A stretch of 63,968 nucleotides of DNA, counting the filler, from Choristocarpus tenellus KU-1152 (lineage: Eukaryota; Protista; Phaeophyceae): the NCBI GenBank assembly GCA_964200185.2. It is 11 parts of 11 records of this genome, joined end to end, with 100 filler letters (N's around TTAATTAATTAA, not from the genome) between each part and the next. Parts side by side here need not be neighbours in the genome. Positions count along the whole stretch, not along the records: positions 9,784 to 27,785 come from CAXNAD020000592.1; 10 more parts are not named here. The stretch is one strand, 5' to 3'. Shown piece after piece: positions 1 through 63,968 of this stretch. The translations under genes and the position numbers were made by a program. Position 1 is the stretch's first letter, and every line of letters starts with the position of its first letter. The notes beneath the pieces were generated by a model that did no database searches, had not been told where the DNA came from, and worked only from the letters and a program-made list of their open reading frames with translations.

Positions 1-749
1 CAGTGGTGTCTGCATTTCCTAATCTACTCCACCGATGGTGTCTATAGTGTATCAGCAGCACTATCTACGAACAGATTCTTCTACGATCATGATAGATTGA
101 AACAATATCTGGAGCAGTGGAAGAGAGAGAGAGAGCAAGTTGTCACTTCTTGCAGCACACGTCGAAGAGGAATCAAGAATAGAAATATAGTATATGCTCA
201 ACAACCTATCGAAGCTTGGGTCTTCAGTCGAAATGGAAGCCAAGTCAAATTCTGTATCTGGAAATTTTGTTCAAGGGGCTCAGGTGCTAGGACAGTTTCT
301 TCCTGGAGGCTATACGGTGGCGTTGAGGAGGTGGCCAGTAGGGACCGAAAGTGGCAATGGCTGATGTGATTTGTCATATTTTTTTCTTTTGTATGTTAGG
401 GTTGGCTAGATAGGGGTTGGTCACCATATTACCAAATGATGCACTCTTGCAGCTCTCAATAAATTTTACATGCAATGAAAGTACCTTTCTTTGTTTTGCC
501 AGCATTGACATCCCTCCAAGAGAGAAGTTACATATCAGCATCAAAAGGATTAGGATCACATACATGCGAGCTTCCCCTCAATTTTTCAACTATTATTTTC
601 ATTGGATGTGCGTTCCACCTCCATGCCATCATCACCCTCTATGAATGCTTGCCACAATCACTTGAGTGAGTTTAGCATGCAGGAAAACACAATTTATCTT
701 CAAGCTCGCCCCCCTCTCATTGATCTCCCCTGTTCCTCTTCTTGACAAG

Positions 750-2799
750 GTTACTGACACAGGTTTAGACGAGACCTCTTGTTTCTTCACAAACGGGGAT
801 GACACAGAGATAGAGCATGGGTATTATTTTGATGAGCTCTACATATCTGCAGATAACACCGCGTATGTTAAGTACAACAGGGGGAACTTCGTGTCAGACC
901 TTACTCGGCGCAAGGTGAGATCTCATATATGGGAGTGGGATGCGGGAATAAAGATGTCTTTGGTCTCTGTGAAGGTATGTATTATGTCGGAACACACATT
1001 GGTTGGACATGTGTTTCAGAGGATTGCTCGGTTCATTCACAGTCCTTGTGTCCTCTTCCTAGAGGTTACCAGTGCAGATTCCTAAAGGGACACTGTAGAG
1101 GGGAGAGCATGGCCCTTGTTTCTTTGTTTTTCTTTTCGTTGTGTGAGGAATTACAAAGTCAATCAGGAGGGGTCAAGGCCTGTATATTGTGGGCACAGAG
1201 GGGTTGACTTAGCACAGTATATATAGAGAGTGTGAGGGAGGGACATCACTATGAAAATGTGTGATTTTGTGTATGTATAATGTATTTTATCATCCAGCAG
1301 GGTTTGAGGGGTTAATTTTGTGAATTGCACTCATGCGCCACTCTGATACATACGTTGTGCCTCCATGCACTCTACCTCCCAGCTCCATCCCTTATCATCT
1401 GTCTAGTCTCCACTGCAAACCCCACCCCATCCCACTTCTTACCCAATTCCCAAACACCCACTAAACATCTCCTCTTCCACAGATTGTGCAATACATTGAC
1501 TTCCTTAAGCCAGACTCTACAGAACTTTTGGACCGCTACTTTTACACAGACAGTGGGAACTACCTCTTCCCATGGCACCCTGCAGAGGGCTTTGGTTATG
1601 ATTTAGAGGATGGTCATGGGACTCATGTGGCAGGCTCTGCAGCAGGGTCGACCCTGAATTCACCAGCTACAGTTGTAGAATGTGGTGTGGGTGATGTGCT
1701 GGCATGCAGTGGGAAGTGCATTGCAAGTGCCACTGCATATTTGTTGGAGAATAATTATGTTTTTGATCTTGACACATACTGCCCTGATTATGACTGTGAT
1801 GGTGTGAATGCAAACTCACCAAACTGTCTTGGTAATGACCGGGCTAGCACATTGTCAGAGCACAGCGGGATGGCTCCAGGTGCTAAGATTGCTGTTTTTG
1901 ACCTCTCTAGCGATGGGAATTCACTCTTCACAGGCTTCATGGGGAATGGCTTGTGGGAGGCTTCCACCAACACAGGAGCCAAGATACACACCAACTCTTG
2001 GGGTGGCGATACCCTTTGCAAGATAGATAATCCTATTATTCTTTACGACAATTATCTTTATGAGGTGTGTGTGTGGTGATTTTTTCATTTTATCTTTTTG
2101 CCCTCATTGATGTTGTAGTTGTTCAAATACATTTCGCTCAACTTGTAATGTTATTTCCAACCCCCTGACTTCACTATTCCTGCCGTGAATTCTAGAGCAG
2201 TAGTTGCCTGGTTTACTGTATGGAGAGAGGCTCTTGTTGTGCTCTAGGATGTGTGACAGGAATAGTCGATTAAAATGACAATGACTGCAAGTTTCTTGCT
2301 GCGCACTGTTCACTCAATAATCAAGATATTTTGAGCTCATAAGTCTTGTACAATCTACTTTTTGAAAATTGATTTTTTTCCCACCTTTATCTCTTCACTC
2401 TGTCCTCATTCAATAGTACACCCCAAAATAGAAACTGTGGTTTTCTGTTCATCAACCCTGGCACCGTGTGAAGTAAGTGTCCTTTCCCCCTGTTATCCCT
2501 AACTCTGTCCAAATCCACCATAGAACCCGGACAGTCTGCTACTTTTTGCTGCCGGGAATGATGGTGACTTATTGGATGACCCAAGTCGTACCTCATGCAC
2601 TGTTGGGAGTCCAGCCCTGGGCAAGAACGTGCTGACTGTTGGAACTTCCTCCAGTGGAGCGACCCGGGCTACAGATACGTATGTGTATGACGGAAATTCT
2701 TACGAACCTGCAGATATCAACAGTAGGGCTTCCTTTAGCTCATATGGTCCAACCTTGGACAACCGGATCAAGCCTGAGGTTTTGGCACCTGGTGAATAT
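750..2799 (+). CDS. Subtilisin-like serine protease (S8, KP-43-like), copy A; internal exons 750-914, 1483-2064, 2524-2799; no catalytic-Ser exon found
   Basis: In-phase GT-AG exons encode VTDTGLD (catalytic Asp), DGHGTHVAGSAAG (catalytic His), HTNSWG, LLFAAGNDG (oxyanion Asn), ASFSSYGPTLDNRIKPEVLAPG. No GTSM-type motif is visible before copy B starts at 3563. Confidence 0.85.
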
Positions 2800-3562
2800 G
2801 TGAGCCATCTACAGGAGAAGGGTTGATCCAAGCTATATGAATCTCATGATTATGAAATGAGAGAGATCGGAATGTGACGTCAATGCCAACCCTTGGTTCT
2901 TTTTATTTCTGAGTGAAGTTTTGTCCACTATTCTTGGAACTCGTCTTTTTAGGATATTCAATTGACTGGTACTTATAGAAGGAGAAGATCCTCCATTGGA
3001 CTCCCCAACAAGAAAGAACAAACGAACGGGTTTAGGATATTATATTTCCTTACGGCTAATAACGACATGTATATATATAGCATCAATAAAATATAAAATA
3101 CAGACAACCCTCTTTTTCCCACATCTACATCACATGTGGTTTTTCCATCTAACATGATAGAAAATGGGATGGAAGGAGGGAGGGGGGGAGGGGGAGGGGA
3201 CTGAGGCTAGCATTGGCTCGGTAGCGGAGAGGTCAGTTTGTTGTGTGTGTGTGTGTGTGTTTTGTTTTTGTTTTTTTTAAAGAGATTATTATTATTATTA
3301 TTGTGTACTATGTGGTGTGTGCGTTCGTTTATTTTTGTTTTTGTATGTGTGTGTGTATACTGCTAAGGCTACAAAACGTGAGAGGGGAAAATAATATATA
3401 TATTTGTTTTTGTTCGAAGAAAGGAGGCATACAGGACGGAATATTTCTGTGCTTCCTACACATTCGATTTTGATAGTTATTATACCTGATCACCTGTTTT
3501 CACTTTGCCAGCTGTTGACAACCTTGGAGTCAAAGTATGGCAGGCAGTGATCGCATATCGAT

Positions 3563-6500
3563 ATGAGTTTCGTTTATGCGGCGGCAATATTGTTGCTTTG
3601 GGTTCAGGTTGTTGGTAGTGTCCACCATCCCCACCTCTCCCTCATAGAAAACGTTCTGACAACTACAGGAGAGAATGATTTCGGAGGAGATCATGGTGCC
3701 TTTGCTGCTGCGGCAGACTGGCAGTGGAGTCGATTAAAGGAAAGTGAGTGGCCTGGGCCGTACCTGGCTTGTTCAGAGTACGGGGAGGGCCAACAGGCGC
3801 TATTGCTTCTCAATGAAGCTTTCTCCCAGGAAAATGTGAGAAGAGTTGCTCACAACAAGGAGTCTGGTGCGTGTTTCTTGGTCTTGGCTACTGCAGCCTT
3901 TGCTGAGGCGATACTTGACGACATGACTTCCTTTCACATCAGTAGTGCTTCGGCCTTTCCTTCTGTCTTGAAGATTTCTCCTGGATTGCTCAAACATGTT
4001 GCTGGTGATGGAAATGGAAGCACTGATGTTGCGCCCACCAAGCTTTCCACAACCCATGGCGATAGCATGGTGCTGGAGGGCACTATTGGCCTAAACGTAC
4101 AAGTCTCTCCTGGGCTCTCTCTGGTGGCCGCCGAGGAATGGCGAGTTGATTGGGCTTCTTCTAGTCTTGACTTCTACTCCTTGAACTTTTGGTCTGACCC
4201 TGCAATGTTGGATGGGGAGGGGATGCATCGTGCCAGCACGGGAGGAGCAGGTCAAGTCCGTGATTGGACCCTTGCAGCCAAGGTTGTACACACCCTGAGT
4301 TCCGCTAGAGGACTGAGCGTTGGGCAAACGTGTGGGTGGAACGAGATGAAGCTTAGGAACATCCGGGGCAATCACGTCGTCCTGACAGGTGCTAACTCTA
4401 TCCCGAAGTTACTTGTGTTATCGATATCTATATATGTGTATAGATTTTGGCACCACCTCGTGATCTTTCTTCTTTGATAATATTCCTTCTCCTCGTTCTC
4501 CTCTCGTTTCAGTTTTTGTGCCACATCCATACTTCACTGTCCAACTTCCTCCAGCAACTCTAAATTACCTGTTTGCTTCTGGTCTGACCTTCGCGATCAG
4601 GCTTGGATCACCTGATGCCTGGCGGGGATCTGTGGACACCCACGGAAAAAATCGAGGGATGGTCGGAGGAACCAGATGCCCAGATGGCTTGTCTTATGAC
4701 CCTCATTTCCTATCTGTTATCCAGGCCGGAGGTGGTTCGGGTGACTCCGGAGATCCAGAAGAGAACTCTTAATGCAGTTGCAACCGCCATAACACAGAGC
4801 GCTACAATCACAGAGAAGCCATTGGCAATGGTAGGCCTTGATGGTACTGGCGAAGTCATTCAGGTGAGATGGGGTGTGGAAGGTCTTTGACACTCTCCAC
4901 CTGTCTACAGATAATAGTATGTATTGCACTTTCCGTCCGTTTGTAGCATTTTCTCCAGATGAATCGTAGGGGCAGTATCTCACACGCCTCCCCCCAGTCG
5001 ATGTTGCATTGTGTGGGGTTGTGGCTGCTTCTGAACATGTGACGAATTATGGTGTTGGTGGGGATAGTACAACTCCTTCGATGGTACTGAGGCCCTAGCA
5101 AGGTGTGGCAGTTGCCTGTGAGGTAGTATCAATGATTTTGATTACAGGTGACCATTCATGACTGGCAAGATGCTGCACAGTGCTTTTACTTCGAAATATA
5201 TACAATATAATACTTTCTGAGATAGAGCACTTCCAGCAGTGACCAATCAAGGGTGCTTCCCCCCCCCCAATAATACCCGAAGCAGTTTTCCAGTATACGT
5301 TTGTTGTTTTGTATCTCAATTTTTTCTCCCTTGACCTTGCTTGACCAAATGAGGTTTACTATAAGTATAAGGCGAGAAAAATTCGTAAGACCTCGCTTGA
5401 GGGTTGTATTTTTTGTTATGAGTATCTTGTCTCCCGGTGAGTTTAGAGATCGATTAGATAATTATGTGAAAGAATACTACATTTTCAGTATATGCCCGCA
5501 TGTATATTATGCAATTTTTTATTCATTTAGAGAAGAGAGAGGAAGTGAAACATACACTAGGTTGGATGGCACAAAGAGGTGCCAATTGAACATACTAGCA
5601 GACATGTTGGTCAGGAGCCGAGATGAACATTTGAATTGTATTTTTATTAAGGACAATTGTTTTAAACTAGTCGTGACCCTCGACAGCTGCAAGTTCCATC
5701 TTTTTGGGTTGATTTTTGAAAGGGGTTGGTAAGAAGTCAACATATCTTTTGAGAGGGCTGTAGGCCGTGTGTGGATGCTGTTTGGGGGTTGGATAGGAGA
5801 TTTGGATGTATGTGTTTTGTTAGGAGAAAACAATGCAGCACGTTTGACCGTTTCAAGTGTGAAAATTACTTGTTGATGATGAAAGAGGTGTTGCAAGTGG
5901 TTGATGCAGGCAGGGGTCTGATGTCAGGGAAGAAACATTTTGTGCAACACTAGACTTGCAATTCTTTTTTCATTATTTAGGGGGAAGAGCATAAGTGGGC
6001 GTGATTGGTTCATGGGATTTGAATCTTTCCATGTGCTGGAAGTGAGTGGGTCACAACAAGGTACAATCCTATTCTTGATGGTTATGAAGATCTTTGCATG
6101 TCCGTTATTTTTTGTAAGAAAAACTCTTTGTAGGCTCAAGCCTCTTGGAATATTTCTGTTGAAATTTCTGGGCGTTTGAATACTACCTACATATTTTCCA
6201 AGGCTCAGTGAGGCATTGGGGTTAAGGCTGCATGCCTATTTGTAGATGGAGAAAGGAATTGTTATTGAACATCCCCAGTCAGCTGGTTTTCCCTTCCACC
6301 TCTCAGCACCTTTTTGTGTTCATGGCGATTGACGTTCTCCTCTTCCAGAAATTTCCCTACAAAGGGGAAGTTGTGTGCCTCATCTTCTATAGTATATCAC
6401 AGAAGGAGCTATAGGTAGGCATATAGCCACATCTCTTGTAGTTCATGCTCATATCAGATTATATATGTAAGAGGTGAAAGTTGAAGGCAAGTGGCATTTG

Positions 6501-9105
6501 GTGGTATGATTAGAAAATTGAATTTCAATAATTGTCACATGGTATTAGCTTGTTTGCAGGTGTTTTGAGATTGTTGGAATGGGGTAGAAATTACTCATTT
6601 GGAAAAAAGCACTTACATATCAAGGTTTTGCACGAGGGAGGGTGTATTGACAGAGAGCGTATGTTAAGATGCTTGTATGGGTATAGTTGGTGCTGTTGCA
6701 AATGGTACAGGACTCGAGAAATGTACCATTTTACTGTTGGTTTAGCAGTGAAGTATGTGGAAGAATTTTGAAGCATGTGGTATGTACAAGGCATGGCAAG
6801 CAAAGAGAGCACAGACATTTGGTGCACTCTGCCAATGGTAGACACTAAACGATAGGTATTCCTGATAGGTATTCCTGCTTGTTACTCTGTGGGCCTGGTC
6901 GGTCTTCCAGGGCTTGTTCATTGACCCATTGAAATATTCAGTGCTAGTGCTCACGCAGGCTCATACATCTTGAACTGTATACGCATGAGCTGCCGTCTCT
7001 CATCAACTTCTTAACACCAAAGAATGTCATCCTGAGTCTGAGGGGGAGCAACGATGTTCTCCTCCCTCATCTCGCCCCCTCTTTCTGTTCGGCTGTCTTT
7101 TGACCTCAACCTTTCCATCCAGGCTCACTCGACTCCTTGCCCGTCTTTGCGAGCTTTTGATCCCCACGATCCAGCCTGTCGGCGAGTCCTCTCAACCCCA
7201 ACTGTGACATCTCTGTGCGAGATCACTTGTAGCTCGTCGACGACTTTGAACTGTGCGGATCTGGGACCATGGGGTGCAGCTCATGGTCCCTGGCTACGAG
7301 ATGAGGATGAAATTATTCCTAACCTGACAGGTCAATATCCCCAAACCGACCTATCAACTTCTACGTGCCACTGTGCGACTTCTAGGACTCCTCTGAAGAC
7401 AAGAAGTACACTTGTGGGACGTAAGGGTTCTGGTCTTTATAAGTATACCACTCCGAGTCTGTAGATGTGAGGGGAGACCTTTTGTGTTGCCGTAGTCCAG
7501 CCTTTTTGCAAGTGCTCAGAATCCGAATTGGCATGTCCTTGTCCAGGATCACTACATCTCCTGAACGACTTTGAACAGAGGGAAACACCTACGTAGCCTT
7601 ATGTTCTGGGGTTCACAACTACTACATGGGAGAATCCTTTGATCATAGTACGCCTGATTTCAGTCAGCTGGTCTCCGCTTCCGCCCCTCAGCCCTTTTTT
7701 GTGGTGGTGGCCATTGGCCTCCTCCTCTTCGAGAGTCCGTTACATTGTTGTTGGAGGTCATTACATTGAGATCATAGTTACATTGTTGTTGGAGGCCATT
7801 ACATTGAGATCATAGTTACATTGTTGTTGGAGGTCATTACATTGAGATCATAGTTACATCGTTGTTGGAGGTCATTACATTGAGATCATAGTTACATTGT
7901 TGTTGGAGGCCATTACGTTGAGATCATAGTTACATTGTTGTTGGAGGTCATTACATTGAGATCATAGTTACATTGTTGTTGGAGGCCATTACATTGAGAT
8001 CATAGTACACCGGATTTCACAACCCTAAGACATATGACTCAACTTTTTGTTACTTTTGAGCACCATTGTGTGACTTCTAGCATGCCCTTCCAGACAAGAA
8101 GCACACTGTGGGACACCTGGATCGTGATCAATCCGATCCACTACCTAGTGTTGATAGATTGTGAGGGCGTTGGTAGTGATTCAGTGAAGAGTGGCATAAA
8201 AAATGAATTTTTGCTTCTACAAAGGGTGAAAAAAGCAAAAATTGTAGAAACCGAATATTCCTTCCGTACTAGTTGTAGGCCTGGAGTGGATGATTCTTTT
8301 GTAGGAGTTGTTTTTTGCAGCCTAGGGATCCTTCATGTGTATTATGCTGGAGTAGCAGACATTTCTGGACTGTTGGGGCAGAGACAGTGAGATGTGACCC
8401 CTTAGCAAAGGATTCAAGAATGAAAGGTGCAGTGTGCCCAGACCACTACTGAACCTCTTGTCTTCAGTCGAGGTAGAATCAAATCAGAACAAAAGCAAGA
8501 GCTAACTGTGGTAGTGGAATTTCCTGTGAAATTTTTCTTGTTTGTAGTGGTTAGTTGGGAGGACCGGGATGGGCTGAGAGGGGCATTTTTTATTTTTTGT
8601 TGCCTGTCGTGTGCAGAGGTTGGTCTGTTGAGGATTGTTCACAACATATTTTCAAATGTTGCACTTCTTCATTTATCGAAAAGATTTGAGAGCATGATGT
8701 AGTGCAATATTTGCTGGCATGACATCCTCCAAGGTACTTGATATTTACCGGCATCAGAAGGACAAGGGTCACATGGTAAACCTTTCCCTGTTGACTTTCT
8801 CAGCACCTTCTAGCAATGGCTAGGCCTATGGCCGCCACTTTTTATTGTGTGAGTTACTATGGTTTGTGTGGTTGCCAAGATGAGATAATGAATGCATCAT
8901 TAACCCCGTATCGTCCTTCCCCTTCACATTTTTCTATCAGGTTACTGATACAGGTTTGGATGAGACTTCTTGCTTCTTCACGAATGGGGATGACACACAA
9001 ATCGAGCATGGCTATTATTTTGATGAGCTCTTCATAGTAAACGACTATCAAGAGTTTGTTATTGACAGCGGAGGGTACTTTTTTTCAGATGTTTCTCGCC
9101 GCAAG
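3563..9105 (+). CDS. Subtilisin-like serine protease (S8), copy B, 5' part; exons 3563-4388, 4601-4863, 8941-9105; truncated by contig end
   Basis: Signal-peptide-like N-terminus MSFVYAAAILLLWVQVVG and long pro-region, then LNAVATAITQS...GLDGTGEVIQ|VTDTGLDETSCFF. Exon 8941-9105 has the same 165-nt length and near-identical start as exon 750-914. Confidence 0.85.
7739..8004. repeat. Minisatellite, 7 x 38 bp (GTTACATTGTTGTTGGAGGYCATTACATTGAGATCATA), inside the 4-kb subtilase intron
   Basis: Head-to-tail units start at 7739, 7777, 7815, 7853, 7891, 7929 and 7967 with only point differences and no spacers. Confidence 0.95.
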
Positions 9106-9683
9106 GTGGGACATCTCACGTGGGACGATTGATAATGGGAAAAAAAAAGATGAAGAATATTATAATAATTTCGTCAACACTTTTTTTTTTTTTCTTCAAC
9201 TCCGTGTGCATTTGTCTTGTGCTCTTTTGCTCTATCCTGCTGTCTATGTACCACATCATAGTGCAGAGGTTATAGATGCTTTTATAGATCTGCAAGATTT
9301 GCTTGAGCCACTAATACTGCTGTGCCTTGGGTCCTCTTTCCAATTTTAGAATGGGGCAGGTTTGTATTGGGAAAACTGAATCCCAAGCTCAACCTTGGGA
9401 TTTCTTGCCAGTGTTGGTGGTGGCTTGAGGAAGTTGACCGAGCAGAGCCAGGGGGGCCTGTGTCTTGTGGCTACGGGCATTAGCTTGCCCCAATACCAAC
9501 AGAAGTGAAGACCTTGCATGTAGTAAAATGTGAGAGCCTTACCTCATGAGCTGATGCTTGAGGCCGTGACTCTGTGCACTGCCCTTCCCATCAACAACAA
9601 CCTTACCCACCCTTCCCCCTATTTCCCCCCCCCCCCCCCTTACCCCCCTCCCCAACACCCCCAACCCCCTTTCCCCCCTTTCC

Positions 9684-9783
9684 NNNNNNNNNNNNNNNNN
9701 NNNNNNNNNNNNNNNNNNNNNNNNNNNTTAATTAATTAANNNNNNNNNNNNNNNNNNNNNNNNNNNNNNNNNNNNNNNNNNNN
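9684..9783. other. Artificial contig-joining spacer (44N-TTAATTAATTAA-44N); also at 27786-27885, 32638-32737, 35621-35720, 38908-39007, 45460-45559, 49271-49370, 52166-52265, 58392-58491, 61243-61342
   Basis: The identical 100-nt structure occurs 10 times; the palindromic linker has stop codons in all six frames. Confidence 0.98.
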
Positions 9784-10314
9784 GAACCTTAATCGGTACC
9801 ACGGTATAACGGTATATGGCATACGGCAATAACAGTATAATAACAGACAAACATGCTTTCCACATTGTTCTTATTATATACAGTGAAGTTGTAGCTTCTG
9901 CTTTTGGTCATGAGAGGATTGTTTTTGCAACAACCTTAGTCGTGTTAGCAATTTTTTTTCGGCATGTATTTTCTTATTGTGAACTATGTATCACTACAGG
10001 TCCCATCTCTACAACACATCACCTCTTCTAGTTGGACCTACAGAAATTTTGACCTCACCAAATCTGGTCCGTTTTTGCTTTTCAAACATTTTGCACCTTT
10101 TAGAGAATAATTATTAAGAGATAAATAATTACACCATACTTCGGTCGAGTTCAACTTGTTAATTTTACATGTTTCTATTGCATACATCGTTGGACCCTCA
10201 TTTCTCTTTGACGCTTGTCCTCAATAGACTGAAAGATTTCTTTCGTATCCTGGGTCGATGGCACCGTGACCCCCGTTCCCCTTGCAACATGTTACTGTCA
10301 TTCTCAACCCCCAG

Positions 10315-13300
10315 GTCTGTGGACAAAACACAGTTGTGGCGAAGGGTACTAATGTGCCGAAACAGAAAGTTGTGGAGGGTGCAACCGTGGTGGAGCATCG
10401 CTGTTGCTGCTCCTGTGGCATGTCCTACCACCCCAGTTGCCTCAGTAGTCATGGCGAAGCTGTGAAGTCTTCCCATCCCAATTGCTTGAGCCACACAGAG
10501 ATTTGCACACCACTAAAAGTCCACCCCAGTGATCCAGAATTCCGTTGTCCTCTCTGTGAGGCCCAGACCTATCTAAACGATGGCAATTGGGAAGGACTCC
10601 TTGGCCTAAAGAGCTTTCCATGTGTCACGCTGGAAACGGCCCCTTGCCAGTCGTACAGTTTTGCCAATAGGGGGGGGCTTCATAGACCGGCGGGTGAGGA
10701 CAAAGTAATGGAGGCCAGCTGGGATGTGGAGTCGTCCGTTCTTCCGCTCGTGCGATTGTTCGAGAACGTTCCAGGTGCGGCGGTTGCAGAAGAGATATAC
10801 TGAGGGGGAAGACTTGTGAAGGCAAGGAAAGGATCTGGACGGCATCTCGATGCGTGGGAGTGACTATGAGTGGGGAAATTGTGCTCTCGGTCTGTACTGT
10901 GTTCTTGTGTTGTGCTGTTATTGACCAATTTTTCCTTGCGCGGAAGAGAAGAGTGAGCAGCAAATCGCTCGAGCATGCACACATGCACGCACACATGCAC
11001 ACGTTCATTGTTCGGGTTTCCGAAGGAGAGGTTGCGTTCTCTTTAGTGGCATCGCAAAAGACGGTGACTTGTGCGTAGAGTTGGGAGAGGCGTAATGCAA
11101 TGGGGTGATGGCGTCGATTCCTTCAACACGTTCACGTGCTTCGGTGCACCTTGTTGGCTGTCGTGCTGAGCTACAGATGTATACTATTGATTGTTCACCT
11201 TCAGGTTTGATCTCTAGGCGACAGGCTTCGTGCGGTGGACCGATGGGAAGGATGTTGGGCCGTCATATTATTGAGGGATATAACACCCGCACGTGAGAGG
11301 AGGGGGGGGGATCGGGTGGGTGCAGTAAGATGGAAGGGCTGGGCAAGGATCAAACTTGGAGTTCGTCGAAATGCTTTTCCCAACACGTTGACGCGCGGGT
11401 GTGTTGAACAGTACTCCTCGGGCAAAGTTCTGAATGTCTAACTTGTGTAAATATTGGTATGAATTGTGTTTTATTGTATTGTCAACTTCCTGTAGTTAGT
11501 CTGAGAGACTCATACATACACATATATGTGTGTGTATATATTAGGGCATGCCAGCTGTCAATCCTCCTCTTGTCAAGCTGTTAATGGATCTTGTAGATGC
11601 TTGAGTTCTCTCCTGAGTTATTCGCACTCCTGACACGGTAGATAGAAAGTGTGCGTGTAACAATGAATGTTGGGGAGGTTCCATCATCCTCCACCAACTT
11701 TCGTACATTGAGTTTCAGGGGTGCAGATGCAAGGGATTGGGGTGCAGGATAGTGTTCTTCATTGTAAATGGAGAACCGTGAGTGATCACCTGTCTTGACC
11801 TTTTTCTGGAGTCGACAATATCAATTGCTACCTCTTCTCCTCACAGGGTTGCTCACTCTCCCTCATCTGACCACAGGTTGATTCTTAAGTTCCACCGGCT
11901 TGGGCTCCCCTCAAAGAGGAGTCGTGTGATACAGATTGCCTTCCGCAGCTTTCTGACCATGCCAGATCCTGTTACTGTAGCGCCTGCCCCTCCTGGGTGA
12001 GTGCAAGTACCTGAGATTGTGGCAATTGCTGTCTACCTGTTGCTTCACCCAACGACCCCCCTTCCTCTACTATGGGAACCTCCGAAACCGCTTAGAAGAT
12101 GTTTCCTAGCAAGCAGCCTTGCATTCAGGTTCTTCATCACAGGGTAGTTCTTCCTTCCTCTAACCAGATGCTCTTATAGCGTGTGCAGGTACGTACCCTC
12201 AGGCTTATCCTAATTTGGTTCCATTGTGTGACCATTCACTAGTCACAGGAGTAGACATTGCTCAGTAAGTTCAGCGATAAGGACTGAACTGATTTGTTGA
12301 ATCTGCTACCAACAAATGGTGTGCTTCAAACCTGATCCAGAGCCAGATCTCTTCTTTAGAGCTTGGGTGTTGCTGTTGCATTCTAGGCTGCTCTATCAGT
12401 TTTCATATAATTATGTTGGCGCTGGTTTTTGCTTCGAGAGCACTCAGAGCATACAGCAAGTCTAACATACATCGTCCACTACTGTCTGTGAGAGCTGTGT
12501 TTGTCAATATGCAAGAATAGTGAGATTGCATTGTTTTTCAGTTTGGCTAGGACATTCACAGGTACAGGTGCCTTGGTAGTGGCTTGAGATATACCTGGCA
12601 GGAAGAATGTGCATGCTATGATGCAGTCGGTATTGAAACATAGGTTGCTCCACCAAGCAATAATTCAAAGTTCAGTATACTTGTGTTGTTATGCCTTTCT
12701 TGCCTCATGATGATGCCTGCACAGAGTGTTGCTATGCTGACACTCCACCACCTGATGTTACACATCTGTAGCATATGTAGTGTATGTACATATTAGCACA
12801 TCTGTTACCGTTTGCAGTTCACTTCACTGTTCCGGTGTGTTGAGTTGTACGTTTGAAAATTGGCACACAAGTCCAATCAGTCAATGACCGCCTTTGACCA
12901 TATTCTCTGACCTAGGTTTGCGAATTGGTTCATTTTCATAGATCTTAGATATGGGCGTTCTTTTGGTGGACATGAAGGTTGGACGTGTGTGTTCTGAGGG
13001 CTGCCTTGAGAGTGCAAAGTAAACACACAGCTTGCTCCCTTGGGTTGACTCTGCCTATTTAAGTACCGTAACACACCGAGATGTTGTGTTTTCATAGATA
13101 ATGTGTCCACATCCTTCCTCTACATGAAGCCTCTTCACGGAGCACGCTTAACTAAAATTCAGCACTTCTCAAGGCACCTTACCTCAAGCCACGACTCAAG
13201 AGTATTCCTTTCTCGGGTTTCAACACTTGTTGCCCCAAAATTAAATGTGGAATAGCCTGTAAGAAATGGGATGATCAACAGTTTCAACATGCCCAGGTCA

Positions 13301-15111
13301 TGGGCTGGCCCTTGCCCGTGGCTCAGACCCCAGGCCATGCTACCTTCCCAGACAAATGAAAACCCCTGATTTAAGAAAGATGTCCTAAATGGTGTGTCAA
13401 CAAGTGCTAAAAAATAAGAACTTATATGACAGAAGTATATTAGTAGCAGTGCCCTACAATGTGTCCTAACTTAGCCAGACGTACAAACCCCATTCTTTCT
13501 CAACTGAGGATGTGTCTAGAGACTTGGGAGGGGAATTAAAGAGGGGCAAAAACGTATCAGAATATTCTCATTTTGCACATTTGTTTTTTCTTCCAGTAAA
13601 ACTTGAAACTGTAGAGTGCCTGCAGAATTTCTGCATGGCGTTCATTGCATTCTTTTTATGTTAGCGTATTTGATTGTTGATATGTAATTCCTAGTTCTTT
13701 GCAAATATATATCTGAAAAGAACAAACTGAATTTCTTTGATTAACTTCGATATTTTTATTTGATGGAGCTTACCACAAGCCCGGCCCTCGAACTCTGAAT
13801 CATACGCTAACCTAATATTCTTGGTGGATTAGTGCACACGATTTGCAGTTTGTATTTTCCCCCTCTGCTACCTCAGTGTAGCAGTTTGGTTGAAGAAGTT
13901 GCACAATCTGAACCAACGATGTTTTTATAGACCGGGTGTGCTATTGTCAAATCATTTGTTATGGTTGAATAGGTTGCCGGCCATAACAATGACCTCTTCT
14001 TGCCCTCTTGGCATTCAACAAACACACAACTTAGGTTGTCGCTACATGGCGCCCTGTGTCCATCCCATCCATGTCTTTTTCTCCTGGCAGGTGTGATGGC
14101 AAAGGTCGGCATTGGGAATTCTGGACAAAACCCAATTCAGCGCGATGTTGGCGTTACTGCCCACAGACAGGCATAGCAGAAGAGGAATGCGATAATGCTG
14201 CGAAGGACGTTGCAAAGATGATCACAGAGTTCACTGTGGAAGATGCGATTGGAGATCTGGCATCTCTTCCCCCATCAACAGAAAAGACTGCACTTGAGAT
14301 CTCAGCGTGGTTGCGGGAGGACGACTCCTTGGCCCCACAGTCAGAGAGGGTGCAGCAAGGCACGGATGGTGGTTCCAGGTGTGTATCCTGTTGTGATGCC
14401 ATATATCTTTCAAGTGTCTTCAAGGTTGTAGTTTTTGAGGGTAAGTTCTATAGATGAGGAGAGTGAGGGGGTAAGAACATCGCAAGGAATAGTCACCGGG
14501 CCGGGTCATGGCTTGTTTCCCAAAATTATAGGCTCGATATTTTTTTTCCCCCTTTCCCCTTTGTATAGTCGTACTTGTCTTCATCCATGCTGTCTTCACA
14601 TACACCAGCCTCTACTGATCGGCCAACTCTCCACCCGTCCGATTTTTCCAGAGGTGTCAGCGTTCGAAAGCGAAGTGCATATGCAGCCAGCGCTCAAAAT
14701 CGCACAGGGGAGGCAAGTGCCAAGGTCTCCAACCATCAGCTCTTGAGTAGATGTGTTTCAACGACTGAGAAGAAATCCAGTGGTCAATTGCTCTGGGGTA
14801 ACAAGGCACGCACTGCTATATCCTCTTATTCTCCGAGGCACCCGGATGGTAAGCGCTTCTTGACTGTTCGAGAACTTGCTAGGACACAGGGGTTCTGTGA
14901 TTCGTCTGTATTTTCAGGTGGGGTAACATCACAAAAGAAGCAGGTGGCCAATGCCCTGCCTCCGGTGGTGGCAATGCGCCTTGGACAGGCGATTGGGAGG
15001 ACATTGGTTGGTGGGATGCACTGGCCGTTCCAGGCACGGTGTGGAGAAGATGATTTCATGGCAGTGGAGGAGGTAGAAGAAGTGAAGGAGGAAAAGGAGG
15101 AGGGGGAATAG
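10315..15111 (+). CDS. C5-cytosine DNA methyltransferase (DNMT1/CMT-like catalytic domain) with a PHD finger immediately before motif IV; exons 10315-10774, 11205-11292, 11877-11996, 14091-14378, 14652-15111; 5' exons off-contig
   Basis: Five GT-AG exons with matching phases give a stop-free 471-aa partial ORF: PHD ligands (VCGQ...CCSCGMSYHPSC...FRCPLC), motif IV APCQSYS, motif VI FENVPGL, IEGY (VII), motif VIII LGLPSKRSRVIQIA, TVEDAIGDL, motif IX HPDGKRFLTVRELARTQGF, motif X QVANALPP. Confidence 0.9.
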
Positions 15112-15964
15112 GCATGGAGGTCTAGTGTCTTTTGCGTGGATGAAGTAAGGAGGAGACAATGTGCTGCAATGTAATATGTACAGTGCAAGTTTCTGAGCAA
15201 AGTTTGTACTTCAAATTTCGTTGTACAATGTACAGAGTACTGGTACGAATGGTACCCTCAATTTTGTGTGCAATAGTTTACACTATTGTCACCTGCAGTA
15301 TATATGCCATAGAGCGATACACTGTGAGTACAAAACGAGATGGCAATGGTAATTTATATACCTTTTTCATGGCACTCCTTCGAAGATGTTGTTGTGTACC
15401 ACCTTACCTGAATTGCCAATGTTATTGTTGATTGGCTCTTGTGGTCGGAAGTTGATACGAGCTGGCAGTGGAGCCCAAGTTCAGGCTTGTGATGTGAGAA
15501 TGATAAGACTGCCTTGCACACCTGAGAACACAGGTCAAGTCAAGCCTGTCATCCGATGGAGTTCGGAGCCCTGTGCCCTTTTTTTTTTATCTTGTCACCC
15601 AGAGAGAGAGAGGTTTTTCTTGGTGGAATTTATTGGAGTATAATGGAGTATAGTGTTTCTGTATTATTCAGACTACTTGTTGAGACAGTGACTGTATTGT
15701 ACCCCTATCCACAAGTGATCCAATGATGGGGGGGGTAGTAAGCCAATCTTGTTTATAGATATCTATTTGCAATAGTTCAATTCTGCGATGTGTTGATTCG
15801 TTATTTGTAGTTCTGCACTACAAATATGGACAAGAGGATCATTTTTCTAGTTTATGTTGGAGGTATTTTTGACCTTGATGTTACAGACTACTGGCCTTGG
15901 CAGAAAGGTTGTATCTCCGTAGTGCAAAAATCTTATTATTTTCAACGGTTGCCAACGATGATGT

Positions 15965-16238
15965 GAGTCAAAGTAAACCAGAGGTACCCAGAGTTAGTTG
16001 TATTTAACGATGCTAGCCCAGCAAATATGTGCCAAATTCGACTTGTCACATGAATCCGTAGAGGACACTTTCCAAATTGGGTCATAAAATTTCGAATAGA
16101 TAAATCAACCCTCTTAAGCCAAACTTAGCACTTCATCCAAAGAAATATACTTCGAAATAGGTGGATTGCAAAAGAATGAAAGACTGACTTATAATGCAAA
16201 ACGGACAAAATCTGGGCACTTTTCACTTCCTTTGGCTA
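15965..16238. mobile_element. MITE-like family 3 (termini GAGTCAAAGTAAAC...TTTGGCTC); other copies 20382-20596 and 44120-44379 (inverted)
   Basis: Three dispersed similar 215-275 bp sequences share GAGGTACCCAG and imperfect terminal inverted repeats. Confidence 0.7.
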
Positions 16239-17502
16239 TATTGCATATATATATATATTTCTTGAAGGTACCATGAAGCTTGTGACACAGTTATAGCATG
16301 TGTTCTCATTTGAAGGAAGGATATATGTTGAGCTGGGTGGAACCCCCAAGATTAGTTGCAAAAGCGGCTTGATGCATGGTTCTGTTCTACAAGCTGTGTA
16401 GTTAGCTGTGTTTGTTATGGGGAAACCCTCTTTGCTGCTTCTTAATTTTGCAGGCATGAGTCGTGGCAGACATGTGTGTGTGTGTGAGGGATGGCAGCAA
16501 TGTAACCAAAGATAACAAGGCGTCAGTGATGAAGTGATCTTGTTTGACAAAGAGGAAGATGGATGTGAATTGAGTGGTTAGTTAATAGTGCATGTAAAAC
16601 TAGTCAAGTGTAGGAAAGAAGGTGTTGATGTCACCAACTTCAGGCTACTACCGCTCCATCAATGTAAGCGCTTCTTGCGTTGTGACTTTGATGGGAACTT
16701 TCGAAAATGGTGCTTTTGAAGGACTACTATAGGAGAGCTGTACGACTGAGTAAATATTTTTCCTAAAGTGGGAATATTTGGAGAGGTCACTTCTTGACGG
16801 ATTTCCGTAATCAGCAGAAATGTTTAATCAATGTTGAGGATAATCTAAGTTCAGACAAAGATTGTTCGGGAGTATTTGACCTCGCACTTTGTGTGCCATG
16901 CACACAGTGGTGGCACACCTCCACAACAAAATGACTATCCACCTGCTTCATAGCAAATATGTCAGGTGACGGCTGCCTTTATTAACCCTTGACTGCCCAC
17001 TAGTGAGTTTTTTTTATTGTCTTTATCTGATGTCCTTCGCCACTACATATCAAGATGTTGGAATATCTTGATGCACCCTGTCTCACACCAATGATGCTGT
17101 CGCAAAAATGATAGGCATTGCTGAGCAATTACGGCCTGGTGGCCCTGAGACTCACAGATTGCAGGCTTGAGGTTTATTCTTTGCTTTGGTGTATGGTGTT
17201 AGTGTGGATTGTTGGTGTGGACAGCACCATATGTGGATGCAACATCTGTACAGTGTTTTCCGCGTGGGAAGACGCTCCTAGTCTTTCCTTCACAGGAGTT
17301 GATGAGTGATGTAGAAGGCCATGAGAGTGGGAAAAGATCTATAGTGCATATCCCTCTAGTTGGCACCTTTTTGTGAAAGCAATAACCACAGTGTGTTTTG
17401 GATATTCTGCTCAGCTTTGGAAGAACAAACATACTGCATGAGGTACCTCAGGATTATCTTACAGCCACGCCCACACCCTGTTATGTAATATGTGCTCTGT
17501 AT

Positions 17503-17769
17503 GAGTGAAAGTATCTTAGAGGGTAGGAGTTTTGCCCTGTTTGTCCATTTGGGGCTTGGATTTGCGCGGGGTTTTTTATGACACTTTACCTACTCCAAAA
17601 TGATTTGGAGTAGGTAAAATGTGTATGTTATCAAATGGTGTGTCTGGAACAAGGATAATGATACTTCCTAACAAACATGATAGCCAAAATGATTATATCA
17701 AGCTTTCAACATTAGATTTTGGCCGCCAAACGGACACGGCTCTACCCTAACCCTAAGATACTTTGACTC
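17503..17769. mobile_element. MITE-like family 2 (TIR GAGTGAAAGTATCTTAG / CTAAGATACTTTGACTC); partial copies at contig ends 27886-27940, 35721-35798, 45388-45459
   Basis: Clear terminal inverted repeats, no ORF, and closely similar end sequences at three other loci. Confidence 0.8.
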
Positions 17770-19471
17770 TACGCAAACTCATCATCTGCTCGTTGTTCTT
17801 GTTGCACTCAAGAAAATATAAAAATATGAAACAATGGTACTGAAGACTTCAGCTCCTACTCTCAGTCCTCAACATGCTTGCGCTCACACCCACCCTGCAC
17901 AACAATTTGTTCCTGGTGGTTGTAGGCAAGCCTCATAGTATGGCATGGATGAAACAAATGTGCAGAATTATAATATCATACACTGTATCTCTGTATTTTT
18001 ATCTTGCTGACCAACTATGAGTCAACTGGCAAACATAATCAGCAGGTTAAAGGCAATAAAACGATTATTCATCTTCCCACAACAATAATTTACATTTGTT
18101 CTCTGGCAGTGTGTTGTACACCAAGGCAAAAACAGCAACGGCAATAAATGCTTCCTTTTTTGCACAATGGCGTCTATACATATGTATGTGTATGTGCTTG
18201 TTTGTAGTTCCTATTTTCTGAACTGGCGCTCGATCAAGGAGGGGGGATCTTTGCTAGAGACCGTGATTTTCGTCCAGTCAGCTGGTGCAAAGAGAACAAC
18301 CTGGTCAGGCTGTGAAGTTCAGCAGAAGAAGCATGTTCCACCACTCAAAGCAGGGAGTTCTGATTAATACCGGGCAAACCATCTCAATCTGAGTAGTCCC
18401 CTTCTTCCAGTGGTAAGTTCTGTCAAGTACCAAATCAGTATCTCTCTGTTAGTTACCCTTCAGGTATGATTGTTTGAGTTGATGATTGCCCTTGATTTTC
18501 TAGAACATGTAGCAACTTAGCACTTGCAGAATGATTAGGATGCTTCAAAATCATCTTTGCCCCAGCCTTCTTTGCCGCCTGGCGAAGTATTGAAATCAGA
18601 TGAGGTTTCCAAACCCAGTCCAGTCCATTATGCCGATGAGGGCATAAACATGAGGTAGACGGAGAATGAACGCATCAGAGGGAGACAGATTGATGATTTT
18701 CTTGTGTTAGAGATAATAAGACTATTGAAACATAATCTTTACAGAGGTCACAATGCCCTGGAGCTGATCTGTTCATACATCAATGGCAGCTTTTTCCCTT
18801 AGTTCACATAATGAAGTGCCCATTATAGATAAGAGCAACCTTCCGTCGATGTGTTTCTAAACCTTGTACAGTACAATGAAGTTGCGTTCATTGAATAGAA
18901 ATGTGATTTAAGAGATGACCCCTGTATGTTTTTACATTCCCACCACTGTGCTATGGGGATAGTATGTGCTACAGAAGAGGGCACATGGGCAATGAGATGT
19001 CATCCTGGTTCACAGATTTGTTTGAAGCAAGGACATTATTACATCAATCAGTGAGATAGCCTTGCATCAACAGGAAGTTTTCTGCTACTACCACTTTTAC
19101 ACAGGGGTATCACTCACAATCACAACACCCAACTTTGTGCATTTTCACCAACTCTTCACAAGCCTCAACCCTGAACAACTGGGTACCGTTTCCGATGCAG
19201 CCCCTGGCACATATTGTACAACACGTACAGTAATAGGTTTGACTCAGTACCACTTTGAATGAAGAAGGGGGGGGGGCGGTTCATTGCACTGAGTTCATTA
19301 CGTGAAATTAACTTTCAGACTAATATAGCTGTGGCACATTACAAAATTTGTTGACAATGACTGCGAAGACCGCAGGGGGCAAATGACTTACAGTTACAAA
19401 GAACAAGGAATCGAAGGACTGAATTGGTAGTACAATACCTATCAATACACAATAAATACAACAACAGTTAC

Positions 19472-21530
19472 CTGAAATGGAAAGCGCCCCCTTCTGTCTT
19501 TGATTTCTTGATCTGCCCCTAAGGAAATCAGGGCCGTCAACATCCCCTCATTGTTCTGGTCTGCTGCAATGTGTAGTGGTGTCCACCCATCCAGGTCCTG
19601 AAGAGAGAGGAAAAATAGGAGCAGAAGTTATTTCTCCACAGAGAAAAAAACAAATTAGGAGTACTGCACAATAATGTGCCTACTAAAATATCTCGTACCA
19701 CATTATTGGGGGTGAGAAAAGGGCCAAGGTCAGACAGGCCAGACTCTCGTGAATGAAAATGCATACACTGATGATGAGAGTTTGCTGTATAGTCTATCGC
19801 ACATTGATTGACGGACATGGCAAGGATACACATATAAAAACTTCAAAATACAAAAATTACAAATACACAAGGAAGGCTCATCTGAAGCAAGTCATGCTTC
19901 TTGTATCTACTTTATATTTTCCCATGCATGACAGTGGTGCTGCCACGATTTGAAGTTGTTTTCCTGACCCATGTTCGTTTTTTGCGAAGAGCAGTGCTCA
20001 TGGGTTTCCCACTCTTTCTCTGATCTTTGCTTTGTGATTCCTTTTACTTAACAGTTGATTTATCGTGCAGAGAACCCACCGTGCAATTGATGTTAGCACC
20101 CCTTTTCACCAGGAGTTCTGCAGCGTCAACCATACCCTGCAGAACTGCAGTGTGTAATGGAGTATACCCATCCTGTGAGAGGGGTGAAGACAAAATCGGT
20201 TTTCTCTTGGAACTGCTACTGAGGAGTGCGGGACATACATCTTGTCGTGAGGTAGAAGCAGAGATGGCAACAGAGAGGGTAGATGCTGTTCTGACACAGG
20301 GGAGGGTCAGGGATTGATGGGGATGGATCGACTCCCTCCGATGGACGGCTATATTTTACTTTTCTTGTTGAAGAAAGGACAGAGTCAAAGTAAACAAGAG
20401 GTACCCAGGGTTGCATTTTAGGGATGCTGCTAAGATGTTTGTATAAAATCCGACTCTTTGAAACAATAGAGAAATCAGTACTCTCATATCAATTTTGGCA
20501 CTTCAACGATAGAAACAAGGACCAATCGCAGAAGATGAAACAGTGGCTTAAAATGAAAACGGCCAAAAGCTGGGTAGCTCTCGTTTATTTTGGCTCACTG
20601 TAGGGTCTATGGTTCTTTCACATCTACGTACGGCCCCTCAGGTCAGCTGATTGCCTTGATTCTATCACAAGTAAATTCAATAGCATCATGAAAAGGAATG
20701 CCGTTGAGACAGCAAGGGCGTCAACACATTCCGATCGACAGAAACGTCCCTTGTAAGATGTTGGTAATACCTCACCATGGTTTTCGTTAAGGTCCTAGCA
20801 ATGATATTTCTCACCTTGTCGGCTAGGTCTATTACAGATCCTTCGTCAAGCAATATTTGTATCACCGGCAAGCTTCCAATGTAGGCAGCCCTGCGATGTT
20901 TTTCAGTCATCAATCAATTGGACAGCGCAAAGATCAGGCTGGAGTCTTCGTTTGAGAGCAATATGCTGAATGGGAAGGACATGCCAAAATGAGGTCAATC
21001 GCGCATTGTTTCGGAGCTTTTGGATGTGGCAGTAATTGACAGAAGCCGAGAGGATATGGTAAAAATCGGTTTTGCTCACCAATGCAGTGGAATGCTGTTA
21101 CTCCAATCGCTGGCTGCAATGTCCGCCTTCGCCTCAATGAGCATCCGTACCAAAGCCGTAAATCCCCTAAATGCTGCCCAGTGCAAGGGGGTACATCCGA
21201 TAGAGTCCTGTGCGTTAATGTCGACCCCTTCGGTAATCTGGGATTTGAGGAGCGTCTCGTCGTTCTCCTACGGTAGGAGGGGGGAGACTGTAATGTAAGT
21301 TGAATTGTGGTAATTCGGCTTGTTTAGGGAGTGCTGTCGACAGAGCCGACAGAGCTCTAGATATTCAAATAGAAAAGCTGAAATGACGAAAGGGAACCAT
21401 AGTCTGTTATCACCAATTAACTCGAGCCGGCTACATCCTGTTGGTTGTGTCTTTGGAATCTCTCTACCTTGACCGCTTCGTGCAAATATTCAAAGTCTTG
21501 TTCTCCCGACGGAAGGAACGGGGAGACCAT
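19472..21530 (-). CDS. Ankyrin-repeat protein; exons 21530-21468, 21267-21080, 20890-20815, 20172-20080, 19597-19472; 3' end unresolved
   Basis: Spliced product MVSPFLPSGEQDFEYLHEAVKENDE...GCTPLHWAAFRG...IPLHWAAYIG...GYTPLHTAVLQG...GWTPLHIAADQN; all junctions GT-AG and in phase. Confidence 0.9.
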
Positions 21531-22129
21531 CTTCCTCTGCACCTGCAAAATGGGCGACAGTAACGAAGTTTGATATGAGTCAACCTTAGTCCAGTTTTAG
21601 AAGATCAAGAACAGACGCGGGAAGGTGTTTAACCTTGGCCCTAATCACATGCCATCATCTACTTTTTTCTTTGATTTTCCTACCTTTTATCAACGTATGC
21701 TTCGCGTGAGAGACATGCCCAAAACGCTTCCACCAACTCCACCTTTGCAGCACAGATCTTCCTTCTTACATCAGTCCCATTCAGCCACTTTCTCGCTCCC
21801 GGATTATGTTTACCCTTGCAATCCTCAAAATTTCGAGATTCCCAACATACCTTCTTAGTCGAACAAGAAGAACGAAACCCCCGAAACGGCTTGTTGAAGG
21901 GAGAGGAGGGAGAGAAAATTAAACTTTTAACAACGGAAAAGATCTACCTTGTGCAAGTAATGAATCTACTATTGATAAGATTAACCTAAGTCAACGTATA
22001 CACAAAATAAACCTTACATATCATATATTGTGCTAAAGTTGTCAATGGACGTGTTGGACAATTGGATGTTTGTTCTACCCACTACACATATATTAGAGTA
22101 TTATTCCGACCTGGACAATTGACCACTGA

Positions 22130-22450
22130 CATGATGCACGTGGCGCGAGTCTTACTACAATCCAACGAGATAAGGAGGACCCTTTGTGTATGTGTTTCAT
22201 TGACCTGCAGAAGGCGTATGACTCTGTCAATCGAGATCTTTTATGGAAAGTAGTGACCAAATTTGGAGTGCTACCTACTAAGATTTTTGATCACTTGTCA
22301 ATTCAAGTCGGAAATCGGGCTTGTGTGCAGATGGACGATGGGGAACTCTCTGACTGATTCAATATTGAACAGGCCTCAATCAAGAGTTTGTTCTCGCCCC
22401 GATGCTATTTAATCTCTTCTTTACCATTGTGCTGGAGAGATTCGGCACCG
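22130..22450 (+). mobile_element. Degenerate non-LTR (LINE) reverse transcriptase fragment
   Basis: Encodes CFIDLQKAYDSVNRDLLWKVVTKFGV and a decayed L.P.LFN motif, with frameshifts. Confidence 0.8.
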
Positions 22451-23899
22451 AATAGAGTATGCATAGGGTACAGGAAGTATTTTTGTTGTGTCACGGTCTT
22501 GTTTCTGTGATGATTTTGTTGCAGACACAATAAGGAGATAGTACACTATTTTGTTCATCTTCTACAATCCACGTATCAAAGACCACCCTCTCCCTCGCAT
22601 CCCCCGGGATTTTCTAGACAAATTTGCTCGGCTCTTCCCCTCATTTATAATGCTGCAGGAGGTTACGGTGGTATTTCAATCCCACTCCTTGAAAAGAATT
22701 TCATGTGTGGAAGCAGGGAATAAAATATTACACTAACAAGTCAAACCATTCTATTCGCCATCCGTTGGGGGCGGCCCCATATATTTGTAGAATTTACATA
22801 TTATCCCATGTAGTAAGTACGTAGTATGTGTACGTCATCAGTGCAACACTGCCATGAGTTTGATACTAGTATTATATGCCAACAACACCAGTCAAGGTGA
22901 TAGTCAATATGTGATATGTTTGCATGTAAAATACATCACAACCGTGATGATATGCACAACTGGTCACATGATACCCTTCCACCTGTCGATTCACAGTAGG
23001 GGTGTTCACCATCAGGTTCCCAGTAGGCCCTATTGGACATACCAATGCCAGTAATCCGTCAAACTCAATTAAGGACCAATGTTTTACATACAAGCACCTC
23101 TCACATCATTATCTCCAAGGTGTTAAGCAGAAGGTATTATTCCCCGAAAGGGAACCTTACAATCTCTTTCATCCTTCTCACGTACATTCCGTGAAAGAAT
23201 AAGAAATTCTTCTCCGCCCATCAGTCTTTGTCTGTTCCTTGTTAGTGTCGGGTCTTGCCCTCGCGCATGGGCTCGTCCACGCGCTCACATGTGCATGTTT
23301 CTAAATTAAAAATCCTGAACAAGGATATAATACCTTACCAGCACGGGCTCTAAGCACCTACTTTTTTTTATCTTTCACGTACATACCATGTAGAAATGTA
23401 CAACAAAGTAATTCCTGTATGTCCATCCATCTGCTGTATGTCTATACATACCAATAACTCTACAGAGCTGTTTTTCGCTTCGCCGTTTGTTTGAAGTTTG
23501 AGTTCTATTTCTATTAAATATAATAGTACATATGGCAGAGTTCTTATGGTCAGATTTCAACGTACCACCTGGACATCAACGCAAGCCCCCTCGCGCGTAA
23601 CAAGGCAAGGAGTCGCACCATGCTCCCTCCTCTCCTCCCTCTCCGATATGTGCAACCCCTGAGGAGTCCTATTGTCCGTTTTCACTTCATAGGGAAGGCT
23701 GACTGGTCCCAGGTTCTGCACGAGTTTGGATTAGTATCTCGGCAAAGTGCATGCCATCTAGTAATGTTCTTCAAACCGCTAGTATAGTCACGTAGTTACC
23801 AGTCCCTGCCCTTAACTCTGCCACGGAGGTGTGTGTATTCCCGTTCATGAGTGATGGCACTGTTTGCATCTATCCATGATGTAGCTGTCCCCTCCTCCC

Positions 23900-25290
23900 T
23901 CGGCACCACCATCGAGGTCAGTTTGGTCAGTTCTAGAAGGATGTACAGCTCAGTGTCCTTCTCAGCCTCCTCCCGCTGATCTAACTATCTCTTGCAATCC
24001 TTGTGTGCATCTTGGACTCGAGTGCACTCCTTCTCCTCCTCTTCTTACTGTAAGGGCGCCTTCCTCAACCTCTTTCTCAAACATGTGCAACCGTACCCAC
24101 CCCTTGTGAAAAGGAGCTATCGCCATCGTGATCTTTGTACCTCATGGTGTACATGTAACATTCTCCCCACTTCCACGCAGAATGAACTGGATCCCTCACC
24201 ATAACTCGCTCTTAGATATGTTCCTATACCTGAGGTCTCCCAACAAGACAAAATGTGAAACGCAAAAGGCTTTACTTCAAATACAGTTGGAGTAACGTAT
24301 TATTATTTCTATTTCTGTAGATATTATGACCTTTGATGATTTGCAGATGTGTCGAGGGGAAAAACAGAGACTAAAACTGCATCACAAGAACTACTTTGGA
24401 ATAGATAATGTTTGTCGACGCAAAAATACCTCCCAAAAAATGTACTATTTGAAAACGACACAACAGTGTCACCATGGAGATGGATATCTGCAACTACTTT
24501 GTGGACACTACTACGCTTCCAGCCTAGCCCTACAAAGGTTGGCGAGGAGGTAGTGAAGCATCCCAACAATCTGTCAGGTCCCTTCTTGCCTACCTGTCCG
24601 GTGCATCTAGCTTGAAACGAATGATACATCTTGAAAGGGTCACTTGTGTGGTGATGAAAGATATCTGTCTAAAAAGAGACTTCGCTGGCCCTTTCCTATT
24701 GGAACCCCCAGCCCCTCTCCCCCCTCTTCTATATGGGTGACTAAACCATCCAGGAAACTCTCTGCTTGCTTACAAAGGCACCTAAACCTTTCCACTTTTA
24801 AGGTGTTGAGATTAAATCTACGAGGGTCAATTACCTTTTTTTCGAGTTACGTTATCAGTCTAGGGACTATCATAATCCCAACTTGAGGTCAGAGGCACTT
24901 CACACTTCTGCACGCGCATACGAAATACTGCGTTTGTTGTACTATCACAGTCATACTCCCTCCGTCCATACCTGGCTTCCCACATCATATATGTTAGGTT
25001 CAGCCACCCCTTCGCTCATCTCTCTATTTCCTCCCTCTCATGTTGTGCTGGGCCCACCTTGTCAATGAAATCTTGTCACCTCGTACTTGGTTTTGCTGTA
25101 CGATATATAGCGGCAGATACGATACTAGATCCACCTGTACCAATAGACCCGTTGATCTTGCTCTGTGGACTAAGAATAAACCAGAGTTTGATGAACACAA
25201 GTCTGGCATTGATGGGGTTCGAACAAGTAAAATACATGCCAGGAATAGGCAGACCCTTCAACTGATGACCAGTCAACTCGCTCAAAAATA
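23900..25290 (-). mobile_element. Highly degenerate LTR (Gypsy-like) gag/RNase H/integrase remnants
   Basis: Fragmentary minus-strand peptides (FERVDW..., NQVRGDKISLTRW resembling the N..AD.LSRW end of RNase H) with many stops. Confidence 0.3.
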
Positions 25291-26760
25291 ATAGTAATAA
25301 GTATCAGCCTCCATTTACTCGTGTGGTGCTTTCAGCCATCCTTCCTGTTGGTCAGCTCTCGAAACTTGTGCTGAACCACCCCCACCTCAGTGTCTCCATT
25401 TAATATCACAGTTGTGCTGCTGTGGATATCCAAGTCAGGACAAAGTAAAACGATTGCTGATTTGAGGGATGGGGAATGCACCACAACAGGTTCGCCAACA
25501 CACTCTGTACCCTAGATATGCGCAATGTGACAAAATTGCCAATCTATAAATTTGACCTCTGTCATCACCATTATCTGCTTCCCTATTCATGAACTCAACA
25601 CCAGATATGCATCACTCTTCTTCCCATTGAACAAGCGAATCTTCTTGTGGAAGAGATAATTGAAGTATCATTTTGAAATTGGCAAGTTGATGCAGTCTTG
25701 GGTATGCGCTTTTTTTGTAACATAAAATACCAAATAGCAAATTATTGTAGTAGAAACAATATTATACTGCTTGTACAAATATTGCACATACGAGGTGATA
25801 GTGGTTGTCTTCCTCTGAACAATGAGCATAGATCAACACAACAGCTTGCATGCGCTCCTTCCTGATACGACAAATGTACTACTCAAGCAAATAGTATTGA
25901 AGTACCCTCCTGCAATGAGAGGCGATCCGTCTGATGTGCCTACTCATCTTGGAAGTATGCACTTCTTACATATTGCAGCTTCACAACTTCATGCACAATA
26001 TGTAATAACTATGAGCATTACATCATACTCTGTAAAAAAATGTGTTATTACTAAGCTCATCATATATGTGTGATTCTCCTACCCTTCTCCATTGAAGTCC
26101 TATTATTGTATAGTCATATTCAGTACCTCATGTTCAATATCTCATATTAAGCAGTTTTTCATAGCTTGCACACAACAACCTGTGCACTGTACTCACCGTT
26201 CCTCCAGCTCTATCCCCAACCTCACGCCCCCACTCCCACCTCCATTATCCTACCATTTATTTGTACCTATACTTGCTCCAGTCCGTACTCCCTAGACCAT
26301 CTTCCTCTCTCCTCTCCCTCGTAACTCTTCCAACTTCATCCCACTCCATTTCACCATTTCGATTATTTCCAGCACATTGCACCCACCAGTCGAGATCTCC
26401 GGTCAGTCAAGTCTTAGCAAAAAACCCAGAGCAATACCTCATTTCCTATCATTCCTTTCTTCCCCCTCAACACGAACCCCTCCAATACTCCACCCTCTAC
26501 TTGCCCTGTATTCCACAAAAAGGTTGTTGAACAGTCATTCCCTCCAACCTGTGTGAAGAAAGGGGAACATGAGAAGTACCAATTTACTCTACCTACCTCC
26601 TGCCACCCAAGCCCCTGTACTGCGTAAATCAACTCCTTTCCCTTCAAACTCAACGCAGTAACAACATGTTGGGCATATGAGGTGAGCCACTATGTGCTTA
26701 AGACTCTTCACACCCCATCCCCATCTCAAGTTCAAGGAAACCCACTGCAGGCACACTAGG

Positions 26761-27307
26761 TTAACCAGTGATCTCATGCAGAATCTCATTCGCGTAGCTC
26801 ATGTCCCCATCACCTACTACCACAACATCATACGCTTGTGCATATCGTGGGAGCTTCTCGAGCATGTGCTCATCCAACTTCAGGAACCCCACAGTGATTC
26901 GCCCCTCTAGGGATGGCAGACCTTAATAAGGTAAGAGGGGTAAGAAAGCATGTGTGTGTGTGTGTGTGTTTGCGCAAAGAGTCAGCAGTGCTCCTCTTAA
27001 GGCCCATGAAAAGAGAGTCTCTGAAGGAACTCGGTAGTTGTGTTTCTAAAATACTACCGTACAAGGACCACCACATGCGATCAAAAGCACAAATGAGTAC
27101 ATATATTAGAGTCTGAAAGCACACCTGGTGAAAAAAGAAGATGCAATACCCACCACGGGCTACCGCCCCCGCCTCCTAACACACAAAAAAGGCCATCTCC
27201 TACAGGAAGGACAGAAATCTCCCACTCCAAAGACTCCAATTGATCGAGAATATGTAAAAAGAGCATCTACAGAAAAAAAAATAATGGGAAGGATACTTCA
27301 AAACAGG

Positions 27308-27355
<48 letters not shown>

Positions 27356-27579
27356 TTTGTTACAATCAATAATGCATTACTCAGGAAGTACACGTCACCA
27401 TTTGTCAGGCCAAGGTCAGAGAGTTCAGAACCGAGAAGGACCACATTGGACCGTGAGGCGAAGGTTGGGTCCAGTCGAGCGCCACGCAAGAACTCCATTA
27501 GGGTTGTACCCGTCTTCTTCGCCTCGTGTACCAAGGGAACCGTGTCGAACATGCCGATGATCGTCATTGTATCATCAGG
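26761..27579 (-). CDS. Cytosolic pyrimidine 5'-nucleotidase (NT5C3/UMPH-1 family, HAD)-like, last two exons 27579-27399 and 26921-26761
   Basis: ...VPLVHEAKK...RSNVVLLGSELSDLGLTNG|LPSLEGRITVGFLKLDEHMLEKLPRYAQAYDVVVVGDGDMSYANEILHEITG* matches the NT5C3 C-terminal pattern. Confidence 0.75.
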
Positions 27580-27939
27580 CTGATAGCAATGACCAAACAC
27601 CCACAAACACCCACATATGCATGTGTGCATGTTGATACATATATATTTGCAATTGTACAACACAAAACACAGTCGTGGGAAGACACCATTTTGAAGCAGG
27701 GAGGGGGAGAGAGAGAGGTAGGGGGACAAGGTCAGGGTGGTAGGAGGGGATAGGTTGAGGCACAAGAAAGGGAGCAAGCAGGGGGNNNNNNNNNNNNNNN
27801 NNNNNNNNNNNNNNNNNNNNNNNNNNNNNTTAATTAATTAANNNNNNNNNNNNNNNNNNNNNNNNNNNNNNNNNNNNNNNNNNNNAAGCCCCAAATGGAC
27901 AAACAGGGCAAAACTCATACCCTCTAAGATACTTTCACT

Positions 27940-29160
27940 CGTGAGAGAAGGTCCCTCTGTACATGTGCTTCATTAACCTGCAGAAGGCGTACTAGTATGA
28001 TTTTGGTGATCAAGACCTTTTATTGACAACACTGGCCAAATTTGGCGTGCCAGCAATTTTTTTTTATGCCCTTCAATTTCATGTCCGAGTGCAGGCTTGA
28101 GTCCAATGTGTAATGCTTAGACTGGATCAATGTTGAACAAGGCCTCCATGAAGGGTGTGTTCTCACCCTGTTGACGTCTATCTCTTCTTCACTGTGGTAC
28201 TTACGATTGTGCTGGAGAGGCTTAGCACTCACAAGGACATCTCTGAAATTTTTTTATCTTCATCAGGAGAGCTAAGAAGAAACAACAGTGCCTTTGGAAG
28301 GGGGGGAGGACGCCAACAGATGTCTCCACAGTTGCTGAAAATTGTCGTGGATGCTCTATGTTGATAATGCAGGCGTTGCACCAATGACTCCAGAGAGGTT
28401 AGCCAAAATGATGACCATCATCATCACAGTGTGGAATGCGTTTGGATTAACTCTATCAGAGAAGAAGACACAGACCATGCTCCTCTGGGTCCACAACAGG
28501 CCAACACTGGAAACACGGATCAAGACTGCGGAGGGCAACCATATCGATAGACAGCCAAGTTTTGTCTCTCTTGGAGGTTCAACCAGTGATTGTGTCCATA
28601 TCGCCCGACACTCAAATTAGTGTCCAAAAGACATGGGGGTGCTTCAAGAAGTACAGCAAATGAGTTATATGACCAAGCAGTAGGTGTAGCACTCGAGCTA
28701 AAGATTCAGATGTTCAAAGCCGAAATGCTTGGGACTGCTGTTTATGCATAGTGTGGACACTTAGAAAGGATCGTTACACCCAACTCTGTGCCCAACACTG
28801 CAAATTCCTACACTGCAGCGTTAGGTTCCACATAATTGAAACATAGAGACCACTGGATGCCGTGCTGAGAGTCCTTAAGAGAACCGGATTCAAGTTCATT
28901 GAAGCCAGCATCTGAAAAGAAAGCTGTCCTCATTGCAGGTTTAATGCTTGGAATAGATGATAATCCTTTGTCCAAGAACCTCATGATTGGAGAACTTAAT
29001 GCTCAGAAACCAAAGGAGGGAGAGAAAGGAGGTCCAGAGAAAAGTGGTGGTGATGCCTCCAAGATGACCTCAAGGTTCTTGACTTCACAGCTATCAGTGG
29101 GTTTCACTTGGAGAAGACTTTAACAGGTGGCACAGATGTCCGGAGGAAAGAACAATATAT
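27940..29160 (+). mobile_element. Degenerate LINE (RT and C-terminal region)
   Basis: LYMCFINLQKAY, EQGLHEGCV, WMLYVDNAG, AFGLTLSEKKTQTM, KIQMFKAE; multiple stops and frameshifts. Confidence 0.85.
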
Positions 29161-30312
29161 ACTTAATGGACACCTGGCATTCCACTGAGATCAAAGCAGT
29201 CACAGCCCATCACAAGAAAGTTGTCTTTGCTATGAAACATGTGTGATAGTTGCCCTTGGAGCTTCTCTTCTCTCCTCTTCTTCTTCTTTGGAGGGGAATG
29301 TGCCTGGGTTCCTTTGCCTAATGTAGGATGCTCTTCTTGGTGTTGATGGTAATAGGTTGTATCTAGGGGTTTTAACCAAGACGCTCCGAAGGTCATATGG
29401 ATAATAACTGTGCCCCTTCCGGAACCGATTATGATCCTCGATGCTGGAACTGATCCTTGGATTGTACTTTTCTTTCTCCTTATTTTCTTCTTATCTCTAT
29501 CAACTCGACTGATGGATCTGGCTTTTTTTTTGTAAATAGGTCCTATTTCTTCTTTGCGCTTTTTTGCAATTCCCTTTCTGACCACAGCTTTAAGTATGCT
29601 GTATGTTGTTTCCTTCTCCTTGAATCTGTCATTTTTTCTTTTTTTCGAGCATCACTCTAACATATTTCGAATTTATTTTGAAACCAACCATTCAACCAAT
29701 CAGTATCTCCCGAGCAATGCCTTGGAACCCAGAATTATCGTGTCACATCATTGGTCGCGGAATGTGCAAGGAATGATCGAAAACAACTTCTGCGGCAATA
29801 TTATTGAGTTACAATTATACACTTGTTCATTTGCATAAGATCTTATTACAATTGAAAGAACTGGGTGGCGGCATTTTCTTCCTCATTCAATGTCGGCAAC
29901 ATAGGTGGGGGGTTCCAGCACAATTCATCTCAGTTGTTGTGAGCTATTCGATATCTCAACTGTTCTCCTTGTTGTACTCAACAACCAATACTGCGAGCAA
30001 ATTGTTTAGGCGAAGCAGGGTGCTATGTTCTACCTTAGATGTGTATCTGAAAATGACATGGAGTTATCATCACTTTGAGGCATGATCTGAGTTCCTTGAT
30101 GAAGCGAAAAATATTGATGAAATGTTCTCTGTCCTGCCGTTCATAAATGAATTAAGTGCAATGGTGGTGGCCTGGAATTGCATGCAGACAGACAGTCCTC
30201 AAGCCATGAGTTGAATGTACACCCTCGCCCCTTCTACTCCTAATCACAACTTCAGCTACCTCCCCATTCCTCCACACTCCCACCCCCCACTCCCATGGCG
30301 CTATTTCCGTAC

Positions 30313-31657
30313 CTGATGACCATCGCACACAACACATCCGTACGAAGAGCGAAAGTGTCCACAGCTGCATGAACCGCATGAGCGCCGGAGTGGATGGTGC
30401 GCAATGTGGGAATGCCTACGTTTTATAAGTCACAAAATGTTCACAAAACAAAGTCAAACGGACAGTAGTGAAAATAGAGGGTTGAGAAGGAAGTATTTCA
30501 GTCTATCAAACTCTTTTGCTGGAGTGGGTGCATTCAATTCTATTTTGAATGGAATGGAGGTTGGGGGTGAGAGACCAAGGAACGTCTGATTACCTTGGTG
30601 TGATACTGGAGCAGCTTAGCTTACCCACAATTGCACTTTGCCCTCCATTCTCTAGCGTCAAATCCCTGCCGCCGTGGCAGCCACCATTCCCCGACTTCTT
30701 CAGGCCTGGAAGGAACGAAGTCGAATGCTCGACACTCGCATGCTGTGCACGAAGGTAGACTGCAGAGGGAGTATTGTCACAAGGGAAACTATTACGATTG
30801 AATGAGTTCCACGACAATGTCATTTTAAGTTTTGGGGGATAGAAAATGCAATTTATTCCTTATCATGGCAGGCTAGATACACCTACCTGATCTTTGTTTG
30901 TTTATGTAACTACAGCCCATGTCGGTAACCAACCAAGTTCTCACACTATCGCAACTCTAGGAAGATCCTCGTAGTTATGGCGATAACTTGCTTTCTTCCA
31001 AGTTGATGAAGAAGATATAGCAGATCTATACAGCATGTACCTCTATATTATGCAGGTTGTGGAATGATTGACATTCCATGAGTACTCACACTGAACCCTT
31101 GCGGAAGGCATGATCTGCATAGGAACAACCGCAAAAACACCGGCTCCTGGTTGCAGAGAAAAGAAATCGAATCAGAGAACTTGGTCACATTCTTGGAAAA
31201 GAGGAAATTCGTACTCGGAAACACTTGGCGTAGACCTCGGGTTCACTGGTATGTTTCACCAATTATCACTAATGATCCTCTCACGTATCTTACATTGGCC
31301 CTACTCGAGCACAGTCATTGTTCGTCTTTCTTGATCTCCAAGTGATGTACAGCCCAGTCTTGATCGCCTGCCATCAATAAAAGTGCTTGGTCCCCTTCCA
31401 CTGGACAGTAAAAAAATCGAGAAGAACTAGGAAGACATTCTGAGGGGCGATTGACCCTTTCCAGAGACACTTGGTATGGAGCATCAATCCTTGATGGATT
31501 CAGGCAGACTACGCTTTCACATAATCAAGAAGCGTTTTGGTATGGCAAAGACCTGTATGTCATAGGCTTTCCTCACATGAATAGCGGCAGCTTTCTCCTT
31601 TCGCATTATCAACCTGGCACTTCGAGCAACCGGGTGGGGCAGGGCTGGAGACGACAT
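30313..31657 (-). CDS. FAM221 (DUF4475)-like Cys/His-rich protein; exons 31657-31577, 31367-31294, 31146-31090, 30759-30625, 30415-30313; 3' end unresolved
   Basis: Spliced: AIKTGLYITWR...DCARVGPMSRCFCGCSYADH...CTACECRAFDFVPSRPEEVGEWWLPRRQGFDAREWRAKCNCGHSHIAH...CGSCSCGHFRSSYGCVVCD, the FAM221 signature. Absent from the ORF track because exons are short. Confidence 0.85.
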
Positions 31658-31877
31658 GAGGTATGGCTGGGTCTTCTAGTTTGTGGAGATTGTGGGTTGG
31701 TCTTGCCTCATCTCATTATCACAGTCACGTAAGAAATGAAACCGTTGTTGCGATTCGACATTTCTGTTATTGTTTCACCAGTCAGGAACTCACAATGTAT
31801 CCAGCTCACAACTAATCTTACTCTGTAGACGTATCAATTGCTAGGAGCTTGATCTCAATCACGAGAACTTTCAAAAT

Positions 31878-32488
31878 AGTGAGTGCCATGCAAAACTCTT
31901 TCCATCGCTAATGCACCCACGCAATCGTAAGGTGAACACGGGTAATGACCGAGCACTTACGATAGTGTCTCTCTTTCGTGTTGATCTACGTCGTCCAACA
32001 AAACAGTGCCCCCTAAGGGTAAGAAGAAGAAGAAGAAATCAAAGGCCGAGCTAGAAGCAGAACGACTTCAGGCGGAAGAAGATGAAAGGCGTGCCGAGAT
32101 AGTCCGAATGAGGAAAGAGGCAGAGAGGGTGAAGAGGGAAGCGAAAGAAGCAGAGAGACTGAAGGAAGAGCAGGTGAGGAGTCTTGGAGCAAAACGGTGG
32201 CCTGGAGACCATCGACAATTTGTTAAGGAATTATTCCAGATGCCTTGGGATGAAATTTTCGTCACCGTACAAGCTCTTGTGTACAATATATAGACAATTG
32301 TTGACAGGTGCGATCATGGCTACACCTGAGCAACGTATCAATATCAAGTCCATGGAATTTATCGCTGGGTGGCTTGGAGGTCGAAGATATGAATGCAATA
32401 ACCAATATTTTCCCTTGGTGTTCAGATTGCACACCGCACGGAAGAACTGGAACGACTCCGACAGGAGCTTCGGGACTCTGAGGTTGAG
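31878..32488 (+). CDS. Coiled-coil N-terminus resembling DNAI7/CASC1 (IC97) axonemal dynein subunit; coding A at 31878, exons 32007-32173, 32426-32488; truncated by contig end
   Basis: MPPKGKKKKKKSKAELEAERLQAEEDERRAE...EEQ|IAHRTEELERLRQEL. Exon structure is clear; family assignment rests on low-complexity similarity only. Confidence 0.5.
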
Positions 32489-34222
32489 GTGCGAGATGAC
32501 AAGCCTTAGCAATTCATTAAGGGGGGCACAGGCTTCTGTTGGCCATTTTTGACTGACAAATCTATGACGAATTGATCAACAATGCCTCCTTGATGGTGTC
32601 GGTCTGATACGCTCAGTGTGACCCAAAGTATCTGGGANNNNNNNNNNNNNNNNNNNNNNNNNNNNNNNNNNNNNNNNNNNNTTAATTAATTAANNNNNNN
32701 NNNNNNNNNNNNNNNNNNNNNNNNNNNNNNNNNNNNNGGGGAGGGCCACCGGGGATTTTATTTGCCCCCTTAACAATATACCCATTTCCCTCCAATATTT
32801 TTCCCCCCCCCCCGGGGGGGGGGGGGGGGGGGGGGGGGTCAGTGCCCACACGCCTGTTCAACAGCAAGACGAACACATGAAGGACGGTACAGAGCGACCT
32901 TGAAGCACCTCGTTCAGGTTCCAGTCAGGCGATAACAAAAGCAAGATGATGTAAGACATGCATCAGTCGAGGAGTGTATGGGTAGGGGATACAAAAGGAA
33001 TCCGGAAAAAAAACAGAATAATTTTGCTCTGCTATGTCAGAAAATTTCATTTTCGCCTTGGGTGATGGCGGAACCAAGAGACGCCAGTCTGTGCATGCCA
33101 GCGGTCTTGACTTCTCATGCAGGGGTAAGATAGCTCTCGTTCACCCTTTAGACATATATCCAGGCCATGGACAGTCACATGCTCGGGCCATGTCCTCAAC
33201 CCAACAACTGTTCATGACCCGGATCACACATCTTGAGGATAAAGGCAAGAGCTTCATTCCCCTGTAGTAGGACAAGTCAGGACTGCTTACGACCACAGGC
33301 TGGTATGTCTGGAATCCGCCATTTGTCCAAAGGAACGCTAAAAACTTTCCTTCAGAATTTTCTTCTTTTTTTTAAACACATTGATTGGCACTGAGCAAAA
33401 TTCCTGTAGGGGGTTGGTTGGTTGTCTTGTTCCAACATAAAAAAAATACAATTTTTCCTTTTTTTACCGAAAGGGTGCCTTCTCAAACAGTGAACTACTG
33501 GTGGGTTAAATAGTAGTGATCCAGACAGTAAAATTGTGACAATATTCACAATGGTAATCCTCCTACCAGTGCAGACCCATCAATAAATTTTAAAAATGCC
33601 TACTGTAGCATACTCATATGTAGAGGTGTATACTACAGTAGTATTTACAGGATTAGCCTAATTCAGCCCCCCTCAAACCACAAATTTTAGCTCTTTTTGA
33701 CTTCATCGTCAAGGGCACACAGCTATGAATACCTCTTACCCTAACCCTAAATGACGCCAGTAACTGTATATGTAATTGTAACTACTGCTATATATTTTTC
33801 CCTCTTTGCCATGTACTTTCAGTGGTGTCTGATGCATGTGTGTGTCTGCACACATTCTTGTTGATGGACTCCCTATCAGAAGAAAGTCACACAAGCAGTC
33901 AACTCTCCTGAACAGAGAACCACTCATCATCTGTCATCACATCTACAACTGTTTCCACCACAACATTAAAAAAAATAGATACGCCACAAAAAATAACAGA
34001 AAAAAATATACTATGTTACCCCTAACCCTAACCCTTTTCCCTCACATGTATTATCAATGCTTACAGCAAAAAATAACATATGCAAGACACGCCTGCGATA
34101 GTCACAAAGTATCAAGACCGTACCCACCACAAGAGCTAAGTGCATCCTTCATCTTATGCCCCCCTTCAACAGAATCAAATCAGTCAGAGTAACGCTTTTC
34201 TCTTTTAGTTACAAAATCTTAC

Positions 34223-34333
34223 CTGTAGAACCTGATTGTACCTCCGCCGGAAGTCCTTCTTCTCAGTCAGGGACCTCAAGGCGAAGTAGTATTTAGCATA
34301 CAGGCTGCTGGAGATCGACAGGTTCCACTGGAT
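34223..34333 (-). CDS. Isolated internal exon of an unidentified gene (IQWNLSISSSLYAKYYFALRSLTEKKDFRRRYNQVLQ)
   Basis: 111 nt, CAG acceptor and GTAAGA donor, open in only one frame, more GC-rich than its flanks. Confidence 0.55.
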
Positions 34334-34369
34334 CTGATTCAAGAACAGCATCTCCAAACTATTTATTTT

Positions 34370-34410
<41 letters not shown>

Positions 34411-34754
34411 TTTGTTATGTACATATATGTATATATATTGTATTTTATATTTAAAACACAAGAAAAAGATGCAAGCAGCATCAATACGCACACATGAAAC
34501 AAAAAAAATGATACCAACAAAAAAGGACAGGCAGCAAAGAGATTTGTGATAAGAGCTGATAGGCAGAGGGTCGGGGTAGAGTTAACAGGGAAAATGTAGG
34601 TGGCTTGCATTGAGGGTTGAGGGCAATGTTGGCATGTTAGCATCTGATGGTGTGTATATATGCATGTCTACCACTGACATCATGCATACAACCACTGTAG
34701 CGTTGACAATTTGTCACTCGCTTCTCCTTGCATCAACATATTAATGTTACCAAA

Positions 34755-35250
34755 AATAAGAATAATGATAATAGTAATAGTAATAGTAATAATAGTAGTA
34801 GTAGTAATAATAATAGTAATAATAATAGTAATAATAATAGTAATAATAGTAATAGTAACAACCATAAGGACAACAACAGCAACAACAATAATACTAATAC
34901 TAAAATTAAATAATAATAACAATAATAACACTAAAATTAAATACTAATAACAACAATAATAATAATATATAATAATAATAAAATTAAATGCTAGTAATAA
35001 CAGCAACAATAATAATACTTCTACAATTAAATACTATTAACAGCAATAATACTACTACTAAAATTAAGTACTAATAACAACAGCAATAATACTACTACTA
35101 AAATTAAATGCTAATAATAACGCTCAAAGTAAATATTATTGATAATAATAACAATAACAATAATAATAATTATTATGATAATAACAACAATAATAACAAT
35201 ATTAGCAACAACAACAACAACAATAATAATAAAAATAACATTATTATAAT
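34755..35250. repeat. Degenerate (AAT/AGT/AAC)n microsatellite field
   Basis: About 500 bp of trinucleotide runs with recurring CTAAAATTAAAT interruptions; it generates spurious poly-N/I/L ORFs. Confidence 0.95.
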
Positions 35251-38200
35251 CATCTTGCGACAAAGAGACATCTGTCGATATATTTCCATGCATGTCTCTT
35301 GTTCATTTCGATTCTCGCGTACATATCTAAAATAAAATAAAAAAAGTGTAAAAAACAACAAACAAAAAGTAAATGTCGCTCAGGGCAGTACTTCACATCA
35401 TGTGCGAACAACACAGAAAGATGGACGGCCTTCACAGATCACAGATTCTAAGACAGCAATAGCACCCAATAGCACCCTTTCCAATGCAACAAACATCAGA
35501 GGGATAACAAACAAAATAGATGGAACCGTATCTGCAAGAGTCAAGCTTGCACCCTTCCCTTCGATTCTCTCTCTCAACCAGGTTGATGACCCCATTCCTG
35601 CCCCTCCCCCTCCCCCTCCCNNNNNNNNNNNNNNNNNNNNNNNNNNNNNNNNNNNNNNNNNNNNTTAATTAATTAANNNNNNNNNNNNNNNNNNNNNNNN
35701 NNNNNNNNNNNNNNNNNNNNCATAAAAGGACCCATGGGAAGCCAAGCCCCAAACGGACAAACAGGGCAAAACTCGTACCTTCTAAGATACTTTCACTCCT
35801 AGGCTTTGCAGCTCTTTCTCGAAGTTTTCATGAGCAAACATTATCTTCTTCACTACTCTGCTTCTTGCGTGTGTGTTGCATGCTCCCTTTGGTGAGCATA
35901 TGGCTGCCCTCGACTGGACTGAATTATGCATTCCCCTCCACTGAGTATGATGTGGATGATCAGTTGTAATGTTGTACTGAGTGCTCCCACATATGTATGA
36001 CCTACTACTCAAATTTCACTTCTTATCATTGACCCCAGATAAAGGGTGCTCTGAGGATGTGCCTTCAAAGAGATCAAAATGTGCGAGTGTCTGCCAAGGA
36101 CCTTTACAACTTCATGTCCTCAAGCAACAGAGATAACAACGAAACTTTGTAATGACTATTGATCAGCAAGGCACTCCATTCAAGCCAAGATTGTGGGTTG
36201 GGGGAATGGCACAAATAAAACGAATGCAGCAATAGGGCAGCCTTTATCAGAAATGTGTCAAAGCTAATATTATGGAATGAATTAGTCATGCAATCTCCTC
36301 AACCCCCCTATTCTTAGTCTTTATTTCTGTTGCAACATGTTTGCAGTAAATGTACATGCTGCCCTACTAGATGGGCAAAATGGTTTTAGCACTTTGAAGT
36401 GTCTCTCCCATCACAAATATGTAGCACTTTTTACAAACATGTATCACTCACAAAAAAACAATCCCCCCTCTTGTTATAGCTCATTCTGTTATTATCCAAG
36501 GAAGTCCCTTTTGTTCTATTCTACATGGTTTGTTAGCAGGACTAAAATTGACCCAGTTTGGTGAGATGGAGCCCCCCAAACCCTCATCAGACACTGCCTT
36601 TGCTTGTAGTTCTTGTTCATAATATTTTCGAAGTACTTTGTAAAACAGATGAAAATATGATATCAATATGGTGCTTTAATTTCGATGCTTAGGTAAGATA
36701 GTGATAACCATAGGCGCCAAGTGATAATATCAGTGGTGACTTCAACTTGTTGATTAATATTAAGGCAATACTCATTACACTACACTGTGCAGTTGAATGT
36801 TGAATTTGAAGGCCACAGGGATAGCTAGAACTATTCCTCACGAAACTTGAGGCATGTATGTTGACAGATTCTCTGCGTGCTGAGTTCTTTTCCTATTTGT
36901 AGATACGACTGAGAACTGCAACTACACGATCTGTTTCATACGAAAAAAGACGGTTAATGGATATCCCATCATCATTCTCATAGAGCCTGTCTTGGGGTCC
37001 CTCCTCTCCAGGTCGAACTCCCTCTGCTTGACCATATGCCACTGTAACACTTCCAGTCTTTTCATCACCCCACCCCAGCCATGGTGGGTCATTTACATGA
37101 GCTTGTTCAAGACCGGGCCTTATTTGTCCCTGTGGTCCACCCATGGTGCCATCATTGTTTCTCCAACCTTCATGCTCAGCCCCTTTCTCATAGCTTGTGT
37201 GCTGGAAGTATTTTTTTTCTTGCTTTGACTCAAGGTCCTTTCCGGGGTTACTTCTGCTCCCGTTAGTCTCTCCAATGTGGTCATCCCATTGTTGTGTGCT
37301 GTTCAACACAATCTCTGAAGACACTTGATTCCACCTTCTTATCCCAGTAACATGCTCGTGGGTCGATGTGATGACATCCATAAAGCCCAGGTAATCAAGA
37401 ACTAACCAGCGTTCATCCTGTGGATGAAAAATATCATATCATCATTATGCAGGTGGAGACCACTATGGAGAGAGTAGTAGTGGGAGATATATTTGTATTG
37501 CACAAGGATCAGGAACTATTTTTCTTGGGAATTAAGCAGGGTTTGGATATAAAAAACGTTCTGCGTCTCCAGCTAGCCTGCAGAGGAGTTGGAAACAATA
37601 CAATACAATCACACACACATACATACAAGTAGTACGTTCCCCTGATCTTCCTTGAGTAAACACTGCTCTCAGTTGTGACCCACTCTCATACTTGCACATA
37701 CATAACGCCACATTAACGATTCTCAGACCTTCTCCTTGCGAATGACCTCTGCCCCATGCAATCCCAGTGTCATTGGGTCATATCTCCAAACCAAAGTTTT
37801 GAACGTGCTATACTTTCGAAACTGCCTGTGCAGCTGTCCCTCATTCTCCCACCAGAACACCTCGAATAATAAAGTGTTGTGGGAGGAGATATTTTGTCAA
37901 TGTGTGCCATCCTTCTTTCCCACTCTCAACTCTACTTGGAGGATTGGATGTGTATGAAAACGTGTTGCACAGGGAAATAATGCCTTGGAATCAAAACGTT
38001 GCGAAGAATATCCTCAATCTTGGGAAACAGTTACAGTTTCTATTTCGTGGTTAGAGGAGAGTTGACACTCACCATAGAGCTGTCTTGTAATGTCTAGGAG
38101 GTCCACGTCTGATTCAAATACAGTTTTTAACCAATCTTGAAGACAGTTCGGACAAGAAGCATTTCTTGCACAAGGGTGTGCAAACAAGGCACATACCAAG

Positions 38201-39559
38201 CTTGCAGCACTTCATCATACCAAGACTACTGCCAATTGTCTCAGTCCACAACACTTATCCCAATTGCACCTGACCGTAGAGATTGCAGATGACATGAAAT
38301 AGACCTTCCCTGAAAGTCATGCATCCATCCTCATCCTCGATAATGGCAGGATCGATCCTTGATGTTGTGGAACAATTTGTCCCTGAGGGCACTTAGCCGT
38401 TGGTTATGATATAGAGCATGAATTTGAATAGTTTTTCTCCTGCTACGGAGTATATAGTACTCTAAAAAATGCCAATAGAGCTGTATGAACTATTTTCTAA
38501 TACCTCTGAGAAGAGAATATCCAAGGTTCTGCATTGCATCTGGCATATCTTGACCATTTTTTCCTAACCGGCAGTTTGAATCTGTGTTGAGGTCTACTCT
38601 ACACCATGGTATGATATGTACCTATAATATGAGGAGAACACTTATCCTGATGCAATTTGAGCATGCACCTCAAGCAAGGCAATTAACAGTTAATTAGAAA
38701 GAAGTGGTCTCTGATATAGAAGCGTTGCTAATTGCTGATTAGTTCAAAACAGGGTTTGACTCAAAGTATCTGGGGGGGGTGGCGACTGTTCATTTGGGGT
38801 CAATTTTTTCATGTCGAGATTTTTGGGTGATTTGGTTGCATACGTCGGATGGATAACGCAAATGCACTTTTCCTGATTTTGGCCCAAACAGATACTCTGG
38901 TGTAGACNNNNNNNNNNNNNNNNNNNNNNNNNNNNNNNNNNNNNNNNNNNNTTAATTAATTAANNNNNNNNNNNNNNNNNNNNNNNNNNNNNNNNNNNNN
39001 NNNNNNNATAAAAAAATTGACCCCAAATGGACAGCTGCTACCCCCCCCCAGATACGTTGAACCACTGGGTGTCAAAGATATGAAATAAGTGTAGACTGTA
39101 ACAACCAAACAGCTGCATCTAGTGTCATTTTTCCATTATTCTTGCATGTGTACGGAATTCCTCCATGCAGTGAAGAGAGAATTGACAGTGATGGGACTGT
39201 TCTTCTGCGTGTACTCGATGATTCGATTTTTTACACGGAGAAATCAGTGTCCAGGATTTTGGTGTCTTCCACGCCCCCTCCCTGCACCATTACAAAGGGC
39301 ATGCTCTCATCATCATGTGTTTCCAAATCCTCAAGAGTATTTCTTACAATGATGGGAGGTATTTATTTGCCAATTAGAACAGAACCAGAGGTGCAGTGTA
39401 GCTACTGTAAACTACTTCTGCTACTGGTATGTCCCATGAGTTGTGATAAAAATATGAACACCAAGAGCAGCAATGTCTTACAATTGATGCAGAAATCCAC
39501 AGGCATAAGGCCAATAGTTTTTTATCCATCAATATTATTCCTGTGTGGCTCTGCTCCAG

Positions 39560-42500
39560 GTGATCAATTTTTTGGCCCAGGCAGGGGGAAATGTCGATGC
39601 CAAGGATATCTCAGGATCGTGAGTGCAACCTTATGCTCACTTGCAGTTTCAACTTTTCGATCAGTTCACCTTACAATCAAGTTGCTTGTGATCATGCTTG
39701 CTTCCTTCTTTCCTTTTTCTTATATATATAATACTTATGCGATCCTTCGTTGTTTATTACATATGTGCAGTCTTTTGCCTGAACAGCTGGAGCTTTTAAT
39801 TTTCCAATTCCTTCAAACAGTAAAAGTAGCACTTTCATGTATGTAGGACCCCTCTGCATGTAGCTGTCAGGTCACAAAACTCTCCAGGTATTATCTCCTT
39901 GGTCAGTCACGGAGCCACGCTGGAGTTGAAAGACGTTGAAGGATGCACACCTCTCTACCTGGCCTGCAGGATGAGAGCGCACAAGTCAGTGCCTCCCCTG
40001 AAAATGGTTTCTTTCGGTGATCATTAAGTATATTATCTGGAGTTTGTACTTCTGTGAGTGAAGGTAGTAGATAGTAGTCACAATGTTTACATAAATGTTG
40101 TCACATGGGTTCAGCTTGAGTAGCTCACAGTTTGAAAGCAGAAAATGATTTGGTAAAGTATTATTTCTCTCTATAGCCTTGCGTGTCAGGTGTGTAAAGC
40201 TACCTGATTCCTGTAGATAAGGTTGCTACTCTGTGCTCTAATTTCGTTCGAAATTTTGGAACCCAATGGTGCTCAAAACACTAGGCATGTCATCTTTTGC
40301 TTCTGCTTTGCATTGTTTTGTACCAGACAGCCACAGTAATGGCAAGAGAGGCCCACACACATTTTTATGAAAAGCCATTCTGATGCGTCACAATTCGATT
40401 TCTTGTTGCCTCTTGGGTAGTATCAAGCTCATTGACCCAAACCTATCCTATTCGAAAAAAGGGTGGTGCACATCCTCCTGTCGATCGGAGCAAACCCCAA
40501 GACTACAAGCGGTTGCCTCTGTTGCACCCCTCTACACGCTCTACTCTACACCTCATGTTGCGAAGACGAGCATGTGAGTTTATCCAGGAAGGGTCTATGC
40601 TGATACCAGGGTGGATATTACAAGATGGCGCACGCTGTATCCCTCGATCTGTTGAACGAAAACATTCCAGAATGGCAGTCCACCACCACCCTTGTAGGTA
40701 TCTACCGACTGTGTCACATTCTATCATCTGAATGTGATTCATACTGTGCAGGAGCAGACTGAGGAACAGTCCATTGCAGGGGAAGGGAACATTAGGATGA
40801 GCCACAATCCCTTCGTCATGAGGAAAATCATGGCCAAGCATGGTGCTCCCTCAGCTGATTCAATGGAGAAGACAGATGTGATGAAGGAGACTTGCTCTAG
40901 ATTAGCCATAGTAGGGGCACCACTGCTAGCACGAGATTCAATGAGACTTTCAGTGCTGGATATAGCAGGAAGGGAAGGAGGGGAGATTTTTCGGCATCTC
41001 CTCATCAACTGTGGGCTGGACCAGGCCAACGCACTTAGTTACTCAGTTCGATATGGGGAGGTCAATATTGCCACTGTAAGAGAATGATTGCAATACCTCA
41101 TTATGCACAAAAGTTGGTTGATTGGTTTGTTGACTTAGCATGTGTGGTTCTAATGTACCAAATTATGGAGGTCTCATAGGAGTTGGGGAAGAGGGAACAT
41201 GTGCTTGGGTATGTTAGAACAAGCAAATCAAGCAGACATAGGTAGTTGCCTTGTGTTTACTTACTGTAGCTTCTCTTTTGTTGTATCCACGTAACAACTT
41301 TTACTCAACAGAAGCTTCTACAAGTCGGAAAGGTAAATCCACAATTGTTTCTTGATGAGGAGGGTGCGACTCTACTTCATTTGGCTGCAATTGGAGGAAA
41401 TTCAGTGCTCATTGAACTTCTTCTGGCAGAGCAATGGACACAGCGTAGTGGGGAGAAGGGACTCAATGTTGATGCAAGAGACAAGCTAGGGAGGACTCCT
41501 GTATTTCTAGCTTGCTATCTTGGACACGTGGAGGCAGCCAAGATTCTTCTTGATTTAGGGGCAGGTTGGTGCGGTAGAGAATCCAAATTACTGCATCGCT
41601 TCCTTTCCTTGTGAGGTATTGCATTCACTGATGATATAATACTGCAACCTTGCCTTGAATGTTCTTGCTCTTGAGGGTCCTGAAGGACAACCCCATGATG
41701 TATCACATTTATGTAAAGAATCGATTGATGCACAACACACAGAACTTACCACTAGGGCATGATGACAATAATGATGACAGAATTGCAAGGGAGACCACTG
41801 TACGTGTGCACTTTACTTGCTAGTATAATCCAATGCAATATTTATGAAAGACTTTGGATTACTCCAGAGTACATTTGACTAGTCCTCAGCATGAAGTGAA
41901 CTAATGCTTGGATGCGCATCCCTCAACTCTTCACCTATTTGTGTTGCACGTACACTGCAGCACCATCCATCCCAAATGCAAAAGGGCAATTGGTTGGCTG
42001 GATATTTGATGAGAGTGTTCCTCCAGCCTGCAGAGAAAGCATTTTTGCACTCCTGCAGCAGTGGGGTATCAAGTCTTTGGAGGAATGTTCCTTACCAGCA
42101 AGAACCGACATTGCTCAAGACCCAGGAGGGAATGTTGTCTATTTCTCTTCAACAATCCCACTCATTCCTAGCCACAAGACAAGCCACCTGTGGAACAACA
42201 AAAAGGAGCTGTTATCACCGGCTCGATGGTTCTCCCCCAAAGCAGTTCAACTTGCTCGCAAGTACAGAGCTTTGCTACTGGGGATAGATATTAGGGTGGT
42301 GCTCTCAAGAAACAATCAAAAAGAAGGCCTGATTTTTCAGCGGGGTTTAGAAGTCCCTAGAAAACCTGATGTACTTAGTTTCTCCCACCTACATAAACCT
42401 GACCTGCAAGCCTCGGGACTGGATACACGAGGGCTAAATGTTTCTCTGCTGGATACAAGAAAGGATAACCTACCAGCAAAACAACATCGAGAACATGGGG

Positions 42501-43144
42501 TACACAAGGTGTCCAGTCAGGAAGCAACAAGAGGCGGGGGGTTATCAGAGCAGGACAGGACGCGAATTTCAGGGGTACAGCAGAGCTTCTCAATAGGCAG
42601 GTGCATGACTGAGGAAAATCAATGGGATCCATCAAATTTAAGGAAGGTGGCTGTTAGAGGACGAAACCATTCTTACCGTCATCGTAAGGCAGAAAAGTGT
42701 CAAGAGGGGAGGGAGATGGGGCTCAGTTGGGAAAGAGAGGTTGATCCAAAGGAGGGAGGACAAGGCACACACAGTGTCCAGGCGCAAGGACTAGATCATT
42801 TGAAAGCAGCAACTTGTGGGGATGGTGGTGAAGGGAGTTGTTGGTCATCTACAGGTCATGTTGTGGTCAAGGATGATATATTATTGTCTATGGACACTGT
42901 TGAGGCATGTCGACCCAATCAGCCGGGTCGGAGTAACATGAGAGTATCACCAAAAACGCGCTCAATCATGCTCAGGAGCATAGCTGAAGATGGTAATTTG
43001 GGGCCAGTGTTTGGAGCAGAGGTTGCGATGGGAGTGCTGCCTAAGGACAAAAGATCCAAACCACCTAGTGCGCAGAAGGCAAGCAAAATAGATTTGTTGT
43101 GGAGGAATAAGTTAAAGTGTTTTTGGTTAGGTCAAGAACATTGA
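39560..43144 (+). CDS. Ankyrin-repeat protein with long low-complexity C-terminus; approximate exons 39560-39618, 39847-39984, 40462-40573, 40752-41076, 41312-41563, 41961-43144; 5' end unresolved
   Basis: GGNVDAKDISGSTPLHVAV..., GCTPLYLAC, GANPKTT...TPLHALL, GATLLHLAAIGG, VDARDKLGRTPVFLACYLGHVEAAKILLDLGA. Confidence 0.85.
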
Positions 43145-46100
43145 TAAGGACACCTTCATTGATAATATTCAGGTCAATAAGAGCAGCTCAATTATCCCAC
43201 TGTACACCAGGCGATGGGGAAAGGGTATTTCTAGTTCGGGATATACTGTTTGCCGTAGGAGTGACCATATCCATTGGTGATTTTGTCACATTTGTTTGTG
43301 GTTCAAAGTAGAACATCCCTTGCATTTACACGTGGGAAATTGTTTCACAACCTTTTGTAGTTAAAAGTAGAACATCCCTTGCATTAACCAATAGGGGCCT
43401 GGTATCGCACTGAGTTGATGGATGTGATGAACTGTTATTTGCGGGAACCTTGCGTTGATTTTTCCTCATCATCTTGTTTTCGAACACTCCTGACAGTGAT
43501 CTGGATGTGAAGCTCATGTTCCATTACAATTTTGTTGTGTAGGTGAGGCCTTCATATTGTATAGCAAACTTGCTAAAGAGCGCAAAGTCTCAGTCCTGAC
43601 AACACCTCCAAGATATCAACATGTTAAAAAAAAGGAATAACTTGGAGTGTTAATTCATGTGTACTGCAGCATTCAACCTATTCTAACGACCTGTGAGTCG
43701 TAAACCAAAGTTTAAACGCATGAGTTATTGGTGAATTCGCAGTCACCTTCAAGGGGGCATACTACATACTCCGAATTAATTGGTAAGTATTTGCTGCAAG
43801 GTAAGCCCTTGATTGAAAGGGAACAATGCTTGTACTTGGATTGAATGGGGAGGAGCCTGAGGTATAGAAACAAAACTATTTTCGTGTTGATCTTGATGAT
43901 GAGGTATCTCGAGTCTGGTCTTGACACCTTAATCAATGACCACCGATCTACAATGAGTTGATGACCAACCTACCCTTGATGGATGGCAATACTCAACCTT
44001 GTGTAATATGCTTCAGCAAGCTAGACCAATGTATGATAGATCAGAGTATATATAATTGTGCTGATCCAATGTGTCAAACAGTCGTATCTCGATGTTTGAC
44101 AAAATATTTTGGCGTTTGTGAGTCCAAGTAAGCGAGAGGTACCCAGTTTCTAGTCGTTTTGCATCATTACCCGGTTTTTCAATCTTTTGTAATTTACCCA
44201 AATTTCTCTTGATAAGTGCTGAGTTTGAATTGAGAGGGTAGGTTTCTCTAATGTTTGAAATTGTGCGACGCATCCCGGAAAATAACCTTTAAATACTATT
44301 GTAAAAAAAGTCAGATTTTGCACACATTTGCCGGCATCCTTAAAATGCAACTCTTTGTACCTCTTGTATACTTCGACTCCCTTCAACAGCTCAGAAAACA
44401 AAACAAAGCAAAACAGGGGTTTCCACGCATTAGCAGGCATTTTGACGTAATCACACGTTGGACCTATCCATACCCTACAACAACTTTCGCATGACATAAG
44501 TGCTTTCATGCATATTTACAAAAGTAGAATTCACCAAACCAGCTTCACAACATTGTCTTACCACAGGCACTCCAGGTCACTTAATCCTCCATATTTTTGT
44601 AGTCTGTTCTCCCTACCCATACTGGGATATTGAGTATACCTTGCAGACCAAATTCCTTTTCCCCACAAAGGGCGCTCCCAGTCTGATTCTTTTCACCGTG
44701 CCCAACCAACAACAACAGCAAAATCTAAGTAAATGTCGTGATGCTCGCTTCCCATATAACCATCACTTCAACCCACCTATCATCTCTCAATACTACCAGG
44801 TTCTAAAATACTATTGACGTTGTCTAAATAGTATTGCATTCAAGTGTGATGTGATTCTCTTCGGAACAAGCAGAAATCGTAGCATTGTTCATACCTTTTC
44901 CCTCAGTTACTTTTCCCCAATTTCATCTTCACATCAACACACCAACAACAACATAGAAAACGCCAGACTTGTGTATTTCTAGAGTTGAAGATAAGGTTGC
45001 TCCAGCAAGGTAACACCAAGCAATATCATCCATATTTAGCAAACGAACACACACCCTGCCTCACTCGTCACCCTTGATCATTTCTATTCAAAATTTGTAC
45101 ATACTGTACAATATATATTATTTCTCGCTGGCAGTGTGGTGTTTGTCGGAAGAACAGGAAGCTTCTGCTACATAGTGTTTGATGGTACCACTGTATGACA
45201 GACTAACAGTACTACTGTTGGAGGCTCATTAAGTGGCGTTAACAACTATGATAAAGATGGTAGATCGCGTGGCCTTCCACCCTGAAATCGATCACCTGTT
45301 GTTCAGGATGAGCGTGTTATAGCGAGGACTGACTACAAAGAACAGTGGATTTGAAAAATTGAGGATGGAGCGTACTATTGAGGATGGGAGTGAAACTATC
45401 TTAGAGGGTACGAATTTTTCCCTGTTTGTCCATTATTTGTGGGGCTTGGCTTCCCACGGNNNNNNNNNNNNNNNNNNNNNNNNNNNNNNNNNNNNNNNNN
45501 NNNTTAATTAATTAANNNNNNNNNNNNNNNNNNNNNNNNNNNNNNNNNNNNNNNNNNNNCCAAAATTCGCGACATGAAAAAATTGACCCCAAATGGACAG
45601 CCGCCACCCCCTCCCAGATACTTTTAGCCTTAAAATAAAATTCATTATATAAAAAGAATAAAAATGATAACGATAATAACAACAATAGTATAGCAGTTGA
45701 TAATTTGGATCATTTACACATGGCTGACTTCAGATTCGCTGACATGGGGCCACTGCTGAATGTAGTGAAAAGCCTAGCTTCAGACCTTAAAAGAGGCCAA
45801 CCTAGAAATCCGGCAATTGAAAGCCAAACACCCTACGCCAGTACCTGATAAACTGCCACGACCACTTACTTCAACGCTTCCCGAGCCCCATGATCCCTGC
45901 CTGATTTGTGAGTTTCAAGGGTGCAACGCGAGATCATGTTGGGGACATTCCACGAATACCTGTTAGGCCAACCCTAATTAGTGGCAACAACTATCGTCCT
46001 TCAAAAAAGATCGGGTGTGGCGGCTGTCCATTTGGGGTCAATTTGTTTATGTCGCGATTTTTGGGTGATTTGGTTTAATACGTTGGATGGATAATGTAAA

Positions 46101-49100
46101 TGTACTTTTCCTGATTTTGGTCCAAAATGGACATCCTGGTGTAGACCCCCCCCCCCCCCGCAGATACTTTGGGTCAGACGGCATAATTTCCACACCAAAC
46201 AGTCACTAGATCGCTTGGTGTCAGGACTTACTGCCCGCCTTCGACTATGTTGCTTCCGACCCCTGCGCGTGAGCTTCACCTCCGACGAAGACGATAACAA
46301 ACCCAGGGAGAAACACACGAGAGTCAGTCGGAACTAGGGGTGCTTGCAAGGTCCGTTTCTCCGGAACCTGTAGGGGTTACAAGATTACAGTACAACCAGG
46401 GACTTGTTTAGGGCAGATACTTACGTTGAAGAGCTAGCACCAAAGACACAACCTTTTAAGCTTTTAAGGTCAGCAAGCCAAAAATTGCCACAGGCAAGAC
46501 ATGTAACAACTGTTGCATCTGCTCTTTCTTACTCCTCATCTCTTTTGGACATGAGTGAAGTTTCTTTTCCACCTGAAATGTGTTGTTCCACTGCTTCATA
46601 CTGCTGGCACACATCAGCCATCCAACATTATTATAACTCCCCTCGCGTGTTGAATATTTCACCTCACTGTGTACGAATTCCTGGGTATGTAGATAATGAA
46701 CCTTAAATGAACATCATCGTTGACACTGCCACTGACGTTCCAGTAGTCTTACTGAGATACATTCAACCCACCCCCTCTGATAAAGCCAAGGTCCCAGGTT
46801 TGGGCCCCCTGGTGTGAGTACCACTGTTAAGGGGCCTGGTTCTGTGTAATAGGAGGTGATGAGAACCACCAGAGATGAGGTTCAGAAAGGAAGTGAGAGA
46901 TGAGATTAAGGAATAAGAGTGTCATGCCAATCAATCTCCACTGTGATTGGTTGTAACCAGTGAGAACAGAAAACAAATGTCGGAATTTGCTGGTTTTAAT
47001 CCATTACGACATGTCAAAGTTACTGTGATCCAGTCGTGCGTCTGACCCACATCACATCACTTGCGTTGTTTCAATGACAAAAGGTGACGCGCGCAAATGT
47101 ATGTGACTGTAGATATTATCCTTGTAAGTTGGTTAAGAGTAGCTTCGCCCTCTGTGGCAGTTCTGCTCTTTTTCACGGTATCGCCGCAACAGATCTACAA
47201 CAATATATATATACATTAAATGAAAGGGTATGACAAGACCTTTTGAAGGTTTGTACGCAGGAATAATGTAGAAACTTCGGTGAACAGGAACTATGTCCGG
47301 ACAAAATAATGGAAAAAACGCTGGGGAATATCTATCGGCGCAATTTTGAAGGTCACGACTTCAAAACGGACAAAAATGAAATGGTTGGCTGAACTCCTTG
47401 CAGAAAACTGGTCCAGGGTAGGTCGCTGCCCAAGTTTGGCTGGTGCGGCCCTCACCGAAAAAAAAGCAGAAACCCCCCCCAAGATTTTCCTCTTTTCAAC
47501 GCCTTTTGCAGTATTTTTGTGAGCACACACACACGTGACTTACACAACAACATGAACCACGACGGTGAGACAAGGAGAGCTGCCGAGGCCACTCTGCCCT
47601 TTGGATCTACCCTCGGCACCTTCTCTGTCGAGAGGGGCCGGAAAAACAAGTACTGTGTGAAACTCAGTGCGATGTTAGTGACGAGAAAGTGCGTGTAATG
47701 TGGCGCAGCAGCATGATCGAATCGCGAAATGGACCACGCGGTCGTGACACTGACGTTGAGAGAAGATGCATTGAAAGCATTACCACACAAACGTGGTTGG
47801 AACTTCAACCACGTCGAAGCACTGCTCTGCAGCCTCTCCCGCCTCAGGAAAGCCGGAAGAGAACAGCAAGTCCATCACCAGGTGTGGTGCAGTGATGAAG
47901 TCTGTGGGGAAGCCTGGTCACGGCAGGCGAAGGGAGAACCAGAGTGACCGGCCGAAGGGAAGGTTTGGGAGGAGAGCAGTGCGACTACATGCCATTGCGC
48001 TGAGGAAACGCCTAAGCGAAAGCCCGAGTGTAGAATATCTTAGTAGTCAATAGTTGCAGCAGATCCTAGCTGTTTGGAAACAATGTGAGCCAGAGTGACT
48101 TAGGAAACGAGAAAGAAGGTGTTAGCGTTGAGCTATAAGGGCTCTGAATCCCGAAAGAAGGCAACCTATTTCCGGCGCTCAACGAGGAAATGTGAGGGTA
48201 AAGGCTCCAACACTGCGAATCCTGTACCTGTGTATGAACGATGGGAAGGACTGTCAAACAGCGCTCGAGATGGCAGCAGGATATGGAAACTGTGAGTAAA
48301 TGAAAGAGAGACTTCCTAACTAAGGATCACATCAAGGTGTCGGAGCAAGGGTGCGACGAGAGGCGTTTCATTCTGGGCCTCAACGAGGACATTCTTGCCG
48401 AGGTCAAAGAAAGAGTGCGCGAACACACGGGAAGAAAGGGTAGTGAGGCTTTTTTCCTGCCTAAATCCTATACTTTAATCAAGTAATAGTATATCTGTTG
48501 CCACTCTTGGCGAACTATAGTCCAGGGTTCGAACCCCAATATGAACCGTCTTTCTTCAGAAATAGAAAAAAATGGGGGAAAAAAACGAAGCCCGTACTCT
48601 GGAGGGCATTGTGACGGGCATCACGAAATGCTTTTATTTTTTAAATCCGAAGTCTACATCAAATGTTATGAAGGGACAATCCCAGACGGCGAAGCTACTG
48701 GTACCACTCACTATATTTGTGTCGGTAGACCAAAAAAACCAGACCTGTTCTTGACATAAAACGTAAGTAGAGTACAATATACTCAGCAAGCAAGCGGAAT
48801 ACTTCCTGGATGAGCTGGCTACTCACATGGTAGGAGGGAGAGGAGCGGGAGGATACGGCAGGAAAGGAGTAGTAAAATCCAGGCTATGCCAAATTGTTTC
48901 GGTGACTGTGCAAGTGGCATTGTCTCGACGTGTCATATGCTTCAAACTAGAGTCACCAGGGAGATGGGCACGGAGGGGTCTGTTGGATCTTGGGATGCCT
49001 CCCTAGCTCCCCCCCCCTGGGCACAGGAGTAGGTAGGTGGGAAGCAAAGGACGACAGTAGTACAATCTTTTATATTGGTGAAGTAACAGATTATTAGTGG

Positions 49101-49479
49101 TTTCCACACTTACAATGTTTTATAGTCTTATGTTTAGGATATTTTATTTCCTTAGCGCTAATAATGACATGGATAATTTTCATTGGTTTCCCCCCTGACA
49201 CATCTGCAAACTGTCAGAGGGCATAATAATAAAAAATATATAGTAGGTACACCGATTTTGTTCACCCATGNNNNNNNNNNNNNNNNNNNNNNNNNNNNNN
49301 NNNNNNNNNNNNNNTTAATTAATTAANNNNNNNNNNNNNNNNNNNNNNNNNNNNNNNNNNNNNNNNNNNNGGATGGATAAAGTAAGTGCACTTCTCCTGG
49401 TCCGGCCCCGAATGTGCACCCTGTTGTCGCCCCCCCCCCCTCCCCCCCAGATACTTTGAGCCTCTCCCAGGGGTACACA

Positions 49480-50500
49480 TTGAATGCCCCCATTGTGGTT
49501 TGTACCAGCTCCTTTGTGTTGGTCTTCCTTCTGTTCCTAGATGGAATGAGAGAATCCGAGGTTGTTGATATTGATGTCAGGTGAGTTGGCTAACTGGTTC
49601 TGTATGAAAACGTTGCTCACTGCCGCCTCCTCAATTGTCTCCATGTTTCCCCCCTTGGTGTGTGACTTTGCCCCGTTTTGCTCTAAGAAGATGGTGTCCT
49701 TCCAGCCTCGGCATACTGACCTTGATTGCCAGGATGACATCCTCGATCAAGAGTTTCTTACACCTCTCCCCATCCACCATGACTGGCACAAGCACCTTGG
49801 TGCCCTTGGGGTGGCGTTTGCTGGAGCACTGAGCGACCTTAGTGTCCATAATTGGTCAGATCCAGATTTTCCCATTGATCTGTACCCCATTGGAGAGGTT
49901 CCTATGGTGGACCACAGTTGCAAGGAACATCACCTCGCTCATCTTTGAGGATGTAAAACTGCTTCTCATCCACACGCATTCAGTCATACAGATTATCCAC
50001 TATTACCCCACTTCTCCCCCTCCTTTTTGCCTGTGGCTGATGACTAAACCCACCCTGTTGACTTCCTGCTGCTCTGAGAGGACTGGCTTAATCCACTGCT
50101 TGACCCTCTTTGCCTTCTCACGCTTGCACAGATCCCACAACGGGGCAAGGGAGACACCAACTTGGGTCACCCAGTTCCAGAAGGATGTGTGACATCCCAA
50201 ATGTTGATACTTATACGGCAGCCACATAGCCCCTTAAGGTATCTGAGTCTCATACCCTTTCGCCTCCAGGAATCGTGCCACCATGATGTTCTTCATTGGG
50301 GTGTTTGAGTCCTGACCTGACAGACTTTTGGTCTGAAGAATTGGGACCGGCGGGTGACGATGGGATGAGCAAGCCGCTTGAACAATGGGGGGCCTTCACC
50401 TTAGGCATCCCAATAAATCCCTGCTTCGACAGTTTCGTGAGGTTTTTGAACCCCATCATATGCGACTCGGTCGACTCTGGATTGATGATCCTCCACAGTC
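49480..50500 (-). mobile_element. Probable decayed LTR retrotransposon gag-protease region
   Basis: Interrupted minus-strand peptides (VLVPVMVDGERCKKLLIED) loosely resemble a retropepsin N-terminus; many stops. Confidence 0.25.
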
Positions 50501-51336
50501 ATGATAGACCACCATCTCAAGCTTTGCACGCCTCCAAACCTATATGAGAACTAAGCCTCGTCCAGAGGGATCGTTCCCGGGCGAGAACGGAGGTTGCAAA
50601 AGTTATGTTACATTTAATTCCAAACGGAGGAAGTACCACGAAGTTTATATTGACTTCAATCGAACGCTCATAGGTGCTACTATATATATAATATACATGC
50701 TACTTGGTAGTAGCGATCACTAGAGGCAGAGCGACAGGTATCTGTAATTATGATCATGCCAGTCCCCTTCCCATCTCCTCTCTCTGTACTTGGAGTAGTT
50801 ACTTGGAGAGAGTGGCAAAAAAAAGAAGCTCATGTTTCTTCCCATGAAAATAGTTCCAACCTGCCTGAAGCTTCTCCAAGAGATCGCACATATAACCATT
50901 GTGTGAGTTAGGGCTGTACAATGACCTCAACGGCTACCTACTGCTTCCCTCTGCCCATTGGACAACCCCTAGGTCTACTTCTCAGCAAACAAATTAACTC
51001 AATTTAGTCGGTACTATCCATGCTGAGGACAATACGCCCATTTAGTATATGGCGTCCAGTGTGTCTGGACATGGATTTGGTGTCTTTTTTGTGTAATGCT
51101 TACAGGTTGTGTTGTGTTACATGACTGTTACGCTACCTTACGCACAGGATGCTGCACAGCAAATGCATACTGCCCCACCACTGCATGAAAACGAACACAA
51201 AACCAAAGATTCATTACGAAGGTTGAAAAAAAAATTGCTATTCACAGGTCCCTCTCAACCTTAGCCACGGCTGACCTACAGTTCCCACAAAACAGCACAA
51301 AACCACTCCCTACTCCACCATGACCTCTCTCTCGCC

Positions 51337-51600
51337 CTAGTAATCCCCACCAACATCATCCCCCCCATCAAAAAGGCCGGCCATGACCCCAGCATCCTCC
51401 CCCTCTGCCTCTAACAGTGCACAGGGTGGTGGAGACGATCCTCGCTTCGTCTCACCACCACCGTTACTACCACTGCCACTGCCCCTAACCCACTCCTCAG
51501 TCGAGTGCGGCTTTGTGTGCCGTCTATACCAAGTCTTACTCTCATCAAAGGCATCAGGGTCGGCTCGCCTAGCCTCTCGTACTTTGCGAGCTATCTCCAC
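51337..51600 (-). CDS. Terminal exon of an unidentified gene (VEIARKVREARRADPDAFDESKTWYRRHTKPH...GLFDGGDDVGGDY*)
   Basis: Polypyrimidine-CAG acceptor, coding-like composition, TAG stop. Confidence 0.6.
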   Translation of the reverse strand: MEIARKVREARRADPDAFDESKTWYRRHTKPHSTEEWVRGSGSGSNGGGETKRGSSPPPCALLEAEGEDAGVMAGLFDGGDDVGGDY

Positions 51601-52899
51601 CTGTGAAAGCAAAGCAAAGCAACGTATAAAGCAAGTAATAAGTGGGGGAATTGAAAGGGTTGCAAGGGTGTTTGGTTCTGTGGTGGGGTGACATCTCAGT
51701 GTTGACCAAAGTTGCACTCTTACAACAACAACAACAAAGACTCAAAAGTACTTGGTTATGACGATCACCAACATTTAGAGCAGCAACATTGTGCACACGT
51801 TTTCATGATGTCCCAGGTCCCAAGGAAGTACTCTGTTCGGCTCAGTGATCTGATCGTGATCAAGTAAATTTGGTTACATTTTGGTAGTGGTTGGGTGGCG
51901 AGCACCCCATGCCTACAGGAGGAGAGGAAAAATCCACCCCAAGCAGGTGAGCTGCAGATCTTAAGATGCATTAGGGCAGGGAAAAATATTATTATGAGTC
52001 CCTAGTGTGATATGATAGTTACTGATGCATAAGGGCTACCATACTAAAACAACCATATCCCATGAAATTTACCATCACTTCAATAAGAAAATACTAGAGT
52101 GGTTGTCACCCCATCATGTTTGCTGCTACTTCAAACCTTGGGAGAAGGTAGACATGTTGGGGGGGNNNNNNNNNNNNNNNNNNNNNNNNNNNNNNNNNNN
52201 NNNNNNNNNTTAATTAATTAANNNNNNNNNNNNNNNNNNNNNNNNNNNNNNNNNNNNNNNNNNNNGGAGGAGGAGGGTTAAGGTCAAAACGTATTTGACT
52301 ACGGGGTCGATTTTTGTTCGTGTGAGGGTACGAAGTCAAGGTTTAACCGTACAAATGGCCAAGGAACTGCAACCATTGAAACAGCTGGATCAAGGACACA
52401 GTACTCATCATGGGTTTTCAATATTGGGGAAGATTCTGGCATGTTTGTAGAGTGAAATAATACAAACTCCTATTGTTGGTAGCAAAATAACATGTTCTCC
52501 TATTGTCAGCACAATCGATCTTGGTCACGGCTGATGACAAAAGAAAAAAAGTAAGGACAGGAAGACTCAACTCTGGATCAGCGTGAGTGGCAGTCTACCC
52601 TAGAGACATTTGACACGGCTCTCTAAAATGGAGAAATGAGACAAGACTTGTCACAGGTGACAAGGTATGGACTTTGTCACGATATCATAACATGACGCAG
52701 AGGATTAAAGGGCTACATAGTTTGTGGAAAACAATAGCGCTCATTTGTACTGTCTGAGGAACAGCAATCACAACAACTGGGGACTCATCATGGAATATCT
52801 TCTCGAGACTTACGAGGATATCACACAGGCTTGCTCATGTGTATGTATAAATGTTATCATTGACCATAAGGTGGACTAGTGTTTCTAGCTTTAACTCAC

Positions 52900-54377
52900 A
52901 TCTTCTCCACGTTGTCATTGTAGTGCTTCACAGCCTTTTTGTAAATGTTCTTGAATACATCTGGTGCCACACCCACGTTTACGTTGCCCCAGTCCAAGTT
53001 GGATTCAGACGGAGCCTGCACTTGTGCAGACCAAAAAACATTCGCCAGAACAAGTCGGAGTAATAAAGGGGTATTTTAGAAAAGAAGAGGAGGAAAGAGG
53101 GGTGTGAGCATAGTTAGGGGTCATTTTGATTGAATCAAATCATTTCCAGCAGTCAGAAAGGTAGGTCACCTCAACATCACTTTTAAAGGTGACGCAAATC
53201 CATTCCATCAAGGATTTGTTTCGACCTGTAACAGCACGGGGAGGTAACCAAAACATTTGTTGGAACAGAATGATAACAAACACAAACATCCGTCAACTTA
53301 CGTACTATACATGTCCCCCCACATTCATGATTGACTTCATTCCCATACGAACAACGAACAAGTCGTCTAGCACCAAACGTAGTAATCTCTTCTTCCCCTG
53401 CGGGATCACCTGCTTCACGAAGTACTTGTCTTTCGGCGACCGGCCCGTGAATGCCCCGGTAGAGACGCAGAATGTGCCGTTCTTTGTCACCTCTCCTTCC
53501 TCATACTTTGTCTCGTGTTCGAAAACCTCAGGGTACGGCAGGTTGTGGAACACGGTGGTCTGTCGCATCAGCGAGAACGCCAAGATGTAGGAGGCGGAGG
53601 CGGGAGAAAGCAAGTGAGGGTTACGTATTCGGAGAGGGGCGGGGCGATATCATCGACCTAATCGATCAAAAATGAGAAGTTCCCTTTCTCACTATCCTTG
53701 CAATCCATTAGAAGTCTTCAAACCGACGATATCTGTACTTGAATCTTGGCATACGCATGTCGCGTTTGGACAAGCATTCCAAATGGGCGAGAAGGAAAGG
53801 CCCTGCAATGACGGATTGCATTCGGTGATACAGATAAAGGGAAAAGCCTAGCCTCATGAATGTGTATGCATATGTGCCATTCTTTTGTCAAGCAGAAACC
53901 TGCCCTCTGCGCCTCTTCATGAAGCCTGTGTATACGTCGGACTCTGCGCTAGATACGCAATCTCCAAATTGATTGTCAAGGCAAAATTTAAGGATGGCGG
54001 CTGGTGAACCCTTCAGCCACGTAACAAATGCATTCCTCCCACATGTAGGTCACATCTCTTCATGAGCTTCTCACGATGTCGAAACCAGAAGTCCCATCAA
54101 CTGTAACATCTTACTTTCGATCCCAGATATCTCCAGTACTGTACACTTCACAAAGATGGGCCTTACGCAAGATTCGTTGGATTTCACTCAATTTCAGGTG
54201 CTCACTGACCGGCTTGGTAATTCCTGTTGCCTTGTCGATTCCGAGGGAAGCGACTGAGGCGAAGGTAGCCTTCGGGATGGTTCTCGCATACTTCAAGTGA
54301 GATACGGGACGAGTAGACAACCCTTGGAGACCAGGGCGCGCTGCCCGGACGAAACCCATCATCATCCCTGCAGTCAT
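52900..54377 (-). CDS. pckA: Phosphoenolpyruvate carboxykinase (ATP), 5' exons 54377-54210, 53559-53410, 53015-52900, with predicted mitochondrial presequence
   Basis: [14 protein letters not shown]...[24 protein letters not shown]|[13 protein letters not shown]; TGRSPKDK is the ATP-PEPCK hallmark. Confidence 0.93.
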
Positions 54378-55578
54378 TGCTTCAAGTAATGCAGTTGACT
54401 TTCAAGCAAGTCGGAGTAGGTGTGACGTGTATTGTGATGGGAGGGGGTGGAGTTTTCCTGTGTGAAAATGTGACAGATGATGATATGTCATCGATCATAT
54501 CCCCCTTGCGTACGCTGGCTTTTGGAAGGCGGGAGATTTATTTCTAAGATAGACAGTATATACCTGACTCTATGTTTATATGGGATATGGGAAAGATGTG
54601 ATTAAATTATTAAAACCTATTCTGAGATACAGATAGAGTTTTACCTTCTCATTTACTTGCATTTTTTGTGGGTTGAACATGTTTTTATACCGTCATATCT
54701 CGTATACCGTCGCTGAATGGAAGGTTTCTATATACTCAGAGGCGGTTTTCATCTTCAACCTGGGGTCATGACACGTTGTTCACCCTCTTACCCAAGCGAA
54801 GAATAAGCTCAGAAGTTGTGAACAACGCACGCAAGGATGGCGATCAGGGCACTGATTCTTCTGTTGTTCCTTGTAGCAACCGTGCTAAGAAATTGCAATG
54901 GAAAAAAGCTCTGGGGTGTGGATGTAAAGGACTCCGAGGTGAGGAGGATAAGAGATGTCCTCCCAACAGATGCACTTTGTGTGTCAAGCCATAGGAATTC
55001 ACAGAGAGAGACAAATAATGTAGAAATTTCCTAAAGTAGGTGAAATATAAATAGGTAGTGCGGGAATTAAGCACATTGGGTTCTGTTGCAGCCTGACTAC
55101 AAACAAACAAGTTACGGGAAATTGTGTGCCCGAATTGTAGTCCACTCAAGACCAAGTCAGAAACAGGCAATGTCCATCCACATGACATTCTTAGCATCTT
55201 TTAGCTCAAAATTATTTGTGAGTTCCTTTGATTATGTCTCACTTAGTTGGTTTCCTCCAGGGTCACGTTTAACTTCAGCTTCGATGCGTTCAGCAATATC
55301 CAGACCTTAATGTAGCAGTTGAAGCGAACCACATGTGATGCTTGCCCTGTAACCTCAATAATTGTTGCCTCACGTCGCAAGGGGAATGAGATGGGAGCCA
55401 CGGGCTTGGACAAGCTCATGGAGCAGGCTCAAGCCTTCCTTCCCTCGGGGTGAGACGCACTTAAAAAGTCTGAACCAGGTGCAAATGGATGGTTGTGTTT
55501 GGGGTAAGCAAGTGTTGCTCCTGAGCAATCTATTAGCCTGTACCTTACCCTCTCCCGTTCTTAACCCTTTGAGGTGAC

Positions 55579-57800
55579 ATGCGTCGCACGTACTTCTTGT
55601 GTGTGGCAATTCTTCTTTTGACTGTACAAGTACGGACCAGGTGCGAGTTCGCTTCCCGTTCTACCTCCTTCCTCTCTTCCACCGTCAATTCTTTTGGAAT
55701 TTTCTTACGTTATGATATTGCTTCTTCCGCATTAACACATTTGTTGGAGCAGGGGAGAGGACTTGGACCTGAGCTTTTTGGATAACGTGAACTTGTTGGA
55801 GATGGCGGCCGAGGGGCTGGATGCTACTATCGCGACTCTTCGTGAAAATGAGGTGAGTTGAAGAAATCTAAGTCGCTGGGTGAGACATGTAAGCGGCTTT
55901 AAATCTGAGTATTGTCCCCTGCTCAAATGTTCCACCTTGATCTGGTTTCGTTTTAGAGCTGTTACATGCTCATAGTGATGTGCTTACAGGCTTAGTGGTT
56001 TGTGATATAATAGGAATGCCTCTTTCTGATATTGAAATGCTAAGTTACCTACCAGTACGTGCTGTTAACCCTATCCCAAATCTTTAACTTCTCGATCATT
56101 CCGTGCAAGTTCCATGAAGGTTACTCCTTAGTTTGACATCTTCTGTTCTTCTAATGATGTTAATAACTATGCTGCAGTTTTGATCTATAGTATATTTTCT
56201 TATCTACAATGTCCCTTGTGATAAAGGCAACTCTCAAGCATCACCCTCCCATCTCTTTATTGCGATCTCCCATTAGCATAGGCTTCAGATTTCTGCCCTG
56301 AATCTTGCCACAAGCCCTTGAAGATTTAAATAGTATTTCTGAGAGGAGACCCCAATGACCAACCTGCTTTTTGCAACAAGCAGGTTCGCCATGAGCTATC
56401 GCAGCCTGGTGTTATCCGTGCTGCAATTGAGCAGATTCCAAGTTTTCTCATGGAGAGCTTTGCAGATGTGAGTATGCAATCTCACCAATGTGCCGTGTGA
56501 TACCCACAGCTTTTCTTTCATTTGTTAGCCAACACCCAACCTTCCACCTATGCCACTCGCTGCTGCTTCAAAATTGTTTTTGTTGTTTCCTTTTTGAAGT
56601 GGACACGCCTTCCCTTGTTGATAGTGGTTTCAGTGCCAACTACTTTGAAATTCTGCACGTAGCACTGAGGCAATGATTGATCGCAGTTTGTGCTGTTGCG
56701 GGAGTTATGTCCTTCAAAGGGTGTACCTTCACCGAGAAACACTCTATGCTTACATTGATCGCATCTATGTTTCCTCCCATCAAACAGTCCGAGGAGCTTC
56801 AAGCTCTTCTCGCACTGGAAACTAGCAGCCCAGTTCTGTTCAGAGCAAATATTGAGGAGAAAATCAATGGTGAGAATCGAGTTCACCACCCCTCGCCCCT
56901 CCCCTCGCCCCACTGCACTCTCGTGGCAGACTTCTTTTTTTTTTAACTCGCAATTGTGGTTGAGCAAGCCTTGCTTTGCCTCAGACATTGGTGTCGTGCA
57001 GGTTCCCAGTCGCTTGGGCAGCCCTCTAGTCTCAACACTATTATCAATTGAAAACATTTTGATGACACTACCTCTGTTTATTCGCTAGTCGTTACCCACA
57101 AATGAAAATACTCACACTAGCTCCATTGAAACCTCGCCGATCATTCGCACATGTCAATCAGCTCTGATGGATGTGCTTGTTCCCCTAAGCGCTGACCTTA
57201 AAGACAAGGACCGCCTCAAGGCCAGACTCAGGGAGTACCTGCCGTCTTTGGGTGTGACCGGAGAGCCCCTTGAAGAGGTCAGCAAGTTAGTCGGTCAGGC
57301 CCCTTGATTGTACCTTGTAACTGAGGGCGCTGACAATACGACAGATGTTTGTTGCAGTTGATTGCACTGGAGGAATGAGATAAAATCTCTCTGTTGGGTG
57401 AGGGTACTGTAGTGATTACTTCAACAGTTAGAGATTGCAGGACAAAGTATTGCAACATCTCTGGAAACTTTTTTCTGGTGACAGCTCTTTGAATAGGTGG
57501 GTAAGCTGATGGAATATTTATATTTGTGCCATGCGCTTACTGTGGTGAGTCATGTTTTTTGGTCAGGTCTTTGCAAAGTGCCACTTCAGTCAACAGTTTG
57601 GGTTGATTGGCCAACCATGTGCTTCATGACATCCAGTCGGCCTGATGGGGGGGGCAGTTAGGCGGTGATAGGGTTGAATTTTTTGTGAACTTTTTTCTTT
57701 CTTTTTCAAGGTCTTCAGCTGCGGCAGGCTAGCTCAATATATAGATTATTGCGAGCTTGCAAACAACTAGAAGAGCTTGACGAAAAGCAGAGTTCTTAGA
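55579..57800 (+). CDS. Uncharacterised secreted/ER-targeted helical protein; exons 55579-55640, 55753-55852, 56384-56467, 56788-56869, 57162-57277; last exon uncertain
   Basis: Signal-peptide-like MRRTYFLCVAILLLTVQVRT followed by in-phase GT-AG exons (GEDLDLSFLDNVNLLEMAAEGLDATIATLRENE|VRHELSQPG...). Confidence 0.65.
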
Positions 57801-58691
57801 AACCCATTCCTAAAGCGAGCAGTGGGGAGTCTTGTTGTCCAGTTGCACAAAGACGATTTTCTTATTGAGAGAGCTCTAGTTGAGTGATGGCCAGGTAGCA
57901 ACCCCCCAACCGAAGTTGGAAAAGTTTACCAGACTACTGTTCACCCCACCAACTGTTGCACAACATCTCTGCTGTTCTGTTTTTGTTTGGGGTGGGACTA
58001 TACACAGCACGGTGTTTTGGGGCATAGGATTATATTCATTCTATGAAATAGTGCTGCTCATGCTGCGCCAGATCCCTCGACATTTTTGCGCCTATTATGA
58101 CTGCTATTACTGAGAGTCTATGTGTCATGTGTATGATAGAGTTACCTTCAGTGTTCAACGTGATGGCACTATGCTTGTATCACAGATCCTCATCAAATTC
58201 TTGCTGAAGCGAACCTGCTGGCTGCAGTAGCACTATTCATCAGCTGTTTGTGTTTGCTTTTTTGTTCATGCAGCTGCTGCAAAATGAGTTTGGTCCAAGG
58301 ATAGACCTTCAATACATAGGTACCCCCACCCGCCCCCCGGCCCATCCGTTTTGTTTTGTTTTGTTTTCAGGTGGTTGCCATGGTGGATGACNNNNNNNNN
58401 NNNNNNNNNNNNNNNNNNNNNNNNNNNNNNNNNNNTTAATTAATTAANNNNNNNNNNNNNNNNNNNNNNNNNNNNNNNNNNNNNNNNNNNNCCAAAAATT
58501 GCGACATGAATAAATTGACCCGAAATGGACAGCCGCCACCCCCTCCCACACCACTCTCAGAAGGATGAATATGTGCAAGTGAATGGGATCCACAACTGAA
58601 AAGGTTAGCTCCTACATATTTGACTTATGAGGATGTGCCCCAACGTGTATAACTCAAATTTAGTATAGGAATTGATATAGGGAATTGATTT

Positions 58692-58954
58692 GAGCCAAAC
58701 CAATTGATAGGTGGGCGATTTGGATCCTTTTGCATTCTAAGTCATCTTTCTTGCCCTGCGGAAAACGCTCTATTTCATTGCTTTATATGCACAATAGTGT
58801 ACGCAAAATTGATATTTCCCCCCCTTTCCACACACACAGTGAAACCACAATTAAGCAAAGGCTCTTTCTGCTATTGTACAAAATGGCGTCTTTTTCCCTT
58901 CTTTCTCAAGATCCTTGAAATGCAACCCTGCCTATCTCTCAGTTGGTTTAACTC
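58692..58954. mobile_element. MITE-like family 4 (GAGCCAAACCAATTGA...TCAGTTGGTTTAACTC); second partial copy about 59290-59500
   Basis: Imperfect terminal inverted repeats and a diverged second copy 600 bp downstream. Confidence 0.65.
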
Positions 58955-59749
58955 TTTGCACACCACAAATCGAATTTGATTTGTCCGACGCGTAAAGTCA
59001 TGCGGAGATATGTCTAGAAAGAAGGGAGAGACAACATTTTTGACAAAATTCAAAATCCTAACTACTATAGAAATAATAAACGAAAACAACGAAAGAAGAA
59101 TAGAGAAAGGGGGTCACATATTGTAGGTTAGGAAGGGCAGTCCAGAGGAACCCAGAGGTACAACATACTAGCACCCAGCACTAGGGATAAGGACGTCATC
59201 AATGCTGTCAACATCGCCACATTTTACGGGCAAAACAGGAAGAAAACTCAGAGTCACACTGAGTGTATTATTGGGTATCAATACCCAATACCCAAACCAA
59301 TTGAGAGGTAGGCAGGTTTGGACCCTTTTGCATTTCAAGACATATTTCTTGCCCTGTGCAATACACTCTATTTAATTGCTTTATGTGCACAAAAGTGTAC
59401 GCAAAATTAATATTACCTCTCCTTTCCACGCACAAAGTGATACCACAACTCAGCAAAGAAAGAGTATTTCTGCAATTGTACAAAATGACTTATTTTGCCC
59501 TTTATGCTTTGTACTTGGGTGGTTAGGGGTGAAGAGAATATTGCAGACAAATAGTACCCAGCCGACGTTAAACCAAAAAGCAGAGATTTTGGCAGATGTA
59601 AATTCCACCCAGGGCAGTGCCGCTAAGCATGTAAACGCTAGATTCGAAGGCAGAGGTGGAACTGCAATGTTTTGGAATGGGCAAACCCACAAAGGTACAC
59701 ACAGAGGCAGAGTAATGAGAAACAGGAAAGAAAAATAGAGAATGCTCAA

Positions 59750-59926
59750 GGCTTAAAGTATCTGGGGGGGGTGGCGGCTGTCCATTTGAGGTCAATTTTT
59801 TCATGTCGTGATTTTTACGTGATTTGGTTGTATACGTCGGATGGATAATGTGAGTGCACTTTTCCTGGTTATGGCCCAAATGGACACCCTGGTGTAGACC
59901 CCCCTCCCCCCCAGATACTTTGGGTC
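59750..59926. mobile_element. MITE-like family 1, full copy (TIR ...AAAGTATCTGGGGGG / CCCCCCAGATACTTT...); other copies or fragments at 32621-32637, 38758-38907, 39008-39062, 45560-45629, 46005-46175, 49371-49462, 58492-58548, 60397-60441, 61343-61485
   Basis: About 175-bp non-coding element with clear TIRs, seen about 10 times in both orientations. Confidence 0.9.
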
Positions 59927-59999
59927 CGACGGAGGAGGAGGGAACTCCTTGGATGCCCCGCCTCACAGAAGATTAAGCATTGCGTGCAGCTACGCAAAG

Positions 60000-60300
60000 A
60001 AAACTTCGGGGCACAACAAAAGGGTCAATTTAGCAACCTGGAATGTTCGAATGAGTGTCGTGGAGAGTGTGAATGGAGTGGGGCATATGGATGGGTGCAT
60101 TGCTGCTATGTGCCCCTTTCATCTTGTGTGATGTGATCGGGCTCAGGAGACAAGGTGAGGTGGACAGCCTTCTTTTGAAGCTGCTGGGTCCTTGTGCCTT
60201 CAACAGTGAAGTGATGATGGGTGAGGAAGAGATAGCATTGAACCGGTGGTGAGGCCTGGCATAGCTGTTTGTATGGCCTATCATATTACGGTATTCCAAT
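60000..60300 (+). mobile_element. Degenerate LINE APE-endonuclease N-terminus
   Basis: RVNLATWNVR followed by a decayed CDVIGLxET-like segment. Confidence 0.6.
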
Positions 60301-61866
60301 TATTTGTAGTAGTGATGTTCTAGGGAGATTTTTGTTGATTATAGGAGAAGCATCATGGTATTGTCAAGGACCCTAGGACAAGTAACCTAAAATATTGGCT
60401 CAATGTATCTGGGGGGGGGGTGGCGGCTGTCCATTTGGGGACTTTGAGCCATTTCCACAAGAGACTGTAATAGCACAGATGAGTGACTGAATTCAATTAC
60501 CCAACACCAACATGGTAACTGCTTTTTTCCAGTGTTTCGTACGTAGTGATATATTAGGGAGATTTGTTGATTGTGAGAGAAGCAACATGGTATTGCCAAG
60601 GACCTACGGGAGAAAGGACCCAATAATGTCTCCATGGAGACTGCAATAGGACAGTCGCAGATTAATGACGGGTTCTAGAACCCATACAGACCCAACATCA
60701 ACATCGATGTCAGGGACAGTAGTAGAATTGTTTGAGAGTGCTGGTAGAGGTTTTTTCTCTTATTTAGATTGTTAAGAAGTAGAGTTTGAAGGTATAGAGT
60801 GTCTTCGCAGCAAAGTAGAGTGTCCGTGGATAGTGCTGCTCATACACTACAGAAACCACTGGTGGAATAAATGATCAGATGAAGAGCTAGTGATGGAAAT
60901 ACCCATGTATTTTTATGTAGTTAGTACATTACTTTTGTGTACTCGATGTACAACATCGTGTATCAGATCATGACCGATTGATGTCCAGCGATTAGTTTTC
61001 AGCTCCAGATATGCTCGTCACACTGAAGACAAGCAAGTGAATCGTACTTAGTTTGGAGGATTGCATACCCCACACCATATGAACAGTAATGGATACTACC
61101 AGTTGTGATCCCAATGAGTTCAGTCAACAGAATTGAGACCATAATCTGTTACAGGCGCCCCTCAAAGCTTACCTCCACAGGATGTATAGCTCCAATCTAC
61201 GGGCCTATAGATGATACTGATGTACGTATAGGACTCCTGATGNNNNNNNNNNNNNNNNNNNNNNNNNNNNNNNNNNNNNNNNNNNNTTAATTAATTAANN
61301 NNNNNNNNNNNNNNNNNNNNNNNNNNNNNNNNNNNNNNNNNNGGTGTCCATTTGGACCAAAATCAGGAAAAGTGCATTTACATTATCCATCTAACGTATG
61401 CAACCAAATCACCCAAGAATCGCGACATGAAAAAATTGACCACAAATGGACAACCGCCACCCCCCCCCCCTAGATAGTTTGAGCCAACCCTGACCTTGTA
61501 TCATGACCTTGAGCAAAGTTAAAGTAACGATGATGATCCCAGCACTCTTCAGAAGGTTGGTTAGGGTATAATACCATCCACTGCTCAGAACGAAGTGAGC
61601 TTCTCTTGTCCACGAGGACAATCTTTACCTAACTAAATTGTCACAATCAGTGGCAATTAATTATTCCTTTTGACTGTGGACTTTCAATTACTCTCTATAA
61701 TTGTACTGGCAAATGACTCTTTGTCCTTAAGTCCTTAATCACTTCTTCCTACCTCTTCTTATATATACTTGACAAAGGTACGATACCAATTGTACCGTTA
61801 CCTACCACACACAAAGTGTCAACAGAGAATAACGCAAACCACTGTTTGACAAGCAAGATTCCATCA

Positions 61867-63010
61867 TCAGGACCTCATCCAAACAACCTCTCCGTTTTCT
61901 TCCTTGTATTTGCAGTGTGTTGTGAGCTTCTTCCGAAGCTCATCAAATCCCACCTCCCTCTCCACATACTCTTCAGATACTCCTCGCCCCTGGTCCCTTG
62001 ACGTGCCTATCTGCGTGAAATAAGTGTAAGGGTCACTGTAGAAGGCATCATACAGACTAGCATCCCATGTCCAGTCAGTGTTGCCCTCCAACTCTCCAAG
62101 GCCATCATATGAATGAAGCATGTTTTGCAGTATGCAACAAGCGAAAAACATGTTATCTATCTTCTTCCTGTGCAAATATAGTAGTGGAAGCTTGAGGATT
62201 CTGAAGCGGCCCTTGACTCTGCCGAAAAAGCACTCGACATCCTTCCATACACTCTCCACCCGTTCGCTCCACCTTGCCTGCACCTGTGTGACAGATGCCT
62301 CGAAGGAGCATACTGTGGGCTCCACTACAAATGCAAAGATCAGGTTGGGCAAGTTACTGTTGACTTGCTAGTTTCATGAGCACTCATTTTCGCAGGAGCA
62401 AAAATAACATAGGCATGGCCCTACAGTCACGTATTTCCCGTCACCTTGTGGTAGCTCCCATTGACAAGGACATAGGTTCCTTTTTTCTCGGTGTAATAGT
62501 TCCCGTGGGAGTCCTTAAAAGGTTGTACTCCAGCTGTCTGTACGTGGGGTTAACCCTAAATTTCTGGGTAGCACTATCATATCGAATTATTATCTCGTCG
62601 TTTTTGGCTCCAGGAAATCCAGCAGTCACTCCCCGTGCAAATTCAGCATGGTCAACCGTCACTTCATAGGCGACCGTCACGTAACAACCTATCGAGGTAG
62701 CCCTTTCTCACACAAACTCTACTGGCGGGTATGCTCACCTTCAGCTTCACGGGTATGACAGGACGTCCGGTGCCATCTGCGGTTCGACAACCAAACCACC
62801 CCTGTCTTTGTACCTCTTTCACTAAATCTTCAAGAAAACAAATGGGACACGGAACCGTCTCATAAACTTCAGCGCCTCCTGCAAAGTGACGTCTCTCAGA
62901 GCTTCCTCTCTCCCTTACATAATCTCCCACGAGCACGCCATGTAAACGGCCCATCATTGGGGATGCGAAACCTGCGAAATAATGGACGTTCTTCCTCCTC
63001 ATCCTCCTCG
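61867..63010 (-). pseudogene. Decayed PIF/Harbinger-type DDE transposase (DDE_Tnp_4-like)
   Basis: Frameshifted segments WFGCRTADGTGRPVIPVKLK, AYEVTVDH...GFPGAKNDEIIIRYD, WSERVESVWKDVECFFGRVKGRFRILKLPL...DNMFFACCILQNML. Confidence 0.85.
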
Positions 63011-63467
63011 TCCATCAAAGCGCAGATGAGCAATATCCCAGTTGCATTTATCATCTGCCTGGATCTCGCCACCAACCTAAAGGTAGATTGTCGAAAGACG
63101 ATGAACTAGAAGACGACAAACTGGAAGACAATGAAGTCAAGGATGATGAACCTGAGGAACGATGACATTCGGTCTCTCTCATTCTCTTCATCCATTTTGT
63201 CCATCTTGAACCAGACGTGCCACAGTAATAGCTCTGTAGCCCCAAGTACATTGCTACGAACAACAACAGAGGGAAAATCGAAACACCAAGAATTCCATTC
63301 AGATTTGCCTTGATCTGTGCAAAGTAGGACAATGGTGAAGTGTACCTTATTTTGTGTATGAGAGATTATCCTTTTGATTGAGTCCATGTGATGTAACTAG
63401 GAAGTCTGGAATATGAATGGGGGATTATGTATGGGTTTTTATTCTGCATTCAACTACTTTGACATAA

Positions 63468-63968
63468 CCGTTGACTTATGTAGGAAGCACAAATAATAAT
63501 AAAATAAGCATTAGGAAGACACCCCGCAAAGGTCACTCTTGTAATTTCATCTATTCTTTTCACGTTTAGCAAAGGGGATCGTATGAGGATTCTCACCTTC
63601 TTGTCTTCACTACTGATAAATCGCATTACCTTTCAAGGTAAATTGCACAGGTTATGAGCCTTAGTAGTATGGAGACCGACCTGAAGAAACTTGCTGTCTG
63701 GATGGGGGTCACAGGAACGTCATTGGAGGCCTGGTCCACTTGGAGATTGTCATTGATAAGCCATGCTGTTGGAGAGGGTTTTTATGAGATTACAACGAGG
63801 GACTATGAGATTCCTGAAACACCCACCACCATCTCAGGTGAGGCAGTGCGAACGGCACATGCCACGCATATCAAGAACAATAAGGCGTTATGGTTTCTGC
63901 TTCCAGAACAGAACGTCCATGCATGAAGAGGCAACGAGTCAAATTCCACTGCTACACCAAGAGGTTGC
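63468..63968 (+). mobile_element. 5' end of a Ty1/Copia element: putative LTR ending CA at 63649, PBS GGTTATGAGCC at 63650-63660, then decayed gag
   Basis: CA immediately followed by GGTTATGAGCC, then gag-like AWSTWRLSLISHAVGEGFY...NKALWFLL. LTR start is approximate. Confidence 0.65.

Follow-up and report, generated by a model that had tools for sequence, protein, structure and literature searches.

The locus at positions 10315–15111 of the Choristocarpus tenellus KU-1152 sequence raises the question of whether a C5-cytosine DNA methyltransferase (C5-MTase) can carry a histone-reading zinc finger inside its own catalytic domain. The window, that is, the whole stretch of DNA that was analyzed, is 63,968 nucleotides long, and the gene lies on an 18 kb contig piece of it (CAXNAD020000592.1). 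The answer that we prefer, read from sequence, is a DNMT1/CMT-like C5-MTase in which motifs I–II (and perhaps III) would be encoded upstream and a PHD finger would sit inside the catalytic domain. The gene would then be divergent, intron-containing and nuclear, with its 5' part off the contig. We assign this combined reading a probability of about one half.

Gene model and catalytic motifs

The initial annotation had proposed five exons that splice into one stop-free frame, with a catalytic PCQ, then ENV and motifs VIII, IX and X. The five exons were confirmed, and both tripeptides lie at the stated coordinates (Table 1). Splicing is predicted from borders and phase: AG acceptors and GT donors occur throughout, the phases across the four junctions are 1, 2, 2 and 2 (junction codons G, T, G and R), and the spliced frame runs through 471 codons to its first stop at 15109–15111. 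Exon 1 is the first on the contig, and an upstream exon is required. The contig edge lies 530 bases upstream of exon 1, inside an intron (9784–10314) that contains neither a consensus-type donor nor a C5-MTase HMM match; exon 1 has a GC content of 52–56%, against 38% in this intron. No Rfam match and no transposon-end repeats were found around the methyltransferase gene.

Table 1 Predicted features of the methyltransferase gene (positions in the window).
Feature	Position	Strand	Description
Upstream intron	9784..10314	+	Cut by contig edge; 38% GC; without a motif I–III exon
Exon 1	10315..10774	+	PHD-type finger, linker, motifs IV–VI; AG 10313-14, GT 10775; HMM 98–143
PHD-type C4HC3 finger (most likely)	10315..10557	+	7/8 ligands visible: C2, C31, C34, H39, C42, C78, C81
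28-residue linker	10558..10641	+	May hold motif III Asp, helix and strand into motif IV
Motif IV, catalytic Pro-Cys-Gln	10642..10650	+	Preceded by atypical ETA, not GGP
Motif VI, ENV	10762..10770	+	40 residues past PCQ (reference 38–47)
Exon 2	11205..11292	+	Bridges motifs VI and VIII with a helix and a GY turn; in phase
Exon 3	11877..11996	+	Motif VIII at 11902–11925; HMM 169–201; hhalign E = 0.005
Exon 4	14091..14378	+	Start of target-recognition region (TVEDAIGDL), Cys/His cluster; HMM 203–236
Exon 5	14652..15111	+	End of target-recognition region, motifs IX and X, acidic tail, stop; HMM 271–367
Motif IX	14869..14901	+	Within exon 5
Motif X	14941..14964	+	Within exon 5

An HMM built from 66 phage and prokaryotic C5-MTases was run on 877 six-frame segments of the contig piece. 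The best four of the 877 were the frames of exons 5, 1, 3 and 4, and these exons are collinear with the model. Exon 2 has no HMM or profile match by itself; it is placed in the gap between motifs VI and VIII because its length is right: 47 residues then separate ENV from the first Arg in motif VIII (reference median 44). Exon 5 matches Pfam DNA_methylase (PF00145) at E = 2e-8, in line with motifs IX and X after the target-recognition region. Its top PDB matches are DNMT1/MET1-type enzymes (E = 4e-10), and motifs VIII and IX stand 195 residues apart, which makes for a long target-recognition region of the DNMT1 type. The catalytic Cys, Glu and two Arg (PCQ, ENV, RxR) are intact, in canonical order and spacing. 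Assignment to a putative DNMT1/CMT-like C5-cytosine DNA methyltransferase is supported by these features.

Searches for relatives were run exon by exon. Exon 1 had no match among 1.84 billion database representatives, nor in metagenomes, viral contigs and plasmids, and a search of the PDB returned no DNMT1 even at E = 10. Exon 5 was likewise absent from viral contigs. The 90% database yielded nothing for exons 5 and 1, a search that covered proteins of 84–268 residues and left full-length kin outside its scope, and an exact look-up of seven ORF variants found none. Degenerate DNA patterns that join the end of the finger to PCQ gave chance matches only, besides one DNMT1-type gene and three phage Cys inserts. 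The match in L293 and L317, which was set aside, lay out of frame in a DNMT1-type gene that is ordinary, contains introns and looks fungal. None of the exons yielded a eukaryotic homolog, which leaves the architecture unconfirmed.

The finger and the missing motifs I–III

The finger shows the ligand spacings C-x2-C-x4-H-x2-C and aromatic-x-C-x2-C, which are PHD-type and which occur in at most 1e-4 of shuffles (the pattern was picked after inspection of the sequence). All 13 of the weak PDB matches of its core are PHD fingers, those of DPF2/3, KAT6A/B and MLL3. Pfam PHD (PF00628) scores only 9.9–11.3 bits against a cut-off of 24. We attribute this low score to the missing first Cys and to the two loops, both of which are unusually long and which contain four extra Cys/His. 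The claim of a C4HC3 PHD finger in the initial annotation therefore stands in its spacing and in its PHD-only core matches, whereas the profile score stays below threshold and seven of the eight ligands can be seen. Single-sequence AlphaFold gave a pLDDT of 38–41, a low confidence obtained without an alignment, and Foldseek gave no matches. No chromodomain was matched in exon 1, the visible part of the protein before the downstream exons. Judging from its ligand pattern and core matches, a PHD finger is the most likely identity of this element.

Motifs I–III gave no match, including FxGxG, on either strand of the 18 kb piece. The absence of motif I past motif X, as first described, extends to both strands and to the 12.6 kb downstream. 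The finger ends 28 residues before PCQ, in agreement with the earlier estimate. Across 129 reference enzymes, in which the spacing of motifs I and IV was measured, motif I requires at least 60 residues before motif IV, so it cannot fit between the finger and motif IV. An Asp that may be that of motif III stands 21 residues ahead of the Pro of PCQ, within the reference spread of about 17–28. With no motif I–III in the piece and a linker this short, these motifs should lie upstream off the contig, or have been lost. In a complete enzyme, the PHD finger would be inside the catalytic domain, since the linker is too short for motif I.

Cofactor pocket and alternative readings

Residue changes around the cofactor pocket had been missing from the initial annotation. 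Ahead of PCQ, all 129 reference enzymes have G or A at position -3 and 127 of the 129 have G at -2, where E and T are found here. Motif VIII keeps both Arg, while its Gln, invariant in the 85 of 85 matched references, is replaced by Ser. In motif X, GNAV has become ANAL. At least 120 prokaryote genomes contain the ANA variant of motif X, 62 of them in frames that also contain motifs I, IV and VI, and ANALP was found six times; the presence of ANA in prokaryotic MTase frames shows that this variant is tolerated.

Atypical residues in the cofactor pocket make a dead enzyme possible. A PHD-bearing N-terminus might have taken the place of motifs I–III, and the product of such a truncated chimera would be a SAM-blind, DNMT3L-like helper that binds chromatin or DNA, or a recently decaying duplicate. 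The lack of motif I within 18 kb, the lack of relatives and the clustering of changes near the pocket (GGP to ETA, GNAV to ANAL) and at the Gln of motif VIII all fit this account. It is unlikely in our judgment, however, as the contig ends in an intron just upstream, the 471 codons contain no stop or frameshift, and PCQ, ENV and RxR, the residues lost in known pseudo-methyltransferases, are all retained at canonical spacing. Selection on catalysis can be argued from catalytic motifs that are kept despite strong divergence elsewhere, and catalysis needs SAM and hence motif I. We regard it as distinctly improbable that the enzyme is complete and active with an internal finger that does not read histones but has a structural role or, in a RING-like manner, contacts DNA or another protein. 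The RING profile zf_RING_Vps8 does score higher on the finger (14.9 bits) than PHD_NSD (13.6) or PHD (11.3), all below cut-off; the long loops with their extra Cys/His, and the Cys-rich inserts of three phage MTases (L220, L222 and L250), would also suit a finger of this kind. Against it stand the PHD-type ligand spacing, a Met at the position of the RING-H2 His, and core matches that are, without exception, histone-binding PHD fingers.

Two further readings concern the gene model. The true acceptor of exon 1 might lie near 10567, where an in-frame CAG (10565–10567) follows a comparable pyrimidine tract, and the finger would then be intronic or belong to another isoform. This has very little probability, because the finger sequence keeps the frame without a stop, is exon-like in GC (52% vs 38%) and has a ligand spacing very unlikely by chance. 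Smaller still is the chance of a circularly permuted or split enzyme, in which alternative splicing would place motifs I–III after motif X or a second gene would supply them, leaving the PHD finger as an N-terminal appendage. Permuted C5-MTases are known (L003; plant DRM) and a possible donor lies at 15039, past motif X, but the 12.6 kb downstream hold no motif I–III match on either strand, and exon 5 continues through an acidic tail to its stop.

Proposed function and comparison with known systems

With motifs I–II(–III) upstream, the preferred reading would have the finger inserted into that half of the catalytic domain which binds the cofactor. In PHD fingers that read K4me3, the cage Trp precedes the zinc His by two residues. 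Since Ser occupies this position here, the finger would bind the histone H3 tail with unmethylated K4 more likely than K4me3. Binding to H3 might dock the enzyme at nucleosomes or switch it on there, and cytosine methylation would then track the histone state. The host DNA is depleted of CpG (observed/expected 0.53; TpG/CpA 1.28), as expected in a CG-methylating genome, and we count this for the preferred reading; CpG depletion can also stem from a standard DNMT1 at another genomic locus. A LINE remnant gave no CpG transition excess in a first comparison (13/57 vs 32/148), the remnant being too diverged. It is a tentative proposal, somewhat doubtful as yet, that the locus encodes a histone-guided DNA methyltransferase that is active, evolved independently and carries a PHD finger inside its catalytic domain, in the earliest-diverging brown algae, the last branch before DNMT1 and most DNA methylation disappeared from the lineage. 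Both the GC content and a LINE remnant point to an early brown alga as the likely source. If the sequence is from an early brown alga, it would add an unlisted methyltransferase beyond the surveyed repertoire (DNMT2 and a rarely retained DNMT1), from a survey without Choristocarpus, and would offer a handle on chromatin silencing before DNA methylation was lost in brown algae.

No report of an internal PHD finger in a C5-MTase was found in the literature searched; the combination of PHD and DNMT1-like domains is already known. The caveat that such proteins may be catalogued in ochrophytes proved justified, as they are published for two raphidophytes, Chattonella subsalsa (CAMPEP_0187160654) and Heterosigma akashiwo (CAMPEP_0200282572) (PMC9998398). 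These proteins, compared by domain coordinates alone, join a PHD finger to an ochrophyte DNMT domain that is not clearly DNMT1 or DNMT4. The annotated PHD there, at 182–227, precedes the catalytic domain by about 580 residues and lies outside it, unlike the position proposed for the finger here. The Pfam match of the Chattonella protein is split (807–864, 930–1254) by an unannotated gap of 65 residues in roughly the same place. We dropped this gap as support for an internal PHD, because ordinary DNMT1s show similar gaps of 45–65 residues and it proves nothing.

In DNMT1 and CMT, PCQ is followed by S-x-x-N-R, as it is here. Motifs IV–VI, in contrast to DNMT1/MET1, are without strong conservation (exon 1 is unmatched), and no finger adjoins motif IV in DNMT1. 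As exon 1 matches neither solved DNMT1s nor database representatives, a conserved DNMT1 ortholog is unlikely. Canonical DNMT1 is reported from Discosporangium, Schizocladia and Chrysoparadoxa (10.1101/2024.02.19.579948).

The chromodomain of plant chromomethylases lies in the motif I–IV interval (PMC3934875), which the finger would share. CMT2/CMT3, maize ZMET2 and haptophyte CMT-like proteins all combine a DNMT1-like catalytic domain with a histone reader in this interval; in the E. huxleyi CMT-like protein, PF00145 is matched at 451–509, the chromodomain at 544–583 and PF00145 again from 589. Exon 5 matches ZMET2-type PDB entries at E = 3e-5, whereas the presumed insert here is a zinc finger of PHD type in place of a chromodomain, and strong CHG depletion is not found in the host DNA. 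The enzyme would resemble a chromomethylase in its mode of action through convergence, while not belonging to that family. The phage inserts mentioned above lie between motifs III and IV and, together with the CMT chromodomain, indicate that the region ahead of motif IV accepts insertions. To our knowledge and in the papers searched, no histone reader other than the CMT chromodomain is built into a C5-MTase catalytic domain. A second, unrelated reader in the I–IV interval would, if true, amount to convergence and single out this interval as a place where catalysis can generally be coupled to the histone state.

In DNMT3A/B/L, a PHD-like ADD domain that reads the H3 tail is coupled to a C5-MTase. 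These proteins are a plausible functional analog if the finger here reads unmethylated H3K4, although the ADD is N-terminal and outside the catalytic domain, whereas the finger adjoins motif IV and the long target-recognition region is DNMT1-type.

Five candidate exons of a C5-methyltransferase gene

The segment at 9784-27785 of the window is intron-rich eukaryotic DNA with a GC content of 44.3%. The five exons proposed in the initial annotation do join in phase into one stop-free frame, as their AG/GT sites and phases agree and the first stop closes 471 codons; we regard them as real candidates. No in-frame ATG lies ahead of the zinc finger encoded by exon 1, and its frame is shut by a stop just upstream, so the gene needs a further exon upstream. 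The 530 bases between the contig edge and exon 1 (38% GC, without a consensus-type donor) look intronic. Database searches and folds were run exon by exon.

Predicted features of the segment at 9784-27785
Feature	Position	Strand	Remarks
Exon 1	10315-10774	+	AG acceptor, GT donor; finger, motifs IV-VI
Exon 2	11205-11292	+	AG acceptor, GT donor; fills motif VI-VIII spacing
Exon 3	11877-11996	+	AG acceptor, GT donor; HMM positions 170-201
Exon 4	14091-14378	+	AG acceptor, GT donor; HMM positions 203-236
Cys/His cluster (C, H, C, C, C)	14092-14190	+	start of target-recognition region; possible further zinc site
Exon 5	14652-15111	+	AG acceptor; Pfam DNA_methylase match; stop 15109-15111
Dispersed repeat	15965-15995, 20382-20412		two 31-base copies, 94% identical
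Ankyrin-repeat gene, multi-exon	~19440-21270	-	Pfam Ank near 21079-21267, 20047-20199, 19475-19627
RTE-type LINE fragment	~22130-22440	+	decayed reverse transcriptase; stops, frameshifts
Coding-looking exon	27370-27588	-	~70 residues

Exon 5 gives a Pfam DNA_methylase hit at E=2e-8; in the PDB, DNMT1/MET1-type enzymes come first (E=4e-10), ahead of ZMET2-type (maize chromomethylase) and DIM-2-sized entries and HaeIII. On an HMM constructed from 66 phage and prokaryotic C5-methyltransferases, exons 1, 3, 4 and 5 map collinearly with the gene (exon 1 at positions 98-141, exon 5 at 274-367), and their frames are the top four of the segment's 877 six-frame segments. Taken singly, exons 1, 3 and 4 score weakly (E 0.01-0.14 over the segment); they are assigned to the methyltransferase because of their order and spacing. 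PCQ (motif IV) and ENV (motif VI) lie 40 residues apart (38-47 in reference enzymes), and ENV and motif VIII 47 apart (reference median 44), a length that exon 2 provides. The predicted product retains its catalytic Cys, the Glu of ENV and the two Arg of motif VIII. Collinearity, spacing and the exon 5 match bear out the earlier call of a C5-methyltransferase gene with PCQ, ENV and later motifs, and by the motifs visible on the contig that is what the predicted product is.

Four positions are atypical: ETA replaces GGP before PCQ, Ser replaces Gln in motif VIII, Cys replaces Pro in motif IX, and ANAL replaces GNAV in motif X. None of the reference enzymes shares the ETA or the motif VIII Ser. 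At least 120 prokaryote genomes have A-N-A for G-N-A in motif X; of the matches listed, about half are in frames also bearing motifs I, IV and VI, and one has the motif IX Cys.

A probable PHD-type finger ahead of motif IV

The finger ligands in exon 1 are C2, C31, C34, H39, C42, C78 and C81, and a Phe stands two positions ahead of C78; the missing upstream exon would end with the first Cys. This spacing, a pattern picked after the sequence was seen, arises in no more than 1e-4 of composition-preserving shuffles and has no second occurrence in the segment. The 22-residue core matched 13 PDB sequences, each weakly (E 0.15-6), and all 13 are PHD fingers, from DPF2, DPF3, KAT6A, KAT6B and MLL3. 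Pfam scores were all sub-threshold (PHD 9.9-11.3, PHD_NSD 11.6-13.6, RING model 12.8-14.9 bits), and single-sequence AlphaFold models were of low confidence and gave no Foldseek matches. A PHD-type finger with long loops, in keeping with the C4HC3 PHD finger of the initial annotation, is probable, not established.

Between the last zinc ligand and the Pro of PCQ lie 28 residues. Motif I precedes this Pro by at least 60 residues (median 69) in 129 reference enzymes; therefore it cannot fit in the linker. Motif III may be represented by an Asp that precedes the Pro by 21 residues; the finger would then lie between motifs II and III, not III and IV.

Genomic setting

The Choristocarpus tenellus genome has 43.95% GC, an N50 of 6.8 kb and a mean intron of 627 bases, and the genus is placed in Discosporangiales; DNMT1 is kept only in Discosporangium and two outgroups, in a DNMT table that does not list Choristocarpus (10.1101/2024.02.19.579948). 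Among the genomes tabulated there it alone agrees with the segment in GC, and Heterosigma (47.0%) comes next; the agreement is circumstantial, as a single 18-kb stretch may deviate from the mean of its genome. Across exons, introns and intergenic DNA of the segment, CpG o/e is 0.53 and TpG/CpA is 1.28; CHG sites show no strong signal. This depletion suggests genome-wide CG methylation, which would be notable if the host is a brown alga; it fits a CG-methylating host and does not implicate the methyltransferase gene.

The ankyrin-repeat gene is convergent with the methyltransferase gene. Relatives of the RTE fragment, 54-73% identical, occur on short ENA metagenome contigs, and it presumably resembles brown-algal RTE elements. 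The coding-looking exon adjoins a long GT microsatellite and has no Pfam or NCBIfam match.

Possible function and comparison with known systems

If motifs I-II(-III) are upstream, the finger is an insertion; otherwise they have been lost. We favour the former, since every catalytic residue is kept despite divergence so extreme that a search of 1.84 billion representatives with exon 1 retrieved no relative. Over all the readings considered, we put the odds of a finger situated inside a complete catalytic domain at about two in three. A truncated pseudoenzyme, as loss of these motifs would leave, is an unlikely though serious alternative. A permuted or split enzyme is very improbable: as the initial annotation had noted, no motif I follows motif X, and motifs I-III find no match elsewhere in the segment on either strand. 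Scarcely more probable is an error at the 5' end of the gene model.

The likeliest mechanism, with a probability of roughly 0.52, is that of a DNMT1/CMT-like enzyme that is complete and has an internal PHD, which would bind an H3 tail and so tie cytosine methylation to histone state. PHD fingers that read H3K4me3 carry a cage Trp. Here Ser takes its place, and the finger comes closest, though weakly, to DPF-type PHDs, which makes unmodified or acylated H3 the more plausible ligand. An active enzyme whose zinc insert has a non-histone role is rather doubtful. The initial annotation's interpretation of a PHD inside the catalytic domain is supported in part.

No eukaryotic homologue was retrieved, by searches some of which were length-limited and blind to full-length kin. 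The predicted product is not a chromomethylase (CMT), as the chromodomain characteristic of CMTs is not seen, and is unlikely to be a canonical DNMT1 orthologue. Our open-access literature search, of incomplete coverage, found no report of a PHD within a DNMT catalytic domain. The PHD-DNMT pairing itself is already known in ochrophytes, as the initial annotation had suspected, from DNMT1-like proteins of Heterosigma and Chattonella described by Hoguin et al. (PMC9998398). In the Chattonella protein, however, the annotated PHD (182-227) lies far ahead of the catalytic domain (from 807; PMC9998398), whereas here 28 residues separate finger and PCQ. The Pfam DNA_methylase match of Chattonella CAMPEP_0187160654 is interrupted by 65 unannotated residues (865-929), close to where the insertion would lie in this gene (PMC9998398 Supplementary Data 4).

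Inserts in the motif I-IV interval have a precedent in the CMT chromodomain (PMC3934875), and domain coordinates of an E. huxleyi CMT-like protein likewise show one. In three phage C5-methyltransferases, at L220 3874-4094 (-), L222 1177-1400 (+) and L250 578-801 (-), motif III is separated from motif IV by a short insert rich in Cys (CxxC...CxC); these inserts occupy the same loop region as the CMT chromodomain and are not PHD.
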